Positions 1-64,000 of a stretch of DNA of 64,000 nt are shown piece by piece. The notes beneath the pieces are model-generated. The model had not been told where the DNA came from and ran no database searches. It was given only the letters and a program-made list of their open reading frames with translations. Numbering within the stretch: the stretch's first letter is position 1; each line of letters opens with the position of its first letter. A program made the translations under genes and the position numbers. Source of the stretch: Blepharisma stoltei ATCC 30299 (lineage: Eukaryota; Protista; Ciliophora); NCBI GenBank assembly GCA_965603825.1, contig CBFDEM010000023.1, positions 124,001 through 188,000 on the forward strand, given 5' to 3'.

Positions 1-3000
1 AGTCATACATGTAAAGTGACATCTCCTTTTTTAAAGATAATTTTCATTGAATGTATATTGCCCCTCCTTCTCATAAGCCAACATTTTTCGTAAACTTGCT
101 GTTAGAGATTGAAAGTGAATGGGATCCTGTTTGCAAACTCGCTAAGGCATAATAGATAGCTCCTCCTGAAAGTAAAGGTGAAATATTTGAATCGAAGTCA
201 GTAGACTCAATTGACAATACCTGGCCTAAAAAATATAGCGCACCCCCTAAGTCAGCACTATTTTCAGTAAAGTTACAACTAATTAATGATAGCTGATAGC
301 AATTGCTGTCAACATAGATCACTCCTGGGCTACTGGGAAGATTGTTAACATTTCTTGCAAACTCTGATCCAAAAATCAATATAGAGGCTACTTTTGTGAA
401 AAATAAACAAGTCCCATTGGTACTTTGGCCAGAATTGTCATTAAAATGAGAGGAATTTATGAATGGATTTGTTGTATTTGAAATAATAATAGAAGGAGAA
501 GAGTTTTCTCAATGATTATTTTCGATATGCATTTCCGACATTGTAAAGTTGAGAGAATCAGAAATCGAGGATAGAAATTTGCAGTCTAAACTTGCTGGGT
601 TTGATACTCGAAGTTTGAGGTAGAGATTTGGATCTGAAATATAGAAATCCAGAAGAATTGAATTAATGTTTTTACCTGACATTATTCCATTTGATTGCAT
701 TAGAGAATTGCTCATTTTTATATTTCCCATTCTTTTAATGCTTAGTAAACCACTTTTTCCACAGTTATTATCATTAAACTGCACATCATTGATTTCTAGC
801 CACTTGGCTAAATACTTCACTTGAATAATAACCCCTGACGGCACTGTATAGTTTAAATATTTGTCGTTCAAATGCTCTTCATCTATATATCCAGCCTGGA
901 TATCTATTAATGCACCATTCTCCACTCCATTAGAATAAAGGGTGCAGTTATCAATTAGAACGTTTTGGTTTTGATTTACAAACTTAGCCAGTAAGATTCC
1001 AACACTTTTACCATAATTTGACTCGAAACGAGAGTGCTTTATAAGTAATTGGTTTGCTTTAGATTGCTTAACTTCTAATTTATTGTCTACTTGAACAGAA
1101 CCAGTAGAAAAAGTTAACGGGAGGTTTATTAAACCAAGTTCACAGTAATTATAAATAAAGGTGCAGGAATCTATCTCAACAGCACCTGAAAATTTTCCAG
1201 CGATCAATGAAGCCGTGCTAAGTTCGCTTTCTATTTCAAGAGTGAATTCTTTTCGATGGACTATATTGTTTCTGAATTCAACATTTTTGATTGAAACAGA
1301 ACCTCCGCTAACTATATATAAAAACCCTCGTAAATCTTTGGGGTCCAGAAGTTCATAACCATTGTTGATCCTCGAAACAGTTCCTTCACTATAATAAAAG
1401 TTTCCGCCAGGAGCTTCTAAACCAAATAATTCAATATTAATACCGCCCACAATTACAGCTGATTGCTCTTTACTTGAAAGAATAATATTATCAAAAGTAA
1501 CATTTTTCAATGTGATATTAGAATTATCATAGTAGTTTATAATGCTCCAAAGGCTGGTTCTAAAATTGACAAAGCTAACATTTGTTAAAAAAGCATTCGC
1601 ATTTTCTATAGGAAGAAAGCTTGAATCAAAATTCTGATCCTTGCAGACATTCTCAGGCATGAATTCGCTAACTACTTCTTCTCTGTCATTTAAACTACCG
1701 ATTCCTGCTTTATACATGATAAAGGGGCAGTAATCACAATATGCGCCTGAACAACCTTCTAATCAGTAGCTTCCTTTGAAAATAATATTTGAAAGCTCAA
1801 AGATTTGGTTATATGAGCGTATAAAGTGAAGACCGCCTCAATCATAATACAAATCTTGAATAATGACTTGTTTGCCTGTTCAACTTTCGATTTTCAAGTA
1901 TTTTGGATTGAAGGAGCTGAAAGAAGACTGACAATAATGGTTATCTTCATAATATCCTGAACCATCTATAGAATAGGGTCCATCATCTAAAAGGTAAACA
2001 ACCATGTAGTTATGACTAAGCGATGACATGGATAATCATAAGTACTGGTATGGTCAATTAAAAGTCCCATCACCAGCAAACTCTAGACCATTTGGAGTTG
2101 AAGTTACGAAATAAATATAAGGATTGCTTATGCTTGAAGTATCTTGATAATCCCATATAAAGTATGAGCTATCTGGGAGACGATAGGGGCATTTGGAAGT
2201 ATGCAATAGAATATCAACGCAAATTCCATCTAATAAAACCCACCCTTCAAATCAAGAATTCGTGCAAGCCATGCATTGGCCTAAACTACTATTCCCATAG
2301 AATCTAGCACACGCATAATCTTCATTACTTCTTTCGTTGCAATTGCCATTCGCATAATTACACTCAATTATGTTGCATTCAGGATAGCAGTTAGCCAAAT
2401 CAAAAGCTTTATCAATGGTGCATTCGTAGTCTGATGCCGTATAGCAGTCTTCCAAATGAGCAACATATGTATAATTTTTGCGAATATTCTGCTGGTATGA
2501 AGAAAAGATTGCTAGAGAAGTGTTTTGGCATCACAGATCTTGGAATTGTAGAACTTTATCATAATTGCATGAAGCGACCAAACATTCTGACTTGCACTTT
2601 CCATAGTCTAAGTACGTGCAACCTTCAGCGCATTGGCAATCCTGATAATCGTGATAACAGTCGTAATTACTGCATTCTGGATCGCAATTAGTATCTCCCA
2701 GCATTTCTGGATAGCACCCACTGGCGCAGGCTCCACAATCGTGGTTATCAAGCGTGCAATTCCAGTTGTTGCAAGCTTCGTCACAATTTCCATCTCCAAG
2801 CATGTGCTCAAAGCAGCCTGGAGAGCAGTCGCAATCATACTCGTCATAGTTGCACTCTTCTACGTGGCAAGCTTCTTCGCAAATTGAGTTTCCTATCATT
2901 CATAGGTAGCATCCTGGAGCACAAGTGGCATTGAAGCAATCTCCTAGGTCAAAATTGCATTGGGAATTTTGGCATTCAATGTCACAAACTCCATCACCCA

Positions 3001-3466
3001 TCATTTCCGCAGTGCATCCTATAGAGCATTCTTTACAAGCTCCTAGTCCATAGTAGCAGGAAGGAACATTACAGTTTGGATCGCAAACTTTATTTTCATT
3101 TCCATTTTCTAAGTCAATAAGGCACGAGGATGCGCAATTTCCACAGTCTCCTCAGTCAAAGCCGCAGCTTTTTGTGTTGCAAGAATCGTGGCAAATTCCA
3201 TCGCCAAGATTTTTTGGGTCGCATCCATCGATTGAAATGCAGTCCCAATAGCAGTCTGAGCTAACCTTTTTAGAAGCTGGGTCATGGAGAGCTGAGTCAT
3301 AGCCGCAAAAAACATTCATGCAATTAAGATTGCACTCGCCGTCGCCTTTCTAATTATATTTTACTCTGATGTCTGGGCACGAGATTTGATCGCAAAGCTG
3401 CTTTGTGGCAGAAACTATGCAAAGTGCAATCATAAGAGGAACCACAGATTTCCCCAACATAATCAT
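1..3466 (-). CDS. Giant surface/membrane protein paralog 1 (signal peptide, ~9 LNR/Notch-like Cys repeats, beta-helix repeats); 3' end outside window; 15-nt intron 3350-3364
   Basis: ORF fragments 71-379, 509-1717, 2252-2455 and 2531-2899 share one frame and end in TGA. ATG at 3466/3460 starts MIMLGKSVVPLMIALCIVSA. Repeats such as GDGxCDxxCxxxxCxxDxxDC; GGA(L/I)Y and FxxN repeats. Confidence 0.85.
3350..3364 (-). other. 15-nt spliceosomal intron GTAAAATATAATTAG
   Basis: GT..AG, A at position 10, in-frame TAG; removal gives ...CPDIR|KGDGECNLNC (first LNR repeat). Confidence 0.9.
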
Positions 3467-3546
3467 AATTTTTTATATATTTTATTAAATTTACTAATTT
3501 TAGTTCACTTACTAACTAGATTAATGAAATTAAGGCCATTTAGTGC

Positions 3547-6500
3547 TTAACGATAAACGCATTCAAAATTTGAGAAATCACCAATTTCTCCATGACTTTG
3601 GTTGGGAGTCAAAGCACTTTTAAAGGGTTTTTCTTGATCAAAGTTTTCTGGTAAGCTTTCTTGTTCTGCTGCATAATGCAAATCTAGGGTCTTAAGCTGC
3701 AAGCTTTCAATTGAAGAAATAGAAAAATTTTGATTTCTGCTGGCATTTTTCAAAGTTTCTGGCTGATTGATGACTTCGGGATTTGAAATAGGCATTACTT
3801 TAGTACCTTTAAATAATTTCTTTATCTTTTCAATTATAATTGGGATGCTAAATTTAAATAACTTGAAGAATCAATAAGCCACAAAATATATATTTGCGAT
3901 AAATATAAAAATGAATAAAATGGTTTTCGCAGTATCCCCCAGAGAGCCGGTCAAATAAAATAATCCACTGAAAATTGTGATCACGCATACTGTTTTTGCG
4001 GCTAGCTCTGTATTATTTAAGCTATCTTCGATATAAGGCTTGTTTTCATATTGGAGATCCCAAAATAATAGCAATAAGGCTGCAGCAATAAGTGCCTGAA
4101 TTTTTATATTTACTACCGTCAGAAAAACCGAGCAGCAAACTAAGAGAAGCTTGCCATATAAAATAACAAACTCCCAAAAATATTGCTTTGGCTTAAATCC
4201 TCTAAAAAGAAACCCATACCTTAGCTTGACATTGACATGCTCTAGCATTTTTCTCTGCCTTATAATGTTTATTAGGCATATTACAGGGAAAAAAATTCCT
4301 CATACAATTAAAGCAGGGATGGTAACAGCTAAAATATAAAAGACATGTCTTAACTCCCAGCATCTTATGCTAAGATCTTCTTTAAGCCAAAATTCTCCAG
4401 AGTTGATTTCTGTGCAGTTAAAAGACCCAAGCAATTTTTTTACAATTGTTGGGTGTATGAGGAACAAAATAATGATGCAGGTCGATATAAAATCATCTCA
4501 AAAGTTTTTATGTGATTTCTGAGCTGCTTTAATGAAAATTCATATAATAAAGGCTATGAAAAATGCAATTGCTGGAAATGCTGCGATAATTATCAACGTC
4601 TTGAAATAGGTATCGCTTCCATGATCTTCTTTCAAAAGGCACTCAAAGGAATAGATTTGCTGATAAACATAGTCGACTCCATTTTGGACGTAAAATAGTT
4701 CTATCACTTCTGAAGGTCAGTTCAAGTCAAAATTGGAAGCAATATTTACCAACTGTATGTAATTCAAAAAAATTTTGAGGTATACTGGCGCTAGAGCTGT
4801 GGGTTTTAAAGCTGACTTGATTATGGATCTCACAAGTAAGAAAGCTATAATGATAAACAAGCAAAAAATGGCGACTATTATGAAGATATTCAATGCTAAG
4901 GACGGGCATTCTTTGCACCTGCTACTTAATGATCTAGAGTAATTTTCTTGGCAAGATTGGCATTTGTTGCCTTTGTAACCTTTGCTGCAAACCCCAGTAT
5001 AGGAGACTTTATCTGCATCAGGGGATCCAAGACAAGCAGAAGGATTTGGGCATTTCCAGAACTGATCTGTATATGGGTTATCTCTTCAGTACCCAGACTT
5101 TGGAGACATTCTATAGCTCCCATAGCACACAGCTGCAGCAGGGCAAGCCAAGCATGCAGTTGAGGATGTGTCTAAGCTGTAATAGCCCTGAGGGCATACT
5201 TTGCATAGGTTCCCTGTCTTAACTTCGCCAGTTCTGCAGCTTCTCATTTTAGCGTTGATGTATAAAGACTGGCTTGATGAGCTGTCTGAGGCCAGTGCTT
5301 TTGATATATCGATACTTGACGAAAACACTTTAATTTGAACATCTGTTTCTGGCTCTGCAGAAACTGTATATGACGAGAAGTTGAAAATCCCGTTCACTGC
5401 AGTTACTTTTATAATTCCATCAACTATAGCTGAAGAGATTGGTTCTATTTCTCCAATGCTCTCACTATCAGAGCTTACAATTTGATTGAAAGTATCTACC
5501 AAAGCAATAAGTAGAGGTTTGGGACTTTTTTGGCCTGAAGCCACGTCTGTTAAATTAAAGGTTGAGATGGGGATTTGACTCAAAGCCCTTCCATTGAAAT
5601 TTTCAGCTAGTGTTCCATCCTCATTTGCTACCATGAGTTTGACTGGGTATGAAGCCACATCCTTCCCATAAATTGCAGAATTATCTTTGAAGATGTTATT
5701 CTTTAAGCTAGGCTCTTCATTATCAAAGTATATGCCACCTCCATTAAGACTGGCTGAATTTTCGGTTAAGTCGCAAGATTCTAATTTAAAATCGCAATAA
5801 TTTGCATTGGAACAGCTCATATAAACTCCTCCAGCCTGCCCGTAGTTTTTTTTTTCTGAGGCTAAAAAGTCAGCTTTATTATTTGTAAATTGAGATGAAG
5901 TAATCGCCAAAGTGATATCCTTTACATAGATAGCCCCTCCTGCTCCTCCAGTATTGCGTTCAAATAAGCAATTACTTATTTCACAGCTGCTTTTTTTCGT
6001 ATTTCCATTGTCTGTTGCTATATATAATGCCCCACCTAAAGAATCTACATAATTTTCGGTAAAGGAGCAATCTGTAAGGTAAATTGCCTCGCAATTTAAG
6101 CAGTAGACAGATCCTCCCAGAGTCCCATTCCCTGCTGTGAAATGGGAGTCTTTTATTTCTAGACTTGTTAGCTGGCTGCCATATAGGCCAGAACCTATAA
6201 AGCTATTAAAATAAGAATTTTCTATTAAGATTGAGGCTTGATATGCATAGATGATCCCATCTAAAAAAGAGTTTATGTCTAAAAATTGACAGTCTTTAAT
6301 TTCTAAATTGCTGTCGTAGGCTACATAGATTGAAGCTCCAGAGGCAGAAATGAGCTGACTAAATGACGAAGATTGAAGGTAAATGGAACTCTGACTTGAA
6401 TATATAGCTCCTCCTCCTTTAGTTGAATTACCATCATGCAATTTAGAATTTATAATATGCACCTGACTTTCCAAAGTTGCGCAAACAGAGCAGCCCAGTG

Positions 6501-9500
6501 TGCATACCTGGTCAGTAATCTCAGAACTCTCTATTTTGATAGTTGACATTATGAGCTTAATTCCAGGAGAACTGTTTTTATATATACGAGAAAATGAAAC
6601 TTCTAAATCTGAGCTCATCAAGTAAATGACACTTCCTTTGGAAAGATGATCAAAAAATTTACTTGAGCTAATTGTTGAGTTTTTGGCATTAAATATATAA
6701 ATGGCATCTCCATCACTTTCACCTACATTTTTCGAAAATAATGAATATGAAATATTCAGCACAGAATCTTCCTCTGCATACAAAGCACCTCCAAAACCAC
6801 TTTGGGCTAAGTTTGCTGTAAAAGTGCAAAAACTGCAAGTAAGATAAGATTTTGACCTTAGAGAAATTGCTCCTCCCATCGAACTACTTGTATTATTTAA
6901 AAACAAAGTTGAGATTAATTCAAGATTGGCAGAATTTTGAAGGTGGATGCAAGAAGAATCGGCAGAGTTATGGCGAAAAATTGAGCCTGTATCAGATAGT
7001 GAGTCAAAAATTATATAAAACATGCTTCCAGTATTATATTCAAAAGTGCAAAATTGAGTCACAATTTGCGTAGAACTGCTTGGGTTGTCAGAAAAGACAA
7101 TTGAATCCCCTTGATTATTTTCAAATGTGCAGGAATCGAAAATAAGCTTCGAATTCGTAGAATTTCTGAAATTGGCATAAAAAGCTGCCCCTTTTGGACC
7201 TGCGTTCTTGATAAATTTACAGTCCTTAAATTTCAAGGTCCCAGAGTTGTATAAAGATATAGAGCCAGAAACCCCGACTCGGCTTTCAAGGAACTGGCAA
7301 TCAATTACATTTGAAGAGCTATGAAGTGAAACTGATCTATCTAAATAAATTGAAGAGCCATAAGAGGCAGCATTTCCACTAAATAGCGAATCAGAAATTA
7401 TTAATTCAATAGAATTTTGGGATAAAGCTTGCGCTATATAGATGGCGCCTCCGTTCAGCCCAAATCCATTTGCAAAGGTACTTGAAGAGACCTTAAACAA
7501 TTTCTGATCTGAACTTTCTGAAAACAAAGTATAGATTGATACTCCATAGCCACTTGGAGAAGAATTCAAGTCAAATGTTGACGAATCGATTAATAAGTCC
7601 ATTCCTGAAAAGCTAGCTGCAGCTCCAATATTACCAGTATTGTTGAAGAATGTGCAATTAATGATGGACGAGCTTTGGCTATCTTTTATTTGAATGGCTC
7701 CATTTCCTGAAAAATAAGTATTTTGGTTGTTGGAAAATGTTGATTTTGCTAAATTCCTCTCAAATGCCCCTGTAATCAGCAGGCAAGTTGGGGCAGCTCC
7801 TTCTCCGTAGTTTGAGTCACAATTGATTGAGGTGATTTCTTTGGTATCTGACTCAACAATGCTGAAGGTTGGGGAAGAGGCTCTACATATATTGTTAGTT
7901 AAATTAATAAATGAAATATCCAAGCTGTATGAGTTTGAAATCGAAGCCAGTCATTCGCAGTCAATTGACCCTGGAGATTCCTTTTCTTTCCTGATATATA
8001 TATCATCGTTTTTCACGAAGTAATCAAGAACCAGCGTGTTTATATTGTTGCTATCATCTGAAGACCCGTTAGCATCAAAAATGGCATCCTTAATTAAAAA
8101 ATTTGCCATATAGCCTGCTTTAAACATGCCTTGAGCGTAATTTTTTGTGAAATTCAGATTTTTTATTTTGCATCATCTTGGCGCAATTGTTGCGTTGATA
8201 ACTTTTCCGAACTGATTTGTGATTTGCTTTGTCGTTCATCTTTTGTACTCTTCCAGCATTGCATAGTTATCTAAATTAATTAAAGGACCTTCAAGAGCTC
8301 CATTCAGTTCAAACGATATGTCTTGAAGCGCAAAGTTCAAGAGATAATTTGAATAGTGAATATAAATGAAGCTGGAATCTGCATAGTTCGATTTAAATGT
8401 TAAGCCTTCAAATACAATATGATTTAATTCTAAATAATTTATGTAGTCAGATGCATTGACTTTATACTGGCTAGCTGATACAGACATATAAATCTGAATT
8501 AAGCCAGTTTCAAAATAATTGTACATAAAAGTGCAGTTAGACAATTTAACAGTAGCAGGCGATTCAAGATATATTAGTGTAGCTTCTGAAACACTGCTTT
8601 GAGGCTTCCTGTAGGCTAAATTATACTTAAAATCTACATTCTCTATACGAACTGAATAAGGGCCAGATGCATGCAAAAATCCACGAAAGTCTCAAGGGTC
8701 TCCGAACTCATACCCATTATTTAGCCTTGAAACAAGCCCTCCCACATATGTAAAAGCAGGGTTGCTATTTGAGCTTGATGAGCTCAGCAAAATCGCTGCA
8801 GTTCCTTGATAATCTACTCAGAAATTGTCAAAATTAACATTAATCAATTTCACACTTCCCTCTCCCTTAATAATAGCTGTCGTTTGGAATCTTCAGTTCT
8901 TTATGTCTGTATTTCTAAGAGTGAGCGTGCAATTTTCGCACCTAAACATAGAATTTCAACCATTTCCATAAAGCGTTGGGTTAGACATAGAAACTCGATC
9001 GCCTCTGTCGCTATAATAGTATCTATCGGTCTCATTAAAAGTGCTGTATCAAACATATTCGCAATATTCAAAGCCAGTGCAGTCGACATCATTAAAGCCT
9101 GACCCATCAAAAATAATATTTTCGAATGTAACATTTTTTTGAAGAACCGCATCTCAAGCAAATCATCCCTTAATTTTTCAAGTTACCTTACTTTCATCCA
9201 ATGAAAAGATGTAGAGATTGCAAAATCGAAAGCTCCATCCATTATCTATTTTATAGGTTCCATCATTTATCAGCATATATATTTTTAGATTGCAATTCGA
9301 TGTAAAAGCTTTTAAATGAGTTTTTAGGTTAAAAAATGGATCTTCAATTGTCCCACTTCCATGAATATTGTTTTGATCCTCATGTTCTTTAGAGGTAAAA
9401 TAAGACACGGGGTAATGAATAAATGTTTTTATTTCTGGATTTGAATAGCAAAAAGAGAATCCAAATAAATTTAAACTTGATAGTGAGCTATTTAAGCATA

Positions 9501-10713
9501 AACTACAAGAAGAGCTTGAGATTTCGGAGGAGAAAGTGCAGAAATTGCAGAGATTTTGGGCATCAGCAGGAAGATTGCTTTGGCAATCTGATAAGGAGCT
9601 TGTGTGGCAAAGACCATAGTTGCATTCAGGTATAAAGCATTCTGGATGGCATTCATTTTTGTCTAGAGCCATAGTGAGATTGCATTTATGGCTAGACGCC
9701 TCTCAGCAGTCATCAAAACTTACAATTGAACTGGTATCATTTCTAATTATCTGCTGATAAACAGTAAACCAGATCAATTCCTGGTTTTTGCACCGCTTTT
9801 CAGAATCTGAGCTCATTTGATCATAATTACATTCCCCTACTAAGCATTCAGGATTGCACTTCCCATAGTCCTCGACCGCGCAAAACTCAGAGCACCCACA
9901 AATGCCATAGTCTCACTCACAATTGGCAGTATTGCATTCAGGATCGCATTTTTGGTTTGAAAGTTTCGCGATGGTGCATCCACTTGAGCAGTGTCCACAG
10001 TCTCCTTTATCAAACTCACAATCTAAATTATTGCATTCTTCATCGCATACCCCGTCTCCTCATATACTGTTTGAGCATTCTGGTGTACATCCACAGTCCT
10101 TTTTATCATATTCACATTCTTCGTTATCGCAAGCTTGGTCGCAAATTGAGTTTCCTACCATCCAAATAAAGCAATTTTCAGCGCAAGTGAGGTTTAAGCA
10201 GTCTCCGTTATCATAATTACACTGAGAATTGCTGCATTCGCTATCGCAATTTCCATCTCCTCAGATTGTTGAATTGCACCCTGGAGAGCATTCTCGGCAT
10301 ACGTTTTCTGCGTAATAGCAACCAGGAACATTACATGCTGAATTGCAAGTTCCATTTAGTTGATTTTCTTGACCTATATGCAATTTACACTCAGTGCCAC
10401 AGTAGCTGCAATCTCCAAAGTCATAGCCACAACTAGGAGTGTCTCATTCACTATTACAATTTCCGTCCCCAAGTTCTTTAGAGGCATACCCTAATTGGCC
10501 AAGGCAGGAATAGTAGCAATCAGATTTTTGAGGAGAATCACCAGGACTCCAGTTTGATCCAGAATCAAAACCACAATAGGATGTCATGCAGTTTATGTCG
10601 CAATTTCCATCACCTCGCTACATAAAAGTTACTGCTTGAGGAGGGCAGAGATTTGGGTTGCAATTGATGAGGCCATAAGCATTGGAGAGAAGCATGACAA
10701 TTAAAAAGATCAT
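3547..10713 (-). CDS. Giant surface/membrane protein paralog 2, ~2383 aa (signal peptide, LNR repeats, beta-helix repeats, CxxC region, multi-pass TM C-terminus); 15-nt intron 10618-10632
   Basis: Fragments 3547-3795, 3871-4248, 5086-7923, 8236-8676 and 9178-9672 and the ATG at 10713 (MIFLIVMLLSNAYG) are all in one frame with TGA=Trp. Ends at TAA 3547. Motifs GSGTIEDPF, GGAIY repeats, CKVCPQGYYS, RYGFLFRGFK..YFWEFV. Confidence 0.9.
10618..10632 (-). other. 15-nt spliceosomal intron GTAACTTTTATGTAG
   Basis: GT..AG, A at position 10, in-frame TAG; removal gives CPPQA|RGDGNCDINC, the same position as the intron in paralog 1. Confidence 0.9.
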
Positions 10714-10830
10714 ATTGGGAATTTTTATAAAGAAAAGGGTTTTTATGAATAACTGATTACTAATTTTTTATAAAATCCAAAATTCTCAATTAAAAACTTT
10801 TTAAAATGAAGGAAATTAGCTTTATTAATC

Positions 10831-11085
10831 CCTCGCCTCATCCAATAAGATATCTTATACAAACTACTCTTCCTTTTCTTGAAATGCACGTTTATTTATG
10901 CCACAATAGGCATCGGCGGGTCAATAATTGGATTTATTACCTTATTGTTCTTAATTCTAGCTAATTATTCTCAAGGAAGTTCCTCCGCTGAGAGATTTGT
11001 AGGAGCTTTGCTTATTTTTTATTTCATTTCTAAATACTGAGCATGGTATGCCAAAATCTCCAAAGCGAATTTTTTGGCTGTTTTA
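10831..11085 (+). pseudogene. Relic fragment of the small multi-TM gene family (copy of ~18491-18845)
   Basis: Clear nucleotide similarity (cgcctcatccaat, cttgaaatgcacgtttattta, ggcgggtcaata, gctaattattctcaaggaagttcctcc, gagagatttg). It has 1-nt indels, no start codon, and only a patchy tail remnant after 11036. Confidence 0.8.
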
Positions 11086-11396
11086 AAGAGGATACGTTAA
11101 ATATTATTTTATAATATGGAGTTAAATAAAGTAATCTTAAGTGTTAAAATTATTGTGCATGAATTTTATAAGTAAATTAAAAAATATAGGCTTATACAAG
11201 CTTGTTTGTTTTTTAAATAATTTATTTGCTTCTTGATTTCTGTTTAAACTTTTAAAAAAGCTGAATTAAAAATAAGCTAGAAACTTTTATTAGCGAAATC
11301 ATTTATTGAGATTTTATAAATGTAGGACCATTTAGCGCAAGAATAATAATTTTAATTAATCTACGTCAATTATATATAATTAAATTCAAAATCAAG

Positions 11397-14056
11397 TTAC
11401 ATACTGCCTACTTCTGAAGGAAATGGATCTTTTTCGCAACATAAGCTATCCTGATCATTTAAAGGTTTTTCTAAGTTTTCAGTATTAGTACCTATTCTGG
11501 TTTGATTTGGCACGAGATTATAGCTTTGATCTTGAATTTTTGAATTTTCTGCATTGCAGGAGTCTACATTTGACTCATAATTTTCATCAATTCCTATCTC
11601 TACTCTGCCTCGTTTGAGAGCTAGAATTAAAATTTTTATAATTTTAAAAGCTTCAAGAGTGGACTTATAAAGGCATCAGAGAGCAAATGCTATATTTGAT
11701 AGCAGTACAACTACAAGAAGGAAAAATTTGCCAGCGTAATTTAAAGCTCCTGTTAGAAAGAAAAGACCTGAAAATGCAGTAAGTAGTGAGATAAATTTTG
11801 ATACAAATTCCATTCTATTAAAAATTTGCAAAATAAATGGCGTGTTTCTGCGCTGGGTATGTAGAAATACGTATAATAGGATGACAGCAGCAATAGCTTG
11901 GACAGCTATTGACACATTTGATAAAAAAATAGAAAAAGCTATTAAAATCATTTTTGAATACGCAATTACAAACTCTCAGTAATAATATTTTGATTTATAG
12001 CCATTGAAAAGAAATCCATAGCGCAACTTTATTCACACTTCGTCAAGCCTATCTCCGTTTCTAGCTAAATTAGTAAGGCATAAGGCAGGCACTGCGATTC
12101 CTCATATAATTATAGCTGGCATTGCTATGATAAAAGCATAGAAAGAATGCTCTGGAGTTCAGCATCTTATATCGAGTTCCGCGTTAAGCCAAAATTCCCC
12201 TGGATTGATTTCTTTACAGCTATAAATGCTAAACAGGTCATACATCAAGCTCGGATGGATTAAGAATAGCATGACCACAGCAGTCGATATAAAATCGTCC
12301 ATTATATAATGGAATCTCTTAGTCCTGATCTTTCAAAAAAATAAGCCAGCAAAACAGAAAATTCCGAGACAAAAGGGCATTGCAGAGGAGATGACAATTC
12401 TTTTAAAGTACACATCATCTCGAGATACTGAGAGTTGTAAAAAGCATTCTAAAGAGTATAATAGCTGTCCAGTATAATCAAGAATATCATTTATATGAAA
12501 AAGCTCAATTACTTCATTGGGTCAGTTTAAATTGAAAGTCGTTATTATTACCAGCACCTGCAAGAAATTTCAGAATATCCTAATATAGACTGAAGTAAAA
12601 GCTTCTGACCTGTACACAGAATTTCTTGCAGTTTTTATCATTATAACTAGAATGGTAATAATAAAAACAAGAAAGCCAAGCAGTCTAAAGACATTGCTAA
12701 CAATCCCAGGGCATTTTATGCATTCATTCTTATATAGTCTTGAGTAATTATGTTTACAAGACTGGCACATATTCCCTTTATAGCCCTCCTTGCAAACTCC
12801 TGTATAAGATAAATTGTGAATATCTGGAGAACCCAGACAAGCTTTTGAGTATGGGCAATTTCAGAATATGCTTGTCATCATGCTATTTCTTCAATATCCT
12901 TTCTTTGGAACTATTGTATAATTGTCGTAACAAATGGCTGATGAAGGACATGGTAAGCATGCAGCGTTTTTCGGATTCAAACTGTAGTAAGGCTTCTTAC
13001 AACCATAGCAAGTCCCATTGACAGTGGCTTCTCCAAGTTGGCAGAGCCTAAGCTTGATATCAATGTAGAAGCTCGAGGGGTGCTCAATGCTGTCACTTGT
13101 TTCCAGGATTGCTGAAGTGTAAACTCTTATTTGAGATGAAGACCCCGGTTCTGCAGTGATTGTGTAGCCAGAGAAATTGAATACTCCCTGCACAGCATAA
13201 ACTATTGTTAAGCCAGAAATAAGAGCTGAAGAAGGGCTTACAACTTGCAGCTGAGCTTGGCTTATATTATCAGTCTTGATAACTTGATTTAAGTGATCTA
13301 CTAAGGCAAAAGCTATTGGAAATTTACTTTCTTGGCCTGAGGCAACATTGTTTAAAGTCAAACTGGTAGTAAGTTTTCTGGTGTCAGGCTGGTCTCCAAT
13401 AGTGTTGTTTTCAGTTACATACTCCATAGCAATAGGAAAAGAGCTCATATCATCCCCGTATTCCGCAAAATTGCTTATAAATTTATTTTCATTGAATATG
13501 TATTTTGCATATTTTCAATTGATCGCACCTCCATTATATGTAGCTCTATTTCAATAAAAAGAGCAGAAAGAGACGTTAAAAGAGCAAGTGCCAAAATTTT
13601 GGCAATTAAAATTGACTGCACCACCTGCTCCATCTATAACTCCTCTCTCAGCAGCATTAAGTTCTAAAGAAATAGCAGAATTTTTAGTGAAGCTTGACTG
13701 ATAAATCTCAAGATTTATGCTATTTGTTCATACTGCTCCTCCAATACTAGATGTATTATTTTTAAATGTGCTTAGCAATATCAAATGCTTGTTATCAATA
13801 GGGAAATCAGTATCAGTGGCAAAATAAATAGCTCCTCCTTCTTCAGAGGCGTTATTTTCAAATAAGGATGATTGAATAGCAACATCTTTACACCTTAAAC
13901 AATAAATGGACCCTCCATTTTGCCCACGTCCTTCAGAAAATACAGAATCTGAAACTTGCAAAGAATTTAATTCGCGGCCACGTATTGCAGTTGTAGTATA
14001 ATCCTGAAATGTTGTGTTATATATAAAAAGATCGCAATTAATTGCATCAATAGCTA
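11397..14056 (-). pseudogene. 5'-truncated giant surface protein paralog 3 (C-terminal ~885 codons only)
   Basis: Fragments 11676-11951, 12570-12770, 12891-13448 and 13728-13961 share one frame with TGA=Trp, ending TAA 11397. Colinear with paralog 2 (VASGQ, AEPG, CxxC, RYGFLF). Homology stops abruptly at ~14056 with no start, signal peptide or LNR repeats. Confidence 0.8.
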
Positions 14057-14554
14057 AAAAAAAGACTAAAAAGTAGATCCCTTATAATTTCCTCGCCTCT
14101 GACAGCTAAAATTAAAAATAAAAATTATCATTAAATTAAAATGGCGATATAATTTATAGCTAATAAATATATTTCCATCCTTATTTTATGTAGACTAATA
14201 AAAGGCTAGATTTTTCTATTTGCTCTGATAAACTTTTATAAAACCATACTCGATGCATTTGAGATATAAAATTGTCAATTTTTCTTTCATGAAAATATTG
14301 CTTTAAAGAGAGCAAAAATATTAGAAAAACCTGAATTTCCTGAAATCAAACCTCCTAAGAGGTCAAATATTTTTGTAATATAATGCTTTTAAATCTAATT
14401 TTACAAAATAAAGCTTCTATATTGGTAAACTAGAAATGTTAGCATAATATATGAAAAGAATAATGAAGCAAATTATTATTCAATTTTTTTGGTTATTTTA
14501 TGTATTAAGCTTAAAGAAAGTTTATGAGACTAATTTCTATAGTCATGAAAGTAA

Positions 14555-16969
14555 ATGGATCTGTCCTCAACTAATTTCAACAACTATGACATAGAAGCCG
14601 CAAAAAGGAATGTAGAATGTGACTCATGACTATTTTTAGTGTTATATTTTATTCCAATAATCCTCTCATGTCTAATACCAGATGTAGAAGCTGCCCTAAG
14701 TTTTATTTTCTTTTTCTCTTTAATGGGTGCTCCTTATTGACTTACAGCTGTTTTAGGGTTCCTAGCCTCATCCAATGAGACGTCTTACACCAACTGCTAT
14801 TTCTGTTTCTTGAAATGCACATTTATTTACGTCACAATGGGTGTCGGCGGGTCAATACTTATTTTTCTTGCTCTATTGCTTTTAGTTTATGCTAATTATT
14901 CTCAAGGAAGTTCCTCCGTTGAGAGATTTGCATGAGCTTTACTTATTTTTATGTCATTTCTGAATATAATTTGGTGAAGGCTCTGAAGACATTATTTAAT
15001 CAAATGTGATCAAATACCCAACTACCTCTGCTCATGAAGAAAGCGCATATTGTGCTGATTCCGAAGGTGAAAGATAGCAAAAATCCTCAAAATCTAAGGC
15101 CGATCACTCTGATAAATGCTATATACAAACTGTTTGACAAATTGGTGGCTGAGAGACTACGCAGAGATATCACAGAAAAGAATATCATTCACCCTTCTCA
15201 AGCGGGCTTCATCTCAGGCAGAAACTGTACTGAGCACATCTTTAGCCTTCAAACCATAATAGCGCTCAGAGAAAAAATGTCAAAGCCAACGTATTGTGCA
15301 TATCTAGACCTAAAAAAGGCCTTTGACTCGGTACATAGAGATCTGCTTTTTAAAACAATGCTGGATAGAGGCATCGATTCAAAACTGGTTGCGATAATTC
15401 AAGAAATGTACAAAGACGAAAGCAGCTCAATCATCATAAATGGCCGTTTAAGCAAATGGATCAGTATAAACAAGGGAGTCAGACAAGGAGGCTGCTCATC
15501 GCCATTATGTTTTAATTTTATACCGAACGAGTTAGCCTGAGAATTAGAAAATAAAAAGCTTGGTGTTGCAATTCCTGGAGGGCAACGATTGGGCTTCTCC
15601 TGTATGCGGATGACGTAGTGCTAATTGCGGAATCATCGACACAGCTGAATAGGATGTGCATGGTAGTACAAGACTGGCTGAATCGATATAAACTTCTCCT
15701 AAATATTGCAAAATCGAATGTTGTTGTCTATCACTCCAGAGATAGACCGCGGATAGAAATCAATGGGGAAAGGCTCCAAGTCATAAATAGCTACAAGTAT
15801 CTAGGGTACCTGGTTGACAAGAGGATTGGAAACACTACACACTTAAAAGAGAGATTGGGGAAGATGAAAGCCTCTGTTGGAACATTCATGGGAATGCTGC
15901 ATGCAATGAAAGGCGTAAGGATAGAAAAGAAGAAGACGATAGCTAGAGCATGCATCAACACAGTCGCACTATATGGCACTGAAGTGTTTGCTACATCTGA
16001 GAACTACAACAGCGTTTTAGAAATGATGGAGCGGCTTCAGAGAAGGTATGCCAGAAGACTACTTGGAGCGCCCATGAATGCATGCAACGAGACTGTATTA
16101 AATGACGCAGACATAGTTAGCATTGAAACGGAGCTAGACAACAGATTGCTAGCGTTCAGATGTAGATTACAGACCAAAGGGAATGCGATCATCCAGGATT
16201 TACTACAAATTAATAAACAATGATTATTACCATGGGAAATAAGATGCAGAAAGGTGCAAGAAAAATACGGGCTGCCTGACGATGGTATCAATGATCATTG
16301 AAGTAAGATGAAAATGAGATCTGATGCCAAAAAAATAGAAAGAATGTCAACTGAAACATGAAAAACAACTGGATTATACAGGACTCTGATAGGAAGCGAA
16401 CCGAAGGATGGACTGCCGCTATATTTGCGGGGCACTCCAGCAATGAATGGAGCAACCAGCATAATTTTTGGATTAAGGGCAGGCTCAAACTTTACCAATC
16501 AGTGTAGATATACTAGGCACATCATTGACAGTCCTGATTGCAAATTCTGTGGAAAGCCGGTAGAAGATGAAGTACATGTAATTGAAGAATGTGAAGCATA
16601 TGAAGAAAGCAGGATAAAGATTACTGAATTTTTGAAGGGATTATTAAAGGATGACTTCTCATTGCTAAAATTGACAGAGATAGTTTTATACAGCTGAAGG
16701 CTTGAACAAGTCATGAAAAAGAAATGCTGAAGGGAAATAGAAGCTCTCAACAAAAATGTGAATGGCTTTTTTAAAGAAATCTTAGAAGAAACCTGTATTT
16801 CCAAAATCCAAATACATCAGGAAGACTAGAAACTAAAGCGCAATTCTTTACTCCGGCTGAAATAGAAATCGGAGGATATTCTCAATATTATCCTCAGCAA
16901 TATCCTCAACAATCTCATCAGTATCCTAATTTTAATCAAGGCAACTATGGAAGCATTAAGATGCCTTAA
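14555..16969 (+). pseudogene. Small multi-TM gene (paralog of 18285-18950) disrupted by the LINE fragment; halves 14555-14971 and 16781-16969
   Basis: MDLSSTNFNNYDIEAAKRNV...IFMSFLNII, then insert, then LRRNLYFQNPNTSGRLETKAQF...GSIKMP-TAA. Both halves are still stop-free. Confidence 0.9.
14967..16784 (+). mobile_element. Non-LTR (LINE-type) retrotransposon internal fragment: RT domain plus C-terminal CCHC zinc knuckle; truncated at both ends; one frameshift at ~15590
   Basis: Motifs LIPK..NLRPITL, QAGF..GR, YLDLKKAFDSV, GVRQGGCSSP, LYADD (YADD 15603-15614), YKYLG, C-x2-C-x8-H-x4-C (16539-16592). GC content is visibly higher than the flanks. No endonuclease, own stop codon, poly-A or TSD. Confidence 0.92.
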
Positions 16970-17077
16970 AATAGATAATAATGAGCTAAGCTAATAAGAA
17001 GATCAATAATTCTCTAGCTTTTAATATATTATTCTAAATACAATTATAATTATAAAATTAAATCTTAAATTTTATAG

Positions 17078-17187
17078 CTAAGGGATAGATTGCATAGGAA
17101 TATATTGTGGATAGGGAGCAAACTGATAATTTAAACTACAAAAATTATTTGGATGCAACTGAGAGAGCAATTCCAGCAAAGCTAATG
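17078..17187 (-). pseudogene. Relic 3' end (~36 codons) of the 19057-19629 gene
   Basis: Near-identical to 19057-19166 (LALLELLSQLHPNNF...QYIPMQSIP); similarity stops abruptly at 17187. Confidence 0.85.
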
Positions 17188-17401
17188 TCCACTGAGTATA
17201 AAAGTCTGACTCCATATTATTTCAATTTTTATATTTTAGAAATCAGAGGGAGTAATTGTTCTACAATTTTTTGAATAGAATCGAAACTCCAAATCAAGAA
17301 ATTAAGCACTAAAATAATTCTACTATATATATACTTTTTAAGATCTTTTATAATTAAGCTATAAAAGAAGCGTATGAGCACTATGGTGATTATAAACATA
17401 A

Positions 17402-17865
17402 ATGGATGATGTGCCCGCGCCTATTTTAAAGAATGCAAAAAAGGCAATATATTATTTTAATATATTCTTAAAATCAGAATTACATTGATTAAAAATAACT
17501 TTTCATTATAAATCTATATAAGATATGATGGGTTGATATTTTTAGTTACGTATTTTATTTCAGCTACTCTAGTAAGTCTTCTCCATAGTCCTCATATCCC
17601 TTTCAGTTTTATTTGGTATGCTCCCTACTTAATTATGGCTTTTTTAGCATTCCTTGCTTCATCAAACGAAATATCCTATATAAACTGCTATTGTTCGTCC
17701 CTTTGATGCATGCCTATCCTCTTCATAGGAAGTTTTATTTGGATATCGATGGAGTATTATCATCAGAATATACCTCAGAATATACCTCAGAATAATCTTC
17801 AGGATAAAACCCAAAAAGAAAACCCTTATAATATTCTCGCTTCTGAAGGCACTGAAATGACTTAA
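17402..17865 (+). CDS. Small TM-family paralog (130 aa after removing 17450-17520), interrupted by an IES-like insert and internally shortened
   Basis: MDDVPAPILKNAKKAI|RYDGLIFLVTYFIS...YAPYLIMAFLAFLASSNEISYINCY...QNIPQNIPQ...EMT-TAA. Aligns to AKRNVECDSWLFLV.YFIP and APYW..LGF.ASSNE in the paralog; the upstream region is also homologous. Confidence 0.75.
17448..17520. mobile_element. Putative retained internal eliminated sequence (IES), 71 bp TA-to-TA
   Basis: Very AT-rich insert bounded by TA at 17448 and 17519, with inverted TATAT ends. Excision leaving one TA restores frame and gap-free alignment to paralogs. No GT-AG. Confidence 0.72.
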
Positions 17866-18284
17866 AATTAAAAATAAAAATATTATTTAAATTAAAATGC
17901 CTATATAATTTATAACTAATAAACAGATATTTCTATTTGCTCTGATAAAATTTTATAAAACCATACTGGATACGTTTGAGATATACAAATTGTCAATTTT
18001 TCTTTTTGTGGCATGAAAACATTGCACTACATCACCAGCTAAAGAGACCAAAAATATTAGAGAAATCTGAATTTCCAAAAGCAAACATCTTAAGAGAGTA
18101 AATATTTTTGTAATATAATTTTTTAAATCTAATTTTGCAAAATAAAGTTACTATATAAATAGAAATGTTAGCGTAATATATGAAAAGAATAGCGAAGCAA
18201 ATTAGTATTCAATTTTTTAGTTATTTTATGATTTAAGCTTTAAAGAAAGAGTATGAAGATTAATTTCTATAATTATAAAAGGAA

Positions 18285-18950
18285 ATGGATCTGTCCTCAA
18301 CTAATTTCAACAATTATGACATAGAAGCCGCAAAAAGAAATGTAAAATGTGACTCATGACTATTTTTAGTGATATATTTTATTCCAATAATCCTCTCATG
18401 TCTAATACCTGATATAGAGGCGGCCCTAAGTTTTATCTTCTTTTTCTCTTTAATGGGTGCTCCTTACTGACTTACAGCTGTTTTAGGATTCTTCGCCTCA
18501 TCCAATGAGATGTCTTTCACAAACTGTTATTCCTGTTTCTTGAAATGCACGTTTATTTACGTCACAATGTGCATTGGCGGGTCAATACTTATTTTTCTTT
18601 ATCTATTGCTTTTAGTGCTAGCTAATTATTCTCAAGCAAGTTCCTCCCTTGAGAGATTTGTAGCATCTTTACTTGTTTTTATGTCATTTCTGGCCATAAT
18701 TCACTCAGCTTGTGCATTTACTCTGTGATTTTTTGCGAACAGACGTGCAAACCGCTTAAAGGATTTAATACTAAGAAGAAACCAGTATTTCCAAAATCCA
18801 AATACGTCAGGAAGACTAGAAACTAAAGCGCAATTCTTTGCTCCGAGTGAAATAGAAGTCGGAGGATGTTATCCTCAGCAATATCCTCAACAATCTCATC
18901 AGTATCCTTATTATAATCAAGGCAACTATGGAAGCGTTAAGAAGCCTTAA
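18285..18950 (+). CDS. Small multi-TM protein with Q/Y/P-rich tail, 221 aa (intact copy)
   Basis: ATG 18285 to TAA 18950 open with TGA=Trp; about 4 hydrophobic segments; tail YPQQYPQQSHQYPYY. Confidence 0.88.
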
Positions 18951-19056
18951 ATAGATAATGCTTTTTAATAATTAACCAATATAGTAAGCTAAGAATCAAC
19001 TAATATATTATTCTAAATACAATTATAATTATAAAATTAAATAGAGGATTTTATAA

Positions 19057-19629
19057 TTAAGGGATAGATTGCATAGGAATATATTGTGGAGAAGATGCAA
19101 ACTGATAATTTAAACTACCAAAATTATTTGGATGCAACTGAGAGAGCAATTCCAGCAAAGCTAATGAATGTCTATATGATATATAAGTTAGTCCTAAAGT
19201 AATTATTGATACAGCCATTATAACCCCAAATACAAATAGCATAAATGATTGCAGTCCTATATTAGTTCCACAAGTATCATACATTTCTTCTGTGCATTCA
19301 AAATTAATAACATTCATCAAAAAATAAGCGGCTATCAAAAAAGAGACAAAACCTATAATTCCTTCTGCATATGACGCAAAATATAATATTTTTTTATATC
19401 TCTCGAGCTTTTTTAAATCATTATTTTGTAAAGCTTCTAGAGCTAAACATCCTAGCAAAGGATAAATGAAAAATAAACCTGTAAAACCTTCTAAGCCTTC
19501 CATGCCTAGAGTGCAGAAAATAATGACAGCAGGAATTATATAAATGATTAAAAATATAATTCCTTCAAATCTGACCCTTCCTTGGTATTTCTTTATATCA
19601 GCATCGAGACAAATACTGTTATGATCCAT
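19057..19629 (-). CDS. Small 4-TM protein, 190 aa, distant member of the same family
   Basis: MDHNSICL start after an AT-rich leader; RVRFEGIIFLIIYIIPA motif; four hydrophobic helices; QYIPMQ tail. Confidence 0.85.
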   Translation of the reverse strand: MDHNSICLDADIKKYQGRVRFEGIIFLIIYIIPAVIIFCTLGMEGLEGFTGLFFIYPLLGCLALEALQNNDLKKLERYKKILYFASYAEGIIGFVSFLIAAYFLMNVINFECTEEMYDTCGTNIGLQSFMLFVFGVIMAVSIITLGLTYISYRHSLALLELLSQLHPNNFGSLNYQFASSPQYIPMQSIP

Positions 19630-19906
19630 TTTGTTTATTATTATATCTTGTTGTTTTATTAAATAATTCAAATATTTATTCATTCTCAAAAAATATCTAT
19701 TAATTTCTCAAAATTAAGGATTTTTCTCTTCAATCTTACATATTTAAAAGGTTCCATATGCCTTTTTAATAAATTATTTTTCTCAACACTATAAATTTAC
19801 TAAAATTATTTACATTATTTCTCAGTTATCTTATTTTATGATTACATTTAATATCTCCTTTCGCTGCTTAAAAGTGATATTTCCAGCCATATTATAATTT
19901 CTGGGT

Positions 19907-20527
19907 ATGGGTATCTCACGTGATTCTCGACACAAGCGTAGGAAGACCGGGGGTCGTATGCCAATTCACAAGAAAAAGCGAGCTTTTGAAAAGGCCAGAC
20001 AGCCAGCTATGACTAAGCTTGGCCCAAAGCGTATTCACCCAGTCCGTGGCCGTGGAGGAAACCTCAAATATAGAGCCCTTCGTTTAGATGCAGGCAACTT
20101 CTCATGGGCAAGCCAAAACGTGACCATTAAAAGCCGTATCCTCTGGGTTGTTTACAATGCAACCAATAACGAGCTGGTAAGAACCAACACCATCACCAAA
20201 AATACCATCTTAGAAGTCGACGCAACCCCATTCAAAGCATTTTTCTATAAGACCTATGGACAAGACCTCGGAAAAGTCAAAAAAGAAGAAACAGCGACGA
20301 GGTCAGCCAAGGCCCAAGAAAAATGGGAAAAAATACAAAAAGAATGGGAAGAAAATGCTAAGGAGAAGAGAATTGACCCTACTTTGGAAAGCGATTTTAA
20401 GACTGGAAGACTGCTAGCTTGTATTACTTCAAGACCTGGGCAAAGTGGAAGAGCTGATGGGTATATTTTGGAAGGAGAAGAGCTAGAATTTTATAAGAAG
20501 AAACTTGAAAAGAAAAAGACTAAATAA
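19907..20527 (+). CDS. RPS8: 40S ribosomal protein S8 (eS8)
   Basis: [47 protein letters not shown]. Confidence 0.98.
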
Positions 20528-20629
20528 GGTAAATTCTTATAAAATTTAATAAATAGCAAAAATTCAATAGTGAATTCTATTATAATTTCTTACAATTATT
20601 GAAATATAACCGTGTTTATCAATAAGGAA

Positions 20630-21190
20630 CTACGATTCTGATGGGTATGGTTGCATTTGGATATATTGTGCAGTGCTTTCTGAAGACTCTTGGATTATAG
20701 GATCAGAAACTGGTGGCATTTGTAGGATCATTGTTTTTAAAGCTGAAACATGAGTATCAGTGATATGAGAGAGGCAAAATAATCCAAAAAAATATCCCAT
20801 TATGAGACAAGGATTGACAGTTTTCCCTTGAGGGCTTATTGAGATCTCCCACTCACTTGCATAATGATGATCCCTAGAAATAAATCTTAAAAACTCAAGA
20901 CATAATCCTAGTATAATAAATATCGTGATATATTTGAGTACTCTAACATAGATTCCAAATAATGATATTCTCAAAATATTTTCTGTTTTAGATACCCTAA
21001 AGCCAACTATACCTAAAATAAAAATTGGGGAGAATATAATTAGATAAAGCAATAAAATCTCTTTTTGGAGCAAACAAGTGAAAAATATCGAAAATGCAGC
21101 AAAAAATCCTAAGTAAAATAGTGATTCTCGCATGATTATCCTTCTCAATTTTTCTATAACATGTAAAGTAATATTCTCGTTTATATCCAT
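20630..21190 (-). CDS. Small 4-TM protein, 186 aa, same family
   Basis: Open ORF ending TAG; hydrophobic helices; QYIQMQPYP tail similar to the 19057 gene. Confidence 0.8.
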   Translation of the reverse strand: MDINENITLHVIEKLRRIIMRESLFYLGFFAAFSIFFTCLLQKEILLLYLIIFSPIFILGIVGFRVSKTENILRISLFGIYVRVLKYITIFIILGLCLEFLRFISRDHHYASEWEISISPQGKTVNPCLIMGYFFGLFCLSHITDTHVSALKTMILQMPPVSDPIIQESSESTAQYIQMQPYPSES

Positions 21191-21418
21191 TTTATTTTTA
21201 ATTAATTAAGAAATTCAATTGATAGTTTGCATTTTCGCATTATTGATAAAGCAAAATATATATTCAAACTATCCTTAATTAATTCCATAAATAAATTCTT
21301 ACTATTTTTAATTGATGAAAATCAATATTTAAATTTTAATCAAATTTATCTATATGTATAAATATTAAACAAATTATTTAAAGAAATAAATTATTTCTTC
21401 GTTCTATCTACAAACTCC

Positions 21419-21901
21419 TTATGACCCTCTTTTATTTTCATCAAATTTCTTTGGTATCCCAAACCTTCGATTAACTATTTCCTTTATAATCTCCTTTTGC
21501 TGATTTTTATCAATAGTCCCTGCAAAGCTTCTTCTTTTTCAATAATCAATTGATTTTTCATCTTTTTTTGGCAGAGAAGTTTCATTTTTTCTCTCCATAA
21601 CATTCTGGCTCTGTTGGGCAAGAATTGGTGCACTGAACAAAAATGCAGTCTCTATGTCACTTTTTCTGTTTAAACCAGAATAGCTGGTTGATCTAGGCCG
21701 CGGAGATTCTGGGGGAGATTTTCGTGTAGAAGAGGGTTCGTTGGGAATTGTGCTAGTCAAAATGCTGTTAGTGTGGGAAAGAATGCTTATATCGTCGAAA
21801 GTGTCTGTGTCTTTGAATTTGAAGTCCAGCGCTACTAGCTGGCTGTTAGGACTTAGTTGGTAGAGGTCTTTAAATTCTGGTTTGCATTCGCAGCAGCCCA
21901 T
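21419..21901 (-). CDS. Hypothetical protein, 160 aa, N-terminal MGCC acylation motif
   Basis: ORF 21539-21901 extends through TGA to TAA 21419. Confidence 0.75.
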
Positions 21902-22540
21902 TTGTTATATTTAATAGTGATTTAAAAATTCTCTAAATATTCTTGAATTAATGTCCTCAAATTTGTATGGCTAATTGGATTTTAATTATTGGGTATTTTT
22001 CAATACAAGTAACTGTTGGAAGGAGAAGCTATTTTGAATTTTCATCATAATTTTAATTTCAATAATTAATTTACATATCAGATCTATTTTTAACTGATTT
22101 ATTTGAGTTTAGCCATAGTCAAAACTGGATTATTTATTTGTTTAATATTTTATAAGTTTCTATATAATAAAAATTTGTGATATTATAAGATAGGAACTTC
22201 CTTAATTTGGTGCCATATTCAAAGCAAATTATGCATGATTTAAACTTTGAAATTATATTATCTGCCTTTTCGGCATAAACTTTATATCAATAGCATTTAT
22301 TTTTCTTAAAAGGAATTTTCTTGCAAGAATTTAAAAAGTATTTTGGATCATTTTTATATATTTTTCAAGGATTGTAAAATAATACCGATTTAAATGCAAT
22401 TTTTAATTTATCCAAAACTGACTAAAAAACTCATAACATTATCAAAGTTCTTTTACATTATATTTTTCTAAGTTTCTGTTTTCTAATTTACTTGAAATAA
22501 CCTCACCCCATTTGATTTCTTGATCAAAAAAAAACTTATA

Positions 22541-25500
22541 ATGAATATTATTCCTTTACTGTTTTCCTTTGCCCTTGCATCTGTTATTGAGCTTCCAATT
22601 GGCTTGATCACATCTCCATCTACTGACTCCTCGCTTACCTCAAAATTGATAACTGATCTTGAAGGACTCGAAGTAAACATCCAAAACTCACTTTCACTGC
22701 CTTTTAAAGTTGTAGTCATTTGGTCTTACATTGACCTTTTGACACAAACTGATGTGACTACGTGAAGAATCCCTAAGGAATTCCTAGACAAAGATATCAA
22801 AGTTATCATCGATGCCGCTAATGATTCAATCTACTCACAGTTTTTAACATATACAGCTATCCAAAACAACTACTTGCATATGGTTGTAGCTCGCCCGATT
22901 GACGAAATTAACGGAGAAACCCCTAGCTCTAATACTTTATTTTTAGAAACTTGCTATGACTCCCAAGCATATGCATTTTTAGACATCATTAAAAATTTCG
23001 GGTGGTCAAACATTGGGCTGGTCTATGACCAAAGTAGCAATAATGTAATTTTGGCAAATACTTTTAAAGATAATTATGATACTACAGCCATGAACATTTT
23101 AGACGAGATTGTTATCGACGCAAACGACAAAACGTCTTCTACTGATCTCACAACAAGACTGGAAAGCACTACAAGAGACTCCGGCGCCAGAGTAATTCTA
23201 GTCTTCACCAATCCTGTCCTTGCCGCACAGCTACTCCATTCAGCTGATGAAAGTGTTATGGGAGGCTCCGGGTATGCATGGATTTTAAACAGTGACGCCA
23301 TGATCGATATAGCCGAAATCGCCCAAAATTCTCACGCTGACGTCGATTCCACCACTTTTGGAGTCCTAAAAACTGGAGCTGTGGGCTTTATAGAAGAAGA
23401 CGCTGATTATCATACTGAGGACATTTTAGCTACATTTAGAGCTGCTTTGACATTGATATGTCAGGGATATGTAAAATTAGGCTTCCCGAGTGTCCCAGTA
23501 TCCTCAATTTCAGGGTCAAGTCTTTGGGCTTATATGGTATCGAACCCAACAACCCCAACCTTGCCTTATCGACTGAATTTTGACTCAACTGGGGTGAAAA
23601 AGTCTTATTACGAAATTTATAATATGGCAGATTTTCATTTGTCAAATATAGGTTATTGGAGTCAAGATACCAGAAAAATCGTGATTACAGCAGGTTCTGG
23701 AGAAATACAGTGGCCAGGGTTTTCTACGTCGGTTCCTAATGATAAAGTCCCGATTATCCAGATTGGGCTTTTATACCCTGGGCATGATTCTAATGGAAAT
23801 ACATATGCAGATGGCCAAACTATAATAAATGGGTTCGAATTAGCAAGAAAAGAAATTAATGGGGACCATCTGCTAGGTGACTACCAAATAAACGCAGTCC
23901 TCAAAGACACTCTTATGTCCCCCAGTCTGGCAGCTGTAAATATAAAATCCCTAGAAAAAGAAAATATTTTAGGCTATATCGGCCCACTTACCTCAACAGA
24001 AGCACTTTCTTATATTACAGCCATCTCTTCTACAGCTGATCCAAAACCATTAGTTTCCTATGGTGCTACTTCTGCAAATTTAACGTCTTCTGAAACTTAT
24101 TCTAGCTTTTTACGCACAATCCAACCAGATGGGCTACAAGCTGTAGCTATTGCTATGTTTATTCAACAGCAAGGCTGGAAAAAAATTTGTGTCATATATA
24201 CTAATGACGATTTTGGAAATGGCGTTTATAGCAGCTTTATTACTAATGTGGAAACACTAGAAATCACTATTATTAATGATGAAGATAAAAGATCTATATC
24301 TCCAGCTGTGGATGGGGTTGTTACTGATGATACTAAAAGTGATATAGATGACGCATTGGCTAATTGTGTTAGACACCAGCTTAAAGTTATTGTTTACCTA
24401 GGCAGTGATAATGTAGCTGCAGAAGTGGCTAAGGTCGGCTATGAGAAAGAACTCCATGGAAGTGATTATGCTTGGATCGGTGCTATGTGGATTACTGACA
24501 ACCTTGTGAGTATAATTTCAAAAAATTATAATGACTCTGCTTCTGACATCTACGAAGTCGTTAATGGAGGAATAGGCCTTGGCTTTAGTCCAGCTTTGAC
24601 TACAGGAGCTGGCCCAGAATTTGTAGCGAATTATAAGTCAAATTATTCAGTGACCTATACAACGTATGCTATGCTTGCCTATGACACTTTATACCTCTAT
24701 GCGTATACTATCCAGGGTATGATATCAAGAGGCGAGGATTTTAATAATGGAAAAGAGCTTATGGACGCTCTGAGATCAGCTGATTTCACAGGTGCAAGCG
24801 GAAAAGTCAAATTTTCGGAAGGGACTAATGACAGAAGTGCATATGGGTATTCAGTTGTAAATGGGCAAAAAGGGAAAATCGTGACTGTAAAACTGTACGA
24901 TCCACTGAATCCTAATATGTTTACTGATGTGTCTGATACTACTATTGTGTGGGGAGGTGGGTCGAGCTCTCCTCCATCTGATGAATGGTCGTCTAATTAT
25001 GATTGCCCATTTGCTAAAAATATGGTCACTATTTCTATGGATGGGGTCATCATTGTTATCTGTATTGGTACATTCCTATTTTTCATGACATTAGGGCTGA
25101 GTATTTTTTCTTTCAGAAAATGGCGACAGGTAGAAATCCAACAAATCACTGAGCCAGTTGTGAGAAGCTGGAAAGACACATTGGTCCAGGCAACTATTTT
25201 AATCGAGTTTTTCCAATTTGTGGCTATTGCTCCAACTTTTGAGTCGCTTAAAATTGTGATAGATGCTGCCTCGAACATTTTTATGGTCGATTTCATGAAG
25301 GTCGCTAATGCAGGGAAAAGCACTTATTGGACTATGTTATCCGTTGTGTGCTCTTTATGCTATTTATGGTTTTTCCTTGTCATTTTAATTATGGCTAATG
25401 CCGAGCATTGGCTTAAACAAGTCCCATTCTGTCAAAGAACTTTAGCACTCCTCAATGCTGCTTATCTCCCATTTTTCGGTAATACAATGTTCTTGCCGTT

Positions 25501-26299
25501 TACTACTCTATTATTGGATGTTTACGTATGTGACCATAAAGCCCAAAAACATTCTTTTGTATGGAGAGACTGCTATATGAACTGCTGGGACGATAAGCAT
25601 TATCCTTACATTGCAATGTCAGCACTCGCTATCTCTTGCTATGAGCCTATTGCTGTATTTTCACGTCCACTATGGCAGCAAGCTAAAACAGGGTTGAATC
25701 TTATGATTAAACCTTTCTTTTTACTGTTCAAAACTTGCGTGCAGATCCTACTAATCGCAATCGGAAAGTCTTTACAAGGTACATCGCCTATAGCCCACGG
25801 TGTTGTTTTCTCTATCTTGTTTATAGCTTTCACCTATATTACTTTTAAATTGAAGCCATTCAATTACTCTAGGTGCAATTTGTGGGAGCTTACCTCATTA
25901 ATTGCTGTGTCTTATTTAGCATTTTTAGCTACAATTTCTAATGCAGCAGATCCTGCCAATGTGGCTTGGTTTATTGTGCTTATGATTGGATGGGCCATTA
26001 TTGGCGGCGGAGCATTTTTGATACAGAAGAAATATATGCCAAACTTACTTGTCCCACCAGGTGGAGCTAAATCTAAAAGAAAAGTCTATGATGCCCTGTC
26101 GTTGAGAAGAGGGAATGAATCAGCTTCTGTAGATATGGATAACTCAGAATTAGCATTAAAGCCTCATGACCCAAGCCCAGCTGAGCAGTCTGTGATTGAG
26201 CCTGAAAATGATAATAAAGTTGAAGAAGAGCCAAAACCTCAGGAAGAAGAAGGCGAAGAAAATCAGAATATCAATGAAAATGAAGACCACGAGTCATAA
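22541..26299 (+). CDS. Receptor-like membrane protein, 1252 aa: signal peptide, two tandem ANF-receptor/Venus-flytrap domains, multi-TM C-terminus
   Basis: ATG 22541 joins 22874-26299 via TGA 22763. Motifs FGWSNIGLVY / QGWKKICVIY, GSGYAWI / GSDYAWI, FLRTIQPD, AYD, FTGASGKVKF; both domains end in I.W.G. Confidence 0.9.
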
Positions 26300-26531
26300 T
26301 AAATATTAAAATGTTTTAGAAATTATTGACTGGCTTTATAAAAATGTCTATAATAATAATGTTGAAAGTCTTAATTTAAAGCGTGAATTTGCTTATAAAT
26401 ATAACTCAACTATTTATTTTTATTTTTTGTAATAATTTCTTTTGTTTCTTCAATAGCTTTTAGGAAATAAAATTTCAGAAATTAATTTAAATATTATTTT
26501 GATAAAGAATAATAATCTAGCAAATTACTCA

Positions 26532-27332
26532 TTAATTCGAAAGTCTGTACCTCTGCAAGGAACTTGAAATTGCTTTGAGCTCGCTTGTGATTTCCTTTTC
26601 ACGGTCTCTTATGTAATTAAATTTCAGGACTTCTTCAATCTCGCTTGGGGTCCCATGAATTTTCATGCTCCCAAAGCTATTTTTTGCTCTTATTTTTGCT
26701 AATACTTCTGGTTTTAATATATCAAACTTGGACCTTTGCAAGTCTTTTGCGTCTTCTTTTTTCTCAGGCACATTTCTCAATAAGTCTGTCAATTGCCGCT
26801 TGTACTTCTTGACCGCTTTTGCAGACTGTTTTTGTAGTGGACTTATGTTTATATTTTTTCCTTCTAACTCTGGGCTATTCGAGACTTTTCCTTTCTTTTT
26901 CACCTTTTTTATTCTATTTGTGGAAAAGCTTTTTTTAATCCAAGAAGTCGGACTATAATACTGTGCAAAAATCGGTCCAATTGAGTCGCGATTGGGCAAA
27001 ACCAGTCTCATCTTTCTATTTTTACATGAATCAGTTTCTTCTTGATAATTGTCTAATAAATTCCTGTCTTTTGTTTTCCGAAAAGTTGATTCCGAAGTAA
27101 GAAGGCGTCCTATATTATCACGCTCATATAAAAAAGGTACAAAATTTTTTTGAAATTTTGTTTCTGACAGAGTATTCGATCGCATTGTTTCTTTAAGAAG
27201 CATTGGAGGCAATTTTGCAGAAGTTTTGCTATGCTTTATAATTCTTTCAAGCTCTTTTTGGATGCCGCGAGTAAGGCTAGGGCTGAAATTGTGGTATAAT
27301 GGATTTAAATTTAGGCTTCCTTCTTTAGCCAT
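26532..27332 (-). CDS. Hypothetical basic protein, 266 aa
   Basis: Uninterrupted ATG-TAA ORF; no recognised motif. Confidence 0.75.
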   Translation of the reverse strand: MAKEGSLNLNPLYHNFSPSLTRGIQKELERIIKHSKTSAKLPPMLLKETMRSNTLSETKFQKNFVPFLYERDNIGRLLTSESTFRKTKDRNLLDNYQEETDSCKNRKMRLVLPNRDSIGPIFAQYYSPTSWIKKSFSTNRIKKVKKKGKVSNSPELEGKNINISPLQKQSAKAVKKYKRQLTDLLRNVPEKKEDAKDLQRSKFDILKPEVLAKIRAKNSFGSMKIHGTPSEIEEVLKFNYIRDREKEITSELKAISSSLQRYRLSN

Positions 27333-27352
27333 TTATTTAATATTAAAGAAAA

Positions 27353-28588
27353 TTATATTATTTGTCCTCTACTGCTTGAGGAGCCATAAGAAGTCATCAC
27401 TCTTCTATTAAAACTTTTCGATACAGAATTTAACGAAAACATCAAGCTTGGCTGTGACCGAGAAGTTTTAATAGCCTGCGGAGATTTATGCTGTATATTG
27501 TTCCTTAATTGCAGCAAAATTCGCTTGTGAATGCCAAAACTTGATGAATTTAATTTTCCTGAAGACTCATAAAGCGAGTCCATTTCATACCTTTGAGCTA
27601 CCAAAGCAAGCTTTTTCTTCCCTAAGCTGCTTGCAGAAGAAAAATTAAAAGTCCTGGTAAATAAAATAGGGGTAAGCGGCTTAGTTTTTATTTTCTTTTT
27701 ATTGAAGCCTATCAGCTGGTTTCTCCCTTGTTCTTTTAGCGAAAAATTATTTTTCAAAATTTCTTTTGTGTCTTCAGGTATTAATTGTAAAAATTCTTTT
27801 TTTAGGATATAAATAGTGGCAGTGTCTGAGCAGACCACTATTGTGTATTTATTTGGAATGCCTAATAAAGCGGACTCTTCACCAAAGCAATTGCCAGATT
27901 CTAACTTGACAAGCTCAGAATTCCCTGACGTTATATATTCAGATACTATAGCAAGCTGCCCGTTCTTAATGAAAAATAAATCATAATTATTTTCTCCTTC
28001 AGATAAAATTGTACAGCCTCGAGAGCACTCGATGCTTGTTAAAGAATAAGCAATTCTGTCTCTGTGGTATGATGATACTACTTGTTTTACCTTTGGGAAA
28101 TATTTTTCAATGAACGTTATTTTTTCGTGAAATATGGAGTATGCTTCAGCACTGAGTAGTTCTCTATAATCTTCCGTAGACAATGTTAAAAATGTGCATT
28201 TTGTTGTACATACAAAAGTCGATACTGAAATCTGGCCATTTTTCTTTGTAAACTCTCCTATAATACTTCCTGGCCTTACTGATTCTGAGTATACAAGCTC
28301 ACCCCCAATATTTTGTTCATAGCAATTTAATTTTCCTTGTATAAGCACATAGCATTTTCTAAAAATCTCTCCTTTTCTTATCAGATATGTACCTTGTAAG
28401 ACATTTTCAACTTGCAAAGATCTAATTATTTGGTGTTTATGCAATTTATGATATGTTTTCATCCTATCTCCGATTCCTTCAAATTGACATAAAACTTTAA
28501 CTACATAATCAAACTCATCTTGAGACTTAGGCTGCTCTTCTATTATATTAATTGCAACGTCTATTTCTTTATCAGCACTTTTGATCAT
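27353..28588 (-). CDS. Cyclic-nucleotide-binding domain protein (two degenerate cNMP domains)
   Basis: GTYLIRKGE..YVLIQG..GSIIGE and GCTILSEGE..FFIKNG..GNCFGEESAL. Confidence 0.85.
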   Translation of the reverse strand: MIKSADKEIDVAINIIEEQPKSQDEFDYVVKVLCQFEGIGDRMKTYHKLHKHQIIRSLQVENVLQGTYLIRKGEIFRKCYVLIQGKLNCYEQNIGGELVYSESVRPGSIIGEFTKKNGQISVSTFVCTTKCTFLTLSTEDYRELLSAEAYSIFHEKITFIEKYFPKVKQVVSSYHRDRIAYSLTSIECSRGCTILSEGENNYDLFFIKNGQLAIVSEYITSGNSELVKLESGNCFGEESALLGIPNKYTIVVCSDTATIYILKKEFLQLIPEDTKEILKNNFSLKEQGRNQLIGFNKKKIKTKPLTPILFTRTFNFSSASSLGKKKLALVAQRYEMDSLYESSGKLNSSSFGIHKRILLQLRNNIQHKSPQAIKTSRSQPSLMFSLNSVSKSFNRRVMTSYGSSSSRGQII

Positions 28589-28642
28589 TTATTTCTTTTT
28601 TTAATGTAGTAGCATTCTTTAAAGATTAAATCATTACTTATA

Positions 28643-29026
28643 TTATAAATGGAATTTTCCAAGCTCTGGACAAGATTTTGATGAGGAAAGTTTCATTCTT
28701 GGAGTTTCGACTTCTTCGTATGACTCGTCTGATGAACTGTCATCATTATTTCGGGGTTCTGAATTTCTTATCATTTTAATAAGGGCTAAAGAAGCGATGC
28801 CTGCCGCTTCTAAAGTCTAGATAAAAATTACAGTTGATATGCCTGATGTTAAGGTCGAGACCCATTTTAATCTCAGATGAGAACTGGGTTCAGATACCAT
28901 ACTGATAGACTCAGATACAAAGCATGGAATTTCGGTATCCATTGACAAGGCTGCGCCTGCTATTTGATCTTCTATGTCAAGATGATTCCAATAGGTGTCG
29001 AGAAACTCTGATGAAGAGGTGCCCAT
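28643..29026 (-). CDS. Hypothetical protein, 122 aa; 15-nt intron 28817-28831
   Basis: The ORF's TAG is the 3' end of GTAATTTTTATCTAG; removal opens 57 more codons to TAA 28643. Confidence 0.8.
28817..28831 (-). other. 15-nt spliceosomal intron GTAATTTTTATCTAG
   Basis: Matches the consensus of the other three introns. Confidence 0.88.
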
Positions 29027-29417
29027 TTTAAAAATTATAGGTGTGGGTATTTAATTGTACAGAAACACAAGATATTGATTAGAAAATCGGCAGCAAAACT
29101 TAAAAAAGTGAGAAGAATAAGTTAATTATTGATGTCATGAGTTAGGAAAAATGGATGAGCTAACGACTGATAAAGGATTTTGGAGATTTTTTGCTTTGTG
29201 ATGCAGAAAATCATTAAATGCATGTAATTTCATGCTGTAAATGAATTTGGGGGTATTTGAAAAAAAAATCAACTCAATTTTCGCATTTCTCCAATTAAGG
29301 GTAGAATTTTGCACATCAATTTTTTGTGATTTTTATTATTTTTCACATTTTATATTCTGACAATTTTCTATCCAAAAATTATTAAAGTTTGGTTTAAGTT
29401 TTAACTAATATCACGAA

Positions 29418-30500
29418 TTAAAAATCAGGGAACATATCAAAAGCTGCTATTTGATCAGCTATATCTGGATCTTCTTCTTCTTTATACTTATCGAAATTAG
29501 AAGAATCATCAGGTGCACGAATAATTGGAACAATAGGAGGATTTAAACATTGAAGATCTACATCTCTTCAATTAATCCCTCTAAAGAACGCATGTCTTTT
29601 AATCGCTTCTTCGCTTATCCGCTTTTTAGGGTCTTTCATGAGCAATTTTGAAATTAAATCATGAGCTGCCTCGTCAAGATTTTCAGGGTATGCGACTTCA
29701 CTTGATATTATTTTTTTGTAAATATTATACGGATTTTTTTCCTCAAACGGCGGTCTGCCTACAAGCATTTCAAAAAGCAAAATGCCTAATGTTCACCAGT
29801 CAGCTTCTAAGTGGTGTCCATTCTGCAAAATCACTTCTGGGGGCAGATATTCAGGAGTCCCACATAAAGTATAGGTGTATTCCCCTGGGGTTAAAAATTT
29901 GGTAAAGCCAAAATCAACAAATTTAATGTGTCCTTCTTTTGATAATAAAATATTTTCTGGCTTTAAATCTCGATACACTGCGTTTTGTGAATGAATATAA
30001 GAAAAAGCAGACACAACCTCAGCAGCGTAAAATTTCGCTGTTGGAACAGTAAACATCCTATTAATCCTTAGGTGCTTATAAAGCTCTCCACCTGGGATAT
30101 ATTCCAAAAATAAATACAGTCGTTTCCGATCTTGTTGTGTCCCTATAAGTTTCGCTATAAACGGATGCGAAAATTCCTGTAACGCTTTCTTTTCACTTTT
30201 TATATGCTCGACCTGTCTCATTTGGATTATTTGGCTTTTATACATCATCTTGATGACAATAATTTCATCAGTTGCAATATTCCTAGCAAGTCTGACTCGT
30301 GCAAAGGTGCCAGTGCCTACAGTTCTCATTAGACGGAACTGTTCGAGCGATACTTTACGCTGAATTGATCTTTGGTTTGAAATAAAAAGGCTGGTTCGGC
30401 GTAGTCTTGGGGTTATATGAGATATTGTACTGTTTGGTGGCAGTGGGGAAAGAGTTTTTCTCCCAATTGTAAAATTCAACCCCTTGTTCTTTTTTATCAT
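29418..30500 (-). CDS. cAMP-dependent protein kinase catalytic subunit-like (PKA/PRKX), 360 aa
   Basis: GTGTFARV, YRDLKPEN, DFG, TLCGTPEY, DW[TGA]TLG, FRGIN[TGA], DSSNFD, C-terminal FPDF-TAA. Confidence 0.95.
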
Positions 30501-30846
30501 TAGGAGTCTCTAATTTATAGAGAAAATAATAATTACTAGTAGAATCAAATCTAGTTAAGATAAATTTGTGTAAAAAAATTAAAATGGATTTTTAATAGAT
30601 TTCATAGGAGCTGCAACTGAATTTTAAGGCGGAAATAATAAGAAAAGTAAGACTTAAGTAATATGAGAGAGAAAATCGAGAGACTTTGATTAAAATCGAG
30701 GGTTATTGTAACTTTTTTATGTAAAAATGTAGATAATAAGACATTTTATCAATATTTGAATTAAATGAAATTTTATTTTTTCAGCATTTATCTCAAACAC
30801 AGTCTAAATATTTTAAATTTTAATAATCATTAAATACTTTTTTAGA

Positions 30847-32658
30847 TTAGAGCATAGAACTCTGTGCATTTCCAGGTCTATTTGAAACTTCTAAAACGTC
30901 CATTAGCCTTGTTAATTCTGACATCATAGCTTCAATTCTCTGCAAGACTCCACGGTCATCCCCAGTCCCTCCTTGAGCATGTTTCTAAATATTTCTTACA
31001 CTCGCATTAGTAACTGAAATACTTTCAGGCTGAGGAATATAAACTTGTCCTTCTACTCTGCTTATAGCGGAATTCGACCATGACTGCTGGTTTCTTTCGT
31101 TTTTAGTCAAAATATCTATTTGTTTTTTTAAATTGGCGTTTTCTAGGTTTAAAGTGACACAGTTGCTTTCAGCTTTAAATAATGCTCTTTCGTATTCTAG
31201 GCACTGTGAGCACTCACTGTGAATTTTTTCTCTTTGCTCTTGTAGGGGAGGGTGCTCACTCCCTAGTCCTTGTCTTGGCTTGATGTAGTCTTCGCTTTCG
31301 CTGTCACTTTCGCTTTCGTTTTTTGATTCTTCTTCCTCTTCTGGCTGGATATTATATTTGTTTATAAGAGCGTCGCTTTTATATTCATCAGAATCTGAGG
31401 AGTCTTTTCTGAAATTCACCTTTTTAGAAGGCTTTTCATTTTTTGGGCTATTAGGCTCACTTATAAAAATTGGGTCTACGGATTGTTGAAGATTCATTAA
31501 TTTTATTTCCCAGCTCATTTTTTCCTCACTTGCATTTTCACGTCTATAAGATGAAAAATTTTTCCTGAGTTTAGAAATGATAGCTTTTAAAATCCCTGTT
31601 TGTTCATCATTAACGTTTTCTCTTATATCTAAAAATAATAGTGTTGAATTTGAATACAAAAGACTGACAATTTCTTTAATTCCTTCAAAAGTAATTTTAT
31701 TTTTTTTTAAATCCAGGGATCTTAATGCGCTATCATGGTAAAATGTGTGGCAGAGGTCGTAGACAGCTTTATCTTTAAGCTTGTTGTTGCTTAGATTAAG
31801 CTCTTCTAAGCCTTCTTTGCTTAGATTTTCTATTTGATTTCCTCTCAGCCCAGCTATTCACATATCGTGATCTCTTCTTTCTCTTTGCATATTAATAATT
31901 CTTCCTATTTCGTATCCACAGCTTTCTTCAAGCTCGTTGCTAGATAAATCCAGATTTTTTATTGTTTGATTTTTCATTAATGGTGGTATTAGGACACTTA
32001 AATCTTCATCTTTAAGTTTGCAGAAATTTATTTGAAGATTTACTATAGGCGACTGCCCATCTAAACCTTCCGCTAAAAAATGCCATCCTTCTTTGCCTAT
32101 TTTTAGCCCAATCAGCTTTATATCTGTCATAACTGTATTATTTATCATATTCAGCGACAAAGATTTCAATATTTTCGCATTAAAACTTCTATTTCTACTA
32201 TTGCATATCGTCCCTGGATCTATATGTATTTCTGAATCAGATTTATCATGAGGATTTGGCACTAAATAAAATTTCTTCGGCGATTTTACCTTGAGAAATG
32301 GCTCTGTAGCTGAAGGAGCAAGTGACCGTGAATGCGAATAATAAAAATCGTCATTTGAAATTAAATCAGAAAAGTTTTGGCCTCACACATAAATTCTTTT
32401 CAAAAGGTGAAATGCAGGGAGAGATGCTTGAATTGATTTTAAATCTGAATTTTTTAAGTCGTCAACGTTTAATTTAAGTTCACAATTTCGTAAATTTGAA
32501 GTAATGCGGCTGCTTGGCATGACGTGAATTTCTGAACAAATTTCACGGTAGCTTTCTGAGTAGCCTTTGGTAGAAATTCGAGCTGAGGAGCCTAAGGGGC
32601 GAGGAGAGGTAAGTGGAGTAATTTTTTTTTGAGAAATTTTCTTGCGATTTCGGTTCAT
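30847..32658 (-). CDS. CEP78-like LRR/coiled-coil protein; 15-nt intron 30985-30999
   Basis: Three fragments in one frame joined by TGA. QRERRDHDM[W]IAGLRG and NSTLLFLDIREN recall CEP78 LRR motifs. Intron removal extends the frame to TAA 30847. Confidence 0.75.
30985..30999 (-). other. 15-nt spliceosomal intron GTAAGAAATATTTAG
   Basis: Matches consensus; removal gives 45 further sense codons. Confidence 0.88.
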
Positions 32659-32732
32659 GTGAATTTTGATTTTATGAGAATTAAAATTGATTTATTTGTA
32701 ATTAAAATTTGCTTATGATTTATCTAATTTAT

Positions 32733-35450
32733 TTATTTATGCTTTCCTGTCTCAAAATGAACTGTCCCTTCTCCAGGATTATACGTATATTTCAACGGAA
32801 TCGGTCTCAAATTCAAATTTCCTTGCGAATCCAACAAAATTTCAGCCAGTTTCGTATCGATTTCATCCACACATTTATGCAGCCTCGCTCTTAATTTTTC
32901 AGTCACAAACTTATGTGACTCAATCCATTTTTTCAAGCTTTCAGCTATCAAATTATGCCCATATTCTCCAAACTTTTCATTTCTTGTCTTTAACTTATTA
33001 TAATGGCTATTAAAGCTTACACTCTGCGTAATAAATTCTGACTCATTGAATTCTATATCATTTCCTTCAATATTAAGCCTCAAAATCACAAAATTTGTAG
33101 TCAATGCATGCCCTATGGCTTCAGCCCCTACATTTCCGATTTCATTGGTATCTAAATCAACTTCTACTAGTGTTGTGCTGTTTTCTATAAGTCTTGCTAC
33201 ATATTGAGCTCCTTCATTGCCCATCATATTTCCGCTTAAACTTAAAGTATTTAAAAACTTTAGGTGTTGGCAAACTTCACAAATTTCTCGAATTCCATCA
33301 GCTTGTAGCTTGCAAAACCCTAGATCCAAGATTTCTAGTTTATTATTTTTTGCTATTGGCATGCAGAGCTGCTGGGCAAAATATGGCCCGATTTCTACCC
33401 TGGCGACTCTAAATTCTATGAGTTCTACATTTGTGTTTAAAGACTCCAAAAATTTTTGTAGGCTGTATTCAGTGACTCTATTATCATTTGATAAATGATT
33501 TCTAGGTTTTTTGGTCTCATGACGAGTTACTAATGGATTATTTGATAAATTAATGACTTTTAGCTGGGTATTTGCTTCTAAAAACAGTGAAAGGACAATT
33601 AATTCTTCAGTGTACAATTTTTGATTAGAAAGGTCTAAGATGTCAATTCTGTTTGATTTTATCGCACTCAAAGGCAAACAGCCACCAAAAATTCTTATGT
33701 TTGGGATTCTAGATTCCAATATAAATTTATTTAAATACTCCAGAGTGAAATCATTTACATCAAAATTTCGTAAATCAAGAATATAATCTTCATGAAAAAT
33801 CTGCTGGTCTTTTACTTCTACATGCTCCAGCCCCTCCATTAAAATTTCTGGTATTGACTCCAAGTCTTTTTTTAAGGCAATTAAATCATTTCTCACTTCA
33901 TTAATATTCTTATACCGAATCCTCAGATCTTTTGCTAAAATTTTCAATAAAAAGCTACACATCCCATTAGAAACCATCAAATTGTTCAGTAATTTTGGAC
34001 AATTTCATTCCCCTAGCAGTTCTCTTTGTCCTTGATGGTCTGGATGCACAGAAGTCATGATACTGAAATTATCTGGGCTTTTTCCTGTGAGTGCATTATA
34101 TAAAATAGCTCCAATACTGTATATGTCGCATTGTGCAGTTATTTCTTGTTTAGGGATTCTTGAAGTTCTCCTATATTCTTCTGCTAGTTCTTTATGCTCT
34201 GGGGATAAGAAATTTTCATCACGAAAAGTTATGTCATATTTATCTTCTGGTAATTGTTGGAAATATGGACTTTCTACACCTAAAATTTCTAAGGTGTCCC
34301 ATATAGCAAGCTCTAGATCAAGAAAGGCTAGATTATGGATATTTTGATCAACTAAATAGATAGAAGATGGATTTATGTTGGAATGGACAACGTGGATATT
34401 GTGGAGAACTTCTAATTTATCGAGGAGCTCTAGACCTAAATCAATTGTTTCCAGCTCGCTCATACAGAAGAGACAAGTCTTTTTTTCTGATTTTTTGGTT
34501 TTTTCTCGCTGCTTGATTCTTAATGAAAAATATTCTTTGAGAGTCATTTGGGTAGTTTCTATATCAGAAATTCTTTTATATAGTAAACCACCAGGGAGCT
34601 CTCCGAATTCATGGATTTGTTCGCTAGTAATTTTATTTTTTAAGACAATTTCTCTAAAATAGTTCTGTCTAAAATTTTTATCGCCTTGTATACCAGCTAC
34701 ATATATAAGCTCAAATGTTAATTTTCCTTGACCAAGCATAGGCTTGACATCTAGCATAGCATGTTTATATTTTTGCTTATAAATTGACGATATTTCTTCA
34801 ATTATATTCGGTGTCTCAATAATTTCGTATTTTCCTAAAAACAGCCCACCTTTTTGTAAATAATTAATCACAGGGAAAGGATTTTCTACTAAAATTGTGG
34901 AAATTTTTCTCATATAAACGTAAGATTTTTCGAAAATTTCAGAAAATTTAAAGCATTCTTCAGATATTATTTGCTTGAAAGTTTGGAAATCAATGGCTTC
35001 ACCGTTGCAAACTCTTTCTTTGAATTCATCAATATCAACAGGCTCAGTAGGGGGAGATTGGATTTCGCCAACATTGCAAATAGCTCTTAAGCATTTTTCA
35101 ATGCAAAATCCAAACTCATCAGGGGTCATAGTAGATTGGTCTTCGAAGCAATATAAAGAAAATAAGGTTTTTAGCCTATCTTCCAGCTTTCCATTACTTA
35201 AAATAATTAAACCAGTAAGGAATTCAATCACTTCGATTTCTAATCCTGTATCATAAAATTTTTTGTAATTCAGCTTGATATCGTCGTTTTGAATGATAGC
35301 TTTTTGGAATTCATTAGGAGTCATTGTTTCTGGAGCTCTAAGTTTTCTCCATCTAACACATAAATTATTGATTTTTTCGCTTGGTATGATATGCTTTTTC
35401 ATAAGATCATTTTTGTAAGCTGAATAAAGAGTTGTGAGACAAATTCCCAT
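32733..35450 (-). CDS. EF-hand-like + pseudokinase + RI-type LRR protein, 905 aa
   Basis: 34005-35450 and 32733-33980 joined by TGA. GKLEDRLKTLFSLY (calcineurin-B/NCS-like); VHSNINPSSIYL, FLDLE, FLSPE, DIYSIGAILY; LSLSGNMMGNEGA repeats. Confidence 0.85.
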
Positions 35451-35861
35451 ATTGATTATATGTTTTAAGAGTTACAAGCTTTAAGTAAAACTGATATAAA
35501 TGCTTGGTATAAATTTATATTTAGCTTTCTTATCTCATTATTATTCTGCTTTCTATATTTCAAGCTTTTTCTACTATAAAATTCTCATTATAGTTTTTAG
35601 AAATATTTAGATTTGCTATAACAAGATATTATAGTTTTTTGCTTCATTTGTATATCACAGTCCTGCTTATTATTCAGCTTAAATTTCTAAATAACTCTGT
35701 GACCTAGCAAATTTACCCATAGTGGACTTTATGAATACTCAGAAATAATAGACAGGCAAGGGCGAGAATAAGCAGACCTAGGATTTTACCTTAACTATAT
35801 ATTTAAAATAATTTTAATCATTTTCTTTTAATTTCGAAATTACGTTAAACTATAAATTTAA

Positions 35862-38477
<2,616 letters not shown>

Positions 38478-38516
38478 ATATTTATTTAAATTTAATTTCT
38501 TAGCAGTTATTTAAAT

Positions 38517-38951
38517 ATGAAGCGAACCAAAGAAAATTGGATTGAAGGGCATCCACAGGATCGCAACGGTATTTCTGGCTGCCGTATATTCGATGGGGAA
38601 GATTTGCATTATCAAGAAAGGAAAAGAGCCCAGCAAGAAACCCAAAAGAAGTGGATCGAAGAACAAAAGAGAGAAAACGAAGAAAAAAAGCGAAGAGAGG
38701 AGGAGGAAGAAAGACAATATGCTTTTCAAACTCAGCAGGCAAACAGAATGAGAGGACTTCTTGAAGATGATTTAGAAAGTAAAAAAAGAATGATGCAGTC
38801 CTCCACTAGAGATGCCAATCTCCAATTAAGCCGTGAAAAGAAAGAAAAAGAACGCTACGAAAACTCGCTTAAACTGAGAGAAGAAAATCAAGATTTATTA
38901 GAACAGAAAACAATAAGGCAGGTCCCTCCATATGAAAACCCACTTGAATAG
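38517..38951 (+). CDS. RIB43A-family ciliary microtubule inner protein (short form), 144 aa
   Basis: GISGCRIFDGEDL..ERKRAQQETQKKWIEEQ resembles the RIB43A signature; coiled coil. Confidence 0.75.
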   Translation: MKRTKENWIEGHPQDRNGISGCRIFDGEDLHYQERKRAQQETQKKWIEEQKRENEEKKRREEEEERQYAFQTQQANRMRGLLEDDLESKKRMMQSSTRDANLQLSREKKEKERYENSLKLREENQDLLEQKTIRQVPPYENPLE

Positions 38952-38964
38952 ATTATTAATAGAA

Positions 38965-40953
38965 TTATGGATTAACTAAAAGTAAGGGCTCGTCTTGGGT
39001 ATTTTTAGGTCTTGAAAAGATATTTGTTAAGAAATTTTTGAAGGGAGCTTCTATTAATAAATAGAGAACGAGGCCGAAAAAGTAGCTGCAAAATAGGATA
39101 TAAATAAAATCTGAAAATTGGTTAAGGGTTGTGAAAACGTAACCGTACTCTTCAGCTGAAAAAAGACCATAAACTACAGCTAAATGGACAAGAAAAGTGC
39201 TAAATGTTAGGTTGGAGAATGGGATCCAGCCTTTTCAGCTTAAAAATGAGGTAATTATAGAGAGATAGTCTAGTAGTAAAGGAAGAAACATCATACTATA
39301 TGATAGGCCGATAAAAAACCCATTTGTAGCAAAAGAAAGAATATTCCCTGTCCTTGAGTACCCTTGGAAATCATTATCTTTGTCAGAATAGCATGGCATT
39401 TGTCCAAAAATCTGCAAGTTTAATAATCCTAGCCCTATGGCAAACGATAAAACTGCCCCAAATCTCTTTTCTTGATAAATTCCCACTATTTGCTTTCCAA
39501 AGCCATCAAAAACTCTTTCACTTTTACTCTGTAAATATATAATTGCGCTCAAAAATCCAAATAAGTACACAGTAACCCTACAATATGGTTTAACAAAGAA
39601 AATTTGATTGGTCTCGTTAGTAACATTTTTTTCTGCAACAAAGGCTATAGAAATTTCATATTCAGCAGCAAGAATAATCCTTAATACAAATTCAGATAAA
39701 AATACTACAGATGCCAAGATCCATGAGAACTTTTTAGGATAATAGCAATAAATTGTAATAAAAAATATCCCGAATAAAAATAGCTGGAGCTCTGAGGCAA
39801 TATACCATGTTTGGCTTATACAATGACTGCCCATACCGCCAGGAATAAAATTATTCAGGAAAAGTAAATTTGCCCACCAATATTTTTCGCAGTCTTTTGT
39901 CAAGTATTCATCAACAAAATGCCAGTTTGGCCCTGAGCCCATCGTAGGGACTACAGAAACTACAAAAGCTAGTATAAAAATGTATGCTGGAACTGTTTTT
40001 GCTATTTTTCTAAGAGTCTTGAAGCCCCATCTAAAGCTTTTAGGAAAATTTTGGATCTCTTTGAGCGATAAATATCCCATAAAAAAACCACAAATCCACA
40101 CAAATGTGTCAACTGCGTAGAATCCTCCATAATCAAAAGCAGTGCTAGCCCATCCAAAAATATAAGGAATATCTTCCGCATTTATAACAGCCCATTGCAC
40201 TCTTGCTAAAAATACTTGCACAAGAATAACCCATCCTAAACTCATAACTCTAATCCCATCAAAAATCTTTAAATTTTCATTAAATTTTGTATCAAAAAGT
40301 TTTTCCCAATTTTTTATCATAGAACAATTGATGAAAAAATATTTTAGTTTTGGCGATAAAATATTGGTTTTTTGGGGAAAATTCAAAGAAATATCGACCA
40401 TTTCGGATTTTTCTGTGAGTTCAACCATGATTTCTTTTTCTTCTTCTATTATTTTTTGTTTTTTAGGCTTATCTAGATGTTCAATCAAAGTCCCAGCAAA
40501 AACTAGAATTGCAAAGAAAAATGTAATAGCGATTATAAATCCTCCAAAAGCTGATAAAGTATGCTCTGTTGGGGAATTTATTTCGAAATTCATGTTAGAA
40601 GCTTTGAGGATGCTTAAATCCAAATGAGGGTTAGGATGACCTCGAATAAGGCTTTTAATTGAGTCTGCGTCACAGTCTTTAGGAACGCACAACCCTAAAT
40701 AAATTTCTAAAATATCCATTGGAGTTCTTAACAGAAGATACTGAGAGTCCTCTACACCTAAGCATAAATTATATAGCCCTAAATCATTGCTATCTCTCCC
40801 TGAATAATACAACCTTTTCACTGGAGAAATGCTAGTCAAATTTCCAGTCAAAAACTGCACAATTGCTGCAGCATCTGATTCCAGCGATTGTTTACATTTC
40901 TCAAGATTTGCAAAAGTCGAGATAATTCAAAGGAGAGTTATAATTAATTTCAT
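38965..40953 (-). CDS. NRF-6-like membrane O-acyltransferase (acyltransferase-3 family), 662 aa
   Basis: ATG 40953 with signal peptide; DLGLYNLC, GLCVPKDC, DGIRV, AVDTF, C..YWWANLLFLNN, TWYIASELQLF, LLIEAPF; TAA 38965. Confidence 0.9.
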
Positions 40954-41068
40954 GTTTTTATAATATCATTTACGTCATAAAATAATAAATTTTACTATCA
41001 ACAAGACTTTAATTAGCAAATATTAGTAATTTCCTATGATTCTTCTTTCAGTTTAAAATATTTGATAA

Positions 41069-42736
41069 ATGGAAGACCCAACTACCCATATTCAAGATAA
41101 CCTTGATTTCGCTGAAATTGCAGCTTACAATGCAATACAGAGCATATACTCATTAGGAGGCGAAATTCTCTATGATCACTACATTGAGCAAAAATCAGTT
41201 TCTTTTGCAGTTCAAAATCTTCAATCTATATTGGCAAACACTTTAGAAGCCCATTATGTCAGGCATGACCTTGGAGATCCTGAAATCTGAAAAGCAGATG
41301 AAGAGCCAGTTCCTTGCAAAATAGACTCATGGGCTCGAAACTCCATCCCAGTCAAAAAAAAGATAAAAATGCCTTCAGTTGAAACAACAACTCAGCAAGT
41401 TCCAGCTGACATGAAAAGTGTAAAAAGCTTCAAATCTAGTCGATCAGCGTTTACTCAAGTAAAACAACTAAATAAAACACTTAGAGGAATGCAAGGAGAA
41501 GTTATTGAAGAAACCAAAGGCCAACCAATTCCTATACAGCAAGAAAATGAAGAAATATCAGAGGAAGAAGAACAAATGAGGCAAAGAAAAGAAAGAGAAA
41601 TGAAAAGGAAAAGAGAAGAAAGAGAAAGAATTAGACAAAGAAAAGAAGAAGAGGACGAAAAAGAGAAAAAAATTGTAAAAGAAGCTGAAGACTTGAAAAA
41701 TAAAACTTTTACCTATGATAACAAAGGCAAAATTGTGATTGTAAACCCCTTAAAATATGACACAATCCCACCAACTGCATTAGTAGTAAAATATACTCTG
41801 CCTGTCCCGATAGTAGAAGAAAACCCAAAAGACCAAAAAAAGCCTAAAAAAGACCAAACTAAAGAATTTTCCATTGTGAAAGCAAGAAAACAAGTCCCAG
41901 TACAAGAGCAAGAATGGGTTAAAAATGTCACTTCAGTCGCGCCTCCTATATTTGACACTATAAAATTAACTACTGGAGTATCCATAATAGAAGGAGGAAG
42001 AACAAAATACCCAGTCAATCAAGCAGGAGGAGATCTAAAAACGATGACTAGGAGAGAATATAGGACGCTCTCAGAGCATAGACCAAACCCTTCCATTATG
42101 AATATGGCAGATAACCTTAACCTGTCTAATGATAAAAGATCTCCAAGAAGCAGCCAAGAGTCTTTTAAGCCAGGCAGCAATAATACACAAAGCAAAAAAG
42201 ATTTACTAGAAAGCATCCCAGACTTTGAAGAACCAAACCATGATGTTGAAGAATTATCAGAAGAGGAATCATTATCAGGAAGTAAGTCAGTAAAAATACC
42301 AAGATCCAATACATCTAATAAAGATCGAATTTTACAGTATGGCCAAACCATTGAAGAAACTGAAGAAATGAATCCTGTTGAAAAATTCAATGTATCAATT
42401 TTAAAAAATAAACAATGGGGAACCAATCCTCCATTTAAACAAGCTTTTCTTCCAGACAAAATTCCTAAAAAGCATCCAAATGATAAAGAAGCTTGGAGAC
42501 TCTATGCAGACCAGATAAAAAAACCCAAAGATGACCCATTTGCATCAGTTAAAGAACTCTGGGAAAAAAGAAGTTCTTCACTTAAGAAGCCTCGAGATCG
42601 GCCTTTTATCGAACGCGTCGAAAAGAAAAAAAGAATGCCGCCTCCTCCATTTGGACAAACTATGGTCAACCATGTGCCAGAAATTACAGGAATTGGCTCA
42701 TCTGGGGCTTATTTATCAGCAGATTTTAACTCATAA
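41069..42736 (+). CDS. Hypothetical protein with C2orf81-like motif, 555 aa
   Basis: Two fragments joined by TGA 41288; [W]KADEEPVPCKIDSWARNSIPV. Confidence 0.75.
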
Positions 42737-42750
42737 TTTTTTGGTAATTA

Positions 42751-43206
42751 TTAGATTCTGTATTTTCTCTTCCAATCTGCTTCTAAGACCCTCATTTGCC
42801 ACTCTTCATTGATTTTTAGTAGCTCATAATGATTTGTATCAAGATATTCGTCATCACTTCTAACTACTGAGCCGACTCCCATGAAAAATCCAAATGATAA
42901 GCCCATAATTGCGCCTGATATAGGAATATAAATAGGATTTTTTGTTTTCCAAGCTGCAAAAATGCCAGAAAGCGAGCCAAAAATTCCCCCGACGATCCCA
43001 CCCATTTTGAAGCCTTGTATGAATTTTTCAGAAAATCCTTCTTTTCCTACGAAAGTAGATTTTAAGCGATTCCATTTGGCAAGGAGGCGGCTTGGTTTTT
43101 TTTTTGATTCTCCAAAGTTTTCAATAGCGTAAGGGTCTTTTTCTTGGCTGTCTTTGGATTTTTGGACTAGATCTTGGAAATATGATGAACTTGGTTTATC
43201 TGACAT
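42751..43206 (-). CDS. ROMO1/Mgr2-family mitochondrial inner-membrane protein, 151 aa
   Basis: GFKMGGIVGGIFG...SFGFFMGVGSVVRS; ATG 43206. Confidence 0.8.
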   Translation of the reverse strand: MSDKPSSSYFQDLVQKSKDSQEKDPYAIENFGESKKKPSRLLAKWNRLKSTFVGKEGFSEKFIQGFKMGGIVGGIFGSLSGIFAAWKTKNPIYIPISGAIMGLSFGFFMGVGSVVRSDDEYLDTNHYELLKINEEWQMRVLEADWKRKYRI

Positions 43207-43461
43207 ATTTTTATGGTAAGAGATAGAAGATGTTTTATTAAGAGTTGCTAGAAGATAATAGTAAATAAGGTTTAAACCTAGCCTACTTATCAAATTTTAC
43301 TTCTTTTATTATAGGTTTTAAATCTTATGTTTTCTCATTATGATTTTTAATATATAGCTTAAATATTCATAAAAAGCTTAAATAAACCCACCTAAAACAA
43401 TATTTTCTCAGTAATTTCTCCTATTTAAAATTCTCTTTTATTATATGAATATTTTCATATT

Positions 43462-44307
43462 ATGCTAAGAGCACTTCTAAGACACACAGGATCAAAGCCT
43501 CTTATTCGTAGCCCTTTACAGTGATCAAACATTGCAAGGCTGATCTTCTCTCAAGACCATTCTTTAGCCAATCAAATCTACAACTCAGTAGTAGAAAAGC
43601 ATAAAAAATCATTTCAAAAATTAAACCTAAAGCAGCATGATAGGATCATCGATCTCATCATTTCTGCATATATGAAAGAGCCAGCCAACGAAGCTTTAAA
43701 ATCAAGACTCACTGACTTTCAAGGAATTTTTGAAGAAAATGAAGGGCGTCTGAGGATTTCTCGAGCCTGGATTGACGCAATTCAGCAGGAAACCAAAATC
43801 AAGCTATTCCCAGACCGCTTGCTAAAAATCCCTGACAGAAATCTCGATAACAGACACTACGCTGAAATTATTCACAATATGCACACAGCAGCTTATAATA
43901 TCATGACCTATAAGAAATTAGAGCCTACAATGAACTTTTTTTATAGAGGGATTTTCCCAGTCCATGATAAACTTGAGCTTAAAGGGAATTTAGGCGACAA
44001 ATTAAGGCTAGAAAATGATGAAATCAAGATAAAAGATGAGGTACATATAAGATGCTGCTCAATAAAGCCTCACGCGTGTGAAAATTATGATTTTGACCCA
44101 ACTCCTAATGTAACTTTTATTATTGCACGTGGGATGGACGATAATGGAAAGCAATCTATATGTGTAATGCCTACTGTGCTGTTTTCTGTGCATGATTTGC
44201 CGAAATTTAGGTATAAAGGCAATGCTGAGCCGGATAGTATTTTCCTCGTCAATAAAGCAAAACTGAAAGAGTTTTTTTATTTATTTGAACAAGAAATGGT
44301 CCGATAA
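43462..44307 (+). CDS. Hypothetical protein with probable mitochondrial presequence, 281 aa
   Basis: ATG 43462 (MLRALLRHTGSKPLIRSPLQ[W]) in frame with 43672-44307. Confidence 0.8.
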
Positions 44308-44320
44308 TTAATTAATTATT

Positions 44321-44725
44321 TTATCAATAATGTCTTTCAAGCGATTTATTTCGAGCTGAAATCCTGCTTTTTTGTTTTGTTCTTCTAAAAGGCATAGGGC
44401 TGAAAGTGCTTGAGGAAGCATTTAAATCCATTTCTCTCTTGCTTGGCTTATTTTTTTTATTTTTTGGACTTATTTGAGTTTGGCTTAGGGCTACACTAAA
44501 AGAATAAGGAACAGGAAAAACATATACACTTGTAGGGCTACAGTCTACAGATTGCGTCCTTATTTTAGGTGATTGTGAAGACCTTCTTCGGTTTAGAGTC
44601 CTAAAGGTTCTTGGTGGCGTCGGTGCTCTTGGCTTTAAAGGGGAGGAAATTCGTGAATATTTTGGAAGAGTCCTTTCAAAGGAGTAGACATGCGAATAAT
44701 ACTTAGGATCATCAAAAGATTCCAT
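44321..44725 (-). CDS. Hypothetical basic S/P/R-rich protein
   Basis: ATG ORF ending TGA-TAA. Confidence 0.7.
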
Positions 44726-44800
44726 TTCTACCAGTCTAACTGAAACAAAATTAATTATATATTAATTTACACAAAAGTCATATTAATCCAATATATTTAT

Positions 44801-45277
44801 TTATAGAGTTTGTGCATCCCACCAAGCAACAAATGCAGACAAACACCCAGCCCAGCACAAAACCCAACATGTCCCAAAATACCCTAATATTACAACAGAA
44901 GTATAGATAGACACCTCACTGTCACAGTCATCTGATTGCAAAAGTCACACCGCTCCTAAAATAAAAATAATAAGTCTAAACAATCCATAGACCAAATAAT
45001 CACAAGCAATATATAAAATCTGCACCAGAGTTGCTCGATTTGTACACCTCGCGGTAAGTTTTGAGTGCCGAATTGTGAATTTGAAGGCAAAATAAATGAT
45101 TTGAAAAAACACAGAGATAATCGTTGAGTAGAAAACTATTTGGAGGAAGAGCATCACGTTATCGTCACAGGAATACTGCAGCATCAGCGGAGTTATGATG
45201 ATAACACCGACCCTCATAAGAAACCAGGATATGGAAAGGGCAAAGGCTGTTCGTGAGCTAATTAACTCGAAATCCAT
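44801..45277 (-). CDS. Small 4-TM hypothetical protein, 158 aa
   Basis: 44945-45277 continues through TGA (LGAV[W]LLQSDDC) to TAA 44801. Confidence 0.8.
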
Positions 45278-45435
45278 AATAATTAATTGAAAAAAGCTTA
45301 AAGTTCTATTATGATAAAAGGCTTATAGGAATATTTAATTGGCAGATACTAAAAAATAAATACCTAGGAAAATAGTCTTTATTAATTGTAATGGGATAAA
45401 TATTTTTTTGTAAACGTTTCAAACATAATAAAGTC

Positions 45436-48081
45436 ATGGATTCAACAGGATTATTGCGGTTACCACTTATAAGCAGAAGCCAAAGAAACTCGTCGTCTAC
45501 TGCTGCTACTACACCTTTGAGAAGTCCTTTCTTGTCACCAGCCCAATCACCGTCAAACCATGCTGCTCAGCTAGAAAAAAAGCTTGGAAAATATCTGAAA
45601 AAGAAAACTAATCACAGATCAGGCTCAATTGACCTTGCCTGCTTTCACGAAGAACCAAATAAAAGATTAAATTTTTTTAATTCATACAAAAACCTACCCA
45701 AATTATCCCAAAGAAACCAGTACAATCATATAGAAAACAGCTCCAATATAGCTTATCTCGAAGAAATCGATAAAGTCCGATTAAATCCGAAGCCATTTGG
45801 AATGATTCAGAAAGAAGGACTAGAAACGACAATTGATATACACATGTATAGTATGGGCGATAAATACGCAGAAGCGTTTTCTACTGGTCTGGATAAGCTC
45901 AAGAGTGTAGAAGCTTTAAATTTAAAAGGAAACGGCCTCAGTCAAAAAGGGGCGACCAAGATTATCTCGAATCTTGGCACAAAAAAAGTAAAAAATCTGA
46001 ATTTGGCTGATAATAAAATTGGGGAGAAATCGATAGAAAAATTGATTGAAATATTAAGCAATCATCATTCAGTGCTAAAGCAGCTGAATTTGGAAAATAC
46101 AAAGTTAACTGATAAACCAGTTATCATGCTATGCCAATGCTTGACAGAAAATAAAGTTCTTACAAAGTTAAATTTAGCGAAGAACAATATTAGTGATATT
46201 TCTGCTAAAAGTATAGCAGAGATGCTATCATATAACAATTGGATTAGATTTTTAGATTTACATTGAAATAAAATCCGCGGACCAGGCGCTAAAGAAATTT
46301 TTGAAGGGATCGAGTCCAATGACGGCTTAAAACACCTCGATTTATCATGAAACGCTATGGGCAGCAACCAAGACTTAGAAATCTCCCAAAAAGTTGGCTC
46401 AGCCTTAAAAAAAAATCGAGCCCTCATACATCTAGACCTATCCTACAACTATTTTACCATGAAAGAATGCGAAATCATAGGCGAAGAATTAAAATACAAC
46501 CACACTTTACTAGGAATTCATATGCTTGGAAACAGCTGCAAGGTAACTTCACGCGGCTTTATAGTGCCTACAGAAGGCCAAAGTGGCATTGAAAGGGCTC
46601 ATTTTTTTCAAAGGGCAATTGGAGCTTCCCCCAGAGCATCAGAGCACCCCGAGGAAAATTTAAATTGCTGGATCTGTGAAAAATGGGTAGAAATGATATT
46701 TAAATGGACGCCTGGGGTGTCTGGAGATGCAGACACTGACCCGATTTTTTTGAATTTGGAATGTGACGAATATGAACAAGACTATATGGAGAAAAATGAA
46801 AAAGGGACTTTTATTGCGGTCAGAGCAGTTCCGCATGGGAAAATTAATTTTTTCTTTAGTACGCTGAAAGAGCATATGCTTTCTAAAGAAATTGATACTC
46901 ATACACTGGACGAGCCTATAGAAATTAGTGTTGGGAAAAATAATATAGAAATTTCTGCAGTTAACACAAAAAATGCAGAAGGGATAGAAATGGACCCGAA
47001 AAATCCTTTTGACACCCTTCCAAGAATGCATAATAAATACCAGAGGCCAAGCGCAGGATTAGAAAGAATACAATGGTCAGTCCCTATAAGTCTTTTTAAA
47101 GACTATAAATTTGATACTGATGAATTAATGCTAGATGGGTTTGAATTTGATTATAAACATACTCGTATTAATAATTTTGTAAAAAAGCCTGAAGAGCAAG
47201 AATTAGTAAAAGCTGTTTTAAGAAAAGTATATAGGAATTTCAGAGAATCTTATAAGTACATTTCTGCCATTGGAGGAAATGATGTATTTTGTATTGGCTC
47301 AAATCTTTTGACTGATTTTTTAAATCAATGTAGCATGTTCGATGAATATTTTTCGATCTCTGACTTAGGTGTAAACTGGAATTCTACAAATTCCCAGCCT
47401 GATAAAAATCAGATTTATAATGCAGGAAATGGGCTGTGTAGGTACGAATTTATGGAAGTTTTAGTGAGAATTGCTAATGACAAATACGTAAGAAACAAGC
47501 TAGTAGAAAATGTCGCTGAAGCAGTAAAAAAAATGATGGAAAATCATATTTACCCTGTCTTCTCCCAATATGATTCCAATAAATGACGATTTGAAAGGTA
47601 TGTATGTGAAGATGTCGATTTATGCTTAAAATGCCATAGGCTCATCTTAGATACCTTATACAAAAGATATAGTGGCAAAAAGACTCTTCCAGGCAAAAAG
47701 CCTTTTATGTGTTTAGACGAGTTCAGAAGTCTATGCACAGATGCGAATCTTATAAGTGACACTTTTGCTACAAGAGAAATAGATATTTGTTATTCCCAAT
47801 CCATGATGACACAAGTTGACGAACTTTATAAATCCCGACACATGGAAATGAGCTTTGTTGAATTTCTAGAAGCAATTTGCAGAGCAGCTGATTTATCAAA
47901 TCTTCCTAAAATCACAGGCGAGTTACAAGAAAATATAAAAGATTTACCTCTAAAGGCGAAATTGGAGAACACATTTCCTTACCTTTTGAAAATTTGCCCA
48001 TTCAGCGTCAGAGACTCCTTTGTATTTCCTACAGAAGATACCTATTTCAATTTGATGTATAGGCCAAAATGTGAGGATTAA
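45436..48081 (+). CDS. RI-type leucine-rich-repeat protein, 881 aa
   Basis: Three same-frame fragments joined by TGA; LDLH[W]NKI, LDLS[W]NAMG, NCWICEKW, LCRYEFMEVLVRIA, MSFVEFLEAICR. Confidence 0.9.
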
Positions 48082-48091
48082 TTTATATTAG

Positions 48092-49681
48092 CTAATTATA
48101 ATAGTCTTCTTTTTTAGCAAAATTGGTGGTAACTCGTCTTACAGTTAATCGTTTCTGGGAAAGCCTTCTTGTTTGTTTTCTTTCTATTTCATTTGCTTCA
48201 GTAGGCAACGCAGAAGTTTCTTCTGAAAAACACATCATAATTTCTTTAAATTCTCCAAAATCCATCCCATTTCCTGCTTTTAATTGAAATTCATTTAAAA
48301 TATCAACCATGTCCAGGTCTGATATAAAGCAGCCTGCTTTTTCTAATGCAAATTTTAATTCTTCTACCTGTATATACCCGTTGCTATTTACATCAAAATA
48401 CTTGAAAGTGTTTCACATTGATTCTTCGTCAAGCAGCCTTTTTCGGTCCATTGCTGCTATAAGAAATTGGGTGTAGTTTAGTTTTCCGTTTCCGATATAA
48501 TCGATTTGTTCAATTAGTGAAGCAATTTCTTCACTAGCAAAAAAGTACCCATTTCTCCTCATAGCGTCTGCTATGTCATCAGCAGTAATAAACCCAGTTT
48601 TGCTTCTATCTATGTCTTGAAAAGCTGCTTGGAGATCAGCTATTTGTTCCTCTGATAAATCCCTCACAAGAACTTTCATACTCTCCTGTCATAGCTTGCT
48701 AGGAGCTTTAAACCTTTTTATAGAGTTGAAAATTTCTAATTTTATATGCTGGGATTGGTTGTGCTGCCCCAGATATATAAACCAATGATGATTTATAGCG
48801 TTTTTTACAGATATTCTGTGTTGAGGGTTTAAAACAAGCATTTTTTGGATTAAATTTTTGGCTTGTTTAGATACAAGTTTCCATCTGTCGTCATCAAAAT
48901 TATACTCACATTTCACGATTTTCTGGAAAAGAGCTTTGACGTCATTCGAGCGAAATGGATGAGCCCCAGAAAGCATAAAATACATTATAACGCCTAATGA
49001 CCACACGTCACATTCTTTACCATAATTACCTTTCAGCACTTCTGGAGCTACATAATAAGGCGTCCCAACCATAGTATGGAGAACACGGTTTTCTCCAAAC
49101 CGATTAGACATTCCAAAATCTACTAATTTTATTTCTGCATCTTGAGAGTTACTAACAAATAGAAAATTTTCTGGCTTTAAGTCACGATGGCAGATTTTCA
49201 AACTATGCAAATGATTGACGGCTGAGAGCATGCATTTCATGATTCGGCCGACTTCATCTTCGGTCAATATCTGTTTATTTAAGATATAGTCAAAAATGTC
49301 TCCACCTGTGCATAATTCCATAACTAGATGGATATACCTTGCGTCTTCATATATTTCATATAGTTTAATAATATTTGGATGATCCACAAGTTTCAAAATA
49401 TCAAGCTCCCTTTTCATAGTAAGAAGATTCATTTTGACCTTATCCTTGCATATCGATTTAATTGCATAGGTTTTATCACTGTGAACCTCACCCAGTTTTT
49501 TGGCTTCTCTCACAGTACCAAATTGCCCATAGCCTAAAACCTTCAGAAATTCATATTTGTCACGAACACCTAAATAGCAATTACTTTCAAGTCTAGAATC
49601 TTTGCATATTTCTGAACGAGAAAGGATGCGGGCCTTCCGAGGGGTCTTTAACTGAGATTCTTTGCAGATACATGCACCCAT
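48092..49681 (-). CDS. Calcium-dependent protein kinase (CDPK), 529 aa
   Basis: MGAC N-terminus, HRDLKPENFL, VGTPYYVAPE, then EF-hands (DRSKTGFIT, DYIGNGKLN, DVNSNGYIQ); joined via TGA 48689 and 48413. Confidence 0.95.
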
Positions 49682-49921
49682 TTAAGAAGTAATTTTAATA
49701 AAAAGACTATAAAAATGTAACGAGAGACTTCTTTTGACTGCGATTTTAAAAGATTTTTAATGTTGATTATTTAATGATTATAATTTAAATTTTTTAAAAA
49801 TTATCATAAAGGTCTAGTGTAACTAAGGAGATTTAAATCAGTTTTAAATTATCTTTATAAAGAGATCAAATAAATCTATTATGGATTATTTTCATAGGCT
49901 AGTAACTAAAATAATATTTTA

Positions 49922-52798
49922 ATGTTAAGTCCAGACAAAGAATCTCACAGTCAAAATGAGCCTACCCCAGAGCTTTATTCTCCTCGCCCCAACTCTGTAG
50001 AAAAAGACTACAACGAGCAGCTTACATCTCTGCGTAATCAATATGACCAAAGGCTTAAAAGCATTTCTTCCAATATTCAAATGTTTTTGCAAGAGCTATG
50101 CGGGGACGACATTTTCAACGCTATGAGAGAAAACCCTTTAAGCCAAGACTACGCGCTTCAGCGTATTGAAGAAATGTTTGAGCATTCCATGAACAGTGAA
50201 CGAGAAGTTACCATTCATAGACTAACCCAAGAGCTCGCAGAAAAAGATGGTTACATTGTAAGACTGGAAAATGATAATAAATGATTAACTTCTACATGCC
50301 AAGATTTAGAAATTAAAAGAAAAAAAGAAAAAATAGACACAGAAACTGCAAGCAAAAACGCAAAAGAATTAAATGAAGAATTAGAAGAAACCAAGCGAAA
50401 ATTAGCTGATACTTTAAAAAGAAAAGAAAAGGAATGGAACGAAAAGCTAGACGAATTGATAAGATCGAAATCTCAGACATTTCAAAGTCCAAGCGCTCAA
50501 TCAAAACAAGAAATGGAAAATTTATTAAAAGAAAAGGACAGAGAAATCCGAGAAATAAAACAAGAATTAGAAAAATATTTACAGCAGGTAAAATTCCCTA
50601 ATAAAAACTTAGATATGCAAAATCAGCTAGAAAGAATTAAATTTGAAAACGAAAGATTAAAAGAAATGAACGAAAACCTGAAGCGGGAAGTCAACGAAGC
50701 TGTGCTACAAAGCCAATCGTATCAGCAGAGATATGAACAAGAAATTTATAAGTTTGATAAATTAAAAGAAGAATTATTAGAAGATTTCAAACGAAAATTG
50801 AAAAAATTCAAACAAAAAATTGTGTCACAAAAAGAAAAGATAGGGAATTTGAGGATAGAGGCCGAAAAATTCAGTGAAAAAGAAAATGAACTTAAGAGGG
50901 AAATAGAAAAAATGAAAATGGAGACACAAAATGCTAAATATGATGCGCAAGAAAAAATCAGGCAAATAATAGCAGAATATAATAAAAAAGAAATAGAAAT
51001 TACTGATGAGTTGCAAGGGAAAATAGAGGCTACTAAAAATCATTATACTCAGTTAATAGCTAAAAAAGAGCTAGAAAGCCGACAAGAGCTTGATCTAGAA
51101 ATATCAAAAATCCAAGACGCCCAAAAATCAGCCAAAATTGCTTATGAATCAAAAATAAATAATTATGAAAGTAATTTTATTTCAAAAAATTTGTTTTCAC
51201 AGCTGCTTGAAGAAAAAGAAAAGCTACTGACAAGGGATTTTAAAGCAAAAACCGAAAATTTAACTTGGGATTTTTCGAAAAAAGAAGAAGAAAATGCTAA
51301 TTTAATAGAGAAACTCAGGATTGAAAATGAAAATTTAAGAGTTAAAGTAGAAAATAATAAAGAAATGACAAAGAAAATGGGAGAATCGTTTAGTAAAAGA
51401 CTAAATGATCCTTGGAATAATGAAACTTTAGAAAATTACCCAAGATCTCCTATAAGAAAATCTCCAGATTTTGAAAAAATAAATGAACTGGAAACTCTTC
51501 TAGAAATTTCGAATCAAAAAGTGAGGCAAACTCAAGACAAATACGAAGAGATTCTCTCAAATATGGTAGAAAAATCAAGTTTAATAGAAAGCCAAGCCAT
51601 TATTAATAATCTACAGTCCGCAATTTCAAATAAAGAAAAGACAATTATAAGGCTTGAAGCTGAATTATCGATGATGGAAGATACGCTAAAAGAACTTGCT
51701 AAAGAAAATAAAGAAATTTTGGCCAAACAAGCACATATTAAAAATGAGCTGAATAATAAAAGCATAGAAAGTGTAAAAGGAGAAATAAAAAAATTAAAAG
51801 AAGCTTTAGCATCAAAAATTAAAGAAAATTCTGAACTTAAAAATGAGATGAAAAGATTAGACAATTTTTGTTTTGAGGTCACAACTAAAAATAGATCTTA
51901 TTTAGAAAATTCAAAACATAAGGCAAAGCTAGATATTTTAGCTTTGAAAAGAGAATTAAAACAGCTCCGACAAACATTTGAGTTTGAATTCATGGTCTTC
52001 GTTAAAAACTTATCAAGGACTTTTGGGGAAATCCATAATAAACTTAAAGACACACAAAATAGATCAAAATCAGTTTCCTTCAGAAAAATTGCGACTGCAA
52101 TAGATCCTAATAATCAAGAACTTATGCAGTACTGCAATGATGAATTAAGCTTAATTTCAATAATAAAAAACAAAATTTCACAGAAAAATGATATTTCTGT
52201 AGATTTCAACAAAATTAGGTCAGAATACGAAAATCTTGTAAGAGAAAACAAAATCCTAAAGAAAAATATTAGTTTAAAGTCTTCAGATATTGATGCTCTT
52301 CAGAAAGAAGCTACTAAGATTACAATGCTCATGAAATCAGAATACGAAAAAAAGGTCAAAAAAATCAAAGAAAAATACACAAAAGAAATATCCTCTTTGA
52401 AAGCCCAAATTAAAAGTCTAAACGACAATAAAGAGGGCCTCGAATCCCAGTTAGAAAATATAAAAATAGACCATAGCGAAGAATTAGAAAACCTCAAAAC
52501 AGACTTAGAGTTCAAAATTGACTGTCTCCAACAAGAAATTACTCGTCTAACCAATACTCCATCTCCTGAGTTTCCTCAAAAAGAGGTCAGTTTTCTCAAG
52601 AAAAAAGTCACTGACTTAGAGCGCAATCTTCTTCGAGAGCAATCTCAAAAATCCCAAATTTTGAGAAACAAATCTGACGAAATTCAAAATCTCAACCAAA
52701 CAATAGATAAGCTTAGCAAAGTTATTGAAGAAAAATCAATAGAAGACACGTTCAGCACCAGAAGAAGCTTAGAAGCTACTTTATCTCCAAAATATTAA
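49922..52798 (+). CDS. Long coiled-coil protein, 958 aa
   Basis: Two fragments in the same frame joined by TGA 50282; E/K/L heptads. Confidence 0.85.
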
Positions 52799-52825
52799 TT
52801 TAATAAAATCTAACAGTACCAATAA

Positions 52826-53413
52826 ATGGAAGAGTCATGCGAAGTTCGGTTTATTCTACTAGGGAATGGTAGTGTAGGAAAAACCTGCATTATGCTGAGA
52901 TTCACAAAGAAACCTATACGAGTTTCTCATATAAAAACAATTGGAATCGACGTAGAAAAACGAAATTTTCAATATCAAGGGAAAAATATTGAAATTAAAA
53001 TTTGGGACACAGCCGGACAGGAAAGATATCGAAATGCACTGCCTAGGGATTTATTTCATCGATTAAACGGAGCCTTATTAGTATATGACGTTACACAGCG
53101 GGATACATTTGCAGCTGTACAAAGTTGAATGAAATTAATTGAAGATAATGCACCAGAAAACACAGCGATAATTTTAGTTGCAAATAAAATTGATGAACAG
53201 TTTATTGTGGCAGAAAGCGAAGGCAGGGCACTTGCAGAATCTTATAGGATTCCTTTTATTATGACAAGTGCAAAAACTGGGGAAAATATTGAGCTAGCAT
53301 TTGAGGAGCTATTAAAAGTAGCTATTGAGAAAAATCCTAAGTTATTAGAGAAAAATAAAGAAGGCGAAACTTTGACAGAAAAAGCAGCTTCACCTATAAA
53401 GCGGTGCTGCTAA
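52826..53413 (+). CDS. Rab-family small GTPase, 195 aa
   Basis: GNGSVGKT, IWDTAGQERY, VQS[W]MKLI, VANKID, TSAKTG, C-terminal CC. Confidence 0.96.
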
Positions 53414-53456
53414 AGTAATATAAAAAAGTTTTATAAATGTCATTACCAATTAAATA

Positions 53457-54095
53457 TTAATTATGATACCCTTGCTTATTTAGAGACTTCTGTTTTGGAT
53501 CTCTTGCCTTATATTTACTATGCTTCTTTTTCTTCTCAACATGCTGCTCATCAACATTTTGATTATTTTGCTTTTTTGGCTTACTTTTCGATGTAATAGT
53601 AGTCCATTCTTCATTATTTTCTTTTTTCTCTTCAATTTCTGTGCCTGCTTCTTTAGCTTCTTCTATATGATTTTTTTCAGTTTGCTGAAAATTTTCAAAG
53701 CTAGGCGGAATTTCAAGGCCTTGCTGCTTAATATAGTTATAAGTCTCTTGAGTCACTTGGAGAGCTGGCCATTCAGGATCAGGAATATAGATTTCATTAG
53801 GATCAATAAGCGAATCCAATTTAGGCTCAGTTGGCTGAAAAATTCCTAAATTTTCTAAAGAAGGAGGAGGCTGAAATTCGGTTTCTTCTTGCTTATTGGA
53901 ATATCGGTCTGGACATATTAGCATATGCGAATCTAGCTCATTAGTTAAAACATGATGCGCGCTGTTATATTGGCAAAGAACATATACATTTGGGGTGGGT
54001 TTCTTTTCAAGAGTTTTTACTGTATATGGATTTATCTCTGAGCTTCCTCTAGGATCATAAGGTTTGGCATTTGCGCTTTCCTTAGAAGATCTCAT
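53457..54095 (-). CDS. CHHC (U11-48K-type) zinc-finger protein, GTSF1/Asterix-like, 212 aa
   Basis: CQYNSAHHVLTNELDSHMLICPD = C-x5-H-x9-H-x3-C, followed by a disordered tail. Confidence 0.75.
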   Translation of the reverse strand: MRSSKESANAKPYDPRGSSEINPYTVKTLEKKPTPNVYVLCQYNSAHHVLTNELDSHMLICPDRYSNKQEETEFQPPPSLENLGIFQPTEPKLDSLIDPNEIYIPDPEWPALQVTQETYNYIKQQGLEIPPSFENFQQTEKNHIEEAKEAGTEIEEKKENNEEWTTITSKSKPKKQNNQNVDEQHVEKKKKHSKYKARDPKQKSLNKQGYHN

Positions 54096-54252
54096 TTATT
54101 AGTGTCAATAATTTTTCATAATGGAAATATTTTTCTTTATGATCTCTATAAAATTAGCATTATATAATAATGCTTAAAATCAATTATCCTGTTCAAATTT
54201 TTTGTGTTAAAGATGAAACTACACATCTTGATAATAAATTATCACAAAGTAT

Positions 54253-56223
54253 ATGAAAATATTCATTAAATACAAAGGAAAGTCTATTATTGAATTAAAA
54301 TTCGAAGAAAATACCCCATATAGAGAAATCAAAACAATGATAGAAAACAAGCTTTTAGTTCCTGCATCTGAGCAAACTCTTACATATCTTTTGTCAGAAA
54401 TTGAATCAAAAATAGCTGATGACCAATTATTTAGCTCTGATTTTAAACATTATTGCTTTATTCTAAAAAGAAATGCTGATAGTCCAATAGCTGAAGATTT
54501 TTACCCTGAAATTTCTGGTTCTTATGAATTTTTCGAAGCTTGTAAAGAAGGCGACATAAATAAAGTTACAAATCTATTGGCTAATTCTCCAGAGTTGATA
54601 GCAGAATATAGTGCAGATGGACTTACAGGGCTTCATTATGCAGCGTGCAGCGGGAATATACAATTATTTACTTTGTTGTGCCAATTTGGTGCTGATATCA
54701 ACCAAATCTCAAAAGATGGGAAATGAAGCCCTTTGCATATGAGCTGTATTCAAGGACACTTAGGGATTACTGATTATTTATTAAGGCAAAAAAATATTCA
54801 AATTGATTTAGAAACTCCTATAAACGCTACCCCTTTGCATTGTGCCTGCTTAAGAGGAAGCTATGAAATAGTTGAATTATTGCTTCAATCTAAAGCGAAT
54901 TATTCAATAGAAAATCAGTTTGGAAAAACTCCTATTGAGATGGCTGCAAATAAAGAAATTAGAGAATTGATTTCAAAATACATGGGAACTGCTTTTGAAT
55001 TGCCTGGAATTTTTGAAGGAAAATTATGAATGTCTAAATTTATTGGAAAAAAACGAGTATGAGCAGTGCTTAAGCCAGAAGAGGGAGAATTTTTGCTGTA
55101 TAAAGATAATTGGGACCGCAACGAATTATTAGAAAGTTATAATTTAGATGATTTTCAGGAAATAAAAAGATGCAAGCCGAAATTTTTGTCTCATGATTTT
55201 AGTTTTAGAATGACGCTCAAAAATGGTACCAAAGAGAATTTTTATCTAAAAACTGAAGAATCAGCAAATGAATGAGTCAAAAGTATGTTTGCAGCTCTTC
55301 TCTATAGGCAGAATAAATCGCGAGCTCTAAAAACAAAACATTTTATCAGTTTAGAAGAATTCCCAGTCACCTCAGAAGTAAATTATTTTTCATTCGAAAT
55401 AGAAGAAACCATAGGAAAAAGCGAGTTTTCTACTGTATATTTAGTAAAGAAAAAAGACACAGGGGTTTTATATGCATTGAAATCTATATTAAAAGATGCA
55501 TTAAGCAAACAAAATTATACAAAATACGCTGTGAGTGAAGCAAATATATTGAAAAGCATCTCATTTCCTTATATAATAAAATTAGAATACTCATTTCAGT
55601 CAGAACGGTCTCTTTTTTTGGTTATGGAATATTGCTCAAATGGCTCTTTAAGCAATTTATTGAAAAAAATTCATTATATCTCTGAAAGAATAGCTAAAAT
55701 TTGGGCTGCTGAATTAGTGGTAGCTATAAAACATTTAAATAGAAATAACGTTGTATTTAGAGACTTGAAGCCAGAAAATATATTGTTTGATAGTAATTGG
55801 CGGATAAAAGTGTCAGATTTCGGCCTGGCTAAAGGAAATGTGCAAAATGAGGATACAACAAGCTCATTTTGTGGATCGCCTGCTTATTTTTCCCCTGAAA
55901 TGCTTAATAAAGAAGGTGTTGGAAAAAGCGTGGATATCTATGGAATTGGGTGTATTTTATACGAAATGTTAGTTGGGTATCCACCTTTTTACTCAGAGCT
56001 TATAGAAAATACATTGAAGAAAATAGATTATGGCAAACTTAAATTTCCAAAGTATGTAAGCAAACCAGGCAAAAATTTAATAAAAAAATTGCTAAATAGA
56101 AATCCTAATTTAAGGCCTACATATGAAGAAATTGAGTGCCACAATTTCTTTGAAGGTATAAACTGGGATCTTATTGAGCTCGGAACCTCAGCTATAGATT
56201 TTCAGGGGCTTAATTATACTTAA
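54253..56223 (+). CDS. Ubiquitin-like + ankyrin + PH + AGC-type kinase, 656 aa
   Basis: Four same-frame fragments joined by TGA. MKIFIK..VPASEQTL (UBL); GLTGLHYAA, GK[W]SPLH, TPLHCAC (ANK); KRV[W]AVL..SANE[W]V (PH); FRDLKPEN, FCGSPAY. Confidence 0.9.
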
Positions 56224-56253
56224 TTTACACAAATTCTATAATAAAAACTATAA

Positions 56254-57075
56254 ATGATTGAAATTGCGTCATTATTACAAAGAAATCTTCAGCTTCCCAC
56301 AGACTCTGAGGAAATATTTCTTTATCAGATTTTTGATGGACTACATAAAGTTGATATAACAGCTCTAACTTCAGCTTTTTTTCAAATATACATCCAGGAA
56401 AAATCTCCGCAATATGTTACGAGTTTATGCAAACTTAGAAATGGCAATTTATTTTGTGCTGGAGTTTATTGTAAAGAGCTTAATATAGCAGGAATTGCTT
56501 TTACTCTTGATGTAAATACTCTTCAAGTTACACCTCTGCCTTATGGTCCTAAAATATATGATCAGGGTCTTATAAATCATAATGAATTTGTGTATGCTTT
56601 CGGCGGAAAAGAGCAAAAAGGAGATAACTTTTTCATAAGCGGCTTGGCCTATAGATTTAATTTATCTTCTTCTAGATGGGAAAGAATCGCAAAAATGCCT
56701 CAGCCAAATTATCAAATTTCCTGCATTGAATATGAGAGATTTATAGTAGTAGCTGGTTATGAAGATGAAACCATATATCTTTATGATTATATCACAAACA
56801 GTTATGCGCCCTTATTCTTATTTACCAAACGCATACCTAAAACTTTATTTAAATATAATTCAGAGTTGTTTTTATTAGAAGGTGCAAAACTATGAAAGTC
56901 TGCTAATTTTGCTAGTTGGGAATTAGTGATGGAATATTCATATATTAATAAATATACTGTGACAACTAATGTGCTGATAAAAGAGAAAATTGCTTATTTT
57001 GCGATAAATTTTAAAAGTATTGCAATGCTGAATTTTGAAACTTTTGAATTAAATAAAACAATACTGGTAGGTTAG
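56254..57075 (+). CDS. Kelch/beta-propeller protein, 273 aa
   Basis: VYAFGG..YRFNLSSSRW..MP; extends through TGA 56893 to TAG 57075. Confidence 0.85.
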
Positions 57076-57117
57076 AAAAATATTTAATTAATTTTTACAA
57101 TTAAGTTGAAATTAACA

Positions 57118-58239
57118 TTAAATGCACTTTCCTTTCCTAGTTTGTACGATAGGGTCATCCTTACACTCTTTTGACACTATGCTCTTCCTCTTCTGCTTTT
57201 TTACATTTTCTCTCAACTCATCTCTCAGCTTCGCTATTTCTTTCATTTGCTCTTTTATTTGCAGTTTAATTTCCACCGCATTTTTGCATGTTTCTTTTTT
57301 CACCCCAAAAATTTCAACATTTTTTTCTAAAATTGCAATAATTTTATCATTTAAATTTTCCTCGTTTCTAAGCTCTACGGTTCTCTTATAAAGAATTTTT
57401 TTCTCTTTTTTGGCTTTTTCAGTGTTTTCCCTTAGCCCATTTATCATATTTGCTAGTTCTTCTTCAGTCAGCCCTTCTAGGTTATTGTGGATATCATTAT
57501 TCTGCTTAAATTCTTCTACCCTTTTTACTTCTCCCCTAACTTTTTCGTTTTCTTCTTTTTGCTCTTCTATCATTCCACAGAGCTCATCAGCCGTTTCCAA
57601 GCATTTCATACTTTTCATCTGTACATCGTCAGCTTCTTCTCTCAATTTATTCATCATAATGTCCTTTTCATTCGAACTTTCCAGCATTTCTTCAATTTTT
57701 TCATTTAATTCTGTATATTGTAAATCCAAGTTTATGTTAGCTTCTCTGAATTTTTCCAAAAAATTCACCATTTCTTGGTCTTTTCGATTTTTTTCTTCCA
57801 GCATTATTCTATATTGTTCTTTTGTAGCTCGCTTTATCTCAATTTCTGTTTTAGTTTTCGATACTTCTTCATTGTATTTTTCCCTCAGATCTTTTACTTC
57901 TTCTTTCAGCTCTACAAGTAAGCTGTCAAATTGGTCATTTACTTGAGCTTTTATATAGGTTTTGTTGCATTCGTCACATATCCCAGTCATTTCATTAGTC
58001 TCAGGGTGCGGGATTTGTTGGAGAAAGCAATTTTTGCAGTATCCTCGATGACAAAATGGACAAATATTTTTTGAATTGATGCCTAATATAAAAATTGAGC
58101 CACATTTGGCGCAAGATCGGTCCTTTTTATAGGTTTCTTGGCCTAATTCTGGGTCTAAAGTGGCGAAAACTGACATACTGACAGGCCGAGTTTCTTTTTG
58201 TGCAAAATCCTGGATTATTTCGCTTTGTCGTAAGTCCAT
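57118..58239 (-). CDS. FYVE-like zinc finger + coiled-coil protein, 373 aa
   Basis: CAKC..F..CPFC..YCKNC..ICDEC, then heptad repeats. Confidence 0.85.
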   Translation of the reverse strand: MDLRQSEIIQDFAQKETRPVSMSVFATLDPELGQETYKKDRSCAKCGSIFILGINSKNICPFCHRGYCKNCFLQQIPHPETNEMTGICDECNKTYIKAQVNDQFDSLLVELKEEVKDLREKYNEEVSKTKTEIEIKRATKEQYRIMLEEKNRKDQEMVNFLEKFREANINLDLQYTELNEKIEEMLESSNEKDIMMNKLREEADDVQMKSMKCLETADELCGMIEEQKEENEKVRGEVKRVEEFKQNNDIHNNLEGLTEEELANMINGLRENTEKAKKEKKILYKRTVELRNEENLNDKIIAILEKNVEIFGVKKETCKNAVEIKLQIKEQMKEIAKLRDELRENVKKQKRKSIVSKECKDDPIVQTRKGKCI

Positions 58240-58367
58240 ATTATTATTTCTAATCTTATCTTTCCATTTAAAATCCTAATAAAGTGCTTTTGAATGTAAT
58301 CAAAAATGAGTTTCTAGGTAATTAGAGCGTTTATTGCATAATGGAACTATAATAAATATAAAGGATA

Positions 58368-60125
58368 ATGGGACAAACTGGCTCACATCACCAAGTAAGA
58401 CTGCAGAGAAATACAAGGGAAACGAAAAAGCCAAGGATTCGCCGTGATACCAATGTAATGCTGAAGCCAAAGACGCTAAAAATTAGAATTAGCTCTGATA
58501 CTATTTCTATAAGACTGCCTGATGACTCGGTTACATTTGGATGACTTTTATCTGAAGTGATTCGCTTAAATACTTACCCTGGAATTATTATTGGGTTTAG
58601 AACTGCCACAAATTCTGACGTTTTGGACTATTTATTGACAAAATACGATAGATCTTTATCATGCTTAAAGGATGATGAAGAATTAATCGCGATTATTTTA
58701 GAACCTGTGACTGCTGACATTTCATGCCAACATTTTACTCCTCTAAAAGTGATCGGCAAAGGCGGATTTTCTACTGTTTTTCAAGTTAGAAAAAAAGACA
58801 CTGGACACTTATATGCGATAAAAACAATCAATAAAAAATTTCTTATAAATGAAGATAAAATTTTTCAAATTTTAAATGAAAAAGATATCATGGTGAAAGC
58901 TCAGCATCCATTTATCGTCAAACTGTACTGGGCTTTTCAAACAAGAGAAAATTTGCATTTAGTCATGGATTTATGCCCTGGTGGAGAATTATTTTTCCAT
59001 TTGCATAACTTAGGTAGGTTTACTGAAGAACAAGCAAGATTTTATTTCGGAGAAATCCTGCTGGGGTTAGAGTATTTGCATGAAAACGGAATTTTGTATA
59101 GAGATTTAAAGCCTGAAAATATTTTGCTAGATCATGATGGACATATAAGGATTACTGATTTTGGCTTGTCGAAACAAGGTATTTTGCCTAATGGGTCGAC
59201 GAATAGTTTTTGTGGTTCACCTGAGTACATGAGCCCAGAAGTTCTCAGAAGTCAAGGCCATGGCCGAGCTGTTGATTATTATAGTTTAGGTGCTTTACTA
59301 TTTGAAATGCTGACTGGACTGCCTCCATTTTATGACTCAAACAGGTCGAAAATGTACTTTAAAGTGCTTAACGAAATGCTGGTATTACCTAACTTCATAT
59401 CAAAAAGTGGGAAGTCACTATTGTCAGGATTATTGAATAAAGATCCTAACGAAAGACTTGGAAATTTAGGTGGCTTCTCAGAAATCAAAGCCCACCCTTG
59501 ATGCAAAAAAATAAAATTCGACCGTCTCCTCAAGCGACAAATTCTCCCACCTTTCCGACCCAACTTAAGACTCTCCAATTTTGATCCTGAATACACAACA
59601 ATGGGTATTGATCAAGATTTTTTAATAGAAAATATAAATGTCTATGATGAAAATTTTGCTGGATTTGACTATAACAGTGAGGACGAAATAAAAGACACAA
59701 TTTCTTTATTACCTAATAATAACTTGTCTTCAATGTCAACTATTACCTCGAAATCAGCTGGAGTAGTGTCAAGAAATGAAAGCCAATTAAGAGTTTTTGC
59801 TATAAATGAAGAGGAAGAAGAGGAAAAATCACAAATTTTGTCGAAAAATAGCGTTTCTAAAGCTTTTTCTGCAGAAAACAGTGTTGCTTCTTTTATAGTA
59901 AGAGACTCTAGATTTTCGCTTCAGGCGTTAAAGGAAAAAGTAGCTCCAAAAAAAGAAAAAGATTTTCCTTTGCCATTGTTTATACCAAGACAAGCAACAA
60001 TTCTTCAACAAGATGCTGAAATTTCAGATGAAGATATAAGCTTTACAGTTTCTGATGAAGATTTTGATGAAAATGTTATTAATGCAGTCCCAGGGTTTAA
60101 CTCGAAATTTTTGCAGGAAGACTAG
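58368..60125 (+). CDS. AGC-family Ser/Thr kinase (S6K/SGK/Akt-like), 585 aa, N-myristoylation motif
   Basis: ATG 58368 MGQTGS; GKGGFSTV, YRDLKPEN, FCGSPEYMSPE, KAHP[W], PPFRP..SNFDPEYT, FAGFDY. Confidence 0.93.
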
Positions 60126-60254
60126 CATGTACTATAAAGCTCAATAAAATACTAATAAGATTATTTTTATAAATTACTTATAGAGATATTTGTTTTTCTT
60201 AAGAAAACGTTAATTTGAACTAAAAATAATGAATTTCAAATAATTAGAAAAAAG

Positions 60255-60326
60255 TAGCGAAGAATGGTTTCGATCCATCGACCTCTGGGTTATGAGCCCA
60301 GCACGCTTCCACTGCGCCACTTCGCT
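60255..60326 (-). tRNA. Initiator tRNA-Met (CAT)
   Basis: 72-nt cloverleaf, A1:U72, three G:C pairs in the anticodon stem, T-loop ATCGAAA, followed by a T-run terminator. Confidence 0.97.
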
Positions 60327-60451
60327 GTGATGTATATATGCAAACAATTGTTGTATATAATTATATCTTAGTAAACTGATAAGATACTATTCTTCTCTGA
60401 TTAATAGCTTTACCAAAATTTTATTGAATTAAATGAAAGAATCAAAAAAAG

Positions 60452-60523
60452 TAGCGAAGAATGGTTTCGACCCATCGACCTCTGGGTTATGAGCCCAGCG
60501 CGCTTCCACTGCGCCACTTCGCT
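60452..60523 (-). tRNA. Initiator tRNA-Met (CAT), variant copy
   Basis: Identical to 60255-60326 except T25C and A54G; followed by a T7 terminator. Confidence 0.93.
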
Positions 60524-60711
60524 GTGATTTATATACTTTTTATTTGTATAAATAATTTTTCTCTGTAATTTCTTTTATTTTTCTTTCTTTCTTCTTATGC
60601 AAAGCATGCTATATTTTTGCATTATTTACCTGAAATGCCATAAGACGTTGCATATATTTTAAGCTAAAAGTAATTTTTAATAAATTTGTGTAAATTATCT
60701 CCAAAACTAGA

Positions 60712-62151
60712 CTATTCATCGTTTTCTTCAATTTTCCTCTTCTTTATCTGATTGCTAAGCATCATTTTATTTCCATCCAGATCTCTCTTGAACCTTGTAT
60801 CAGTTGGATCAATCCCGAACTTAGAATCTGTATATATTTTCTTAAATCTTTCATCATTTTCATTAAATTTGAATTCTTTTTCTTCTCCTTTGCTATCCAC
60901 CAGTAGCTCCAAACTTTGTGTCAATTTTTTATCTTTCCTTTCCTTCATTTTATCCTTCATCATTTGTTTCCTCATAGCTTTTCTCTCAGCTTTTTTATTT
61001 TTCTTTTCTTCTTTTTTCTCCCTCAAATGCTTTTCCCACGTAGTTTCGTCTTTCTTTTCTTTTGTCGCTTCTTGTGCAATACTATCAAAAACTGAATTAA
61101 ATTTTATTTCGAGCTCCATATTGTCTTTTTGAGCTGCTTTAAATTGTGAAATTTTGCCTTGGTGATTTCGCTTTTGCGGCATATCATAATCATCAGGTTC
61201 CTCTTCTTCAGAAGAGCTCATTGGAGCAATATAATTTTGCAAGTCGACTTCATCTAAATCTTCTACTGCAAAAGCTGATTGGAGTTTTTGTGTTCTTTCC
61301 TTAGGAGTTTCGTCCCAGGTTAGTTCTACTCTTGAGTGCTGCAAAGCTTTTGTATAAAAATGAAGAAGCTGATGGTTTTTTGGTACCTCATTAGCGATTT
61401 CTTTAGCTGGGTATTTGAAGTCTTGGACATCGTCTGGAATAAATCTTAAATCAATGAAATTTGAGGTTCTTTCTATTTCTAAACCATCACATTCTTCGTA
61501 AAGCCTTATTGCTGCTTCTATTGAGTTGCACTCGACTACAGCGAAATAATATTTTAGCTGATCTAGTTCATATTTTCTCAGCTTTGTGTCGTCTTCTTCA
61601 GGGTCAACTCCAGAAAAATCTCCAACTGGGCCTGCAACTGTTTCTTTTTTCATTCTTTCCATACCAAATTGTGAAGGGTATATGGTCACTTTTGCGACAT
61701 CACCTGGGCAAAAAGAACTAAAAAGTGCTAATAAATCGACAGCTTTGACGATCCTAAAATCACAATTTGTGACTGCAAGTCTGTTTGTTTCGCCTCCTTC
61801 AGGTATGTTTTCGACTTGCTCATAGAGGTCCTCGCCAAGATTGATTTCATCTTCTTCGCCACTAGAACTTGAGCTTTCTACATCCCATTTAAATTTCCCT
61901 TGTGCGTCAATACATTCAATGCCTGAGGTGTCATAAATTTCTGTTAAAGGGTTAGAAACATCTTTGACTTTTCGGCCTCTTTCATCAACTTTGCTTGGAA
62001 CTGGACCTTGGAAATCTTTTTTTGTGAACATTGAGGTGAATCTTTCGTCAAGCTTGACTTTTTGGTCTTCAGGCTTTTGGGTGCGGAATCGAGGATCGGT
62101 ATGAATTTTGGAAAATCGAGAGTCTTTGATATGGCTATCTTTTTTGCCCAT
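60712..62151 (-). CDS. ESF1: Pre-rRNA processing protein ESF1 (NUC153 domain), 479 aa
   Basis: DSRFSKIHTDPRF, TNRLAVTNCD, VTIYPSQFGMERM, LKYYFAVVEC, IDLRFIPD, VELTWDET, FGIDPT. Confidence 0.93.
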   Translation of the reverse strand: MGKKDSHIKDSRFSKIHTDPRFRTQKPEDQKVKLDERFTSMFTKKDFQGPVPSKVDERGRKVKDVSNPLTEIYDTSGIECIDAQGKFKWDVESSSSSGEEDEINLGEDLYEQVENIPEGGETNRLAVTNCDFRIVKAVDLLALFSSFCPGDVAKVTIYPSQFGMERMKKETVAGPVGDFSGVDPEEDDTKLRKYELDQLKYYFAVVECNSIEAAIRLYEECDGLEIERTSNFIDLRFIPDDVQDFKYPAKEIANEVPKNHQLLHFYTKALQHSRVELTWDETPKERTQKLQSAFAVEDLDEVDLQNYIAPMSSSEEEEPDDYDMPQKRNHQGKISQFKAAQKDNMELEIKFNSVFDSIAQEATKEKKDETTWEKHLREKKEEKKNKKAERKAMRKQMMKDKMKERKDKKLTQSLELLVDSKGEEKEFKFNENDERFKKIYTDSKFGIDPTDTRFKRDLDGNKMMLSNQIKKRKIEENDE

Positions 62152-63431
62152 TTTTATAATATAAATATGCTTTAGTTTAGGATAAATGCGATTTTAATCA
62201 AGATTGAATTTGTTAATATAGCTTCTATTTTCCTAATGCTAATTATCTTGATATCTCGAACATTCTACTGAATAAAAATTTAGGAAAAAATTGAGTTAAT
62301 GCAAAAGTATTGATTAAAAACCTTCATGATAGCCTATTCATATCTCTGAAACCATTTTAAGTAGCTTTACTGCAAATCTGTATCTCAAAATGTTATCGGA
62401 AATGCTTGGCATTTTAGCTATTATATAAAAAATTCTAATATTGCAGTTTTTCATATAATAACTCTAAGAAACGGCTATGATGCTCATTGTGACTCATTAT
62501 TGTGCCAAGGCTTGATTATTTATGCTATTAGCAGAGCTGGGAGAAGAGAACCGGCGCGAACTGACAATTAGCCAATGAAGAATGATAGAGTTAATATAAA
62601 GGCTCATTCAGAATATCACAAATAGCGTCTCTGCAATTCTAACTAATAATTAAGTTAGAGGCTTGAGGCAACGCAGCTTGATGAGATTTCTATTGTCTTT
62701 CTGATTTCTCATCTTGAAGAAAATACCTCATTGATATCAAAACTGATTATTCTCTAAATAAAATCATCTTATTCCCTAGTAAGGATATTTATATTATAGT
62801 TAGAATGATATATATTTCATAATAAATATTTACCCTTTTGATTAATAAAATTGTTCTATATCCAAAAATGGCTTCATTGCTATTTTATTATTTTGATTTA
62901 TTCTTTATAAATGATTTTTGATCACTTGCAAATTTTTATATGTTAGATTTCTCTAAGGTTTATTAATATAATTATAGACTATTGATTCTTATAAAATTGC
63001 TGCCTCAATAAAGTGTATTCTTCACTATTTAGCATTTTGATCCTATTTCCTGATGCATCTCAGGAGTTGAATAAATTGACTAAGTTGTTTAAATAACTCT
63101 AAAAATCTGCAATATATGCTAGATTTACTACTTAGAGAGTTGCTTCGATCGAAATAAGTTGGGATGACAAAATTTCTCTGAAACTGCCCAAAAATTAAAT
63201 TTCAATTTGCTTTTATTAAACCATAATTATCTTCCCTAAGCATTTGATATTCAAATTTTCTATAAAAATTTAACAATATGTGCGAAATGATTATTGATTT
63301 CCACACTTAAAAGGAAAAACAGTTACCTTAATAAAATTCAAGCTTAATTTAAATTTTAACCTAAAGCATTTTTACTCTGATTTTATTTCCCACAAATTAT
63401 ATCTACTTATATCTAAGGGAGAAGAATAAAT

Positions 63432-64000
63432 ATGGACGTCAACGTTGTTCAACCAGGCAACTCCAGAATTTCTCGTGAAAGAAGGAAGATCCAATACAAT
63501 TCGATAATGCTTTTGATATTATTTGTTATACCTATCCCACTAGCATTCATTATTGTAGATCCTGCTTACATTTTAGTGGGTTTATATTGGGCTATTTATT
63601 CCATTCCATATGTGCTAATAGGAATTTATGGGCTTGCAGTGTCAAAAACTGACAAAAGTTCTTTATTGAGTGCTTACTCTGTGCTTCTTGTCATCTTTAT
63701 AGGTTACTGCATATTCAATTTGGTGTTTGACATTCTTCTTTTTATTTCGTTCTTTTTCCTGATTGGCTTTGCAGGAGTTAGCATATTTTTCTGTATTATG
63801 GTGGTCTATTATATATATTCAATATTGTATGCAAGAAAATCTGTGTTCGATTCGAGAAGATTAAAGGAATCCTTAGATATTGGATTTCCAATTCAAGACC
63901 CAATAATTGTAGGAGATTATTCAATGCAGCAGCAATATGTACAAGCACAACCTAATTATGGACAAGGATATCAACAGCCTTATCCTGGGTATTGAAATCA
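63432..64000 (+). CDS. Small 4-TM protein with Q/Y/P tail (probably the same family as the 14-21 kb array); runs off the window
   Basis: RRKIQYNSIMLLILFVIPI and SIPYVLIGIYGLAVS parallel the family motifs. The final TGA at 63993 should be Trp, so the stop is not seen. Confidence 0.8.

Follow-up and report, generated by a model that had tools for sequence, protein, structure and literature searches.

How does a piece of a retrotransposon come to lie inside a somatic gene without the marks of retrotransposition? This question is raised by a locus of the ciliate Blepharisma stoltei ATCC 30299, whose somatic (MAC) genome has been published (PMC9942806, PMC9942856). In this locus, a 1.8-kb internal piece of a LINE replaces about 70 bp of one gene, named here gene A. 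An earlier note on the same DNA had explained the insert as an excised piece of a germline retroelement, ligated into a cut made during DNA elimination. The replacement is confirmed by the present analysis; the origin of the insert is unsettled, and in-place partial elimination of a germline LINE insertion is ranked first, a tentative preference that falls short of an even chance. The window referred to below is the whole stretch of 64,000 nucleotides analyzed (C23:124001-188000), and positions given without a contig are positions in it; other coordinates refer to contigs of the somatic assembly that was searched (64 contigs, 41.46 Mb). Open reading frames of the window read TGA as Trp (UGA=Trp code; translation with code 4). 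Joins are marked by a caret.

The Interrupted Gene and Its Paralog

Genes A and B of the window are tandem paralogs, the product of which is a four-TM protein of about 210 amino acids with a tail rich in Q, P, and Y. Gene B (18285-18948) is intact. The 5' part of gene A (14555-14971, plus strand), which encodes the 4-TM membrane protein, is about 90% identical to B 18285-18701, and its 3' part (16785-16969, plus strand), encoding the C-terminal Q/P/Y-rich tail, is 85-92% identical to B 18771-18948, ends at the stop codon TAA (16967-16969), and is severed from the 5' part by the insert. The host frame of the 5' part enters the insert and meets a stop after about 40 codons. Homology between A and B ends at 14971 (B 18701) and restarts at 16781-16785 (B 18771-18774), breaks that bear out the description of a LINE piece standing in place of 69 bp kept in the paralog and that set the insert at 14972-16784. 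The segment of B equivalent to the DNA lost from A (18702-18770, plus strand; 69 bp) ends TM4 and encodes FANRRANRLKDLI; the loss comes to 72 bp with an ambiguous CTTA/CTAA assigned to the host. This 69-72-bp segment is kept in a distant paralog as well (C23:194948-195629), and it is the ancestral state.

Two further observations concern this segment. At 10833-11031 of the window, a third, decayed member of the gene family (83% identity) loses its homology to B at 18691 and seems to regain it near 18766, with about 74 bp absent; this gap is roughly the segment that the LINE replaced in A, and the divergence is too high for an exact join. With the ambiguous A at 16784 counted as host sequence, the insert reads 14972-16783 and measures 1812 bp against a host loss of 72 bp. 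Perhaps by coincidence, each length is divisible by three, and the most abundant size class of IESs in this species is likewise 72 bp.

The LINE Fragment and the Natural Ends of the Element

The insert (14972-16784, plus strand; 1813 bp) is an internal fragment of a LINE (non-LTR retrotransposon), 99.2% identical across this span to C54:679341-681153. A Pfam scan finds in it the reverse transcriptase (RT) domain RVT_1 (PF00078) in two frames, at 15076-15809 on the plus strand (C23:139076-139555 and 139504-139809; E values 2.8e-24 and 2.1e-07; 86.4 and 31.3 bits), and the protein shares 35-48% amino-acid identity with other LINE/RT loci of the same genome. Its RVT_1-type RT and its relationship to the APE-RT elements of the genome place it in the non-LTR (LINE) class. 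The continuous reading frame attributed to the fragment does not exist, since a 1-nt deletion private to this copy (15583-15584, plus strand) shifts and splits the RT frame: C54 has an extra A, and every contig of the sequencing runs X1-X3 described below has an extra A or G behind 15583. On the 3' side, the frame does cross the right junction into host DNA as had been claimed, ending at TAG 16825-16827. A protein search for a full-length element gave only matches of 59% identity or less within the length range searched.

DNA matches to the insert above 90% identity are found at four places in the assembly, the insert itself included; the sisters are C54:679341-681149 (99.2%), C25:282847-283522 (94%), and C58:88777-89259 (92%), and the copies were compared with each other, not with a consensus. 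Both C54 and C25 run past the equivalent of 16784, reading AAAATCCGAATAAATTTAGAG and encoding KIRINLEKNLAQ followed by a stop, and they continue for about 62 bp through this stop codon to a common last base (CCGTAATTTAT); a relative on C13 (47% amino-acid identity) reads 18 codons past the same point. Position 16784 is thus not the natural 3' end, and the window copy is without the last ~62 bp of the element and without its own stop codon. On the 5' side, X1 and X2 contigs that match 14972-15266 with one difference carry 227-255 more 5' letters, ending in GTGAATTAATCAAATATGGAGGGGATGCTA, and continue in frame as ELIKYGGDA^MVKALKTLFNQMW (ELIKYGGDA^MVKAL), a continuation that is plausibly LINE ORF, so that the window copy starts mid-ORF. 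It is thus truncated at both ends, as the earlier note had held. A 30-mer from the natural 5' continuation does not occur anywhere in the 41.5-Mb somatic assembly with up to 3 mismatches allowed; its presence in X1 and X2 contigs means that longer copies exist outside the assembled somatic genome.

The C25 copy shows what a normal insertion of this family looks like. This element (about 282787-283522, minus strand; locus C25:281347-285022), 94% identical to the insert and with the same natural 3' end CCGTAATTTAT, carries beyond that end a (TAT)n tail followed by TTATTTGGAGAATT, and the latter sequence stands before its 5' junction as well. It is a canonical, 5'-truncated copy with a 14-bp target-site duplication (TSD; TTATTTGGAGAATT), a simple-repeat tail, and a 42-bp internal deletion, and the family therefore inserts canonically. 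In contrast, the window copy has neither TSD nor tail and lacks the last ~62 bp; neither feature was found at the insert, where 69-72 bp of target are absent instead. The description of an insert with no TSD and no tail thus stands, although not the expectation of poly-A, the natural tail of the family being (TAT/ATT)n; and with both ends truncated and host DNA lost, the insert is not a canonical target-primed insertion. The C58 element (88777-89259, minus strand; locus C58:87277-90759) is a 483-bp internal fragment, 92% identical, also truncated at both ends and without TSD.

The C54 copy (C54:679336-681215) is flanked by genes Q and P in a tandem array (C54:672000-684600) in which two paralogous gene types alternate. 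Comparison with neighboring units places host DNA up to GGTAATGT and shows a post-element linker of conserved length; this copy reaches the natural 3' end, has no TSD, and shows no visible loss of host DNA. The RT is encoded in an intact frame, although 1 nt is absent near the 3' end, and an in-frame ATG lies exactly at the 5' boundary. The 76 bp to its left were considered as a 5' UTR with a TSD (ATAT-TAAGATTT) and rejected, being host DNA repeated in the neighboring paralogous units. A single discrete mobile unit made up of what C54 and the window copy share was also rejected, because C54 extends ~62 bp further 3' and 4-5 nt further 5'. A TAAGAT/ATCTTA motif occurs at three places, two at the C54 locus (positions 1411-1450 and 3376-3390 of C54:677841-682649) and one at 17508-17522 of the window; a hairpin bearing it, TAAGATTTAAGCAACTTTTAGTCTGTAAAATCTTA, is conserved behind every Q gene of the C54 array. 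Immediately 3' of the C54 element stands a perfect palindrome, ATCTTATATAAGAT, and a near-palindrome is found upstream of the small TM gene of the window. Finally, two copies of another LINE family, on C60 and C45, are 97% identical, and the one on C45 has an internal gap of 851 bp, which is probably the IES-type deletion that PMC9942856 illustrates for Contig_45.

Recurrent Breakpoints

The ends of the window copy recur in its relatives. The 5' end of C54 (TGCTA^TGGTG) is 4-5 nt upstream of that of the window copy, and C54 has TGCTA before TGGTG in common with the natural element. The 42-bp internal deletion of C25 has its 3' edge on the same TCTTAA as the end of the window fragment, and both element-side ends of C58 touch or adjoin TA. 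Two of the six other breakpoints thus fall within 5 nt of the window ends, for which our own arithmetic, taking breakpoints as even over ~1880 nt, gives a chance of ~0.002; these coincidences point to breakpoints that are not random.

The substitutions tell of relationship. The window copy differs from C54 by 12 substitutions and two indels; it has G at 15148 in common with a contig bearing the natural 5' continuation, and G at 15647 in common with a non-C54 contig, both unlike C54. At least five of its states (15013, the deletion at 15583, 16136, 16403, and 16523) are private, occurring in no X1-X3 contig, which is weak evidence given that run contigs lose rare variants. These differences suggest that the window copy is an independent germline copy; it has its own history and is not a fresh copy of C54.

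A target-primed insertion that happened to be 5'-truncated near the present end, and from which two later germline deletions took tail and TSD as well as ~70 bp of the gene, would accord with the canonical habit of the family (C25) and with neutral decay of a gene already disrupted. It is nonetheless improbable: two separate deletions would have to fall in a copy only ~0.3% diverged from its nearest relatives, and both breakpoint coincidences would be left to chance.

The Locus in Sequencing Runs

Logan contigs of several sequencing runs bear on the locus; X1 and X2 are from the same study (~83 Mb) and X3 is from another (44 Mb). Such contigs break at repeats, and their depth and holes prove nothing, for which reason depth was set aside as an argument that the soma under-represents this locus. 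Short-read libraries from sucrose-gradient fractions have been described (PMC9942856). Against gene B, X1, X2, and X3 contigs show zero differences. The contig holding the insert start has the natural 5' continuation in X1 and X2 and the C54 flank in X3, and X1 and X2 appear to be richer in germline DNA than X3.

Over 14650-14972, X1 and X2 contigs again show zero differences, and the match is lost at exactly 14972; past this point come 226 (X1) or 18 (X2) letters that fit nothing on the stretch, or the contig end if minus-strand coordinates are flipped. A second continuation thus exists at the left junction in the runs of the strain itself, and its nucleus of origin is something that we infer. 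Among the contigs listed, none bridges either junction; the loose-end sequences of run contigs do not occur within the window; and a second copy of either flank above 88% identity, which could explain the alternative contig, is found nowhere else in the assembly. The right flank (16800-17199) has almost no contig cover in X1-X3, a hole of the kind that proves nothing. The reading of the left junction is complicated by a second version of the 5' region of A (14489-14680) in the strain's runs, which matches neither the reference nor B and does not occur in the assembly; its six differences are at 14520, 14522, 14563, 14608, 14615, and 14642, and it may represent an allele, a paralog left out of the assembly, or a copy confined to the germline.

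An assembly artefact, in which reads of different molecules were joined through the repeated LINE, would agree with the lack of any listed contig bridging a junction, with the private variants and frameshift unseen in the runs, and with the barely covered right flank. However, the two gene halves flank the insert in the correct order and orientation, unlike a chimeric join, and absence from Logan contigs, which drop rare variants and break at repeats, is weak evidence; such an artefact is very improbable.

Another run, X8, gives contigs 90-99% like the window and hence comes from another strain or a close species. Two versions of its contigs cross the 69-72-bp host segment, one contig joins B-type coordinates to downstream sequence specific to A (18839 to 16858), and depth is 0-12 over the insert vs. 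250-360 on the flanks; from these three features it follows that X8 holds the empty site. Two observations on the neighboring small TM gene are added here. X8 skips 28 bp at 17744-17773, in the CAGAATATACCT tandem repeat of this gene, a repeat-number difference between strains. An X1 contig matches 17304-17627 only and extends beyond this stretch, without a match, by 607 letters on one side and 41 on the other; the end at 17626/17627 falls on a TA (CCCTA^CTTAAT), and the extra letters may represent germline-only DNA in that gene.

The Junctions

At the left junction (14969-14974), host ATAATT (CTGAATATAATT) is followed by TGGTG of the element (TGGTGAAGG), a join that is blunt or shares 1 nt (T); the counterparts are ATAATT^CACTC in B and GGGGATGCTA^TGGTG (GCTA^TGGTG) in the natural element. 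At the right junction (16781-16786), element AAATCTTA (AAAGAAATCTTA) is followed by host GAAGAA (GAAGAAACC), with at most 1 nt (A) shared; the counterparts are AATACTAAGAAGAAACC in B and TCTTA^AAAATCC in the natural element, and CTTA vs. host CTAA leaves a 4-nt ambiguity. The joins ATAATT^TGGTG and TCTTA^GAAG (host reads CTAAGAAG) have no TA common to both sides and lie off TA on the host side, which is not the form of a TA-bound IES junction. No flanking TA/TTAA duplication was found at the insert and target DNA is lost, so that it does not have the form of a cut-and-paste (PiggyBac-type) insertion either. Both element-side breakpoints touch TA; the claim that the fragment ends at TA therefore holds for the element and fails for the host, where the joins are blunt or share 1 nt. 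A random junction with 1-nt ambiguity touches TA in the 1880-nt element with a probability of 0.25, and element-side TA contact alone is not significant. In B. stoltei, three quarters of IESs are TA-bound, and ~16% to about a quarter are not (PMC9942856); given this share, the missing shared TA makes an excision origin less likely. As for the end motifs, seven of the nine letters of TATAATTTG, given as the fragment end at 14965, are host sequence, so that it is no end of the fragment, and the ends resemble those of a nearby 71-bp element only in so far as they loosely fit TAT rrr ttt t, the weak consensus published for IES ends. The pattern TA(T)RRRTTT, loosened after the data had been inspected, has two sites in the 1880-nt element, one of them exactly at the right end of the fragment and pointing inward.

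These junctions show no TSD, a 3' truncation, a target deletion, and microhomology of 0-1 nt, which are features of endonuclease-independent insertion or double-strand-break capture, reportedly in their classical signature. The insert could thus have arisen by germline capture, a LINE cDNA or DNA piece having been end-joined into a double-strand break in gene A with loss of ~70 bp of target, as in endonuclease-independent LINE insertion or retroelement cDNA capture; the junctions would then be the same in germline and soma. This explanation fits the junction anatomy best, with its missing TSD and tail, 3' truncation, target deletion, and joins sharing 0-1 nt, and it agrees with private differences accumulated over a long germline residence and with the empty site in the other strain (X8). 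The likeness to endonuclease-independent insertion of mammalian L1 and to capture of yeast Ty1 cDNA covers the missing TSD, the absent 3' end and tail, the target deletion, and the blunt or 1-nt joins; there, however, element breakpoints are random, whereas both of those in the window recur in other copies and the left junction has another form. Capture leaves unexplained the C54 start within 5 nt of the 5' end, the coincidence with the C25 deletion end, and the second continuation that the strain's own contigs show at exactly 14972, and it is placed second, as possible but doubtful.

Alternatively, the insert could be a germline LINE piece that a domesticated PiggyBac-type excisase cut out from TA to TA and that was rejoined, in the developing soma, into gene A at an excision site of ~72 bp, programmed or cryptic. 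In its favor, the source element brackets the fragment as GC-TA^TGGTG and ATCT-TA^A, the form of a TA-bound IES; the inward-pointing TA(T)RRRTTT site stands at the right end, albeit under a pattern loosened after the fact; the host loss of 69-72 bp has the size of the commonest IES class; and the reference junction is not dominant among run contigs. On the other hand, the host-side joins are off TA, the TA contact on the element side has a chance of 0.25 per junction, the private differences occur in no contig, so that no donor is seen, and the same LINE segment is retained, not excised, at C54. Furthermore, a somatic paste is not heritable and would have to be a one-off event in the current macronucleus, yet it became the assembly consensus. 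Such a ligation is unlikely and has the least direct support. Nothing shows the ligation of a free excised piece, the private differences fit a separate germline copy better, and joins that lie off host TA with the look of generic blunt or 1-nt end-joining are what the earlier note itself had set against its proposal.

Possible Partial Elimination in Place

The reading ranked first, incomplete removal of a germline LINE, is more likely than the pasting-in of an excised fragment. A LINE of this small, young family would have entered paralog A in the germline, within the 69-72-bp segment, and during development of the somatic nucleus the editing machinery would have taken out only some of the insertion. 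Excision would remove the 5' part of the element, for which there is no somatic counterpart, along with adjacent host DNA, and would also remove the last ~62 bp together with the remaining host segment, so that the 1.8-kb RT core would be retained and gene A left broken. In the scan-RNA model of Paramecium and Tetrahymena, elimination passes over sequence that the parental somatic nucleus contains. Scanning of this kind by small RNAs would likely have spared sequence already present in the parental soma, with the C54 copy protecting the new insertion in trans. This would explain why the retained piece starts almost where the somatic C54 copy starts; scan-RNA protection in Blepharisma, and in trans between dispersed LINE copies, would have to be assumed, and it would account for the 5' end and not for the 3' end, since C54 keeps its tail.

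Partial elimination would account together for the double truncation, the missing TSD, the host loss, the alternative form at 14972, and the private variants. It is favored by the contrast with the canonical C25 sister, by the natural 5' continuation found in X1 and X2 contigs but not in the somatic assembly, by the C54 and C25 breakpoints that coincide with the window ends, by the loss of match at 14972 in X1 and X2 with no contig across the joins, and by the at least five private differences with the G at 15148 and 15647 unlike C54. It is favored as well by the published partial excision of LINEs in the B. stoltei soma. Against it, both somatic junctions are off a TA repeat while most IESs are TA-bound, and the bare right flank (16800-17199) in the strain's runs is explained by no model. 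A longer element at the germline locus, with both junctions as excision joins, is something that we infer, as is the trans-protection step.

LINE sequences have been described in the soma of B. stoltei, with IESs inside retrotransposon genes and with loci that are partially excised or that some of the population lacks, together with recent high-identity LINE copies with unrelated flanks and 24-nt scan-type small RNAs (PMC9942856). The window element is of the same organism and class (APE/RT LINE, RVT_1) as those published (Seah et al. 2023, PMC9942856). Its family, in contrast with theirs, is tiny in the soma, where it comprises two copies of ~99% identity and two fragments of greater age. Internal IESs of the published elements measure ~175 bp and lie in the endonuclease domain, whereas in the window both element ends and ~70 bp of host are absent and the joins are non-TA. 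The window locus is not named in PMC9942856 or its supplement, where no locus-level IES or LINE tables were found. It is a new instance, with an unusual outcome, of the published presence and partial excision of LINEs in the Blepharisma soma.

Biological Meaning

What the locus means for the ciliate depends on its origin. If an excised piece had been rejoined, genome editing would offer a DNA-level, reverse-transcription-free route by which retroelement sequence spreads into somatic genes; if a LINE piece had been captured at a break, the insert would reflect an ordinary form of break repair. If partial elimination is the true origin, the locus is a clean natural case of genome editing that does not rescue a gene hit by a young retrotransposon, and homology to a somatic copy at another place may determine which part of a new germline insertion survives. 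Trans-protection, if true, would carry the scan-RNA protection model over to the earliest-branching of the ciliate lineages studied. Under elimination and capture alike, gene A represents a null allele, specific to the strain, of a gene for a conserved 4-TM protein.
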